NCBI GenBank assembly: GCA_964106915.2
Contig: OZ066923.1
Direction: 5' to 3' (one strand)
Source: Podarcis gaigeae
Lineage: Eukaryota
DNA length: 64,000 bases
How positions within the stretch are numbered: position 1 is the first letter of the stretch; each line of letters starts with the position of its first letter. The position numbers and the translations under genes are program-made. A model generated the notes under the pieces. It was given only the letters and a program-made list of their open reading frames with translations, did not search any database and was not told the origin of the DNA. This document shows positions 1 to 64,000 of the stretch, piece after piece.

Positions 1-253
1 CCACTTGACGCAACCACAGCCGACTGCACACACACCTCCCCACTGCCGTAAATCAACGTCCAATTGCTGCAGTCACAGCCAATCATCAGCAGGCCTTGCC
101 ACAGCAACCAATCACACGCCCAATCGCCATTGCCAATCTCCTGCTGGCTGCTGCCACCAATCGCCTGTCTCTGCTATCTGTGTATAAGACGACCCGCAAT
201 TTTTGCCTGCTATTTCTAAGGGAAAAGTATCTCTTCTACACGGAAAAATACAA
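1..253. mobile_element. Right end of a Tc2/pogo-like (Tc1/mariner) DNA transposon, cut by the window edge
   Basis: GTGTATAAGACGACCC...TCTTCTACACGGAAAAATACAATA at 180-253 resembles the CCGTATTTTTCCGTGTATAAGACG-type terminal repeat. Confidence 0.6.
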
Positions 254-297
254 TAATCTGTGAAGATCTCTTCACTTAATTGCTGGATTGGCTGTGA

Positions 298-372
298 TTC
301 CTGCATTGCAGGGGGCTAGAATGGATGACCTGTTAGGTCCCTTCCAACTCCGCCATCCCATGATTCCATGAC
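298..372 (+). mobile_element. CR1-type 3' terminal fragment
   Basis: TTCCTGCATTGCAGGGGG...GGTCCCTTCCAACTC...ATGATTCCATGA; same tail as copies at 5689, 34033, 53751 and 55818. Confidence 0.75.
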
Positions 373-1645
373 TGTGCAGCTACTGGAGATGTGTGTGTGC
401 CATGTCTGATTCCCATGTTGGAGTGCATGACTATCAAGTATCATCCCAGTCACTCTCAGTGGCATTCAGTGAAAGTGTATGAGTGTGGGCCATGTGGACA
501 TCCCTGCAGGGTTGCAAAAAGATGTATTCAGATATGTTCAGGGGTATATGGTTAGGAAAGACAGGTCCAATTTCAGGGCACATGTGAAGAAAGGGAAAAA
601 TGAAGGTTGAATATCCACTCATATACTTACTCTACTTCAATTTCTATTCCACCCACCCCATAGGCTCTTCAAGCTCATAACAGCAGTTTAAAGACACCAC
701 ACAATCAAGACAACACAATGAAATACCAAATAAAAAGAGATGCAACGCTATATTAAAATGGATTGCCCTTACTCCACACCTGCTTAAGCCTGGCTGTGAA
801 AAAATAAAATAAAACTTGCCTAAGCAAGAAAAGCCTTTTTGACATTGGCTTTGGTGTGTGGCAACGGATGAAGATGAGGCAAGGCTTTACAGCTTGCTCA
901 AACACGACAGTTTTGAACAATCCCAAATTGCACATCTCTGCTTGTATGCCTTTGTCCAAACATTCGCTTTTTTGAAGGAAGAGAATGGATATACAGGGTT
1001 TCTGGCATTAGAAAGGAAGATCTGTTTATATGTTGCACCCACTTCAGGCAGGGTGATCTAAAATTCTGCTACTGGTGTTAGCAAAGCTGCTTCAATAAAG
1101 GAGACCAGAGAGTCCAGAGGGAAGAGAAATTCTGGGAGCACTTCACTAAGGAAACTGAACAAAGCACAGTGTATAGCTTGAGGAGAAAGGCACAGAGGGG
1201 TTTTGTCTTTCTTAAATCTGGCCTTGTACATACACAGCAGGAATACATTCAACTAAACATACAAAGGAAAACACCCTCTGGATGACCCAGCTAATCAGGG
1301 CACATGCTCCCTCATCAAATATTAGGCCTCACTGCCTGGTTGCTAAGCAACACCTCCAACACCCCTCTTGTCCAGCTAAATTACTGATAACAGACTTAAC
1401 CTTTGGGTTACAAACTGAATGATCTCTGCTGTTGCACTTCCAACCATTTCTTCCCGTCCTGAGTTTCATAGTAAGCATCTCTGGGGTTTCTTTTAATTGC
1501 CCTCTCTGCAGCAAAGTTTTAAGACCTACATATTTTAAAGGCTTTTCTTCTTCTTCTTCATGCAGCTTAACACAGATCTATCAACTTTTCCTTGCCTCAG
1601 TACCTAAATGGAATTTCCGTGTTTAGAGAGAGAGATTGAGCTGGC

Positions 1646-1786
1646 TACCAGTTGCTGGGGGGCAAAAACAGCAGGGAAGGGTGCTTGCAGGCTTCCCGGA
1701 AGCATCTGGCTGGTCGCTGTGAGAAACAGGATATTGGACTAGATGGACCTTTGGTCTGACTCAGCAGGGCTCTTTTTATGTACTTC
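1646..1786 (+). mobile_element. CR1 LINE 3' UTR fragment (second CR1 family)
   Basis: CATCTGGCTGGTCGCTGTGAGAAACAGGATATTGGACTAGATGGACC...CAGCAGGGCTCTTTTTATGT; homologous to the 3' part of 13240-13550. Confidence 0.7.
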
Positions 1787-4549
1787 ATAGACGTGCTTTA
1801 ATGTGAACAAATTTATTAAGTCTCCCCAGGCCAAGAGAAACATTGGCTTGAGGTGAAAACGGAGCAGCATGCAGCCATTTGCTCATTTGCTAAGCTAAAG
1901 TGTACTAAAACATTTCTGAGCATGTCAGCCACTTACGGATACGTAAGGATAATTCTAGCCCTTTAAAATTCTAACACTCAGAATGGGGATGTATTTATCT
2001 GAATTCTGCCCAGCTATATAGTGAAGGACACCGCTATAATTCCCGTTCTAATGATAACGACATAAATATGAGTGGCTTATCAAAAGCCAGTGGGTTGCTT
2101 GACGAAGCTGGCATTTGAATCCAGCCAAAGCAAAGTGCTTCTAAGTCACTTTTATGTCGTCGACACATGTTAAAACATGTCTTTAACTCTTCCATTTACT
2201 TCGCTTTCGACAGACCTGCACTCATGGTTCATGAATTCAATTCCCCCAAAAATGTACTAGAATATAGAAATGCCCATTAGACAAGGATTTAGCTAGGAAG
2301 GGGTTCCCACATGCCACCACAGTATGAAAACAGAAGCAATGTCTATTATAGTATTTCAAAGCAATGCTAATTCAATAAGGAGAAGACGCAAAAGAGTGGC
2401 ACTCTGGCCTCAAAGGAAAATAGGAAGTCCTGCAGCTGGTCAATCCCAAATGGCCCAACAAAGCAGTAGTGTGCAGTGAATTTTTTTGTAGGGGAACAGT
2501 CAGGGCTGCAGCTTGCAAGGGTGATTTGGGGCTATATAGTTGTGACGTTGCAATGTTGTGCATGTGAGCATTGTGCCTCCTTTCCTAAGCCAGGCAGAAG
2601 CTTCCCAAGCTTTGGGAAGGAGGCTCCAGGGGAACATTTAAGGGACTAGTCTAGTCCCCCTAGTCCATTGACCACACTCCACTGCCAACAAACTACCAGC
2701 GTTGAAAGGCTACAAAACAGTAGCTGATCTATTTCCAAACTAATTGAAGGTTCAGTGTTCTCAGCTGTGTGGCTCCTTCCAACGTGGCCCAAATATCTCT
2801 GAGGACGGGATCCTTGCCTCTGACTCATGCTGCATCCTAAGTGAATGCCCAGTCTTCTGATTTACTAAAGCTTCTCCTAGTGACTATCCTTGAGCCAGAC
2901 CTTTTACCAGGGAAACTGAGCTTAATTTGGGACATCAATAGCACCCCTAGGCTGTTGTGGAGTTACATGGAGCCCAGAAGAGGATGGTGAAAGGCAGAAA
3001 TTTCCAAACACATTAGTGAGTCGGCTGCAGTGTGTAGGCATGTTGCGTGAACATTCCCCGCACTCCTACCAAAGATGGAAAGGGGTTAGTTTAACCTCCA
3101 GTTTGCTAGTAAAACTGAATTATGATGCATGTCTAAAAGTGTGTCACTGACATGAAAAGTTTGGAACACTCTGGACTTGTTATTTCCTAAAGGCCTGAAG
3201 TTTTAGCCTGCTAATTGAAGCATTTTTTTTTTTAAGTACTTCATGTAATGGAAAGATGCATCTGTATTAAATGTAGGGAAGGAAATGAGAATAGAGTCTG
3301 TTTTGAATGACAGAATTAATTGTGACTATTTTTTAAGAAGGGGAAAAAAAGGCATCACCTATACTGGCAAAAGTGACATATCAGAATGCTACCTGCATAA
3401 ATATTTCTCAGGGCCTTTAATTGCATCTCCCATCCACAGAATCCAGTGTTCTCAACATGCTTTCCTTATTTATAAGAGGTTCTTTATATTTAATATCTGT
3501 ACTACCAACTCAGGGATACAGTTAGGGAACTCATTGGAAGATACAGATAAAATATCTGACGCCACAGCTGAGCAAGGTCACCTTCATATCCTTGTGACTA
3601 AGCATCGCTCGGCCTCATCGACCCTGCAGCCACTTGAGTTCAGTGTGTTAAGTCAGGCAAGGTTCAGGGTTTTATTTAAACAAGATTGGCTAAGCTATGC
3701 TATGATAAGAAATAGTAATTGTTGCTTACCAGGGGGCGAGGGGGGAATAATACTTTAACAAAAAAATCTGTGGTCTGGATATGCAGTTGTTGTGCTCTGC
3801 TCTGTTTTAACTCACAGAAAGATTGTTTTTTTAATGTAACCAAGAAGATGCATGAACGTTTCAAAACCTCTGCTGCAAAACTATATACTGTACATTAACA
3901 AAAGAAGCTATGTGATTTGGGTGAACTTTTAAGGAAATGAACAATCTTTATGGCAGACAATCCTCAAGTCTCAGTGTTGAAAAGGAAGAATGATATCAGA
4001 TGCTCAAGGAATAATAGGGTTTTCTCTTTATAAAGAAGGAGAAAGAAAACATCAAATAAACATCAAATAGAAGAGTTAAGAGAGAGAGAAGATTTTGTGT
4101 TTGTGTCAAAGAATAGCAAGTCATGAGTCGAACACGTCCAGTTCTTTTAAATCCATGGAATTATTAAAATCAAATCCATCCTTATTGCATAGTAACCAAC
4201 TGTAATATTTAATATATATGATGAACCAGATTCACAAGGATACCATGTGATATAATACATGGATGTCACATTTGAATCTGTCATAGGGAAATATTCCATT
4301 TAAGATTATCAGATGATGCATTTAGATGACATTAATTCTGTCTGATTCAAGCTGTTTGAAATGCTGGAATTGGATAGCAGTCTACAAGGACCTACAGAAA
4401 TCATACAATTGCCTCAACTTCAGAACTCTGGTGAAAGATTTTGCTCCTGCTTCAGAGCTAACATGCCTAGAGCCATGTCATGGTGGAAGGGCTTTACAAC
4501 AGCCTGTGTTGCACATGTTGTGTATGCAGTATTTGTGTACATAAAGTTC

Positions 4550-4922
4550 TCCCGTCACACCCCATCTTCCTATATGAACCTACCTGGTCCCTAAGATCAT
4601 CTTCTGAGGCCCTCCTTCATGTGGAGGAACCTGGACTTCTCTGCAGTGGCTCCCCATCTGTGGAATGCTCTCCCTAGGGAAGTCCGTCTGGTGCCGTCAT
4701 TATACACCTTTAGGCACCAGGTAAAAACATTCCTTTTTAACCAGGCCTTTGGTTGACCTTATTGACATCCAGTACCCTTTTAGAATGTGGCTTTTTTTTG
4801 GGGGGGGGGTTATTGGGTTACTGTTTTTGGTTTGATTTTATATGTTGTTGTCTTGTTGCGAACCGCCCTGAGACCTCCGGGTCCAGGGTGGTGTATAAGC
4901 TGAATAAAGAATAACAAATAAT
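4550..4922 (+). mobile_element. L2-clade LINE 3' fragment
   Basis: Encodes a degenerate VAPHLWNALPREVRLVPSLYTFRHQVKTFLFNQAFG* ORF2 end, then a 3' stem-loop region and AATAA tail; matches 51556-51955 on the opposite strand. Confidence 0.8.
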
Positions 4923-5625
4923 ACTTCCACTAGAGTGGGCATGATGTCAAAATGGAATCCCCTAGTCCTGAAGCTGCAGCTGCCAACAAAGCATGGAGAT
5001 GGGACAGGGTGTTGGAGGTTATAAGACAAGAAGGAACATTACATCTGCAATTGATGGACCTGATGCTATTGTTCTGTTCTGTTGCAGTCTACTATTCTGA
5101 CCCTCTCACGTAGTCAGCTGTGAAGCAGAACTGGCCCTCAATCCCCAATAGGCTCAAAAGCTCATCACTACTTGTTACTTTCCAGGTGCTTTTCAAAATC
5201 TTTTGGCTTTAAACCATTTCATTGTTTACTGAAACTCTAAAACCTTGAACATCCATCAATAATCTCTGTCTGTGAAGGCTTGTTAAACTTGATGCTGTTG
5301 TTAAAGCTGACAGCATTTTTAAAAATGAGCTTAAGGCCTGATATCATAAACCAGTATCCAAGGCAGCTAATGACTAGCACCAGAGTCCCACTACCTGCCC
5401 AAACAAAGAACCCGCCCCTTTGTGCAAGTGTTACGGCACAACTCTGGTCCCACCACCATGCATGATGCTTCCCTTTCCTGGCAAAATTAAATGCACAAGA
5501 GCCTGTTGCACCCAAGAAGTTGTTTTAGTTGTTTTTGTGGATAATCTAGAATATTATCTGTTTCACTGCTATGTCTGCATGCCTGATGACAGACTTCTTA
5601 AGTATCCCAAAATATAGACAAAATA

Positions 5626-5760
5626 AACTCAGTAGGCAGAGTATGAAACTCTTAATCACTAGGTCACGGCCACCACATTGGGTGAAACATTCCTGCATTG
5701 CAGGGGGTTGGACTAGATGGTCCTCATGGTCCCTTCCAACTCTACAATTCTATGCTTCTA
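5626..5760 (+). mobile_element. tRNA-Lys-derived SINE with CR1 tail (diverged)
   Basis: ACTCAGTAGGCAGAGTATGAAACTCTTAATC (tRNA-Lys-CTT-like) joined to the CR1 3' end and ATTCTATG tail. Confidence 0.75.
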
Positions 5761-5774
5761 TAATTCTGTCAATT

Positions 5775-6137
5775 GGGACGCAGGTGGCGCTGTGGGTTAA
5801 AGCCTCAGCACCTAGGACTTGCCGATTGAAAGCTCGGCGGTTCGAATCCCTGCGGCGGGGTGCGCTCCCGCTGCTCGGTCCCAGCGCCTGCCAACCTAGC
5901 AGTTCGAAAACACCTCCGGGTGCAAGTAGATAAATAGGGACCACTTACCAGCGGGAAGGTAAACGGCGTTTCCGTGTTCGGCTCTGGCTCGCCAGATGCA
6001 GCTTTGTCACGCTGGCCACGTGACCCGGAAGTGTCTCCGGACAGCGCTGGCCCCTGGCCTCTTAAGTGAGATGGGCGCACAACCCCAGAGTCTGTCAAGA
6101 CTGGCCCGTACGGGCAGGGGTACCTTTACCTTTTACT
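5775..6137 (+). mobile_element. Sauria SINE, full length, divergent subfamily
   Basis: GGGACGCAGGTGGCGCTGTGGG head, B-box GGTTCGAATCC, (ACCTTT)n tail; 14-bp TSD TATAATTCTGTCAA at 5759-5772 and 6138-6151. Confidence 0.93.
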
Positions 6138-6298
6138 TATAATTCTGTCAAAAAATAAACAACAGTGTGTTGCTCCATCAGGCACTGGGCTGTGATGGAA
6201 TTGCAGCAGCAGGTTAGCTTCTTTCATATTTAAACCCGAAGCTGATAAGCAGCTACAAGATAAAAATTAATCATAAGAAAACGGTCTACAATGTGTGT

Positions 6299-6330
6299 AC
6301 ACACACACACACACACACTCACACATACAC
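6299..6330. repeat. (AC)n microsatellite
   Basis: Direct inspection. Confidence 0.9.
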
Positions 6331-6990
6331 AATTCATATTACATGAGGACTGCATTACACTCATTTCCCTGCTTTCCATCTATCCCTTTCCTCTACTAAT
6401 CAGTGTGAAAGTGGAACAGATAACTTCAGCTGATTTTGCAAAGGGCTGGGGCTGAATCTATGCCAAACAGATGCCCTTTATTTCACAGAAATTCCAACAA
6501 AAAATTATAAACAGCAACAACATGTGTGTTCTAGATGGGCTGTTATTCTTCCCAGTTCTTAAGGGACTGTACTGTTTTTAAACCTCACTGTTTCTTTCAT
6601 GCATGAGATGAAATTTCACAGGCTTTTCCATAAAAAAGATGATTTCTTGTTAGTTTATTCCTTCCTCCTTTAAAGAAAATGTGTGCCTTCAACACTCTTA
6701 TCAGTACCGAAGAAGAAGAGAAAGAAGCAACAGCAATAGAGATAGGTTCAATTTATCTACTTGGAGGGAATGCCATAAAGGGCAAATAGCACAAAACTGC
6801 TTCTCAGAAGGTTGCAAGATGTCTCCCAAACATGTCATGACATGTCAGCACATTGCACGGCGTGTGCACATGATGTCAGCATGCCCCGTGGCCTGCACAC
6901 ATGGTGTCCACACATTGTGTGGCCCGGACCCCCTCAATCACTGGGGCAAGACGGTGTGCTTGGGGTCAAGTATCCTTCTATATGTGTCAT

Positions 6991-7494
6991 CACAGGGGCT
7001 ACCTTTGAAGGTGACCCGGAAACTGTAATTAATCCAGAATGCGGCATCTAGACTGGTGACTGGGAGTGGCCGCCAGGACCACGTAACACCAGACCTGAGA
7101 GATCAGCATTGGCTCCCAGTACGTTTCTGAGCACAATTCAAAGTGTTGGTGCTGACCTTTAAACCCCTAAACACCCCCGGTCCTGTATACCTGAAGGAGC
7201 ATCTCCACCCCCATCGTTCAGCCCGGACACTGAGATCCAGCACCGAGGGCCTTCTGGCGGTTCCCTCATTGCAAGAAGTGAGGTTATAGGGAACCAAACA
7301 GAGGGCCTTCTCGGTAGTGGCGCCCACCCTGTGGAACACCCTCCCTTCAGATGTGAAGGAAATAAGCAGCTATCCTATCTTTAAAAGACATCTGAAGGCA
7401 GCCCTGTTTAGGGAAGTTTGATTGGAAGCTGCCCAGAGTGGCTGGGGAAACTCAGCCAGATGGGCGGGGTATAAATAATAAATAATAATAATAA

Positions 7495-7525
<31 letters not shown>

Positions 7526-7527
7526 AA
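6991..7527 (+). mobile_element. L2-clade LINE 3' fragment with (TAA)/(AAAT)n tail
   Basis: GLPLKVTRKL...HWLPVRF...RAFSVVAPTLWNTLP ORF2 C-terminal motifs; close homologue of 55905-56507 on the minus strand. Confidence 0.88.
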
Positions 7528-9081
7528 ATTAACAACATAAGAGAAAAAGAAGGTGATTGCCAGGAAATCTGTGCCCTAGAACTGCTGGCATGAGGGCCAA
7601 ACTACCCTATGAGAAACAGATTTGTTTATTTAAAATAGACTATTTAGGCATGCTTTTTATGTGGGGGAAAAAAGAAGTCACACAGCTCTGATCGAGAATG
7701 GGACCCAGCCCTTGCTTCCTACTCAAAATTTCACCCTTCTCCTACTTGGTCAGGAAACTGGCATAGGCCCCCGATCTGGATCAGAGAGAGCACATTCCAG
7801 ATCAGGGCCCCACAAGTGCCCCCCCCCCCCGTTTAGAATAAAAGTGGCTAGTTTCAGTATACATTTTAAAAAGCATCCTGATTGTAAAATTTAGTTTTGT
7901 ATTGAAACTAGATGATCTGTGAAATTGAGCAGAAAGCAGAAGTATAGCTTTTGAAACATTATTAATGTTGTGTGCCTTTTTTTAAAAAAAAAGAATGTTG
8001 GAAAATTCACTTTTGCATGGGGAAATTACAAAGGGGTTGTTTTTGATTCGAAAGCTCAGCAACGCACACTAGACACATGGGAATGAGACCAAGAAGGCAA
8101 GAGAGAAAAGATTCAAAACTTGAGAAAGTACAGTTTCTCTTGTGCCTCGGCACATATATTTGATGCAACTCAGTAAAAAGAACCAGGACCACCGAAATTC
8201 TGTGTTAACAAACCGAAACAACTTAAGGGAGGGAATTCTTCCAAGTATGACATGGGAATGGCATTTCACTTTGAAATTAATTCCATAGGGCAATATTAAG
8301 AGGGAAAATGCCCCCAAGGCCAAGGCACAATTGGATTTGAATGGCAAAACTGCAGGAGCAGCTCAAACTTATTATTGCAAGATACCTGCAGTATAGCTGG
8401 ATTCTTTTTTCTTTCTTTTTTTCTTCCTTGGAAACTATCACATGCCTCTCTGTTAGTTCCTGTTATCAAATCCAAAACACTTGGGTAAACTGCTTGTAAT
8501 AAGTAAGCTAATGGCCCCATTTAAATAATAATTAAAAAAACAAAACAAGGAAGAAAAGTATGTTAGTTGAATACCTGGCTGAACCACTCTCAGCCAGTTA
8601 CGTCCAGATAAAGGATGGGTGTCATGTGATACTATGCGAAAGCAGAGGAACATTTTCTTTCCTACTTGAAAGCATGTGACAAACACAGCTTCGGGTTTCC
8701 AGCACACACACACGTTTTTATAGCAACTGTAAAGGACACTGCAAGATTCCCTGTGAAAGTCACAGATGACAAAAGGTGCATACATTTAAGGGCTTGGCTT
8801 GCCCTTCTCTTTATTGGGTGAGGGAGGTCACATGATTCAGAAAATGTGTCAGACAAGCAGAGGCATGTGATATGGGACAAAATTCACCCGCCTCTCAAAT
8901 CCTTCGAATGTAACAGTCCAGTGTAAATGTGCACCTGTGCTTTAAACGAGGCTGCTCTCCACACATCCAGAGTCTCTTTTCACTAGTCTGGGCTCTGCGG
9001 ACCCAGTGAAGGCTACTTCCATGGAGCACAGGAATCTACCTTATACAGAGTCAGACCCATGTCAACCAGTATCATCTGCAC

Positions 9082-10122
9082 CAGGAGTGGGGGAACCTAT
9101 GAACCTCCAGATGCTGTTGGATTATAACTTCCAGCAACCCTGCTCAAGATAGGTGGGGCTGATGGAAGTTGGAGTCAAATCAAATCAAATACCTTTATTG
9201 GCATTGCAATATAACACGCTTCAAATTACTAGGATGATTAAAAGGACAAGGGTGAAGCTGTCAACGGTTATAGGGTCACACTGTGGTCGTGTGCACTTAG
9301 ATATTCTGCTATGCCCAGTCTGTTTCCTGAAGGGATGGTTTATTGGGAACCCTTTCAGGTAAAATTGTGGCTAAAAAGGAAGCTACTAGAGCAGTGGTAT
9401 CTTTGTCCCGATCTGCCAGGAGAAACCTCATTTGATTTCTCCTCGGGGTTGTGGGCCGGAGATCCAACATTTTACTCAGCATCAGTTGGCGAGGTTTGCT
9501 ATGTAAAGGGCAATCTAAGAGAAAGTGGCCCATTGAATCTGGTACGTCTTGGTTGCAGGCACACAAACAGGCTTGATATGGAGTTTGTGAGAATCTGCCT
9601 TTAGTCACTGCAGAAGGAAAAGCATTTAATCTTGCGAGCATAAAGGCTCTTCGATGGGAAGGGAGTAGTAAATCCTTTAGGTATTTGACACAGGTTCCAC
9701 AGGGTGTTGTAATACCCAAGGCCTCCTGACAACAAGATCTCGGAGTATGAAGTAACAAGCGCTGTCTTTTGTGGTCACCTGGTTAATTGGAATATGTGAT
9801 TTTAGTCACATGCTTCAAGGCTCTCGAGAGCAATGCCCAAACTATGGATTTTTGTCTTGAATTGCTCTATACCATCTGGATAAGATGTGCTCTTCAAGCA
9901 TAGAGGTTAAGAAGGAGTTAGATGTTGTTCTAAAGTGGACTTTCAGCCAGGCCTTGACTGTAGAGAGTCATGCTTTGGTTTCCATCAGATGTGGGCAAGT
10001 TTCAGCACATAAGATTAAATAACTTAGGCATTTAGGGGCACCAAGGATCTTACGGAGAAAAGTCGCTTGGATGGAAGTTGTAGTCCATCCAACAACTGGA
10101 AGGCCACAAGCTGCCCACCCCG
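9082..10122. mobile_element. Palindromic hAT-type MITE split by a LINE insertion
   Basis: CAGGAGTGGGGGAACC...CCTCCAGATG left arm and CTGGAAGGCCACAAGCTGCCCACCCC right arm; same family as 47487-47624. Confidence 0.7.
9177..10069 (-). mobile_element. 5'-truncated non-LTR retrotransposon, RTE-X-like, with in-frame stops
   Basis: QATFLRKILGAPKC...RRAFMLARLNAFPSAVTKGRF...CAC...HFLLDC (CCHC-type C-terminus); AATAAA then (ATTTG)3 tail; 16-bp TSD GATGGAAGTTG(G/T)AGTC at 9161-9176 and 10070-10085. Confidence 0.82.
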
Positions 10123-11394
10123 TTGGACACTGACTAGCAGCTCTTTTTCAGGGTTTCAAGCATCCTACCTGGAGTTTGGGGGGAAATTAACCTTCTGCAT
10201 TAAAAGTAGATGCTTTGCCACTAAGCTACGGGCTGCCCTCTGGTGAGGTGCCACTTTACACTGGCACCAGGAGTTCTGTGTTGCATTCCATGTTCTGCTG
10301 TCACTCCTTCAGAGGCACCAATGTAGCTAAAAACACAAAGCTCACTCCGTTCTCCAAAGATATGCAAACACATAATGCTTCCATTGTAATACATGCACCC
10401 ACCTCAGCACAAACTCTTTAGCTTACGTGTTCCAGCTACTCCAGAGGTGGTGTTGTTGTGGGGTTTTTTGCCTTGCACATTTCCTCACCCCACCTCTGCA
10501 GAACAAATGTAGTCCTTGTTTTATTGTATCATTCTTCTTCAGTCACAGCAGCGACTTACAGTACAAGGCTGCAGCTTTTCAAAATAACAGAGGAAGCAAC
10601 TCAAGAGTTTCTTTCTAAAATGCACTTGAGTGACGGTATTAACTTCTGGGGAGGAAACACCACAGGAAGTCTGTCTGGTTTTATTTTGTTGATTTGTAAG
10701 GACATCCATGTGTGTGTTAAATTTATATTTATTTTTTGCTTTTTACAGTGGCCCTATTCCTCTTGGGAGTGCAGGGGAAGCTTCCTCCTTTCTTCATAGC
10801 AATCCTGTGATAGAGGATAGGGCAGACACTGACTATCCCACGGCTGAAGACAATCGGAGCTGGAGTTCAACAATATCTGGTATACCTTCTCTGCTCCTGC
10901 GCTAACCAGTGTCCCAAACTGCCTCTCTTACGAAGCAGATGTGTGGGCAGAACAAAGTCTGAGCAATGGCACCGGGCCACAATTTACACATGCAACCAGA
11001 CATTGATTCTCTTTGCCTGGAGGTCACGGTGGTAAGTCTGGACCACTGGGCACAGACTTAAGACCCCACAGTCCCTTCCTTTCCCCAAAAAAAGATGGTA
11101 CCACAATGGACAACAGTGCTTGTGGGGGGGGGGGGAGACAAAAAAGGAAAGCATTTTAAAGAGTGGGCATGGATCTCCCTCAAGTGTCTCTGAGCTCTCT
11201 GTGAGACCAGAGGTACTCTGAAAACTGAAGAGGGCTAGATGACATGTTTGGAGCTTTGCTCTGTCTGACCAAAGTACACCCATTGTAAAAAAGTTATATA
11301 GAAAGGTATTGTGGTGATGACTGACACTGCCTAGTAAGGGAGGAGGGGGGAAGGGAGGGAATGGCTGACCAGAATGAGCAGGGGAAAGACTTTA

Positions 11395-11620
11395 CAGTGG
11401 TACCTCGGGTTAAGTACTTAATTTGTTTCACAGGTCCGTACTTAATCTGAAACTGTTCTTAACCTGAAGCAGCACTTTAGCTAATGGGGCCTCCTGCTGC
11501 TGCTGCGCCATTGGAGCACAATTTTTGTTCTCATCCTGAAGTAAAGTTCTTAACCCGCAGTAATATTTCTGGGTTAGCGGAGTCTCTAACCTGAAGCGTA
11601 TGTAACCTGAGGTACCACTG
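11395..11620. mobile_element. Tc1/mariner (Tigger/pogo-like) MITE, family A
   Basis: Terminal inverted repeat (TIR) CAGTGGTACCTC(G/A)GGTTA, TA TSD; seven copies in the window. Confidence 0.9.
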
Positions 11621-13075
11621 TACTTTTGATATCCTTTGTTCAAAACCCCTGTCAGGTATGATGCAGGCAGCCTGCCAACAATCCTCATAAGAGGTTTGAG
11701 AAGAAAGATTATAGAGACAGAAAAAAGTCGCTTCCCCTCAGCCTGGTACAGAAGCATGACATCAAAGGCCAAATTGGGAGGCCTAGCTGACCTTATGAGG
11801 CCCCTAGGCCAGATGTTCCCAATGCTGCCTTGCTATGTATTGTGGGGAAAGGTGAATCCCTATTCCCATCATTTAAAAGAGACTCAGCAGCAGGTGGCTG
11901 TGTAAATCAGCACATAGTGCTGACTATACCCATGAATGAATCTATGCTATGGAAAGGAAGACATCAGAAGATAAATGACAACCTGCCTGGCTGGAGAAAG
12001 CCATGTGTATTGTAAGATGCTGGATCCAGAGGAAGGAAATAGTGCTTTCTGCATTATTATTTTACTACTGTTGAAAGCATAACGTTTGTTAACTTGATAT
12101 CCTAAAAATGGAACACAGCTGCCTTCTCTTGATGGCATACTGAGATATCCTTCTGAGATTGTTTGCTCTTATTTTAAGCCTAATCTTTCATACGTGAAGT
12201 TTCTTTCACTGTGAAGAGTTAGCTGCTCTCCTCAGTCTACAAGAGAGGCCTTTCAGAATTACTTTTCGAAAGCCGAGATGGCTCAGTAGTGTGCCTCTCT
12301 TACCTCCTGGCATCTACTGCCTGTGCCATAAGTGAAGCTCCTGAATTGCCTTTAAAGCTTAGGTGTACCACTGGGCAACGCTGTCATTGCTCTAGTAAAG
12401 TACTGTTCGAGTCTATAGTTTGATTAAATGGGAAATGACTCTGCTGTCTTCCAACAGCATCTGCCCATTGTTTGAATTAGTCTAACTTAAAATTGGGAGC
12501 TGATTATATTTGCCCACATTAACTTGTCTCAAGCTGGCACTATTTTTTGTCAGATCTGCCTAGCCAGATTTGCTCAGGAAAAAAACTGGGCCCTTGAGCC
12601 CCAAATTATGTACACTAGCTTGCCATTTTCATTTCATGCCTCTACTGCACAAAGTTATTCAGCTACCCTTCCCAACCAGATGTTACGTACATGCTGCTCA
12701 TGTAAATCATCCCCTGCCAAGTTCGAAGGGGGATGACGTGGGATCGTTTGGACCAAATGCAATGCTTAAATGGGAATGGCATTTGATGCTTCAGGAAGGA
12801 GAGAGAAGAACCAGCAGGCAAGCTTTTGTTTTGCTCTGCAAGCCATTCATCTTAGTAACTTTCGCAGAGAAACAGAAGAGATGGAAAGATGCATCAAGCA
12901 CATTGCTTGACTGGGAGCAAGCCTTTTGGACTTAATTCAGGGTGAACATATATAGGACTGCACTGTACAACTGCAATCCTATACACATGGGAGTAAGTCC
13001 CATGGAACAAAACGGGGCTTGTTTATATAATGTTTAGGATCGCATTGTGAATAATAGTATCTCCATTGGTGAATC

Positions 13076-13211
13076 CAGGCTTCCTCAACCTCAACCCTCC
13101 AGATGTTTTAAGAGTACAGTTCCCATCATCCCTGACCACTGGTCCTGCTAGCTAGGGATCATGGGAGTTGTAGGCCAAAAACATCTGGAGGACCGAGGTT
13201 GAGGAAGCCTG
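13076..13211. mobile_element. Palindromic hAT MITE (~136 bp)
   Basis: CAGGCTTCCTCAACCTC...GAGGTTGAGGAAGCCTG TIR; flanks GGTGAATC/GCTTAATC match at 6/8. Confidence 0.85.
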
Positions 13212-13239
13212 GCTTAATCTATAGAATATAAATAAATTA

Positions 13240-13550
13240 TGGAACTTGGCTCCTGCAGGAGGTAGCAATGGCCACTAACCTGGATAGCTTTTAAAGAGAC
13301 TTAGCCAAATTCACTGAGGATAGGTGATCAATGATGACTAGCCATTATGGCTATGCTCTGCCTTAGTGGACAGAGGCAGCAAATGCTTCTGAAAACCAGT
13401 TGCCGGGCTTCACAAACAGAGAAAGTACTGCACCTCTGTGATCAGGTACTGCTTGTGTTTCCCACGGGCATCTGGTTGGCTACTGTGACAACAGGATGCT
13501 GCACTAGGTGAGCCATTAGCATGACCCAGCAGGCTCTTCTCAGGTTCTTA
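13240..13550 (+). mobile_element. CR1 LINE 3' end (ORF2 C-terminus and UTR)
   Basis: Degenerate WN.LPQEVAMATNLDSFKRDLAKF motif followed by the CR1 3' UTR. Confidence 0.75.
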
Positions 13551-15791
13551 ATTGAATGCAATATTTTATCTGATGCAATAAAATGTTAATCCTTGTCGTT
13601 TCTCAATTTAAAGCTGAGTATGTAATCTATCTTGCATAATATGCAATTAAAGACACCATGACTCACAAAACGGTGTGTTTTCCCACTTGTTTTGAGGTAT
13701 ACTTGTTCGAGTCACCCGTGCTGGTTATCCATGGACAACCCAGTCTTCTAAATGCATTTACGATGCATTCGGATCAATGGACTTGCCATACAACCAATTT
13801 GGGGTTTGCCCAAATTCTGTGTATGCCATTTAGTAAGCATGTGGACCACTATTTGGTCAGGACTCCCAGCCTTTTTAAAAAGTCAACTGTTGCCCATGTA
13901 GATCCAAAAATACCAAGCAGTACGTTCAGGCAGTATTCTGTCTAGTTACTTAGCAAGGAACAAGCTCAATCCTACCTTCCATTATTCTAATGAAGGATAC
14001 CACATGTAAGGGAAGCAGAGATGCCAGTGAAGTTTTCCTAAGCCAAGCTGGGAAATAAATATTGTGTCTTGTCAAAAGTCCACTTCCAAACTTGCACTTC
14101 ACAAGCTCCAAAATTCTACCCTGACTCATGTTTTCAATATCCCCAGACACATCTCTCGTCACTGTTCCCTACTCCCCAAAGCTGTTATCAAGCACAACGG
14201 AGTAACAGAGAGGGAAGGAAGAGGAGATTACCCCCTCCAGTACTCCCATCACTGCTGTGTTAAGCAAAGAGTGGAGTAATATTAGGGTCTAGCAGGGAGT
14301 TATGTAAATGAGCAAGGTACTGTATATCTGACATCCTTAGACTGGCTCTGCAATATTTTTACAGGTTGTCCTGATTTCTTGGAAGTCCAGAATAATCTTA
14401 AATCAAAACAGAAGTCCTGGAAGTTTCCAAGAGCTTGATAATATCACTAGGAAATTTGTGGTGTTAACCTGCATTGTTTTCCTCTTTCATGTGACACTGA
14501 GAAGAAGAACTTCCTTCAGCTCACCTGAGTTTTTGGTGCTAGGTGTGGATAACTGCTTAGTGACAATATTCTATAGGTCAGGGATTTATAGACAAGGTCA
14601 GGGATAGGCCCTTCAGATGTTGTTGGACTCCAACTTCCATCAGCCCCAGTCAGCAAGATAATGGGAATTGTAGTTCTAGGTGGTTAAAGTTGAGACAGTA
14701 TATACACTGACTTAGAGATAAGAGCCATTGTAACAGTGCTTAACTCTGTGTGTTACAACTGAACTCTAAGGCTGCAACCCTATACTACTTAACTTAGTGT
14801 AAGGCTACACTTCTATGCATGCCTACCTGAGAGTAAAATCCTTAAAATTCAGTGGGATTCATGCTTACTTCTGAAAGGAAAAAGAACATGCTTAAGATTG
14901 TGCTGTAAGCCTTATGGAAATCAAAGACAAACATGGAAATCAGCAGATACATGTATGTATGCACAGGACAGCAACTGAATTCAGGTGGTGAAGGTGACTT
15001 TCCATTTCCTTTGGACAATGCCTATATGCTAAGGGTAGGTGTTTTGCCTTAGTATTCAACTGGCTGTTATTCAAGACTTGGGGGAAAACAAAGACTTCAC
15101 GCCCTTGGAAACTCTACTTGCTTGTTAACTGAGCCAAGAGAAGCTTGTTACATTTCCACTGGACATGTTTTGCTACTGTAGAAATAGATCCTGGTATAGG
15201 CAAGTGGTCAACTTCCTCCGATTGTTTTTGGTGGTTGTCAGGAGCAGATGACAACGCAACAGCGAATGCACTTCATTTGAACAATTAACAAACAACATGC
15301 ATAATACATCTTCTCAAATTGAGAAAATTGGCCGAAAGATATAAGGGTGATCAGGTACATAGTATGGCATGGCAGAGGTCAGGCAGCTAGGGGTCAGGAC
15401 CATGGAGAGCTCTCTGTAGAACAAGAGTCAGGATTGAGCTGGGTGCTAGGCTCAGAAGGAAGCGAGGAGTGTTGCTCCAGCACTGGTCTACAGCCTTCTG
15501 AAGTTTTAGATATTCCTGCAGAGAGAGATGTGGCTGTGCCTTTGCCATCATGGGGGCAGTCTACTAGGTAGTTAAAAGGACTGCATTCTAATATGCAGGC
15601 GTGTACCCTGGTGAAAATGAAATGCCTCCTGTGGCCACTAGTCACAGTTGGAGGAAGACGCTTCTTTGGACCTGCAGGGTCCGTTCCACTGCCAAACATG
15701 GCAGCATCAGGTAATCCTAAGGCTTAGTCTAAATCCTTGTGAAACAAAACACTCAAGTTACCCTACATGGCTTTTGCCACATCTCCTATGG

Positions 15792-15926
15792 CAGGCATAA
15801 CAAACTCAGCCCTCCAGATGTTTTGGGACTACAACTCCCATCATACCTAGCTAACAGGACCAGTGGTCAGGGATGATGGGAGTTGTAGTCCCAAAACATC
15901 TGGAGTGCTGAGTTTGCCTATGCCTG
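15792..15926. mobile_element. Palindromic hAT MITE
   Basis: CAGGCATA...TATGCCTG ends, long internal inverted arms (CCAGATGTTTTGGGACTACAACTCCCATCAT), flanking direct repeat CCTATGG. Confidence 0.88.
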
Positions 15927-17305
15927 CCTATGGTAAGAAAAACTTGATTCCAGGTGAACAGGAAGGAAAGATTTTGTAAACTGGAAGGGAGTTGGTTTCT
16001 TTTGATTAGACTATTGTTGCACCACCGAGGACTAAGGAGGCAATCCTATTACCTGGGAGTAAGCGCCATTTAACTCAGTGATTAAATATATAGATTGGGT
16101 TATAAGACAAGTATACAAGCGCAACAGGCTTTTATTTCAGTAATTTGAGACCTGACTCTGGTAAACTCCCTCTTTGCAAATATTTGCTCTAAGGTTCTAG
16201 CTGCTGTTCTTGAAAAAATAAAATAAACTTTTATTGTTTATTTCATACTTACAACATAAAGCTCCCTCCCATACCACCAAATCCAGAACAAATAATTTCA
16301 TTCCAAACTACTAAAGGTTTGAACTATATTGAGGTTAAGTCAATCATGTGAAGAGCAATAAAAAGGGTGGGGGTAGAAGACAGGGGGGGGAATGGAACTT
16401 GTTCTTTGGTGATCTGCTATCATACCATATAATTATAGGCACTTGGGTTTCCCATCTCTACTCAGAAGTAAATCATATGCAATTCAATGGGGTTTGCTCC
16501 CAGGTAAGGTGGGTTAGAATTGCACCCTTTGGGTATCTTTTAAACATTGTCCATTTCTCTCTTTTTTTAAAAAAAAAAAACATAGTTTCAAATGGAACTT
16601 AGTGTTCTTCCACACTACTTTTATTATAATATTTGTAATATAAATAATATTGTGATCATCATTCTTCCTTAAGCAATCAGGTAAAAGCCAGGTTCAGGGG
16701 TGGGTGGAGATTCTCCAACATGACAATCTAGTCCCAAGCAATTGTGTTTATTATGAACACACACACCAGACCTTGTTTTCTTGGATCTGGTCAGTTCTGT
16801 GCTCATTGCTGACTTCTCTGCCAAGCTAGCATTAAAATATCAGCTGTACTGAACAAGGTGTCTGGTGAAAACATTTTCTCCGCCTCCCCTATCACGGCAT
16901 GCACCCTTCCTCATGATTTGCGCAGTCTGCTATTATCTGACCCTTCACCCTAGACATTCCCGTCAGCCAGACACTCTGCCTCTCTCCTTCAAGCTGGAGG
17001 ACACAGTCACTCGCAAGGACACAGGCAGCCACTGCCAAAGTTCCTTCCACACTCCTCTGGGTTATTGTCAGGTCACAGCTTGACATTGTGGCGTGAGGAA
17101 ACTGCATTGCAACATCCTATACTTGTGTTAAAAGTGCTTGTTCTCGCTGCTTCTCTAATTAAACTCCTCCTAAGTTATCATTCTAAATAACTCTGTTCTC
17201 TTTCTTTCTGTTGTTCTTTTAAGCTCTTCCATCTGGCCTCTTTGTTGTAACTTGCTACCTCATTTCCCCCGCCATTGGACAATGAACAAGAGCTATATGA
17301 CTTTG

Positions 17306-17655
17306 GGGACGGGGGTGGCGCTGTGGTTAAACCACAGAGCCTAGGACTTGCCGATCAGAAGGTCGGCGGGTCTAATCCCCGCAACGGGGTGAGCTCCCAT
17401 TACTCGGTCCCTGCTCCTGCCAACCTAGCAGTTCGAAAGCACGTCAAAGTGCAAGTAGATAAATAGGTACCACTCCAGTGGGAAGGTAAACGGCGTTTCC
17501 GTGCGCTGCTCTGGTTCACCAGAAGCTGCTTAGTCATGCTGGCCAGATGACCCGGAAGCTGTACGCCGGCTCCCTCGGCCAATAAAGCGAGATGAGCGCC
17601 GCAACCCCAGAGTCGGCCACAACTGGACCTAATGGTCAGGGCTCCCTTTACCTTT
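17306..17655 (+). mobile_element. Sauria SINE, full length
   Basis: Head, body and ACCTTT tail; TSD TATAT(G/A)ACTTTG at 17294-17305 and 17656-17667. Confidence 0.93.
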
Positions 17656-20600
17656 TATATAACTTTGCTCAGAGCTGTTCACTTCTCAGTTATCTGTAGC
17701 ATCACAGAAACCATTCTAATATTTGTTTGCCAATGTACTAGTCAACCCCTGAAGGGAATGGCATGCTGTATTTTGTTGTTGTTGGGTTTCCTACCGTTAG
17801 CCTTTTAACTGCATCTACAGCTTCTTCTCCAGTGCTGCTATGGGTTAACATAAGCTTGTAGAGATGTAACACAGGGTAAGTCCCTATTGAAATCTATTCT
17901 GACACTTCAGATGCTAATCGCTCCAAGTATCGCCTACCTGCAGTGACATTCACATTGTTGGGATGTGCATGCACTCTGCACCAAATTGGTACACCGCAAA
18001 CTGTGTGGGTCAGTTATACATCAGGGTATGTCTGGTGTGTACCCAGTTTAGGCGTGCTAGTGTAAACACAGCCTTAACATAACTCTACTTGAACTGTAAC
18101 AATAGTGCGCACACACACACTCTCTCTCTCTCTCATATTTCTTCTAATCTTTTCCGTTTTCATCTTGACTTTTTTTCCTAGCTGTGAAATCAAATATGAG
18201 CCCCTGATTGTTGGTCTGAATGTCAGACCAAGATCTAGAAAGTGTTGAATGGATAGCCAATCCCAAAGAGAATCTTAGCTCCAAAACCCTATGCTATTTG
18301 ATCCCTTTGACACCCTTCTGATTCCATCATTTCAGCTCTAATGGAAACTGCCACTTGGATGCACATTAATGTGCACCCAGGGAACTTCGGTGAGACTTAG
18401 GGCAAAACTAAAAGTGACAATGAATGTGAGGTTACTGCCAAGAATGTGAACTCCATGAGGAGTTTCTCATCATTGGCTTTCTTGCACCTTCCCACAAAAG
18501 TCAATGATATGGAGGAAGGATGGAGACATGCAGATCATGATGGTATTCCATATTGCCATAACTGGAGGAGAAAGAATGGGGAACTTGACAAAGGTTTGCC
18601 ATTTTCTGCAGCATCCCCCTGCCCCAGCACATGTACATGATCAAACTTCACATAGTCTTGGTATACACTTGAAGGCAAATTCCACAGCCTACATTCTTTG
18701 GTGTTATACTATTCTTATATGACTGGGACAACTCCAAACAAATTGATTGTGGACTGCAGATCCCAGTCCAGATGGGGATGCAGCTCTCAGGTGGCACGTG
18801 CATTCCAATCAAAACCGTTGATCTGCTCACATTAAAAATATGTGCATATGGGTCTTCATCACCCACTGGAATCAATGAGGAAGCCCACCTTAGTCTGGGA
18901 AACAGGGTCCTGATCAGAGCTCAGTGGCCTATACAAATTCACTGGATTAGGGAACAACATGTTGCAGAAAGAGAAATAACTTACAGGGGAAACATTGTTA
19001 ACTTCACAGGCATTACTTAGACGTTTGTATTATTAAAATAAGTGTCTCACAGACAAATGAAAGTCACAGTGCCCGCCTTGGAGAATTTACAATCTAATGA
19101 GTCTTGAATTTCCAGTCAGATGACCTAACACCAAAAACTGAGGGAGAGGCAAAATTTACACAAAATAATACAATCAAGTGGTCTGTTGTGATTCTACTTA
19201 GTATGTGTGTCATGTTTGGTATACATATTCATAGACCCTGCTGCATTTCTCTTTGCCGTTCTCCTGGCTTTAGATAATATGCAGCACAATGCACCCTAAT
19301 AACTTTATTAACACTTTCGGAATGTTACTTTACTCTTTTCCAGCTTTCCCCCACATCAATCAGTCTCAGGTTCCTATAAACTCTAAAGTTTTGCCTGTCA
19401 GCTCTCAGGCATTTCCATCCCCATGACCCTGTCTAGGACTATGCATGATGGCAGAAGGCTTGCTTCTTCAAACTCAGAGCCAAACTGCACACTACACGGA
19501 ATGGTTTGGCCTTGTGCGTTTCTTTTATTTTGCTTTAAAATGACGTTAAATAGCAACTGTCAGGATTGAGAGGGTTAAATAGGATCGGGCCTGTGATAGA
19601 AAGTTTAAAAACCCTTCCTTAATGGTTCCCTCCCATCCAAAAAACCCCCCTCCAAACCTGCTACTTAACCCAGAAGTCAAGCTGCCATAGAAGCAAGTGT
19701 AGCTTTGCCATGGGTGCAAATAACAGCTTCAGAAATAGACCGTGGTGTGTGAAGGTAAAAGGATGAACCTGTCACCACCACCAAAATCACACTGCAATGG
19801 GTCCCCCCAGTTACCATTTATCAATTGAAAACAAGCTGGGACAAACTATGAGTTTTAGTGTTATCTGTAGTTTGGTCCTCAGGTCACTATCAAACACTTG
19901 AAAAAACAGGGTGTGGATTCTAGTGATAGGCAGCATGTTGAACCTTCATCTGCTCATCACTTCTCACTGTGACATCCTTCCCTCCCGACCCGACCCCAAC
20001 ATTCAAAGACCAGGAGAAAAGCAGTTTGGGACTGGGGTTGCTAGAAGAAAGTCAAAGGGTCTAGGCCTTCTAGGGCCTCCATTTGAAACCACCCCATCTT
20101 ACTAGGTTGGAAGACAGTGGTTGGCTGCCATCATGTACATTTCCACTCACAACCATCATCTTAAAGGCCTGGGAGATCTTTTGATGGGCTTGTTGATCAC
20201 CGTCATTATCCAAAGTTAGACCCATGGCTACTGTCAACTCATGTGTCGTGTCTCCAAGGAGGAGTGCAAACATACACAGCTCCCCAAAGCTGCTCATTTG
20301 GGATGCCTCGTGAGAGTAGACTAAGTATGTCACACAAAACAATGGGCTGTATTGTGAGCCATACTCAAAGTAGGCCCATTGAAATTCATAGACATTACTG
20401 ACATTACTCCATTAATTTCAATGAGTCTACTTGGAGTAGACTCCATACCCCCCCCCCAAAAAAGCCTTTTATTCTTCATATCAACAAGCAACAAACAGTT
20501 CAACAGCAAGATAACATTGATTATTTTCTTGTTACAAAGACAACAGAAGATTCTTTTTCATTCCCTTATTTCTGACACCAAGAACTGCAAATTGCAATGC

Positions 20601-23600
20601 TGACCCCATTAAGTACCAACCTTTACCTTAGCCCCAATCTTCATAATTCCTGCACACCATTGTTTTTTCCTACTGTGAAATGTACTTTTTAGGGGAAGTC
20701 TCATATTAACGGCACGTACCTGTTGGATAAGCTTCTCTGCTAACATCTATTTTCCAAGGCTTACTGTACCCACAATCTATGAACAGCGTTATGGGACTTT
20801 TCCAGTTTAGTGTAATAGCAAGTCAACATAAAGCGTTCAGAAATACACCACCAGTTTCTGACTGGGTACAATTTATTTAGCTCTCCTTTATTCGGTGAGA
20901 GCAAACAGTGTGCTATAATGTTTCCAAGGTTTATAAATAGAAATTAATAAACCTGCTGAAAGCTCCTCTTGAACTCGTTGGCAGGGAAGGAGTTCTACTA
21001 ACATGTTAGGAAAGACTTCCATTGCAATCTCATTGAATGCATTGCTCTTAGTCATCTGGCATTCCAGCCACCACAAGCTTTGACCATCAGTTGACCTGGA
21101 GAAGGTCAAGCTGATATAAGTGAGAAGGGTTGCTATGAGACAGTCATATGTACTACTGAAATATTATTTGAAAACTCTGAGCTTCCGCTTCTAATTAAGG
21201 AGGAACAACTAAGTTTTGCTCAAATGCTACTTGCAGGCTGAATCCAGACTTATACTTAGTGGGCACCCATTGAAATCAGTTGGACATTTCCTAATTATAC
21301 ATTTTCTAATTATTTTATTTCCAATTATGGTAGTAAGAGGCACAAATGTTCTTCACAATGTGTTCACAAGCCTCTAGTAAACCAAATTTCATATTTCAGT
21401 GGCTGGACTGTGTTGTCTTGAACCCTATTGTTCTTTTTTAGAGTGTCCCTGACTTGGAGGCACAAGATGACATTAAAAAATGTCCCAGGGAGTCATTGTA
21501 ACCTCTCCTAGTCAGCCGCAGAACACTTCCAGTTGTCCTAGAAGCAGACAAGATGCTGTTAATCTCTCCCTGGAAATTTTATAATGGCAACAAAAATCCA
21601 TTACTAAGGAACCTTGGGCATCAATTTCAATTTGTACATATCTCCTTCTCTTCCTTTCCCTCCCAGTACTTTCCTTCATGTTCACAGTTTGAGTTACCAT
21701 GTGTGCGTCAGCCTGACCAATCCCATAAATGCCATGTCTCAAAGCGAACTGAGAAAACTCTTAAACTGAAATGGCACCTAAAACTGATCTCCCCGCCTTT
21801 CTTTATCACTATCAGGTATTCCCTCCCCACCTGACCCATAAAATTCTACAAATGTGGTTTCATTACTACAAAGGAGAAAAAGAAAGATTCATTGTTGCTA
21901 GATTTTGTGGGGTTTTTTGGACAATTGTTTGGGGGAAATGTGACTTTAGAAACTCTTACAGCAAGTGTATGCAAGAAGAAAATAGCAGAAAGAAAACACA
22001 ATTTTTGTTTCCTGGTTTTCTGGGGCAAGATTTCTACTACTGTCATTTGGGGTTAACAAAACTTACATTCTTTTGAAACACTTTCTTTTTTGTTACCCCC
22101 TTTCTTATTCTGGATACATTTTGGCAAAATATAAATGTAATAAATGAAGTCTGAAGAAACCAGTACCAAGAGCAGGAAAATTATAATGCAATTCCCTCAA
22201 GTGAAAATGTAGAACAATGCACACTAAAATTAAAATTGCAACAAGCCCATAAAAATCTCTCAGTAACATTTGTCATCTGAGAGCTGGAGGAGCGTTTGTG
22301 TCAGAATGAAGGTGTAATGAACTTTAAAAAGCCAGTTATGAGGGCTCTCTCAGTTCTCTCTCTCTACCCCCCCCCCCCCGAATAAAATGCCCAGCTACAA
22401 GTTGGGAATTATTTGCCGACTAGGTAATAGCAAAATCTCATGCAGCAACTTTTAATGACTATGACCCAAATTTTGAAAGGAAAATGGGGAATTGCAGCTG
22501 TGCGAACAGCTCTTTGGTCGATCTGCTCAATGCATAATGGCATTTGAGAATAAAGTGTTTTCTGTACACAAGGTGTTTAAATTTTCCTCATTTTGCATCG
22601 ACCTTTCCCAGTAGATTTTAACACAGGGGCAACAGTGCTTGGACCAGAAGTAACTGGGCAAAGCATGTCTTTTACCTCTTTCTCAAGCCTTTTTTTGGCT
22701 GCATCTGTGTATGTGTTTTGTGTATGTTTATGAACTACATGGCTGGTGTTGTCAACCTGGTTGTTGTTGTTTTTTAATACTCCTATTTTCAGCCAATAAA
22801 CAGGAAGGTGATTTATGTACCACTTAATAGCCAAATTCCTAAGCATACAAAATACATACATAAAAACACAGTAAGGTTATTAAAAAAAGTCTACATGCAA
22901 CATGATAAGCAAAAATACATTAGAAATAACACATAAGGCATCAATTAAATGTCAATGCATAATAAAGTAGAGCAGTGTGATGTATCTTATGAGCAAGGGA
23001 AAGCCTGCTTAAATAGATGGATCTTCAGAAGGTATTTTAAGCCTGCCCCAATTTCTGCCTCACAAAAGGGAAGTGGAAGGGCGTTCCAATAATAATATAA
23101 AGAGAGCCTGTTGTCATAGCAAACCTCTGACCCCTGACTTAACAGAACATGGGCCTTCCAGCCTGTGAAATCAATGGGTTGGGGCCTCCTGACACGACGA
23201 AGCTATTGACCATGGAAATGTTGACATTCCCTCTCCTTATCACTCGACCTCTCCCTTCCATACCTGTCTGAAATGGCTCCACCTCCTAAAGTGTCATGAG
23301 TTGAGTTGTATCTCTGAAAGCCTCTGGGTCAAAAATTGACTTGTGCTGTGGACAAGTGGGTGCATGCTTCCTTCCATCATGGTTCTCCATGTATTGGAAT
23401 TTAACCATGTTCTGGTTTATTGACTTACAGACCCAATTGCCACCTTTTTGGATGCTCTTTGTAAGTGCTGCCTAGTTCATAACGTGCAGGGCATGCAGTC
23501 TAGAAGGTTGCCTTGGGATACATAGGGGCTCTATCTCCTGTTCTCTCTGATACTTCATATACTGTCCTTTCTCCCTTCAGTCGTTGCCTGCAGTGACATT

Positions 23601-24909
23601 AGCAGCACCAGAGCTAACAAAGAGGGGGCATATCCCTGGCAGATTTGTGGCAGGTAATACCTTCAGTGATAGTGTTGATCTGCTATGGCAACCATTTCCC
23701 TCTTGCCTTAATCCTCCATGTACGAATGGACATACCGTAGATTTTCAACAAAGTTCATTATAACTGCAATAGAGACATACTTATTCAAAACTACATAAAA
23801 GACTGAGGTAAAAATTGCCTGCTCACAACGAACGGTACATTTTCATGCGCATGTCAGTGAAATCTGTGATTCAGGGCGCACATGGAGAGAGAAGAATCTG
23901 AAGACCATTAACTATTCTTTGAAGTGGGGAGCCGACTTCTTGCTCAAATGCATCCTCTAAAAGCAATAGTTATTTAGAAAATTCAAATTATTTTTATTGG
24001 TTCGACCCTGAAGCATTTTCAGTAGGCGAGAGTTACTGCATTTTGAGAACAAGTAAAGTAGTAAGAACCATTGCCTCACATAATAGCGTAGCACAAATGG
24101 AACCTACAAAGTTGACAGTTTAAATCCTATCTTTTTCAGCAAAGCCCATTTGATCTCTCTTTCCTCCCTTCCTCTTTCTCAACTGCAATGTTGTCACCTA
24201 AAGTAAAAATAATATAATTAACTCAGAAACAACTTGGGTGATTTCTACTTCAGGCTACACAAATAAAAGGCAAGTCAGAACAATGGTATTTTCTTTTAAA
24301 GCTTTTCAGTGAGTTTGTTCTTTGTTCTTTTGAAAGCATTCATAATATTATTCCAAATGCTGTTTCCATACTAGATGTTCTCTGCATGTGTAGGAAGACA
24401 GACTTAATTGTCCAGAATTCCTTTCAAGAAATAAGAAAATGAAGTGCACATATAGTAAGTGAATTCACGGAAGATTTATTTCCAAGATAGTGTGTTTAGG
24501 ATTATAGGCTTAAATGCAAAATGGAGGCATAAGATTTGGGTAGTTTCAATTTTAAAAAGAACAAACAAGGGAAAGCAGCATTATGGCTTCAATTCTCTCC
24601 TACGATATAGGCTGTTTGCCACTAAATTTATGTCTGATAAAGATCACCCACACTAAACTTAAGCATTGTCATATTTTACATGTGACTGTATATATCAGGG
24701 CATTGAAAGATTCTGGGACATATCTAGCCATGCCCTTTTGTGAATGGAAGGGCTCCTTCCATTATGCAAGGGATTCTGAGCCAGCAGAGGTTGCTGCTGG
24801 AGGAAAGGAAAGACAACCTTCATAGGTCTGTCCATACACCCCCGGCCCCAGGAACAACCTTGGGGATAAAACAGGGGGCTGCGAGAAATCAGCGGAAAAT
24901 TAGTACAGT

Positions 24910-25260
24910 AAAGGTAAAGGGACCCCTGACGGCTAGGTCCAGTCATGGACGACTCTGGGGTTGCGGCGCTCATCTCACTTTATTGGCTGAGGGAGCCGGC
25001 GTACAGCTTCCAGGTCATGTGGCCAGCATGACTAAGCTGCTTTGGCAAACCAGAGCAGTGCACAGAAACGCCGTTTACCTTCCCGCTGGAGCTGTACCTA
25101 TTTATCTACTTGCACTTTGGCGTGCTTTCGAACTGCTAGGTCGGCAGAAGCAGGGACCGAGAAACAGGAGCTCACCCCGTCGCGGGGATTCAAACTGTCA
25201 ACCTTCTGATTGGCAAGCCCTAGGCTCTGTGGTTTAGACCACAGCGCCACCTGCATCCCG
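24910..25260 (-). mobile_element. Sauria SINE, full length
   Basis: AAAGGTAAAGGG tail and CAGCGCCACCTGCATCCC head on the plus strand; TSD ATTAGTA(C/G)AGT at 24899-24909 and 25266-25276. Confidence 0.92.
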
Positions 25261-26011
25261 GTCCTATTAGTAGAGTTCCACTATTGGTAAGTCTGGATCC
25301 ATATGCCATTTTAAACTTTTTGTTCTCTCTCACATCATTTTTGATGCCCCATTCACTGGGAGCCTGAGCATTCAAAGCATATGCTCCACTGTACCTGCAA
25401 CTTAACACTAATCCTTTCTTGCAGAACATGTTATGACATTAACCTACTTATGTGCTTCCCTGGCGGTGCCTTGTGAGCACATAGACAACATCAGTTTCAA
25501 ATAAGAATATTTTTTTCTGCATAAGAATCCCATGCTTTCTCCAGTTCATCCCATCTTGCTTTCCTGTTTGTGTTTCTGCAGTTTCTGGATACCCTTGGTT
25601 TCCTGATAATTTTTATCTCCTTACTTCCTTGCATTGTAATAGATCAAAAATGGATTGTCAGACGCAATGTCAGTACCATAAAACCAACTACATTCTTATT
25701 ATTCTAGTGTGGTTTTATGGCACAGTGTGCTCTTGCTTATCCCACCCACCTTACATCCCAATGTGTCTGATACTAAGTGGGTCAGGCAAGATGTTTCCTT
25801 CCTCTGAGACTACCCAGGAGGAACTGAAAAATGCTACAAAACTAAGTCTCTTGTTCTCTCTCTCTGGCTGTTTGACAAAACGGGAAGGTATCCTGGCAAG
25901 TCAATTTGTGTGCTACTTTTAAAGCAACTTTTCAGGAACCACTAAGAGCATAAGGAATACTAAACAGAGACACAGGCTTTGGGGATCTTAAAGTTCTACT
26001 TAAAGGTGAAG

Positions 26012-26180
26012 GAATATCAATGGCTACTAGCCACAATAGATCTGTTCCACCTTCGTTGTGAGAGTATGTCTTTGAATACCAATTGCTGGGAATCACATAT
26101 GCAGAGAGTGCAGTTGCACTCAAATTCTTCTTGCTGACTACCTTGGTGGACTTTTCGCTTGATCTAGCAGGCTCATCTTA
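26012..26180 (+). mobile_element. Degraded CR1 3' fragment
   Basis: TATCAATGGCTACTAGCC...GAATACCAATTGCTGGGAATC...CAGGCTCATCTTA; similar to 13320-13550. Confidence 0.6.
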
Positions 26181-26513
26181 CCCTAATATATTCAGGATCA
26201 CTTAAGAATGTAAGAGGTGCCTGGCTAGATCTGATCAAGATCCTGCAAGAATACCAGTGTCTTAACTGTACCCTTCTCCGAATGATCAACAATTTATTTG
26301 TAATCTCTAGAACTCAACATTCACCAGGAGAGGTAGTATAACTACTTTGCATCTGAAGAGAACATCTGTTCAAATGGCATGCTCAGTACTAATATTTTGA
26401 AGTTTACTCAGTAAGGACAGCAGGTCCAACTGTATAACTTTCTGTCAGTAGTACAAACATTACTATGTTAGGATTCTCATATGCATTCCCAGCCTGTATA
26501 TGGCCAGGCATCA

Positions 26514-27230
26514 AGAGAGGCTTCTTGGTGGTTGCACACCAGTTATGGAATATCTCCTCCCCAAAAAAGGTTTTAAAGGTAAAGGGACCTCTGACCGTTA
26601 GGTCCAGTCGTGGGGTTGCGGTGCTCATCTCGCTTTATTGGCTGAGGGAGCCAACGTACAGCTGCCGGGTCATGTGGCCAGCATGACTAAGCCGCTTCTG
26701 GTGAAACCAGAGCAGCGTACGGAAATGCTGTTTACCTTCCCGCCGGAGCGGTACCTATTTATCTGCTTGCACTTTGACGTGCTTTCAAACTGCTAGGTTG
26801 ACAGAAGCTGGGACCGAGCAATGGGAGCTCACCCTGTCGCAGGGATTCGAACCGCCAACCTTCTGATTAGCAAGTCCTAGGCTCTGTAGTTTAACCCACA
26901 GCACCACCCATATCCCTTCAAAAGGTTTTACTAGCACCTATATTATGTTATTTTCAAGGCCAAGTGAATTTAACTTTTTTTTTCTTCAACAAGGCCTTTT
27001 AGTTTCAGTTGGATTTTTTTAAAAAAATGTCAAGGCATGAAATGCTTTCTCTTGCTGGTTTTTCCTGCTAATTTTATGCTAGTCTGTTTTTATTCTGCTT
27101 CTTAGTAACATTTTATAGTGGATGTTGAGTTTTTGCATTGATATGGCTTTATGGATGATATTATATTGCTTATATTTCTGTAAACTGCCCAGAGGATTTG
27201 GCTCAATGGGTGGTCTAGAAATGAAATAAA
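26514..27230 (+). mobile_element. Old L2 3' fragment interrupted by a Sauria SINE
   Basis: RGFLVVAHQLWNI motif before the SINE; AAGGCCTTTTAG and TGTAAACTGCCCAGAG 3' UTR after it. Confidence 0.65.
26576..26919 (-). mobile_element. Sauria SINE
   Basis: Homology to the other copies; 11-bp TSD AAAAGGTTTTA on both sides. Confidence 0.92.
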
Positions 27231-30200
27231 TATGATGCCTTGAAGCACAGTGGATTTCTGGCCAATCTCTTTTGCAGCACCCTCAGAGGCTGTTAGTAAG
27301 CATGCGATAATGAAAGTGTATAGTTTGGGCACCAAAGTGATATGAAATTGTGTGCTACCAAAACAAATGCAACTTCTAAAACACCCACCCCCTTTTTTAA
27401 AAGACCTAAGATAAATGTTTTCGAATAATTTTGTTTGTCTCAGAAGCACACGTGGATCTCTGGATTGGGGAAAAAACAGTGGTCTTGGCAGAAATCGTAT
27501 CAGGTGTCTCACCTTGAGATGTATCAATTTAACAAGGCAATGCATGCTTATAAAAGTTGGACTATTTCATAAAAGATTATTCATTTCTGATGTCCTGCAT
27601 TATGAGTCTCTTTCCCCCCCCTTCTTATTCTGCGAAACCATTCAACATCTTTCTTGCATGCTGTTTTAAGCGCATCCAGCTCTTTAGTCGGGTCTCTTTT
27701 ATTGCCACTCGTCCCTTTCACTTTATATTTCCACTTTTTGTCCTCACCTTGAAATCCAGCATAAATTTTGCTTTACAGTCCTCATTTTTCTTTTTTCACT
27801 TGCCTAGTCTATTCATTTCCCCCTTTCCATCCAGCATGCATTAATTAAATCCTCCACCCACTCGGTTTTACTTAATGTACAAATACGTTGACTAAATCTA
27901 GTCTGGAAGTAGTCTCAATATCCAACAATGGATAATTTCCCAGACTATTGCCATCTACAGATGTATACATGCTGGCAATGCAATCCTACACGCCTACGCA
28001 TTTATTTCAATGGAATTTACTCCCAGGTAAGAGAGAATTGGATTACACCCTAAGGCTCCATTCCTATATGATCTGGGTTTAAGCATCATGAAGATCAATG
28101 GAACTTACTTCTAAGTATGCATGTTTGAGATTGCACTGTGAGAAGTATACTGTCAATTGCTATATTTGTAAAATAGTAACCATAAATGGTTTTATGTTTA
28201 AAATCAAAATACTGCTTTAAGTCATGAAAAGTTGTTCCATGTGTAACTGGTAACATCATACAGCACAATGATTGGCGCTAAATAAATGTTTAATAGTGGT
28301 AATTTGAGCAAGTTTCAGCAGTATATAAATTGCTGAAATGAAGAAGCTCTTCTGCTTGCAACATAAAATTCTGACTACTTCTGCCTGACTCTCACAGTTT
28401 AAATGAAGTCCCTGACTAATTCAGGGAAATCAGCAATGTCTTAATAGGTCATGAAATAAACTAAAGTTCAGCCTAATCTCAGGAATCAACAAATAAGGGA
28501 TAAAGCAAATCCCCTGCCAAACTGGTGAATTTTCAAGCTCATTTGTCAAATCTGCAAAATAACCGCAGCCCTTTGTGAATTATGCAGACATTTCATCATT
28601 GTAGCAGGTAGCGTTTCATTAATTACTCAAAGGTATTGCCAATTTGATGAAACAGGTAGAGGTTGATTAATTTTTAGAGCTTTTTTTTTTTTAAGCTGCA
28701 TAAGTGATTAGCTTTCATGAAAATTGCTAGGCTCTCTAATTTAGGCAAAGGCTTTGGTGAACTGATAAATCAGGCAAACACTGTCAGTTAAAAGAAGGAA
28801 TAAATATATAGATTGATTCCCAAATGAAACTACATCACAAGAATATCTAAAAACTATTTTTTCTTAATAAAAATAAGAACTTGGAAAGATTCATAACCAG
28901 GCCTTTCACATACTCTTCAAATTATTCATGAAAAGGTTTCCATCATCACCTGTAACACAGTAAAATTGTCGCATTTGTTATGTTGAAATGACTAGGAATA
29001 CATCTGATTTTGAAAAGGCTAGGGCTAGAGGTATGTAAACACATTTGCTCAGGAGTAAGCCCCACTAAATTCAATGGAACTTGAATTCACATAAGTTTCT
29101 ACAGAGCTGCAGCCTAAAAGACCTAATATACATGCAATACATGCAGTTAAACAATTACACCAACATGCTAGCACAATTCAAAGCAACCCATAATCATTTC
29201 ATTACTGCTAATTATTAATATCCATTATTATGGTCCAACATTGTCTGCTATCTTTAAGTAAAACTGGAAGAGAAAGTGGTGAATTACCTGGTAGAAGACC
29301 TCTGTCCAAAGACAATAATTAACTCTCCTGGCTATAGAAACTTTAGTATGAGCATTTAAAGCCCTTTTGTAATCCTGATTGGTCAGTGATAAAGCATGCT
29401 GTTTGTTTATTTTAGGCAACCAATTGAAAACTGAAAAGGCATCTCAGACTACTTGGTGCAGAAGGTTACGAGGACTTCTTTTTAAACCCTTTAGTTCTAC
29501 TTCACAGAAATAATGATCATTTATTAAAAGCACTGAAGTATTATATTTTTAATGAATGAAACACTACCCTTGTTTAGAAGAGTCATAGTCACAATTCTAC
29601 AATATATATTTGCAATGATGCTGCATGTGGAAGTGACACAGCAAACCATTTCTATAACCTCAGAAATGCAGCAGTAAAATAAAAATTATGTTTCCTTATA
29701 TAAGCGACATGACATCCTCCAGCGTTGCAAAGTCTCAAGCAGGGTAGCATGTATTTGGGGGAATTTAGCAGCTCCTTGGGTCAGACTTTATTAGAAAACT
29801 AGACCATCTTTTTTCAGACCAGACTTTGTGCATTAAGAGGTTAAGAAGCAAGACTTATTAAGAGGGCTTGTGTGAATCATTATGTGTGATGGATTTTGAT
29901 ATAATGGAAAGGTGTGCTAGTGTAAGAGAAGCAGAGGTGATTTTCTGCAGATTCTTCCTTCCCGCTACAGCCTCCCTGTGCCCCTCTCATACAATTGTCC
30001 ATGTTGTTCTCCCTGAACTCTCTGAACAGATGTAGGGGACAGGGACTGCAGTTAGGAGTTAACATTTCCCTACTCCCCACCCCCCACTATTATCACAGTC
30101 TATATCAAGCCGCACACAATTTGCATAGGATAGGAAGCCAATATGCTAACGGACCAAATTTACCATTAGTATACAAAGCCCCAACACAACCTGGCACTAA

Positions 30201-31130
30201 CATAGCTGAAGACCTGCCTTAGCTTCTCTATACCTGCCCGTTCACTCCAGTCATCTACATCCTTGTGGTGCCACAATGAAAGGTTTGTTTGGAGGCAGCT
30301 TGGATCGGGTCCTTCAGCACTGGGGCAACAACCAGCCTTGTGGAAGACAAGTTAGAAAAGACCCAGCATGGTATATATACATGCCATAAAATACGAATGC
30401 TAATGTTCACTTTTACAAGCTTTCCCAGAAAGACGAGTTTACGTTTATAATGATTTTGAGTGTACATATTGATACTAAATGTCTTGTTAGCTGCTTTGGT
30501 TTTCACACAGCAACCTTCATATTTCAGGACACTGGATAATTCCCTAATATGACGGTGGTTATTTTACTACCATATCCTTCTTAGCTCTACTACCATATCT
30601 TCTAAACTTGTTAATTGTCCCTTTTCTACTAATAAACTGTCCTGGAAATGAAAAAGGAATATAGGATACGTGCTACATTGAAACTTCCAAACACATATGA
30701 TGAATATGATACCACATACTTCATGGGCAGCTGCTGCCATTACATGTTCCCCACCCCCTTATCATATAGCAGTAAAAAGGGCATTCTGCTTTTATAACAC
30801 CCAGTTTGGTTTTTAAACTGTAATGTTACTTTACTACTGTGAGCATACATTCAACTGGAATCTTACCACCAGGGGAAATTGATTAACAGGACAGGACTAG
30901 TTTTTAAGGGGAATTCCTGACAGGCTCGGTCTTGTCGCCTAGGTACTGGCACAAACTTGGGCTTAGAAGCGGAGTGCAGAATGAAGCTTCCTTGCTAACG
31001 AGTCTGAGTCATCTGAGGACATGGAAAGAAGGGAAGACTCCAGCTGTACCAAGGCTGTAGTCTAGGCTGGCACCCTGCCTGCTTCTGTGCATCCAGGATC
31101 ATGCAGTATCGCTGTTCAGAAGCAATAGAG

Positions 31131-31377
31131 GAAGAAGAAGAGTTTGGATTTGATATCCCGCTTTATCACTGCCCGAAGGAGTCTCAAAGCGGCTAACATT
31201 CTCCTTTCTCTTCCTCCCTCACAACAAACACTCTGTGAGGTGAGTGGGGCTGAGAGACTTCAGAGAAGTGTGACTAGCCCAAGGTCACCCAGCAGCTGCA
31301 TGTGGAGGAGCGGAGACGCGAACCCGGTTCACCAGATTACGAGTCCACCAGATTACGAGTACACCACACTGGCTCTC
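31131..31377 (-). mobile_element. tRNA-derived CORE-type SINE (Squam3-like) with (CTT)n tail
   Basis: Minus strand GAGAGCCAGTGTGGTGTA...GGGTGACCTTGGGCTAGTCAC (CORE-like)...GCCGCTTTGAG...AAAGCGGGATAT...CTTCTTCTTC; flanking CAATAG repeat. Confidence 0.85.
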
Positions 31378-32898
31378 ACAATAGTCATTTACACTACCTA
31401 ACATGTACATGCAAAGGTATGCTGGGCAAAGGCGACAGCAGGTTTTTTGCGACAGGATCTGCGTGTGCAAAAGCATAGCTTCTGAAAATATTGAAGCCTG
31501 CTTGGTGTGGCTCTGGCTCTCCTTGGGATCTGTGTATCAGAAGAGAGAAGAGATCAATCCATGGCATGTATGCTGCAGTTGAGAGATCAGGGTCTCTTGG
31601 TGACTTCAAGACCCCCACTTATTTGGGGCCCAGCTGGAAGATTTAAGACATCCAGTAGTGACCGAATCCATTTCTGAGCATAGAAATGTCATGGAAAATC
31701 TTTCCCCTGAACTTGGGTGGTGAGTGCAACAGAGGCTTGCAAACCTGGGTGAAGAAAGCAACAACCTTGCAACAGAAACTAAAGGAGTGTCTTGATTGAG
31801 AAAGAATACCTTTCTCAGTCTCTCATTATTTTTTTCAAAAAAGAGGGGGAAAAGGATGCAACTGTCATTGAACAAAGAACTTTTTAATGAATTATTTGCA
31901 TAGCTCCAACACATACAGCTGAAGATTTATTAGCTTAGATAACAGCGGCATGCCAGGATTAAGTAATAATAAGACAGGGGTATCAGAATTATTTAATAGC
32001 TGCATGCTTGACTGTGTTAAGTAGGACAAAGGTTAAAGCTTAAAAGGTAGAGAACATTTTATTTTTCCAGTGTTATGTGATCATAAGATAAATTTCTTTA
32101 GGGCATCCAGTATAATTATTATGGTTATAAAAGCACAGAATTTTCAGGGTGGAGAGAACTATATAAGGAAATCATGTCAGAAATAACACAAAATCACAGC
32201 ATAGAGCTCAGCGGGCTCCTCTGTTTACAACAATGGATGCATTCCTTAACAGTGTTCATTCGTGGAAGTCATTCCCAAGCCCTATTTATGCAAAGTCCTG
32301 CTTACACCTATTAGATACTTAACCTATGCTCCATATTAAACAAGAGATACCAGGGCTGTTATTCCAGCATAATGACCCTGAATTTAACAGGAATCCAGAC
32401 AGCAAGCCACCACATATTATCAAAACGACACGCCACGGGCCTCTGCAACAGACCTTTAACCCACCCACCCCCTACCCTGAAAGTACTGCAAACCAGTGAA
32501 CTGCAAGCTGGACAACATCCCCAGATACTGCCCATAAGTTTGCACCACAGAGGGCTAGGTATTTTGAGAGGTAAGGCAAAAGGTGTCAGGATCTGCTGTT
32601 TAGGCTACAGTTCGAGTCAAAACCAATTCAAAACAATATGCAGCATCTCTTGTCAACCAAAAAGCTCATCATGTTACCCAGACATTGACTGTGTCCTGGC
32701 TGAAGTTTTAGATGACAGGCGAAAGTCAATAAGAAGGGAGTTTCGGTCAACCAATCAGAAAGAATTCAATGCAGGCCACAGTGTAAATCCTGAACTTACA
32801 GGTGGGTGAGAAAGAAAACAGAAAGACAGACAGACAGAGATAGTCATGAAACAGAAATCTTGGAATATATGTATCTTGTTCAGAGTGTCTTCTATATA

Positions 32899-33140
32899 CA
32901 GTGGTACCTCGGGTTACATACGCTTCAGGTTACATACGCTTCAGGTTACAGACTCCGCTAACCCAGAAATATTACCTTGGGTTAAGAACTTTGCTTCAGG
33001 ATAAGAACAGAAATCATGCTCCAGGGGCACAGCGGCAGCAGGAGGCCCCATTAGCTAAAGTGGTGCTTCAGGTTAAGAACAGTTTCAGGTTAAGAACGGA
33101 CCTCCGGAATGAATTAAGTACTTAACCTGAGGTGCCACTG
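32899..33140. mobile_element. Tc1/mariner MITE, family A
   Basis: TIR CAGTGGTACCTC, TA TSD. Confidence 0.9.
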
Positions 33141-33994
33141 TATTGATATCTCTTTTTAGTGGTGTCTCCAATGACCTGCTGCTAAGTGGAATCAGCTACT
33201 GCGTGTGACCTACTGCAGCTCAGCACTACAAGTCTTCTGAATGCTAGACTTTGAACATTCAATCAATGAACTGTTTCCGTTCTTGATAAAACAAAAAGGT
33301 CCCACAAATGAACACAGCAGCAGATCTTAAATTTTGTTTTTGTTTTTTAGAAGACAAAAAACTTGTAAATTGTTTTTGCGCAATTACTTTCAAAAACTGC
33401 AAGCAGCAGGCACCATTTTAAAAGAAGCTTTCCCCTTCTATGACATACATCAGGGGATACTTCTTCAAAGCTAGTGCCTGATATGATGTGCCCCTACATC
33501 ATCTAAAAACAAAGAAAGCCCTTTTCTACGTCAGATTTATTGTTTTATTCAGATGAAAAATTGGGCAGATAAAACAGATCAAGCAACTGACTGAATTAAA
33601 TTTATGGAATTAATCCAACTAAGGGGACAATGGAAAAACCAACAATAACCGAGAGAGAGAGCGCAAAAAATTAAATTCCTGCACAAAGGCAACATAATGA
33701 ACATTTTAAACACCAAAACCTGGATGCATAACAAGTTATTTGCCTTGACCTATGGCTGAAAAGATCATAAAGAAGTGATAGATATGTTTATCATGGAAGG
33801 CTCTTTTTGATGCTAGGGGTTGGTTTGTTTGTCTTCATCTAACTGTTTGTGCTTTTGTGTTTGATTGCCAAACTGTGGTTTAACAATCTCTTATCTAGCC
33901 TTTATCCACTATGCTACTACACTAGCCAGGCGTTTGTCAGAATTGACTCCAAGTGAGAACCATATGAAGTCAGCTATTTGAAAATTTTCTCTTT

Positions 33995-34097
33995 TCAGGG
34001 TCATAGGTTTGAGCCCCAAGTTGGGCAAAAACATTCCTGCATCCCGGGGGGTTGGACTAGATGACCCTCGTGGTCCCTTCCAACTCTACAATTCTAT
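33995..34097 (+). mobile_element. 5'-truncated tRNA-Lys/CR1 SINE
   Basis: TCAGGGTCATAGGTTTGAGCCCCAAGTTGGGC (tRNA-Lys T-arm and acceptor) followed by the CR1 tail. Confidence 0.8.
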
Positions 34098-35138
34098 CCT
34101 ACTACCAAGGTGCATTTCTTTTGTCTCCTTGCCTCCACTTTTGTCCCGTTATGCTTCTAAGAAAAGTCATGCCAGCAGACATGTTCCCTGACACAAAGGC
34201 TCACTCATCCTTAGGCTGCAGGGAGAGACAAAGACATTTGAAATAAGCCCGTTTCTCTTCTGGATAGTGAACAGTTTCTGGGGGCTTCCTTCCAGCCAAG
34301 GAAGTAGACAGTCCATTTCTCCCCACAGCAGGATCCAAATAAACACTGTTGCAGGTGAGGAAACAAATAGATGGATTCTCTCCTGGCAGAGTCCAAAGAG
34401 CAAAACTGTGTCACCCTTGGTGGTAAGAGTTCAACCAAACACAAGAAGTTCCGTCCTCAGCGGGGCTCATCTCAAGAATTCAAGTCCACCCTTTTAGCAA
34501 AACAAATACAAACAGTTCCTTTCTCTGGAAGTCGTTAGAGGCGGGAGGAAGGGGAAGCCACAAAAGGTTAATGAACTTGGCAGGAGTCAACTAACACAAT
34601 TGAAATTACCCGCTGAAGCAGTAAGAATTGTGAAACCAAGAATCCCAGCTGGCTAGTTCCAGAAAACAGAGTTCTCTTACATCTGAAGAACGACTTGTGG
34701 GAAATCCACCCATCCCATCATTTGATCTCGCACAAGGCTTTGTATAGTCTTAACCCTGGAAATAAGGCAGGGTCCCTTCTCCTATTTCTGTGTTAACTGT
34801 CGCAGAAATGATAAGTATGGTTATGGTTCAGCATTCCTCCTCCTGTTCTTTTTCTATTTACTTAATATAGGTCTCCCTACAACAGGCCCCTTCAGAAGAT
34901 TGGAAAGAAGAGTTTGGGGCCATGCTTGTTTTGTGCAATTTAAAATCAGTGAGCATAATCCAACAGGAAGCTCGATTCCTGTTCATGGGACAATCCACAA
35001 TGTGTCATCGAAAACAGGCAGTGTGTTCCAAGGGATGCATCACATTTAGCCCTAACACTATTGAACTAGTTCTCCCATGTCTACACCAGACGTGAGAAGA
35101 CTTTACGCTTACAGTTCCTACTTTACTGTTATTATTAC

Positions 35139-35424
35139 TAGGAGTGGGCAACATCTGGTTTTCAACATTGTAATAGATCACCAGCTAAATATTGTGATAT
35201 ACTGACATATCGTGGTGTCTCAAATAAGGATGGAGCTATGTAGAGGCATTGGTAGGCTGCATGGTTTTTCCCATGTTGTGATTTTTGCATCACACACACA
35301 CACACACACACACACACCATGATTCATAATATATTGTCAGGTCAGAAATTATGAAACTGATATCACAATACAGACTTCAAACTGGTTTTGAATAATATAT
35401 CAATTGCACAAAACCTTTGCCCTA
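35139..35424. mobile_element. Non-autonomous hAT element with internal (CA)n
   Basis: TAGG...CCCTA termini and a perfect 8-bp TSD ATTATTAC at 35131-35138 and 35425-35432. Confidence 0.75.
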
Positions 35425-36539
35425 ATTATTACTAATTTTTATTTATTATTGTTACTCCATGCTTGGCACAACAGTAAGACATTAAAAACAAATTACTCTG
35501 AACCTAGGAACTGGAGGACCAGTAACAAATGATGTCCAACAGCCTTGAACCCAAAACACCACTCCTGGTCTTTCCAAGCTCTCTATCAGCTGTATAATTT
35601 GGGGCAGGGCAGTCATTTTGTTGCTGCTATTGTTAAAAAGCTGGGAGGCAAAAACCCTTACCAATCCGCAGCAAGTCACTCAGGGATATATCAATAATGT
35701 TACCCTCTGTCCAACCCTGTTTTATGTACAACTGTGTTCTTCTATGTGTGCACATACCGACAAATTATCCTTTTTTACCACTAAGTAAGATTACAGACAG
35801 GGCAAAAACCTCCGTCTCCTCACACAAACATTTACTTAGCTGATTTCCCCCTGTAAAACATTCAATGTGTAAACTTTTACAGGGGTAAAAGGATTAAAAA
35901 GAAAATCGCTGAATATTTGGTCAGTGGTTCTTCCAGTGGTGTTGCTGAAATGTTGCTAGAGTATTAAGCAAGGCTTTGGAACTGCAATAGATCCTGGGTT
36001 CACCTTCTGCCGATAACTTGTCTCCTGTTAGTCAACTTAAGAGCTCCAGACTGTGCTTTAAGGATTCCCACATGAATCAGCTGATGGTATTTCCCAACAC
36101 TGCAAATATTTCCAATAAGCCTCCTTTACCAGAAATGGTACAAAGAACATTTCTTTATTACTTAAAAGAAAACTAGGAGTAATATTCCCCTTCAGTACCA
36201 CAATTCATACCCAGAAGCAATTCCCACTGAGTTCAATTACACCCAAGTAAAGGTGCACAGGATACTAGCCCTCAGGTGTGATCTGAGTCAGGCTTAATTT
36301 GAAAGAAAGTTCCTTGGAAACCAGCCCTGATGGCAAGGTTCCACCTACATTGTCACAGGCTCTGAATAGTTGCTGCAAATTACAGGATGTCAGAACGCTG
36401 TTTCCCACAGAGTGCATGTTTCCCACAGCAATCTAGTTGGCCACTGTGAGAACATGGTGCTAAACTAGGAGGGCCTTTGGCCTGCTACAGAAGCCTTGTC
36501 TTATTATGTCCAACCCTTTATGGGGCTGTGGGTGAAATA

Positions 36540-37118
36540 CATACCCTCCAACATATCTCTGATGAAAATAGGGACGTCCCGTTCCACAATGATAATTTTA
36601 CTATTTATACCCAGCTTACTGGTTGCCCAACCACTCTGGGCAGCTTTCAACATATAGTGGTACCTTAGGTTACAGACGCTTCAGGTTACAGATGCTTCAG
36701 GTTACAGACTCCGCTAACCCAGAAATAGTACCTCGGTTAAAAAGCTTTGCTTCAGGATGAGAACAGAAGTCATGCTCCGGCAGCGCGGCAGGAGGCCCCA
36801 TTAGCTAAAGTGGTGCTTCAGGTTAAGAACAGTTTCAGGTTAAGAACAGACCTCCAGAACGAATTAAGTTCTTAACCTGAGGTACCACTGTATATAAAAA
36901 CATAATAAAACATTATTATTATTTTTTAAAAACCCTCCCCTATACAGGATTGCCTTCGGACAGCTTGGGGGTCGGATAACTCCATACTCTCCAACATTTC
37001 CCAATGAAAATAGGGACAGCCTAAGGAAAAGTGAGACATTCCAGGATCAAATCATAAACTGAGATGGCTTCTCTAAATCAGGGACGTCCCTGGAAAATAG
37101 GGACACTTGCGCGGTCTG
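36540..37118. mobile_element. Composite non-autonomous DNA element (hAT-like termini) containing an L2 tail and a family-A MITE
   Basis: CATACCCTCCAA left end, CACTTGCGCGGTCTG right end, repeated AATAGGGAC subterminal motifs, flanking GAAATA direct repeat. Confidence 0.6.
36655..36890. mobile_element. Tc1/mariner MITE, family A (nested)
   Basis: TIR (C/T)AGTGGTACCT, TA TSD. Confidence 0.9.
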
Positions 37119-37295
37119 GAAATATCTCTGCTCTCATAGTAGTGGAGACTCTAAAATACGGCAATGAGTAGTTTAGGTGGCCTTCTTCTTTTGCATGTTA
37201 ACTATTTTATTTAGGTTTGACATAAATGCTCTTTTTAATTAGCAGAAGTGAAGCAACAACTTGCATTTCACCTCACAAATCTGAGGCTAACTAAA

Positions 37296-37448
37296 CAGTG
37301 GCGTAGCGTGGGGGTGCAGGGGGGGCCGGCCGCACCGGGTGCAACATCTGGGGGGGCGCGCTCGCACTCGCAGCTCTCTGCCCCTACCTGGCAGGGGCGC
37401 AAATTACTTGTCTTGCCCCAGGTGCTGACAACCCACGCTACGCCACTG
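37296..37448. mobile_element. Young GC-rich hAT MITE (153 bp)
   Basis: Perfect 17-bp TIR CAGTGGCGTAGCGTGGG; perfect 8-bp TSD TAACTAAA at 37288-37295 and 37449-37456. Confidence 0.92.
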
Positions 37449-37935
37449 TAACTAAAAGATGCCAACCAAACTGGCTATTCTCTGCAGTGTGACAGTTATT
37501 TCTGGGTTCTTATAAGAGCGCCAGGTGTGGGGCAGGTACAGTTGTGGCTGCAAAGGAACCATCGGGAGCTTACAGTGAACAATGCTGGGAGCCTTGCTGG
37601 GCTTGACTGCATTAAGGTGTTAGTTCCTCATAAAGGACGCAAGCACAGCTGAGAAGCGGTTTGGTTTTAAACCACTTCCTCAAATCGCAGATGTCTGCAG
37701 AGGGGGAAAATGTAACACACAGAGGAGATGGTTTCAAGGCAAACCACTTCCTCCAAACTGACTTGACAAGGAATCCCTGTAAACAGCTGATTGGCAGTTA
37801 CAACAAGCCCCTCTGAAGGGATGCCCCTTAAAGCTGTGCCATCAAGAGCTTACTGTGACTACCGATCAGGGGTTACGTCAACCTCCTTTTGAGCTTTAAC
37901 AAGTGTCAATCACCGGAAATCATTATGACATCAGG

Positions 37936-38241
37936 TAGGACTTGCCAATCAGAAGGTCGGCAGTTCGAATCCCCGCGACGGGGTGAGCTCCCGTTGCTCA
38001 GTCCTTGCTCCTGCCAACCTAGCAGTTCGAAAGCACGTCAAAGTGTAAGTAGATAAATAGGTACCGCTCTGGCGGGAAGGTAAACGGCGTTTCCGTGTGC
38101 TGCTCTGGTTCACCAGAAGCAGCTTAGTCATGCTGGCCACATGACCCAGAAGCTCCCTCAGCCAGTAAAGCGAGATGAGCGCTGCAACCCCAGAGTCGGC
38201 CACGACTGGACCTAATGGTCAGGGGTCCCTTTACCTTTACC
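37936..38241 (+). mobile_element. Sauria SINE, 5'-truncated
   Basis: Starts at TAGGACTTGCC; B-box, body and ACCTTT tail present. Confidence 0.9.
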
Positions 38242-39274
38242 TAGCTGACATGGGAGGGTGGAAAAAATAGGGACCCTATTCCCCACCTGTCTTACAGCTT
38301 TGGTTCAGTTGCTCTAGGAGAGGGTTTTTGAACGCAATGAATTAGACAATTTTTTTTAAGAAAAAATATTTTGTTTCACTTTCCCTCCCTATTTGTGCTC
38401 AGCATTCATCCTTACCTTGTGCAAGGGATGTTCTTGCCATTCCCTGTTGTTTTTCTCCTTTCATAAGTTTCTGCTCTCCCCCTCGCCACCCCTTCATTAA
38501 TGTGCTCATTCATTCGTTCATTCTTTCATTGAGGTTGACAGTGGAGTGAAATGGCTAGTGCCACCAATTCTAAAGTGCTAAGAGTCAGCTTTTAGACAAC
38601 TTCCTAAGGGACTGGCAGAAGGAACAGAGGAAGGGAAACGAGGACAGGAAATCAACTAGGATACAAGCTGTGCTGTGTTCATTTGCATGGAACAGAGTGA
38701 CACCCGAACTGATTTATGGCAACGATTAGAATAATAATAGATACCTCCTATTTGACCTTTTTTCATAAATGAAGTTCACAATACTTTATGAGAAGAGATT
38801 AATATTATATGGGGGAGAAAACGGCCGTAAGAAACTTGTGATGAGCAGAGCAAAGTACCCAGCCCATTAGAAAGATGGGGTGAATAAGGAATATGTCGCC
38901 TGCATTTATCCTGTGGATTCATCTCTAGGACTAACAACAATTTCAAATGCACTCATCAAACAAAATGCAGAATCCTATTGTTTAGCTGTTTATTGAATAA
39001 ATTTGCAGCGTTTTAGATAGACACAAAGTGAAAATATATGCACCATATAACGTTACATATATTTCAGTATTGTTAGTTACAGAAATGCATCCAAGCTTTC
39101 TCACTTACTCCACTCGTTAGCAGCACACACACAAATTATCCCCAGTAGATATTTAACTTAAATCTGACCAAGAAACTATTAGATATATTTGTATTAAATA
39201 AATGCATTAAAAGCCTTAAACAATTGCTTCTGGCAAATTATTTTGCAGGTCAATCGCAGTAAGCTTGAGGTTGC

Positions 39275-40020
39275 TGAGGTAGGGGCATAGGAAGCAATAA
39301 ACAACATTGAAACCTTTGGGGGAGATCAAACAGGCTACTTTATTGATTACAGATGTAAGGAGGCTTTCGCTTTAGCACTGGATATGCCATCTTGTTTGCT
39401 GGCTGATTATTTCCATCAGGGTCAATCCTGGGTTAAGGATCCCCATATGATGCACATCAAATACAAGTGACCCCTCCAGGATGCCAACTGGGGAGTTCCA
39501 TGGCCCATTAGCCCCTTTCTGGGTATACAGACAGAATCCTCCTCCTTGGACTCCATAACCAAGGTGCCCTGATACTTTGATCCTGAGAAGAGGGGGGCAT
39601 AGCTCCTTCACACACCCCTAATTAGACGAAGGATGCAACCCAATGCCTTTTCCCACCAAGAAGTTGTGGCAATTGCTGCGAGGCAGGGAAAACCTCTAAA
39701 CAAGCCCATTTGGTATGCAGGTAAATTCCTCCCAGGCCACAAATATGGCAACCGAGTCACTCCTCAACAAGGTCATAAACACATACACCACCTGCTTACC
39801 TTCAAGTGGAGCCAAAATTTATACAGAGTGGGAGGATGGGATGCTCAATGGGGATTGTTGGAAGGTGGCTTTTATAATTTGGAGACGTGGATCTGGGTGG
39901 AAACAGACTTCCCCAGGTCCATCTCCAAATTCCCACTCCACTGGCCTCTGATTGGTCAATTTAATGTCAAAAGAGGTAGGAGAGTCCTGTCACTCTCCAC
40001 CACCAACCAGGGCTGATGAC
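39275..40020 (-). mobile_element. LTR-like terminal repeat remnant (solo LTR or DIRS/Ngaro-type)
   Basis: On the minus strand, in order: CCAAT (39951-39955), TATAAAAG (39869-39876), GAAG|GTAAGC, and AATAAA (39339-39344) followed by a GT-rich tract; boundaries approximate, no TSD found. Confidence 0.4.
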
Positions 40021-40582
40021 ATTGGCCAGCCAATAGCATGGGAAGCTTTTCTCGCCCCTGCCCATAAGTTGCCCACAGCTGTACAAGGCGGCAACTGCTG
40101 CCGCTGTCAATAATGATATTTCTGTTTTCTATTACTATTCCAAAACATACAAATATATCAGTAACCCTCAAAACCTATGGGTATCTTCTTCTTCTCCTCC
40201 TCTTCTTCCTCCTCCCCCCAGACTATTAGAACTTACAATATGAAGATAAATTTGTACCTAGAAATTACGCTTGTAAGCAACAGTTCAAATAGCAGCTTCT
40301 AATTTCTCAAGCAGGTTCAATGGGGAAACAATTCATTTCTTGTTCACTGTGATTCCTGACATCACTTGAACAACACCGAAAGAACGGCCAAAAGTACATG
40401 CTGTTTTACCAGTCATACCAGACTGGAACTCAGCTACAGAGTTCAGCTTGGTGCTGTCAGACTAACTAAACATCCCCATAAATCTTTCAATTAGATAAGT
40501 ACTAAAAAATGGTCAAAACATTGTTTTTAAAAAACAAAAATGGTGGACATAAAGCACAAAGGGCAAATGAAGTAGGAAAATA

Positions 40583-40808
40583 CAGTGGTACCTCGGGTTA
40601 CATATGCTTCAGGTTACAGACTTCACTAACCCAGAAATAGTACCTCAGATTAAGAACTTTGCTTCAGGATGAGAACAGAAATCGCATGGTGGCAGCGCGG
40701 CGGCAGCAGGAGGCCCCATTAGCTAAAATGGTGCTTCAGGTTAAGAACAGTCTCAGGTTAAGAACGGACCTCCGGAACAAATTAAGTACTTAACCAGAGG
40801 TACCACTG
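40583..40808. mobile_element. Tc1/mariner MITE, family A
   Basis: TIR CAGTGGTACCTC, TA TSD. Confidence 0.9.
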
Positions 40809-43191
40809 TACACACAAAAGCAGTGCACCAAAAGATAATTAATGGAGGCCAAATTATTATGAAGTTTTAAGATGTTTGATGCAACATACTCTGTCCTTTC
40901 TGCTACCTACATGCTGCGCAACAGAGGGTGGGTGATCATGGCTAGCTTCTTGGAAATGCTCAAGTATGCTGAACCATTGACCAAATGAGGTTCAGTCAGA
41001 TGCATTCAGGTCAGGCAATTCTATTCCTAAAGTGCAGTACCCAGCATGGTGACCTTTTTTGGGTGGCAGTAATAAGAAAAGGTCAGGAATGCATACTTGG
41101 TTGGTAACCTGCAGCAGCATTTTTAGCTAGATAAATAGGAAAGAGTTTGCAGGGAAACAGAGCCTTTATGAAGAGTGATTTTTGTCTAAACTGCAAAAAC
41201 AATTGGCTGGATGTGGTGACCTGAAAGGTTAACAAGGCAGCTCAACAAGAACAACCCAAGGGATCCAATTCACACAACAGGATAGGGGGGTGGGAGCAGA
41301 CAGAGAAGGTCTAATATTATTCACATTCCTCTTGCCAGTATTAACCTCGTTGAAGAAAGAAGGCAATGTCAGACTTAGGACCAATATCAAAAACCAGACC
41401 AAGGTTTTAGAACTAAAAGATTTGTTCCCAATTTCAAGCAGGATGCCTACAGGTGCACAAAGCATTGTGCGCTTATCAATTTCTTTAGACCTTTCACTGA
41501 GATTGATGCTGTTTGATAATTCCAAATTCCACTAAACGTTAGTGTTCAGATTTAGAAGTTGGTGTCTTCCCCTCCTTTGGGCTCCTATGTTGTCTGGCAG
41601 AAAATCGTTGGACATAAACATTACTCTTTCTGCTTCAAAGATTTTTTGAAACGAGAACACGGCCATAGTTAACAGTAAACCATAGGTAACATGGGGGGGA
41701 GCTTTTAAAAATAATCACAATAATCTCAGAACAGAAACTTTGGACCACAATGTGCCCTCGCCCCAAAGTTTATGCGAGACATTTGAATCTTGCATTGTTG
41801 ACTGCCTGCCTGCCAGCACTTGACATTAAAAGAAGTTTCTAAGCGGCCGCTAAGGTCTTATGCAATTCATGTTGCTATAAACAGTCACCCGAAATAAATT
41901 TAAAATCTACCATTGTGGAAAAGCAGATTTTACTCTCTCGATCTGCCTAATGCTTTGTTGTGCATGTTTCTGTCCATCCAATTTGCATGGCACTTTATCA
42001 CGAGGCAATATTTTCACGAGCTAAACTGTTAAGAGCCCCCTGCTGCAGAAAATCTCTGGAGTAGAAGTACTTTGCGGTCAAGCGTGCAATGACAACAGCT
42101 GAGGACAATATGCAGTCCTCTAACACTTTTATTTCCCCAGCTCACAATCCTGATCTTCGTCCACTTTCCTGAACAAACCACAAAGACTTACTCTCAAGCA
42201 AGCATGCACGGGTTCAAACTGCATGCCTCACCATACAGCTCCATTCCTTTCTAACCAACAACTCAGAAGAAAAACGGTCTTCAGCACACTGAGTTCAATG
42301 AAATCGAGCACTCTTTTGAGTACTAAAGCAACACGTTCTTGCCTGCATCTTCACTTATGTGCAGAGCTTTTTACAGCCATGGCACGAAAGTGAACTTCTA
42401 ACTGCACCTGCAGGGCACGAGATCAGGCTGATGGTTTAGGGAATATTAAGGAGCTTTCTGAGCACACCTGCGCTTTGCACCTGGGTTTGCGCAGGAAGCA
42501 GAGCTCATAGTTATTCCCGACAAGTTCATTGTCATCCCTACCTAATGCGCACATATTACACCTCGTATGTATTTTTGAACCTTATCATCATCGGTATTCC
42601 TTGCTTCTGTACTATACAAGAAATTGCAGTTGCATATTGAATTGTAACTGGAAGTCTGGCACATACGGATGAGTGTTGCTTGCTTTGTTGTGTAGAAACT
42701 TAACTTTGAGATACAAGAAGGCCATCATGCAGTTTGTCTGCTCTTTGTGGGATGTAGCAGCTGCTCCCAAGAAGACAGCCAAGCAGTAAATCTATTTGAC
42801 CAACCACCCTGTACACCATTGCACACACCACTGCCTCGCTGCTTGGCCTCATGCTTCTATTGAGAAAACACACTGCACCACTGAGTTTGATGTGTGAGCG
42901 CCATCCCCTTTGCTATCCCAGCTGTTCTTGAATGATAGCATGAAAGAGCTTTGCCTCCTGAGTGTCAACACTTTGACCTTACGTGTTCCAAGTAACATAC
43001 AGGCTTCTTCAAGTGCCAAACAAGCCTCCTATGCTAAGAATCATTTTAGCAGGCTCTGCTGCTTCGTTAAGCCACAACAGTTACCTGCACTTCAGACTGC
43101 ACCAGAAAATTCAGGGATAGGGACATACATTTTATTTCTGTAGCATCAGAACCACATAGTTTCTTTTGTCAGTCCTCCACTGACTAACCAC

Positions 43192-43873
43192 TAGGGATGG
43201 AGAAGTTCGATTTTGTTTGCATTTTAACAAAAAACTACTTATTCTACATCTCTCAAGCTGATATGCAAACCAAATCCCAGCTATGCTTTGAAATTCGCAC
43301 TTCTTTGAAATTTGCGATGTAGTTCTCCAACCAAACACTTGTGCACAAAAATGAATATATTAGGAAGGAAAGCACATAGGAATGCATGTACAGTGGTACC
43401 TCGGGTTAAGAACTTAATTCGTTCCGGAGGTCAGTTCTTAACCCAAAACTGTTCTTAACCAGAGGTACCACTTTAGCTAATGGGGCCTCCTGCTGTTGCC
43501 GCGCCGCAGGAGCACGATTTCTGTTCTCATCCTGAAGCAAAAGTCTTAATCCGAGGTACTATTTCTGGGTTAGCGGAGTCTGTAACCTGAAGCGTATGTA
43601 ACCTGAAGCATCTGTAACCCGAGGTACTACTGTATTAGTGAAAATAACCATTCGAAATGCATTGCGTTAGCGGAAATTGCTTGCAAAAATTGGCATATTG
43701 GTCAAAGCTGCGCACAAAAAAAATGTGTTTATAAGGAGAAATTCAAACTGAAATGCAGACAAAAATTCATGATTTTTTAAAAAGCAAATTACCATGGAAT
43801 TCTGAATAACTGAATAGTTGGGTGGAGACTGAAAAAGTTAGAGAACTGAAATTGACAGATTTATTCATTTTCG
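43192..43873. mobile_element. Old non-autonomous hAT-like element hosting a family-A MITE
   Basis: TAGGGATGG left end; 8-bp flanks CTAACCAC/CTAAGCAC; its right part is homologous in reverse to 62707-62900. Confidence 0.65.
43391..43632. mobile_element. Tc1/mariner MITE, family A (nested)
   Basis: TIR CAGTGGTACCTCGGGTTA, TA TSD. Confidence 0.9.
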
Positions 43874-43971
43874 CTAAGCACACAATACTTTGTATCTCCT
43901 TACACTAAAACAAAAGAGAAGATTAAGATCGGAGAAAATCAAAACACAGCTGCACAACGAAGTAAAATGTA

Positions 43972-44198
43972 GGGCAGTATGCAACAAAGTTGTTCCATTA
44001 GCACAAGGACTTTGGGTTGCACAACAGAACTTCTCCTTTCTCTCCTCCCCCCCCCTTCTCCAAAATCTGTTCGGGGGTTCTCTGAACCCTGTGCACCAGA
44101 TTTGAGGAGGGTAGAAGGGAACACAGGGGCAGAAGAGGGGGTGAAGTTCTGCTGTGCAACCCATTGTGCTAGCAGAACTACTTTGTTTGATAGCACCC
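43972..44198. mobile_element. Old palindromic MITE-like element
   Basis: Inverted arms GGGTTGCACAACAGAACTTC / GAAGTTCTGCTGTGCAACCC with outer AACAAAGTTGTT / AACTACTTTGTT. Confidence 0.55.
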
Positions 44199-46194
44199 AT
44201 AGAATTCAGGTCAGAACCATAGCTTCTGGTGAGGCAGATGTATTTCTAGAGCAAGCCCAGGAACTGCTTTAGTTAGTGTAGTTCCTTTTACTTAACGAAA
44301 ATATATGGGAGGTGGACATAAAGCAGTGGGGGGGGGTCCATATGCCATAGGGCAGTAAACTGTCACTCCCTCTGTACACTGGAGGCCTTCTAGCTGTTGG
44401 AATGAAGTCTACGATAGCCCTATCTGTGCTTATCGATTTTGAATTGCTAAAGCCACTCTAAACGACGTAGTTAGCCGGCTATAATGCTGCATTCCCCTCT
44501 CGGCCTAATCTTGGTTTGCCTTCAAATACGCATACATTTCTTATCTTCTTCTTTCTTATCCCTAAACTAAATATTTAGTAGCCCTCTGTAAGACTCCTCA
44601 CCACCAATTCTCAATTTTGAGTTAGGAAAGGAGCCATCACTGGGGACACTAATGATTTCTTTGTCTTTGACACACATTCCTCTTCCTCTGGAAAATGAGA
44701 AGAAAAAGAGGAAAGGGGCAGAGAGGAAAGATGAACGTAATATAAGGAGATGGTGGAGGAGATACAAGACAGACAAGAGGATGGGATAAGCAATGGCCCC
44801 CTCATAGCTGCAAATGCTCATTTCAAAGTCTACACTCAGGTATAGTTTGCCTAGCCGCTTAACCCAACATAAGCCTGCTATGGCCTACTATAAAATAGGA
44901 TGAGCTTCACGGGAAAGCCCCTATGATACAAAGCTTATCTTTCAGGAACAGAGATAATAAAGTCAGGAGAAGGAAAAGACAACACCGTACAATTGCCGTT
45001 GCAGAACAATAAAGCAATGGTGAGAGGACTGACTCACAAACAGAAGCACAAATGTTACTTTTCAAAATGTTGATTCTCAGCTAGATACTTGCTCTCATGT
45101 ACACATAATAGCCATTTGTGGCACATTGAGAGTCTAAAGCAAAAAGGAAAAACTGTTTCCCTCCCATATATAAACGCTTTTCTATATGATCCCCTGGAAG
45201 TGATTCTTACTTGCCTCAATGGTTGGCCAAGTAGCCTTCTATTATAAGCAGTTTATCTCATCTCATTACAATTCCTACAATTCCACTGATATTACATATT
45301 TGATCTCTTCCTCCTGGTGTGCCCACCAGTACATGCTTGTGCATGTAAATGGGAGTCTTAAAAAGAGATATTAAAACATAGTCACTCAGAGGTAAATATC
45401 ACTGACTTCAATGGAATTTACTTTCACATACATGTTGTTAGGACTGAAATCCTAGTGTCCAAAACACACACATGGCTGTGCTTTATCAATATCACGCACC
45501 AGCTATTCTCTACGATCTACAAAATTTGAAACTACACCCAAAACTAAGAGCTAAAATTTGACTGGATCAATGCTGCTCAACACAACACATACCTTCTCCT
45601 TCAGTTCCGGAATGAGAACTTGCAGGAACACATGCAAACATAATGGAACAGGTAAAATGTGAGAATGCCCACCCCCACACCATTCTTACTTTAACCTTCC
45701 GTTAGTACCTTAGGCAACTGTCAGCATTTGGCTTCTTGCTAAAGCTCCGTTTCTTGTGAGCTTACAACTGTAGCCTGCGAGTTTTCAAACTGTTGGGCAG
45801 AGAGCCCAAGTGCACTTGCATAAGAGTTTAGGTGCAGCCTTTGGCGACAACCCAAAAGGTCTTTTGCTTGAGAGAACTATATCATTTTAGACTCCTGGTT
45901 ATTTCCCTGGGACTGTTGCGTCCCAGGACACAACATGGATTAGAAAAAAAGATTGTACATGAATAGCACAGCACTGGCACTGAAAGCTCAGATTCTTTTC
46001 TTTTTTAAGGGCAAGGTAGACAGCAATTCACTAACAGAAAAGATTTGTCATTTATGGACATGATGACTTATGTATGTAGGTGTGGGTTTTTTGTGTCTTT
46101 ATAAATTGATTTTTTTAAAAAAAATGTATAAAGAAGCAAAGTTACTGCTTAAGATTCGTCTAACACAAATAGCATGCTAAATAACCAATTTGTA

Positions 46195-46439
46195 CAGGGG
46201 TACCTCAGGTTAAGTACTTAATTCGTTCCAGAGGTCCGTACTTAACCTGAAACTGTTCTTAACCTGAAGCACCACTTTAGCTAATGGGGCCTCCTCCTCC
46301 TGCTGCTGTGCTGCCGGAGCACGACTTCTGTTCTCATCCTGAAGCAAAGTTCTTAACCTGAAGCACTATTTCTGGGTTAGTGGAGTCTGTAACCTGAAGC
46401 GTATGTAACCTGAAGTGTATGTAACCCGAGGTACCACTG
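46195..46439. mobile_element. Tc1/mariner MITE, family A
   Basis: TIR CAG(G/T)GGTACCTC, TA TSD. Confidence 0.9.
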
Positions 46440-47486
46440 TATATTAATCACTGTGAAGCAAAAGTCTGCAATGGCACATTCTTCTCCCCACATTTGAGTG
46501 CCTCTCTGCAAGTCTGTTTTGAAATGCGGAGCTCAGAAAACCACAGGAAGCTCCAGGTGTGTGGACATCTATGCTGAACCCATGATGCTCTACCTATTGT
46601 TGCACTGTAGTAGTAGCAGTAGCAGGGGGCCCAAAATTGCACTGGCTGTGGAGGCCAGTGCATACATGGTTGTAGGACTACAGAACTTGACTCCCCACCC
46701 CCAACAAGCTTTTCTTGTCATTTTCTCTGCTGAAATGCATGACACATGTGACAAGTCTCATTTTAAGGGTGTTTTCTATTTATTACTGTAATCATATGAA
46801 GCCTTCATGGATCACTGGACCATCTAGCCTAGTATGAGCTACTTTGTCTGGTGACAAGGGTCACAGCCAGAGTTCTTTCACAAGTTTGCCAAATGGAGTT
46901 ATTTAACAAGAGATGCCCTTGATTGTTAACTTGAGGGCTGCCATTCTTCTGTACGAAACAAAGTAACTGCAACAAATTCAGATTTTTCTTTTAGAAGATC
47001 AGCCGACCTTTACCAAACAAAAAGCCTAGATCACCTGTGTCTCTCCAGCGTTAATTATATCTTCCTTTTGTATTTTGCTGTGCATGGTTATGGTGCATTG
47101 TACGGTTTTATTTCTGATAAAAGTTCAATGGATGTCAGGACCATTCAGCCCTTGAGGGCACCATCTTGACCTGTGGTGCCCAAGGAATCAGGTGAGATTC
47201 ATCAGCAGGTTTCACTAGAGGGTCTACTACAGGCAGGGCCAGACCTACTATTAGACAGTGTGAGGAAGCTGCCTCAGGAGGCAAATGCTGGGATGGTGCA
47301 ACAAGATGTTAAGAGGAAAGAGCTCCATGTGATCTGCCTTGTGCCCCTAAGCTAGCCTGTTGCTTCAGGTTCAGCAAAGGATGCTGAAGATGCAACAGCC
47401 AATCTGGCTCACCTTGGTACTAAGAATGGGAATGACTTCTTGTCCTCTGCCTCAAGCAGCAAGATGACTTGGGACTCTTCTGACTA

Positions 47487-47624
47487 CAGGGATGGGGAAC
47501 CTATGGCCCTGCAGATGTCACTGGACTCCAGCTCCCATCAGCCCCAGCCAGTATGACCAATGGCCAGGAATGATGGAGACTGGAGTCTAATGGCATCTTA
47601 AGGGTCACAGGTTCCCCACCATTG
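47487..47624. mobile_element. Diverged palindromic hAT MITE
   Basis: CAGGGATGGGGAACCT...AGGTTCCCCACCATTG ends; same core as 13076 and 15792. Confidence 0.75.
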
Positions 47625-47964
47625 ATGCACCGCTTATTGACCATGGGTCCTGATGTAAAACAATGCAATTCAGATGGTTTTGAGAAAACATTTTCTGTTC
47701 TTAATACCATTTCTATGTCGCTGTTTCTTTAAAGCCTCAGAAACCACTCTGCTTAAATAAACGATTTCCTTATCAACAGCTCTTATATTAAGGTTGTGTG
47801 GTTTAAGTTTGAGGAAAGGAAAAAGTGAAGTTGAAATGGAACTGGCTAAACTGGTTTGGTTAAATATTTCTATATTCAGGGCAAGATTGACCGCTCCCCC
47901 ACCCACCCAGTTCAGCCCAACTACTATATGATGCAATGCTTGTTTTTCATACTTTTGGAACAAA

Positions 47965-48050
47965 GCACTTCATGCACCTAGAAGTAGGCTCCTGGAAAGC
48001 TTAAGTAACAACAAATGTATCACGTTTTTAAGGTGTCCTTAGACTCTTAC
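47965..48050 (+). mobile_element. Possible Penelope-like terminal fragment
   Basis: GAAGTAGGCT...GAAAGCTTA...TTTAAGGTGTCCTTAGACTCTT resembles a recalled reptile Penelope terminus. Confidence 0.4.
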
Positions 48051-49278
48051 TGGAGTCGACTCCTAAGGCCACCACTATTCAGAGCCTCACATATAAGTCC
48101 CAGCAGCAAAGCCACTATGCTGACGGTCCCCTATAAAGCCAATGACCTTGCAAATGAAATGAATTGAGGACCACACGTCCATGACATAACCCACCATCCT
48201 ACGTTAGATTCCTCCTTTACTGCCTGATCTATTTACTCAGAAGGAAGCTCCCTCCAGATCCGTGGAGCCGATTCCCCCCCCCCCCCCGCGCAAAAAAAAA
48301 ACGTGCACACGATTTCTTTGGACAGCTCCGGAGCTCCGCAGGCGGCGCGCAACGGAAACTGCCCGGCAAGGTCAAACTGCCCTGCGGAGGCGCCAGGAAT
48401 GAATGAGGAGGCTGCATCTGCGAGGAGCCTGGCGTGCCCTTCTCCGGCGTGCGGGCCGACGGCGGTGCCAGCGGCTGCTGCGCCGCGCTCCACGTGGCCT
48501 GGCGCCCGCCAGAGCCAACCGGCTGCAGATTGCCGGCCAAGCCCCCTCTCTCGTGACGTCGGCATCCCTCCCTTCGCCGACCGATCGAGTTCTCGCTTCC
48601 TTCATCCCCTGGCAAGCCTTGCTGGCCGCCGCGCGCCTCCCATTGGCCGCCGCCGAGGTGGGGCCTTGGAAACCAGGAGACGCGCTGCGCAAAGGCAGGC
48701 CATCCACGCGCGCCTCTGACGCGCCGCCTCCCCGCCCAGCGCGAAGAGCATCATCCGGCTCCAGGCGCCTGACCCTTGGAGGATTTGACTACCAAGAAGC
48801 AGGGGGGGGGTGGAGAAAGAAAAGCCAGCCCCACGCAGACCTGCCTGGCCAGAAATACGCCGCCTGATCCTAGCCACCCCGAGTCCCCTCGCGGCGCGGA
48901 GGCGGAGGCAAGGGCCGCGCTGGGCAAGGAGCTCCAGAAGGAGACCCGCGTGCACACGCCTTAGCCACCTCCTCCTGCTGCGGCAGCGCAGACACAAAGG
49001 CGCACCAGCGACGTAGCGGCACGCGTTCTGCCTACCCACCCACCAACCCACGGTGCCCGGCCCAGGCAAGCAGCTGCTTCTTTCTCCACCGTGCCACCCA
49101 TTCCCCCATTCAAAATGGCTCCTTTGGGTGTGGGGGGGGGGGAGAGAAAGAAGAGCCCCTCTCCGAAAAGCAGCAGAGCTGCAGGCGTGCTTTAGGGACT
49201 GGAACCGGAGAGCAACGTGATTGGGGGGGAGGAGAAGGGGGAATCGGTTGTGATCGGGCGCGCACAAGCAACGTGGTG

Positions 49279-49445
49279 CAGGGGTGCCAACTTGAATAAA
49301 ATGTTGGGGGCACTCAGGTGAGCCCCAGGCCACATGACGACGCAGCGCGCGCGCGCGCGCACCACGGCAATGCCCATCCACTTTGAGAGCGGCCCCTCCA
49401 ATAAATTATGTTTTGGGGGGGGGCTTACGTGGGAGTGGCTCTAAG
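49279..49445. mobile_element. hAT-like non-autonomous element inside the CpG island
   Basis: CAGGGGTGCCAACTTGAATAAAAT start; colinear with the pieces of the 50755-52136 host element. Confidence 0.65.
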
Positions 49446-49833
49446 GGGTGTATGGTGGTTCGGATGGGCATCTGTCACTTGGGTCTACGGGGATGAGTGG
49501 CATTGCGCTCTCTCTCCACGGGGTACATCTCTGGAGGTCACTGATCGGACGGGGGCAGCCAGGGAGGCGAGCTCCGACTGCGCTCCCCATCCATCCGTCC
49601 CTAAGGCCGGTGGTGGCCAAGCCCTTCTCATCCACGGGGGCGCGGGGGGTGGGACACCGTGTTCTGCTTGCAACTCCGCGCTGCTCCTTTGGCGGCGGAC
49701 GCCGTTCATAGTGTGGGTCTCCCGCCCACCCCGCACCCCTCGCGCCTGCTCTGCCCGCTTCCCCCGTGTGTGATGCATCATCCACAGTGTGAGCTCGGAC
49801 TTGGGCGCCTCGCATCCCAAAGCCAACGCGATC

Positions 49834-49864
49834 GCGGCGGCGGCGGCGGCGGCAGCAGCAGCAG
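49834..49864. repeat. (GCG)6(GCA)4 trinucleotide tract
   Basis: Direct inspection. Confidence 0.85.
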
Positions 49865-50079
49865 ACCAGGCGCTCTTCTCGTTGCTTAAGCGACACCATT
49901 CCGACACAGTTAGCAACACACTCGGGCGGCAGAAGCAGGGACATTCAAACACGAAGCGGCGGAGACAATGGGGCTGGAACAGACGGCGGCCCCCTTCTGC
50001 CTAGAAACCCGGCCGCCCTGCCCATCTATTTGGTTAATTAAAAAAAAAAGATGAACTGGATGGCTCCGTTTTACGTTAC

Positions 50080-50173
50080 CTGGCTTGGTCTCCCTCTCTG
50101 TGTGTGTCTAGTTTGGGTGGGCTGGTCCTAATCTTCCAGCCGCCGCCGCCGCCGGTTCCTGCTCGCTGCCACT
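50080..50173 (-). other. Putative non-coding first exon of an unidentified minus-strand gene; 5' boundary uncertain and may extend upstream
   Basis: CCAG|GTAACG donor at 50080/50079 inside the CpG island; AT-rich TATA-like tract at 50189-50201, about 26 nt upstream of CCAGT; no ATG in this segment. Confidence 0.55.
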
Positions 50174-50796
50174 GGCTGAATGGGGCGATATTTATTTATT
50201 TCCCCATGACGTGGCCTGCAGAGGCCGCCGCCGCCGCGAAAGAAAAGAGGCGGCACGAAAGACGCGGGGCCTTTTGTGCGCCGCGGCCGCCTCGGGCTGG
50301 AGTCGCTCGGAGGCCGCGCGCGGAAGAAAGAGGAGGAGGCGCGCCGCCGTCCTCTCCGCCACCTGCCCCTGCCTGCTTTTTGTTGCCGCTCCGAGGGGGA
50401 TTGGTGTCAAGGGCAGCCGGGGAGGCTCGACCAGGAGCCGCTGCCACCGCCGCCGCCCTCGCCGAGTGGGGCGGAGGCTGCCGGGCGGCGGGGAGGCGCC
50501 TGCTGCCTGAGCCGCAACATCTCCAAGGCTCCCGGCGGCGGGAGAGGAGAAGAGGCGAGGCGAGGACGCGGCGGGGAAGGCAGGGCCCGGCGGCACGCGA
50601 GTGGCCGAGCCATGAGCGCGCCTAAGGACGCTGAGCTGCGCCCTGAAGGGTTTGGGGGTGTTGGAGGGGGACACAAATTGCCCCATAACTAGATCAGGAT
50701 CGTAGGGACAGGATGCGGGGGGCAACGCACTGGATCCTCGGCCACGCATCCAAGCACTGGTGCTAACTTGAATAAAATACAGTGGTACCTCGGGTT

Positions 50797-50970
50797 GTCT
50801 TTGTCCATGGAGTTTTCTTGGCAGGGATACTGGAGTGGCTTGCCGGTTCCTGCTCAGGTGGATCACGTTTGGTCAAAACTCTCCACTATGACCTGTCCAT
50901 CTTGGGTGGCCCTGCGGCATACCTCATACCTTCTCTGAGTTATTCAAGCAAGGCAGTGATCCATGAAGGG
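50797..50970 (-). mobile_element. BovB (RTE) 5' UTR segment, inverted relative to the adjacent 3' segment
   Basis: Minus strand reads ATGGATCACTGCCTTG...GCAGGGCCACCCAAGATGGACAGGTCATAGTGGAGAG...GGCAAGCCACTCCAGTATCCCTGCCAAGAAAACTCCATGG, the recalled BovB 5' end (Bov-A left-half homology). Confidence 0.8.
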
Positions 50971-51192
50971 GCCACCTCTTGAGAAGAGAAGATTCCCTGG
51001 AAAAGACCCTGATGTTGTGAAAGATTGGGGACACAAGGAGAAGGGGACGACAGAGGACGAGATGGTTTGACAGTGTTCTCGAAGCTACAAACATGAGTCT
51101 GACCAAACTGTGGGAGGCTGTGGAAGACAGGAGTGCCTGGCGTGCTCTGGTCCATGCTGTCATGAAGAGTCGGACACAACTAAACAACAACA
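50971..51192 (+). mobile_element. BovB (RTE) 3' end with (CAA)n tail
   Basis: GHLLRREDSLEKTLML*KIGDTRRRGRQRTRWFDSVLEATNMSLTKLWEAVEDRSAWRALVH; TSD ACCTCGGGTT at 50787-50796 and 51193-51202. Confidence 0.92.
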
Positions 51193-51427
51193 ACCTCGGG
51201 TTATGCTTTTGGTTACAGACTCCATAACCCAGAAATAGTACCTCAGGTTAAGAACTTTGCTTCAGGATGAGAACAGAAATCAAGCAGCGGCAGCGGGAGG
51301 CCCCTTTAGCTAAAGTGGTGTCTCAGGTTAAGAACAGTTTCAAGTTAAGAACGGACCTCTAGAACGAATTAAGTTCTTAACCCGAGGTACCACTGTATTG
51401 GGGTGGGACAGGGTTTGCAGGTAAGCC

Positions 51428-51472
51428 TTTGCCTGGACTTAACCTTCCAGGGGTCCTTTACCTTTACCTTAC
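51428..51472 (+). mobile_element. Very short Sauria SINE 3' fragment
   Basis: CTGGACTTAA...CAGGGGTCCTTTACCTTTACC tail. Confidence 0.6.
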
Positions 51473-51555
51473 CCCACATGACAGGGCACATACGTTCACC
51501 ATTTGAATGGTGATGCCCATTAACTTGGGGGAGGGATGCGTGGGCATAGCCAGGA

Positions 51556-51955
51556 TTTATTTTATTTATTTTATTGAATTTATATAGTGCCCTATATCCA
51601 GAGGTCTCAGGGTGGTTCACAGAAAAGATCACATTATATACACTTAAAACAAGTACAAGAACACACACAAAAAGAGCCACATTTTAAAAGGGTATAGGAT
51701 GTCAATGAGGTCAACCAAAGGCTTGGTTAAAAATGAACATTTTTGCCTGGCACCTAAAAGTGTATAATGAAGGCGCCAGATGGACTTCCCTGAGGAGAGC
51801 ATTCCACAGATGGGGAGCCACTGAGAGAAGGCCAGTTCTTGTGTTGCCACCCTCCGCACCTCTTGAGGAGGAGACACATGAAGGAGGAGACACAGAAGAT
51901 GATCTCAGGGTCTGGGTAGGTTCACATGGGAAGAGGCAGTCATTGAGGTATTATG
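51556..51955 (-). mobile_element. L2 3' fragment
   Basis: VAPHLWNALLREVHLAPSLYTFRCQAKMFIFNQAFG* (ORF track 51711-51893) plus UTR and AT-rich tail. Confidence 0.85.
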
Positions 51956-52724
51956 GAGGTATACGTTGAGGTATTGTTAGGGAGCAGAACCAAATTATCT
52001 GCAATGTGATTGGTCAGTTAAGTATTTTTTTTTATTTACTTGATTGGGGGTGGCAGCTGCCTCCCCTGCCCATGGAGGTCCAGCACTCAAATATTTTATG
52101 GGGGGCTACCTTGGCCCCTAGGAGTTGGCTCCTCTGCCTCCAAGTTGCATTAGACGCAAATGCCTCATTGAATGAATGGGAGTGCCCGCCACCACCAGTA
52201 CAAATTGTAGCAGCTCAGCAGCACCAACCGGTGATGTCCTCTTCTTTCCTCCCTGGAAAACCCCCTTTTTCTGGACACCCAAGTCAGAGAGAGTTGGTTC
52301 CATGGTGCTCCCTATGGAGAGATCTACGACAGCCACTTTGGCCTCCTTGCTCACTGGCACGGGAAGAGCATCCCACCTCATTCCCTACTACTCCAGCACA
52401 ACAAATCTGTGTAAACACCCTGCAAGCAAAGCAGGATGAGTGCAGTCATATAACAACCCCATAAACTAATCAGAACAAAAGATCAATAAAGACCAGCAAA
52501 TCAGGATGAATGCTAAATAAACAGGTGGTCTGGAGGAGCCCTCAGAGCAGTTCTCCCTGTTTTTTGCCTTTATTTTAAACCTATGTGAACTGGAATGTAC
52601 CTTCCGTTTGAAAATAGTTCTCCTCTGCTTTCCACTCACAGTGACACAGTCCCAAGGACACCTGTTAATAGCTGGAAATGCACATTACATATTATTATTA
52701 TTATTACCGTTGTTTCTGTTGTTG

Positions 52725-52987
52725 ATGATGATTTATTTATACCCCACCATTTTCCCTTACATGACTCAAAGCAGCTTACAGATAAAAACAAAAATCGCTT
52801 AAATAAATAAATAAATAAATAAACCATTCAATAAACAATGAAACATTAATAGAATTGAAACTATATACATATATAAAATCAGTTTGAAACATTACACATA
52901 ATTACAATCAGCACAGTTCCAGACCTTTCATTTAAAGCAGTCAATTCCCCCAAGCCTGTTGGAAGAAGATCTTTACCTGCTGGCAGA
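52725..52987 (-). mobile_element. Degraded L2-like 3' end with (AAAT)n
   Basis: ATTTATTTATACCCCACC...CTCAAAGCAGCTTACA motif and CCAAGCCTGTTGGAAGAAG. Confidence 0.5.
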
Positions 52988-53750
52988 ACTACAGCTCCCA
53001 GCAACCTTGAAAACTGCAGTTATTCTTTGGTGGGGTGCTATAAGCATATGGTGTGTACACAGCCAGAGACTCAGGCTGCAACCCTAGGCATGCTTTCCTG
53101 GGAGTAAGCCCCACTGAACAGGACAGAATGTGCTTCTGAGTGAATGTGTGTAGGATTGTGCTGCCAATGACATGGATCCTAAGTTTGTTTACTCAGAAGG
53201 AATTCTCCCTGAATTCAATGGGACTTTTGAAGAAGCATGCGCATGATGAAAACCTTCTTGCATTCTGGAGCTTACATTTCTGAAAGGTAAACCATACTTG
53301 CGAGAATCCACCTAGTAAGACCTATCGATTTTTCTTATGGTCTAAAAGAGAGAATTATTTGATGCAGACCTTCAAGCAAGATGGTATTGCAGGTATATCA
53401 GTTTGGTGCTGGCACCTGACAACTCCGGGATTTGTTTCATACCTGCTATTCCATGTGGCTGATCAGGGTATTAATAGGTCAGCACAGGTAGCCCAGTCTA
53501 AATAGGACTGGCCAGGCAACGTGCAAAACTACAGATCTTTGTGATCCTTTTTCTGCTGCTACTTTCTGCACTTGCTCAATGCTAAACAAAACCGAGCTGT
53601 TTGGATGTAGCACCTGCGCTGATTTAACCCAGTTTGCTTATATAATGATCAGTTAGATACATAGTGATTATTTGAACCTTGTTTTAAGCACTCTTTTATT
53701 TACCATTTCTTATTTTGTTATAATCTATGTTGATACAATAAAAATACATA

Positions 53751-53888
53751 ATCCTAGAACTGTAGAGTTGGAAGGGACCACAAGGGTAATCTAGTTTAAC
53801 CGCCTGCAATGCAAGAATCTTTCGCCCAGCGTAGGGCTTGAACCCACAACCTTGAGATTAAGAGTCTCATGCTCTACTGACTGAGCAA
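53751..53888 (-). mobile_element. tRNA-Lys(CTT)-derived SINE with CR1 tail (type described from Podarcis)
   Basis: Minus strand GCTCAGTCAGTAGAGCATGAGACTCTTAATCTCAAGGTTGTGGGTTCAAGCCCTACGCTGGGCG is tRNA-Lys-like and runs directly into the CR1 3' end. Confidence 0.88.
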
Positions 53889-54129
53889 TGGTCTGTTTCA
53901 TAACTACATTTAGCCTTCTCTCTTTCTGTATGAGCAACTAGTGTTCTTGCACAGATTTAATGTGCACATGTCAACCTAACCATGTGAGTTATGTTTGGTC
54001 ATTGGATTTCCATTATTCTACTGGGATCTGTTTAGAATCAGACCCAATCTGGCCTTTTCCTAGATGCCTGCTGTGCCCTACAGATAGTTATCACCTATAC
54101 TCTGTCCCACAGTTAAACTTAATAACCAA

Positions 54130-54440
54130 TATATCTGAGAGAGCATCTCCACCCCCATTTTTAGCTCCGAGGGCTTTCTGGCGATTCCCTCACTGCGAGG
54201 CTACAGGGAACCAGGCAGAAGGCCTTCTCGGTTTTGGCACCCTCCCTATGGAACACCCTCCCTTCAGATGTCAAGGAAATAAACAACTATCTGACTTTTA
54301 GAAGACAACAGTCCTGTTTAGGGAAGTTTTTAATGTTTGATGTTTTATTTTATTTTTAATATTCTGTTGGAAGCTGCCCAGAGTGGCTGGGGAAACCCAG
54401 CCAGATGGGTGGGGTATAAATAATAAATTATTATTATTAC
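54130..54440 (+). mobile_element. L2 3' fragment with internal deletions
   Basis: Homologous to 7190-7500; (TAT)n tail. Confidence 0.85.
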
Positions 54441-55817
54441 TAAATAAGGTTGGGCAACAGGAAATGTTAAAAGCTCCATCATGGTAGGCGTTCAGGAATC
54501 ACACTTTCCATGATTTCCAGGGTCTTTTCACACTTCTGTGCATTATTGCAGCAACATTCAGATATACATGGGAAATATTTACTGTGATTCACTTTGCCTC
54601 TGGATCCCACTCACATGTTTGGGGCGACATCTAGGATCTAAAGGAGGGCTTGTATCTATTGTGCCTGCTATCAGATCTGCCGACGGTCCATGCATTCCGA
54701 TCTTCCTCACAAAAAGGGGATGTGCAAAAGTCGTGTTGAGAATTGAAACTGCCTTTGTCGGTGTACAAGCCCCCTGCAATGTGTCACTGTAAGCAGATGC
54801 TTGGAGTCACCTGATGGTAAGGTTATCCTTGGTGCTCATTATTTCGCGGCTCGAATCAATCGGCTAGATCCCTATGTTGTGTCGGTGCCATCCCACTGAT
54901 GCCATTGGGTAGCAATTGTAACTAAGAATGGAAGTTGGCACAGTTTTTCCACAGAGCTGTTGCTTATGTCCCAAAGTCATACACCGCAGATGGCATGACA
55001 AGCATTGGCAGCTGTTTTCCATGGAACAGCTAGCCGTGCACAGTGTATCTCTCTGCAGAAAACGAATGACAAGAACAGAACCACAGATAGTTCCTGGAAA
55101 ACGGAAAACATGGATACTTGATCTAGACAGAAGCAGTCAAGGTTAAGTGCCATGCTGCATCCTTTAACCCAAAGAGGGCAGAGTAATGGAAAACATAAAG
55201 CGGAGCTGTGTTTTGTTTTTAATTGTGGTGTTTTGGAAAGAATTCCTTGCTAGTTCCTCTTTTTTAGATCTGTAACCAATTTCAAGCAGCACCACTGCAT
55301 AGTTCAGCCTGTGGAGAGGACAAGTGTGTCACAGAAATACATTGCCCTTTCCAATGTGATGGTGTTAATTTATGAAAGCTTCACAGCTCTGAAACTCCAG
55401 CATCAACATCTCCAACCGTATTTTGCCCACTTACGTTAATGCTGATAGAAGCAATCAGTTTTTAATAGGAACATTGTGTCATTCTACTATCATGGCATAT
55501 CATATACCTGTCAACTGCCCTAAAAAATCCAGGACACCCTGTTTTCTCCCCATGAGAGCATGATTGTCATTTTGGGCTCCTTGCTCTTACATTAATTTGG
55601 TCCAGGATCTTACCCCGAAATGCTTTTTCGGGTCCTTGATCTCGCATGGCACCCCAAAATGCACATTTTTGGGCACTGTGCCCAAACAAGTGGTTTTTCT
55701 GGGTCTGCAATCTTGCACAGGTCATCTGACTCACAAGGGATTTGGGGCCAGGAAGGGGGTGTCCCAGCTTTAGGCTGCATCATGTTGGAGGGTATGATCT
55801 CATTGTTTCAGAAGTGC

Positions 55818-55884
55818 CCTTGCATTGCAGTGGGTTGAACTAGATCCCTTTGGATCCCTTCCTTCTCTACAGTTCTAAGATTCT
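55818..55884 (+). mobile_element. CR1-type tail fragment
   Basis: TGCATTGCAGTGGGTTGAACTAGAT...CCCTTCC...TCTACAGTTCTAAGATTCT. Confidence 0.65.
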
Positions 55885-55886
55885 GC

Positions 55887-56507
55887 AGTAGTAGTAGTAG
55901 TAGTAGTAGTAATATATTATTTATACCCCACCCATCTGGTTGGATTTCCCCAGCCACTCCGGGCGGCTTCCAGCCGAATATTAAAAACAATACAGCGTCA
56001 GACATTAAAAACTTCCCTAAACAGGGCCGCCTTCAGTTGTCTTTTAAAAGTAAAATAGTTGTTTATTGCCTTGACATCTGCTGGGAGGGCATTCCACAGG
56101 GCAGGCGTCACTACCAAGAAGGCCCTCTGCCTGGTTCCCTGTAACCTTACTTCTTGCAGCAAGGGAACCATCAGAAGGCCCTCAGTGCTGGACCTCAGCG
56201 TCCGGGCAGAATGATGAGGGTGGAGACACTCCTTCAGGTTTACTGGGCTGAGGCCATCTAGGGCTTTAAAGGTCAGCACCAACACTTTGAATTGTGCTCG
56301 GAAACGTACTGGGAGCCAATGAAGATCTTTCAGGACCTGTGTTATATGGTCTCGGGGGCTGTTCCCAGCCACCAGTCTAGCTGCCACATTCTGGATTAAT
56401 TGCAGTTTCTGAGTCACCTTCAAAGGTAGCCCCATGTAGAGCACATTGCAGCAGTCCAAGCGGGAGATAACTAGAGCATGCACCACTCTGGCAAGACAGT
56501 CTGCCAC
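55887..56507 (-). mobile_element. L2-clade LINE 3' fragment with an open ORF2 C-terminus and microsatellite tail
   Basis: ORF 55998-56516: VHALVISRLDCCN...LQLIQNVAARL...HITQVLKDLHWLPVRFR...RAFLVVTPALWNALP. Confidence 0.92.
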
Positions 56508-56831
56508 AGTGTTCAATCCTTAGTATTTGTAACAGCCATGGGGCAGCTAAGCAGAGAGCACTAAACTGCAGTTTTAAAAAAGGAAAGCCTTTCTCTGGCT
56601 CAGTTTCTTTGAATGCACAGGGAACTTCCAGTATGTCAGCATACAGGAAATTGCAGTGCCCAGAGCTGAGCACTGCCCTTCATGCTGATGTGAATCTCAG
56701 TGGAATGCGGCTACACAAGTGTCATCATGCATGCCTCCTAGATATATTCTTTTGTAATGATAGGCATCAGATTGGTTGTGCTGTGACATACGGTATTTAC
56801 ATATAAATTGAAGTCAAGTATGAAGTGTATA

Positions 56832-57175
56832 GGGATGCGGGTGGTGCTGTGGGTTAAACCACAGAGCCTAGGACTTGCCAATCAGAAGGTCGGCAGTTCG
56901 AATCCCCGCAACAGGGTGAGCTCCCGTTGCTCGGTCCCTGCTCCTGCCAACCTAGCAGTTCAAAAGCACGTCAAAGTGCAGGTAGAGAAATAGGTACCAC
57001 TCTGGCAGAAAGGTAAACGGCGTTTCTGTGCGCTGCTCTGGTTCGCCAGAAGCGGCTTAGTCATGCTGGCCACATGACCCAGAAGCTGTACGCCGGCTCC
57101 CTCGGCCAGTAAAGCGAGATGAGTGCCGCAACCCCAGAGTCGGTCACGACTGGAACTAATGGTCAGGGGTCCCTT
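56832..57175 (+). mobile_element. Sauria SINE, full length
   Basis: 12-bp TSD TATGAAGTGTAT at 56819-56830 and 57176-57187. Confidence 0.93.
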
Positions 57176-57431
57176 TATGAAGTGTATCATAAACTTTTGC
57201 TCATGCACAATGCCAAGGCAAGTGAAGAGGCTGCTTCTGACCCTGGATGCTGGAAAGTAGGGAGGCTTTTGAAATCCTTGCTCCCTGAAATTTGGCTGGT
57301 GTCCAATGTAATGGCATTCAGTCACCAGCTCAAAACATGGATCTTTATCCAGGCTATTGAGAATGGTTGCTGGTGGTTAGTAATTGCTGAAATTTTGCTT
57401 TTTTTGTGTTTCCCCCCTGATTTTATAAACA

Positions 57432-57670
57432 CAGCTGTACCTTGGTTGATGAACGCCTTAGCAGTCAAATGTTTTGGCTCCCGAATGCCGCAAACCCAGA
57501 AGTGAGTGTTCCGGTTTGCAAATGTTCTTTTGGAAGCCAAACTTCCAGTGGGGCTTCCGTGGCTTCCGATTGGAAGCTCCTGCAGCCAATCGGAAGCCAT
57601 GCTTTGGAAGTCAAAAGTTTTGGAAGTTGAATGGACTTCCAGAAGCCGTTCAGCTTCCAAGGTATGGCTG
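57432..57670. mobile_element. Tc1/mariner MITE, family B
   Basis: CAGCTGTACCTTGG...CCAAGGTATGGCTG ends; inverted homologue of 63507-63757. Confidence 0.82.
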
Positions 57671-57753
57671 TACAACTATTTTATAAATTACATTTTGCTG
57701 TTACCTGCACTGAGTAAGATCCCAAGAGGAAGGATGGGACACACACACACACA

Positions 57754-58193
57754 CAGGTGTACTCCCAACTCATGCAGGAGTTACATTCCAGGGCCCCCCA
57801 CACACACATAAGTGAAGTCACGTAAAGTGGGGGGGCACCCTCAAAATATCCTTTAAATGCCCTCTCTGCTGCTCTCTCCAATCCACACCAAAAATACTGT
57901 ATCCAAAAATTTCCACAACTAGACTTGAAGCTCTGGGGCCAGCAGGAGGCTGGAGGACGCATGGGAAAGCGGCTGTGCTACCCCACATGCCAGCTGTTAG
58001 GTGGGGAGGCAGAGCAGCCTAAACAAAGCCCCGCTCTGCCTCTGCTCTCTTCAGGGCTTCAGGGTCTCCTCACGAGCCACAAGGACTCTCCAGCTCTCTC
58101 CCACCATTGAATTGAATTGAATTCTTATTTCCTGGCATCGTGCATATACACAGTCATGCGTGAGTCCATTGTGCATAAGTGGAGAGACACCTG
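57754..58193. mobile_element. Tigger-like non-autonomous DNA transposon
   Basis: CAGGTGTACTCCCAACTCATGCA versus the reverse complement of the right end, CAGGTGTCTCTCCACTTATGCA. Confidence 0.6.
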
Positions 58194-58586
58194 TCTCTCT
58201 CTGTGTGTGTGTGTGTATGTGTATGATTTAAATAAATTATAAATCAATAAGCATTAACATCCCAAAATTTTAAGCCATTTTAAAAAGCAGCAAACAATAA
58301 TTATTAATTATAACATCCATGGGATTACCTAAATGCAGAGCCCTCATCATCAACAAATGCAAGGTGGGAGGAACATAGTCCTCATGAAATTTATCGGCAA
58401 CTTTTTAAAAACATTGATTAATATCACTGGATATCCTTCCATAAAATCTCAGGTGTGCTTTCTACCTTCCTAGGTTTCTGCAGCATATTTATTGATATAG
58501 GCTAGGGGAGAAGTATCTTTTTTCAGTCTGAGGGCTCTTTTTTATGGGAAACCTTCCAGCGGTCCCATGTAGTGGTAGAAAGGGCA

Positions 58587-58745
58587 NNNNNNNNNNNNNN
58601 NNNNNNNNNNNNNNNNNNNNNNNNNNNNNNNNNNNNNNNNNNNNNNNNNNNNNNNNNNNNNNNNNNNNNNNNNNNNNNNNNNNNNNNNNNNNNNNNNNNN
58701 NNNNNNNNNNNNNNNNNNNNNNNNNNNNNNNNNNNNNNNNNNNNN
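58587..58745. other. Assembly gap (159 N)
   Basis: Run of N abutting the tail end of an L2 copy. Confidence 0.99.
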
Positions 58746-58910
58746 TGGCTTGGTTTCCCCAGTCACTCTGAGTGGCTTCCAGCAGAATATTAAAATATAA
58801 TGATTCATCCAGTATTATAAGCTTCCCTAAACAGGGCTGCCTTCAGATGTCTTCTAAAAGTCCAATAGTTGTTTATTTCTTTGACATCTGATGGGAGGGC
58901 GTTCCACAGG
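58746..58910 (-). mobile_element. L2 3' fragment
   Basis: Homologous to 55935-56100. Confidence 0.85.
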
Positions 58911-59934
58911 TGGAGCAAGGAATTTGACTCATCTTTGTTCAATACGCTACATTCCAACCACTCAAAACTAAGAGGTTTCTAAGCCCCTCTTCCCAGTCTT
59001 CCCACCCAGGAAAACAGAGGCAACATGACAGTTCAAGGACACATTCCAGTGATGCAAAAGTATTTAAGAACATGAAGCAGGACTGGTGAAGATGTGTGGC
59101 CTGGGGAGACTCACAAAACCATATTAGACATGCCTGGCAAGCTACATCTGACCTCTGGGTCTGATGTTCCCCACTCCTGATGTGCGTAGTTCCTTTTGCA
59201 TTGCCAGAGAAGTATTCATCTTGGACAAGCCTCACTTTATCTATTTTCAAACTTGTCTCACCCAAATCACCCGTTCCCACTCAGTCCAGAGCGTTTGCTG
59301 ATTCGTTACTTTTTACTAGATAGAATGAGGCCTTCACTCTCACTCCTGTCACTTTGACATGGCAGTATGATCATTATTCCCTGATAACAAATACGATTCC
59401 AACAAAATGACCTTGCCTAGGATCATGTTTCTCTCAAATATCATTCAGTTGTGAAATGGGGAGTAAGTGAAAAGATTTGACCCAAATCTTTTGGAGACAC
59501 AGAGTTTAAGGCTCTGATAAGTAGGTGGACCAGATTTTAGAAATGGAGGAAGATGGTTTTGACAAAATCAGTACAGATCACTGTTATTTGGTAAAGTTCT
59601 AAAATTAAACTCCATTCACACATACTAAGAGTAGTATGTGAAAATGAAGCCATGTAGAAGTTTTCCCATCAGCGACCCTTTCCTGGGAAGCGGCTCTCTC
59701 CACTAATCTAGTAATATTTTCCCCCCCCCCCCAGCTGTACCACTGTAAGCTACTGAAAAGCAAGGTACAACACCTACAGTTATTAAGCTATGCTTTGCAA
59801 ACGTGGCAAATTATTTTCAGATTAAGACTCCTCCTTCTCCATCTTGTCCTCCCATGTCAGTTTATTCATACAATTTTCTTTGACTCCAAAAGACTTTGGT
59901 ATGTTTATTACCTTTCATAAATTCCTGACCATGA

Positions 59935-60425
59935 TCTCCCATGATATCCTTGATGTCAACCTGGTAAAATGTGGGCTGGATGGTGCCACTGTTAGGTGGA
60001 TCAGCTTGGAGCAACCACGCCCCAAAGTTCTGTATCAACCTGGAGGCCTTGGGTGAAGTACCACAGGGCTCCATCTTAGGCTCTGTGCTTTATAAATGAC
60101 TTGGACAACAAAGCGGAGAGGGGCTGCTTCTCAAATGTGCAGATGATGTGAAGTTGAGAGGTGTACGTAGCTAGCACCGTAAAAGACAAGATCAAGATTT
60201 ACAATTATCTCAACAGATTAGACCTCTGGACTGAAACCAAGAAGATGAAATTGACTGAGAGAAATAGAAAGTTCTGCATCACAAGTCAAAGGCAAAAATA
60301 CAGGCCAGCCAGATGGGCGGGGGTATAAATAATAAATTATTATTATTATTATTATTACAGGATGAGTGAAGTCTGACTTGCAACACTAGGTGAACCTGAA
60401 CCGGCCATGCAATGCGGCTGCTAAA
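59935..60425 (+). mobile_element. Degraded CR1 ORF2 (reverse transcriptase) fragment with a short L2 tail inserted at ~60303-60357
   Basis: SHDIL...LVKCGLDGATVRWI, VPQGSILG, INDLD and CADDVKL motifs across frameshifts. Confidence 0.8.
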
Positions 60426-62706
60426 ATGGTTAAAGTGACTACTTGGCCTCTCCAGCAATGCAAAAGGAACTCCATATGTCAGGAACGGGGAGCTTCAGAC
60501 CAAGAGGTCAGATGTGGCTCCCCGGGCTTCTATAATATATAATGTAACAGCATTTCACCAGCCCTGCTCCATGACCTCAAATGCTTTTGCATCACTGGAA
60601 TCTGTCCTTGAACTGTCATGCTGCCTTTGTTTTCCTGGATGGAAATATTGAGAGGAGGGGCTTAGAAACCTCTTACTTTTGGGTGGTTGGAGTGTTGCCT
60701 ACTGAAGAAAAATGGGTCACATCTCTTGCTTCACCCACTCGTTGACTCTTGTCACACCACCCACCCACATCTTTTGCATCTTGCCTTGTCTTCCATTGAC
60801 TTAAGGTTTGCCATAATGCAGCCCTTGGGTTGAAAAAAGATTCTCCACCCCTGCATCATCAATAATGATACATTAGAAACCTAGTAAGGCACACTTCAGA
60901 TTTTATGGATGGATGACCATAAAAGTTACTGACAAATTTCTTCCTGCAAGAGGACTATGTTCCCACCACCTTGCCAACGTTGTTCATTTGTATTTGGCAC
61001 AGGTAAGAATATTTGAGCATAAACTATTTTCCGCATCAGGAGGTAAACACATTTTCTTCACCCTGCATGCTAAAACTATAATTTGTTGGCTATAATCTTC
61101 ATCAAATGCTTAGCTAACCACAGATGGTTCTAATTGTTTTGCAGGATATATTGGCTCAAGTCGCCAGACACCAGTGAAATCTATGTTTTCCTGATTGACT
61201 CCAATAGTCAATGTTCTTGGTCTCTGAAAGGAAAGAACTGATTGGATTTTATTTTAAACCCACTTTTTTATTATTAATTTCTTTGAATAAGCAGTTTCTG
61301 CTTAACATGGCAGATTTACAAGGAAGGCATTGTATAGTTAAGCAAAATCAACATGAAATTGTGTAGTGCTGCTGCTGATCAGCGAAATCATATCTAATAA
61401 AATCTGGCATGATTTAAGTAGGCTACTTTAAATGTTACATAGTTTGAGCTCTGGTCATTTGACACCACCACCCTAAAATATACCTTTGGCGACCAGAAAC
61501 AATATTGCAGCCTCTTTTATATGCAAAGTAAACAATCTATTGGGAATACATTTGGGATTCTCACAGCCTCCATACTTCATACAGTCACCCTCCAACTCAC
61601 GGAAGATGACAAGGATGGGGGCAGAGCTAATAGCTCACCCCCATAGCCCTTCCTCTCATGTTACTCGAACCCGTTTCCCAAATGCAACATCCACAGCCCG
61701 TTGTCTTCATACTTGTGGTTTACTTTTCAAAGCAGGGAAAGAGGGATTCAACTTGAGCCTTCACTTTTGACATTGTATTACTTTTGCAGGACTGGTGTTG
61801 TTTTCTGGCTGCAGCAACATCTGTGCTGCTTCCAAGATTTAGAAATGTTGGAAAAGAAAGGTCAGTTTTACTCACCTAGTTGAGCAGTTGGCAATAACTA
61901 GGTTCAAGAATGGAAAGTTGTGAACACAGTTCTGATGGCTTCAGATGTGGTATAGCATAGGGATATAGACAGCACAGTGAGGGGTGTGCATGTTGCCCTC
62001 TTTAGGTGTTCTGGAAATAGGGTGAAAACAACACACAGTCACCCTCTATGAGCTGGAGGGTGGCTGTGTGAAGTGGGGAGCATTCTTACACCTGGTCAGG
62101 CTACTTCTGCCATGCAAGTACAGTGTTTTCAATGTGTGCCTGACTTAGAGAACCCTCATCTGTACATAAGAGAAGAAATGAAACGAAAGGAGTGTTTTTT
62201 TGGCCTACGTTAAACTTTCCGCTTCCTTCAGCAGAGACAAATAGTGGACCGCAGTTTGACTATGAAAGCATTTTCCCCCTTCTGCATAGAAGTGAAGATG
62301 CTGTCTCGCGGCTAAATTAATCACTGTAGAGTTCCCATTCGGCCAGATGTTTCCTGTCCTATTCATCTAGTAAGAGAAGCCTGTTTGTACACACTGCCTG
62401 CTCCTGGTGATTTCTTGCAGGTACGCACACCAAAGGCTTATCAACCATATAGCAGCAGACACTCTGTTACAAATTATTCCCTTCACTTTGGTCTTTTTTG
62501 GATTTAATTGTTTGCATTGCTTTAACTGCTTTTTCACATTCAGACAACAGGAAGGGGGGGGAAACAAGTCCTGAACAAAAGTTAATAAAACATACACAGC
62601 TTTGCATAAGCAGCACTTGTTTGGGTCGTTCCCTGTGCATGACAGGGGTTAACCCCAGATGTTGTTGGGATCCAGTTCCCTTCATCCCTGGATGCTGACT
62701 GCATCT

Positions 62707-62900
62707 AGGGATAGACAAGTCTGTCAATTTCAACTTCTCTCCATTTCTCATCTTTCCAATCTGAAATCCAGTTCTCCGCATTTCTACAGCAATTGGCAGA
62801 TTATTATTATTTTTTAAAAAAATTCACCAGCATTCATTGGTACTTTAGTTCCATTTCCCTCCAGTATGGTTCACTAATAGATACATTTTTCTGCACATCG
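62707..62900. mobile_element. hAT-like element fragment
   Basis: TAGGGATAGACAAGTCTGTCAATTTC; inverted homologue of the right part of 43192-43873. Confidence 0.55.
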
Positions 62901-63506
62901 CTCAGTGTTTTATTATTTATGTATCTCACGTTTTATTCATTAAAGTGTATACACTGCTTGATTGTAAAAAGCCTCAAAGCGGTTTACAAAAAAGAATAAT
63001 ACAACCATAGAGTTGGGACAGACCTTGAGGGCCATCTAATCTAACCCTCTACAATGCAGGCATCTCATCAATGACAGTACTAGAAAGTACTAGATTGTCT
63101 AAATATTACTTTGGGGGGAAAGCTAGCAATGTCAGAGGATAATACTATTTTAAGTTACCTACCCACAACATGGAATTTGACAACTGGTCAATGTAAAAGG
63201 ATTCTCTGCGCCCTCACTATGGCTAAAAGACTGATATTGATCCACTGAGAAGATAGATCTATGCCCCCCTTTAATCAATGGAAAAAGACATGACAACTCT
63301 TGCATCATATGAACTTAGAGGCATAGACTGTGTATGGGCAAATATTATGATAACTGGAAAGCATTTATAAAAATTTAGGTTATAAATAAATGTATATGTA
63401 TTGGAATAATAATTTCACTTCTATATCTTTGTCTTAGACAAATATGTATAGAATTATAGGTTTTTTAATGCAGCTTTTGATTTCCTTCTCCATTTTTTTC
63501 ACTTTA

Positions 63507-63757
63507 CAGTCGTACCTTGGTTGCCAAACGGAATCCATTCCAGAAGTCCGTTCAACTTCCGAAAACATTTAACAACCAAGGCGCAGCTTCTGATTGGCTG
63601 CAGGAGCTTCCTGCACTCAATTGGAAGCCCCAGGAGCTGTGTCAGATGTTCAGGTTCCAAAGAATGTTCACAAACCGGAACATTCATTTCTGGGTTTGTG
63701 GCGTTCAGGAGCCAAAATGTTCAAGTCACAAGGCATTCAAGATCCAAGGTACGACCG
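63507..63757. mobile_element. Tc1/mariner MITE, family B
   Basis: TIR CAGTCGTACCTTGG / CCAAGGTACGACCG, TA TSD. Confidence 0.88.
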
Positions 63758-64000
63758 TATTTTGCTTAACTGAAATATTTTCAATTTTTTTAAAAATAAA
63801 AAACTAAAGCATGTAGGACAGGCTTCAGGTACCCCTGGGAATGGGCAAGGAAAAATCCTATCCTTGTTAAATTTCTATAATTGGCATTGCCACAGTAGGG
63901 TTTCATGTGTTCATTGGAAGGTGAGAATGGGGCACTGATATTCCCTGCAAAGTTCCTTGGTCTGCTTTGCAAATCCAACACCCCAAAAGGCTTTCATATA

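Follow-up and report, generated by a model that had tools for sequence, protein, structure and literature searches.

Inverted BovB insertions in the Podarcis gaigeae genome share an outer break at the 5'-UTR/ORF border and may be twin-primed at a fixed second site

Results and discussion

The window analysed here (the whole stretch of 64,000 nucleotides from Podarcis gaigeae) contains a copy of BovB, an RTE-clade LINE, whose inverted 5' end is joined to its 3' end inside one target site duplication (TSD). On balance, we interpret it as a single BovB insertion twin-primed at a fixed second entry site of the reverse transcriptase (RT), located at the border of the 5' UTR and the ORF (nt ~185-213) of the same RNA. 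Inversions, collinear deletions and solo copies of the 5' UTR are three product classes with a common break, and the larger finding, in which we have a little more confidence than doubt, is that a fixed second priming site links the inversions with Bov-A-like deletions and solo 5'-UTR copies.

The insertion in the window

The insert (positions 50797-51192; Table 1) consists of nt 191→1 in the antisense orientation, followed by nt ~2993-3217 in the sense orientation. All nt numbers refer to L080, an intact genomic copy of 3.22 kb with an open frame of 1036 codons. Alignment to this copy bore out the opposite orientations of the two halves proposed in the initial annotation, with positions 50794-50971 corresponding to antisense nt 194→1 (88% identity) and positions 50970-51194 to sense nt 2991-3217 (87% identity). 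The 5' end of the element indeed faces the inner junction, where 2 nt (GG) are common to both pieces, and ~2.8 kb of the element lie between the two breaks. The outer break, previously placed ~175 nt from the 5' end, is moved by the alignment to nt 191-194, because this copy lacks ~15 nt inside the 5' UTR. The AAC expected to follow ...GGACAAAGAC in the sense sequence is present in the reference, and provides a 3-nt microhomology with the GTT that ends the TSD.

Both halves are bracketed by a single 10-bp TSD, ACCTCGGGTT, exactly as had been claimed, and this duplication is confirmed by paralogous copies of the host MITE, which represent empty sites: in six more MITE copies in the window the target word or its one-base variant occurs once, at the same position. 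Based on its TA flanks, we take the MITE to be of the Tc1/mariner type. At this locus there is no T run upstream of the T/A step at the nick. Among contigs from 4 public runs (3 organisms), none crosses the whole locus, so the junction stands without independent read confirmation; joints between position 50971 and other 3' positions were found in contigs of two organisms, with a short side of 21-24 nt, which makes them a weak hint at most.

The surroundings of the insertion include a CpG island (50200-50651; CpG o/e ~0.9-1.0 across 49500-50500) and a possible first coding exon with an ATG at 50612 (MSAPKDAELRPEG) and a GT at 50650-50651, in which case the MITE and BovB would lie ~130 bp into intron 1. 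A family of ~350-bp repeats, presumably Sauria SINE, is represented in the window by five copies of 85-91% similarity (17306-17655, 24910-25259, 26575-26917, 37936-38240 and 56832-57177).

Table 1. Coordinates of the inverted BovB insertion, its host MITE and related copies in the window
Feature	Position	Strand	Remarks
Host MITE	50780-51395	.	~250 bp without the insert; terminal inverted repeats; split by BovB in the left terminal repeat
TA flanks of the MITE	50778-50779 and 51396-51397
Left TSD copy	50787-50796	+	preceded by T (T/A nick signature of Bov-B); the GTT end also fits the antisense element
Putative second priming hotspot	50794-50810	-	reference nt ~178-194; first ATG at 50808-50806, then tail-like GAC-AAA-GAC-AAC
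BovB 5' UTR and first ORF codons, inverted	50797-50971	-	nt 191→1 of L080; internal loss of ~15 nt
11-nt shared word, 5' copy	50867-50877	-	reference nt 110-120; ~80 nt ahead of the hotspot
Inner junction	50970-50971	.	element 5' end joins nt ~2991-2993; 2-nt microhomology GG
BovB 3' end	50972-51192	+	reference nt ~2993-3217, sense
11-nt shared word, 3' copy	51098-51108	+	reference nt 3119-3129; one substitution in the window copy
(CAA)n tail	51185-51193	+	terminates the BovB 3' piece
Right TSD copy	51193-51202	+	duplicate of 50787-50796
Further MITE copies	11393-11626, 32890-33145, 36646-36895, 40577-40812, 43386-43636, 46191-46450		similarity 82-91%; terminal word repeated internally

Identity of the element

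The element is ~3.2 kb long and has one ORF with an AP endonuclease and an RT, as is typical of BovB and the RTE clade; the two domains (Pfam Exo_endo_phos and RVT_1) were identified in the copy L079, in the same frame as in L080. A (CAA)n 3' tail, a Tn-TA target signature and TSDs of ~10-12 bp are further characteristics of this group; the window copy ends in such a tail, and the signature is seen class-wide. We have named it BovB on the assumption that the matching (CAA)n tail and T/A signature suffice for this assignment. The Tn-TA target signature of Bov-B has been reported in the accessible part of a 2026 study of reptilian Bov-B (PMC13295347). The 1036-codon frame is open in 11 of the 12 full-length copies tested (L066, L079, L080, L082, L084, L087, L092, L095, L102, L107 and L114), at ~99% identity to L080, which points to a young family that is probably still active.

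A recurrent outer break

A search of the same genome with the insert as a query, in which 40 of 4224 candidates were scored, revealed at least 8 further loci of the same layout, on 7 contigs, among the candidates scored. Each of the 8 has its own flanks and its own inner junction, which answers in the negative the question raised in the initial annotation, whether this exact junction recurs as an amplified subfamily. Because such a search is biased towards its query, copies were sampled again by a 26-mer at nt 137-162, which has 1448 exact matches in the genome, and the first 90 of these loci (chosen by motif, not by architecture, and all situated in the first 87 Mb of contig C1) were classified. 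These 5'-UTR-bearing copies comprise 30 inverted copies, 24 full-length copies, 23 collinear internal deletions, 10 solo or 3'-truncated copies and 3 copies extending past the fetched DNA.

In 28 of the 30 inverted copies the outer break falls at nt 188-213 (186-209 with strict placing), the two off-site copies having it at nt 405 and nt 1489, and in 21 of the 30 the antisense piece extends to nt 19 or closer to the 5' end. The inner 3' breaks are scattered, with sense pieces beginning anywhere from nt 445 to nt 3177. The share of breaks expected at nt 188-213 is ~7% (p~4e-30), as estimated from the first-strand lengths of 91 3'-anchored copies (a set without L176), whose 3' piece has a median length of 432 nt. 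Breaks at the same place were found in 11 of the 23 collinear 5'+3' deletions (nt 184-205, p~2e-7; the second piece of one of them, L050, is just 35 nt long) and in 5 of the 10 solo or 3'-truncated copies (nt 193-206, with L039 perhaps being a complex inversion). Taking all classes together, 44 of the 90 copies stop at the hotspot, and on-site inversions (28/90) are about as frequent as full-length copies (24/90) among the 5'-UTR-bearing copies. Since many independent copies are broken within the same ~25 bases, the element likely has a built-in second RT start site.

The break is also visible in genome-wide counts of exact 25-mers, which amount to 1613 before the site (nt 166-190) and 802 after it (nt 215-239), and then climb in the 3' direction to 1243 (nt 1521-1545), 3073 (nt 2419-2443) and 9105 (a 27-mer near the 3' end). 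The match rates in sampled copies (48/70 for the word before the site and 33/43 after it, for a word offset by one base) do not account for the drop from 1613 to 802, and plain 5' truncation could only increase the word counts 3'-ward. The 91 3'-anchored copies include 2 with an inverted UTR and 1 collinear 5'+3' join (two of these three loci overlap the 90-locus sample) and no ORF-internal inversion, and 60 mid-ORF loci include 2 ordinary inversions with adjacent breaks (L232 and L278). By scaling, the number of fixed-site inversions is estimated at ~200 (2/91 x 9105) to 450 (28/90 x 1448), counting exact-match copies alone.

Several other copies differ in detail. The inversions off the hotspot are either L1-like (L232 and L278) or have a long inverted 5' part (L089 and L115), and all four share 96-99% identity with the young reference. 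The 5' pieces of six copies, inverted (L043, L061, L072, L110 and L111) or collinear (L098), end at nt 124-131, possibly due to a stall of the RT immediately 3' of the 11-nt shared word described below; no inverted copy ends at nt 68-123, and the pattern is partly shaped by the anchor at nt 137. In L035, L037, L039, L092 and L109 the first 10-40 nt are re-copied in tandem at the 5' end or at the inner junction, which hints at template jumps occurring repeatedly at the 5' end of the RNA.

Target sites and junctions

An exact TSD of 7-13 bp flanks 22 of the 30 sampled inversions, the other 8 having no exact TSD of at least 7 bp. Oriented by the 3' piece, 16 of these 22 TSDs begin with A and 18 are preceded by T, with an excess of T at positions -12/-11. 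The same nick pattern is seen in the 19 full-length copies that have a TSD, in agreement with the signature given for Bov-B in the available text of PMC13295347. As the T/A signature is that of full-length copies, the first nick and the priming on the tail must have been normal. The proposal that BovB is capable of twin priming is thereby supported, but the geometry of the products is unlike that of L1.

Since junction and flanks differ from copy to copy, the inverted copies represent neither an amplified subfamily nor pairs of insertions. Two independent insertions at the window locus are ruled out by the single TSD and the empty MITE sites, and an amplified chimeric subfamily by the differences between all examined junctions and flanks. 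A pre-existing 5'+3' SINE was also considered as the template and dismissed; a genome-wide search with one pattern found 4 exact short collinear joins, none of them alike. For an origin other than priming (misassembly, two head-to-head insertions, a later DNA inversion or an amplified chimeric subfamily) one could cite the missing read or contig across the window locus, but the TSD with its empty paralogous sites, the distinct junctions and flanks of the 8 further, near-identical layouts on 7 contigs, the wide range of 3' starts in the 30 inverted copies and the fact that the four shortest collinear joins of the genome are all distinct leave it a nearly negligible probability, and for the class as a whole the recurrence refutes it.

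At the outer junction, a strict count detected microhomology of at least 1 nt in 11 of 22 copies (p=0.42), at least 2 nt in 7 (p=0.06) and at least 3 nt in 4 (p=0.03); a looser count yielded 9 of 21 (p=0.004), and 1-10 extra or mismatched bases were found in 9 of 22 copies. The pairing of the terminal GTT of the TSD to the RNA, suggested in the initial annotation, would fit the 3-nt microhomology at the window locus, but the enrichment over chance across the class is weak, so that base-pairing seems not to choose the site, which seems to be picked by position.

The weak microhomology and the extra or mismatched bases would also be consistent with a free double-stranded cDNA of nt 1-195 that was made elsewhere and filled, by end joining in either direction, the gap at the 5' side of a truncated insertion, and both orientations are indeed seen. 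However, inverted copies (28) outnumber collinear ones (11), the TSD lengths are as in normal insertions and a fixed start of the cDNA would still be required, which makes this scenario very improbable.

The hotspot and its likeness to the 3' end

The hotspot is situated 5-30 nt downstream of the first ATG, within the GAC-AAA-GAC-AAC stretch that resembles the tail of the element. Copies ending in an extended GAC(AAC)n were represented by 9 matches, eight of them solo 5' pieces terminating at nt ~195. In six of the 9 the TSD outscores each of the 72 mismatched controls (two of the six lie in low-complexity DNA), and five of the 9 have 3-4 AAC units vs one in the template, the search pattern itself requiring two. 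Judging from their sequences, these solos look like first-nick insertions that may have been primed on the 5' site and extended by slippage on the tail.

The tailed solos fit equally well with an RNA ending at nt ~195. A separate 5' RNA of ~195-210 nt, generated by premature termination, cleavage or as a decay intermediate, could have been a template of its own, giving inversions if it was primed from the second nick (in trans or within one RNP) and solos if it was primed from the first. Such a template would explain why solos end at nt ~195 with extra AAC units and TSDs, and two-RNA twin priming has a precedent in snRNAs and L1 (PMC4476161, in the part available). Nevertheless, we regard it as rather unlikely: the breaks are spread over ~25 nt (186-209) instead of sharing one end, and solos are few (5/90) beside 28 inversions and 11 collinear deletions. 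Besides, young and old subfamily markers are never mixed between the halves of inverted copies; as the subfamilies differed in their periods of activity, this concordance tests cis action only weakly. No common TSD flanks the head-to-head pairs of 3' ends (L161, L163 and L246), which accordingly lend no support to two-RNA priming.

The position of the hotspot just past the first ATG would be expected also if L1-type twin priming took place, independently of any specific protein recognition, at the first A/C-rich stretch left single-stranded behind a 5' UTR that is folded or occupied by ribosomes. The U5/L1 twin-primed chimeras described in the accessible sections of PMC4476161 break in one single-stranded loop in four cases of four, and the two adjacent-break inversions among the 60 mid-ORF loci demonstrate that events of the ordinary kind are known in BovB. 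Yet a 3-kb RNA is rich in unpaired stretches and just 2 of the 30 inversions lie elsewhere, priming driven by annealing should leave strong microhomology, and the solos with extra tails would be left unexplained; passive accessibility is therefore a doubtful explanation.

Returning to a site recognized by the protein, the longest word common to the 5' UTR and any of 24 element windows is 11 nt long and starts at nt 110 and nt 3119, and its distance to the GAC-led A/C-rich run is 80 nt in the 5' copy vs 81 nt in the 3' copy. This word, which was found post hoc, is a candidate protein-binding element. The alignment of the whole 5' UTR with the 3' end reached no significance (p~0.10), the predicted fold of the first 300 nt is no more stable than those of shuffled sequences (z=0.54), and no Rfam family, including the 5' HDV-like ribozyme, matched positions 3780-4300 of L079 at E<=5, a variant possibly being absent from Rfam.

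The use of the hotspot is lower in the youngest subfamily (2/8 vs 37/45 rearranged copies, counted by eye, p=0.003), a difference that may stem either from an altered element or from the disappearance of the longer copies among the old ones. A substitution present at nt 207 in young copies might lengthen a small hairpin across the 3' half of the hotspot (nt 198-212); its link to the lower use of the site is speculative.

Proposed mechanism

The mechanism towards which we lean is deduced solely from the DNA products. Initially, the endonuclease would nick the target at T/A, as indicated by the nick signature, and the first strand would begin on the (CAA)n tail, to stall mostly within a few hundred bases, in keeping with the median length of the 3' piece. 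In the second step, a second nick at a distance of 7-13 bp would offer its 3'-OH to protein that sits on the 5' module of this RNA, and nt ~195→1 would be copied from there. Finally, the two cDNAs would be joined via a microhomology of 0-4 nt or a few extra bases into the head-to-head product. A collinear 5'+3' deletion would form if the stalled first strand jumped to the second entry site, and a solo 5'-UTR copy with a (CAA)n tail if that site were used at the first nick. It is likely that the BovB protein treats the second entry site like the 3' end of the element. A more tentative extension, which we would sooner doubt than assert, is that both ends of the RNA carry paralogous RT-docking modules, each with the 11-nt word ~80 nt before a GAC/AAC run, of which the 5' one may hold the protein for the normal second-strand step and may lead to inversions, by reverse transcription of the 5' UTR starting at the second nick, when the first strand stalls.

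Relationship to known systems

In L1 twin priming the internal site is variable and the two breaks usually lie close together. Twin priming has been documented for L1, and microhomology is most frequent at the junctions of 5'-inverted L1 copies, according to the accessible part of PMC2912911. BovB resembles L1 in having one TSD, an antisense 5' piece and a sense 3' piece with an intact tail, and short microhomologies at the junctions. Unlike L1, it is a member of the RTE clade with one ORF, its outer-junction microhomology is weak, and its outer break keeps to the 5'-UTR/ORF border, mostly 2-3 kb from the inner one, so that 28 of 30 inversions have a fixed site far from the start of the sense piece instead of a variable one near it.

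In the literature consulted, 5' inversion is portrayed as nearly specific to L1. In cell culture (human cells), inversions were nearly confined to human L1, with the addition of one Nimb insert (PMC4245944, in the available sections). We found no description of 5' inversions of BovB or other RTE elements in the literature that could be searched, and the novelty is accordingly provisional. In particular, the words invert, inversion and twin are absent from the main text of PMC13295347, the part of PMC6036668 at hand mentions no inversion in the sense of retrotransposition, and the corresponding parts of PMC6007223 and PMC5389967 contain nothing relevant to BovB inversion.

Bipartite 5'+3' derivatives are known only from RTE, Ingi, Vingi and R2, 'for unknown reasons', according to the accessible text of PMC5786205. 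The 11 of 23 collinear deletions that break at the hotspot resemble Bov-A, RTESINE, WALLSI3 and AfroSINE (same source) in the combination of a 5' UTR and a 3' end without the ORF. Unlike in families of the Bov-A/RTESINE type, where copies have one common junction, the examined BovB junctions differ from each other, the joins representing independent single events, and the inverted product is the commoner one.

A precedent is offered by the R2Bm model, as given in the available part of PMC6895275, in which integration involves protein subunits bound to the 5' PBM and the 3' PBM. The BovB RNA would be similar to R2Bm in having binding elements at both ends, for the first-strand and the second-strand steps. 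However, R2 is site-specific, has a restriction-like endonuclease and, in this model, cleaves the second strand after the loss of the 5' RNA (PMC6895275, same part), whereas the 5' RNA of BovB is itself reverse-transcribed and its binding by the protein is putative. The inverted chimeras of U5 snRNA and L1 (PMC4476161, in its accessible portion) are similar to the BovB inversions in that priming at the second nick is focused on one RNA site; those chimeras are rare and involve a foreign RNA in trans, whereas the template in BovB is the 5' end of the element itself, and the copies are estimated to number several hundred.

Conclusions

Here, an RTE LINE is found to invert in an estimated several hundred copies, almost always at one site. 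Since genome annotation cuts such copies into two fragments on opposite strands, counts of 5' ends and of insertions would be inflated. Synthesis of the second strand and formation of the 5' junction in LINEs are termed poorly understood in the accessible part of PMC6895275, and a fixed, mutable RNA site would make this step directly testable in an APE-type LINE. The second entry site also offers a mechanism for the bias of RTE elements toward bipartite 5'+3' derivatives, as noted in the available text of PMC5786205. If the two-module organization of the RNA is true, inversions, bipartite elements of the Bov-A type and solo 5'-UTR copies would all follow from one feature, which would also account for the prolific parentage of SINE bodies by RTE LINEs.
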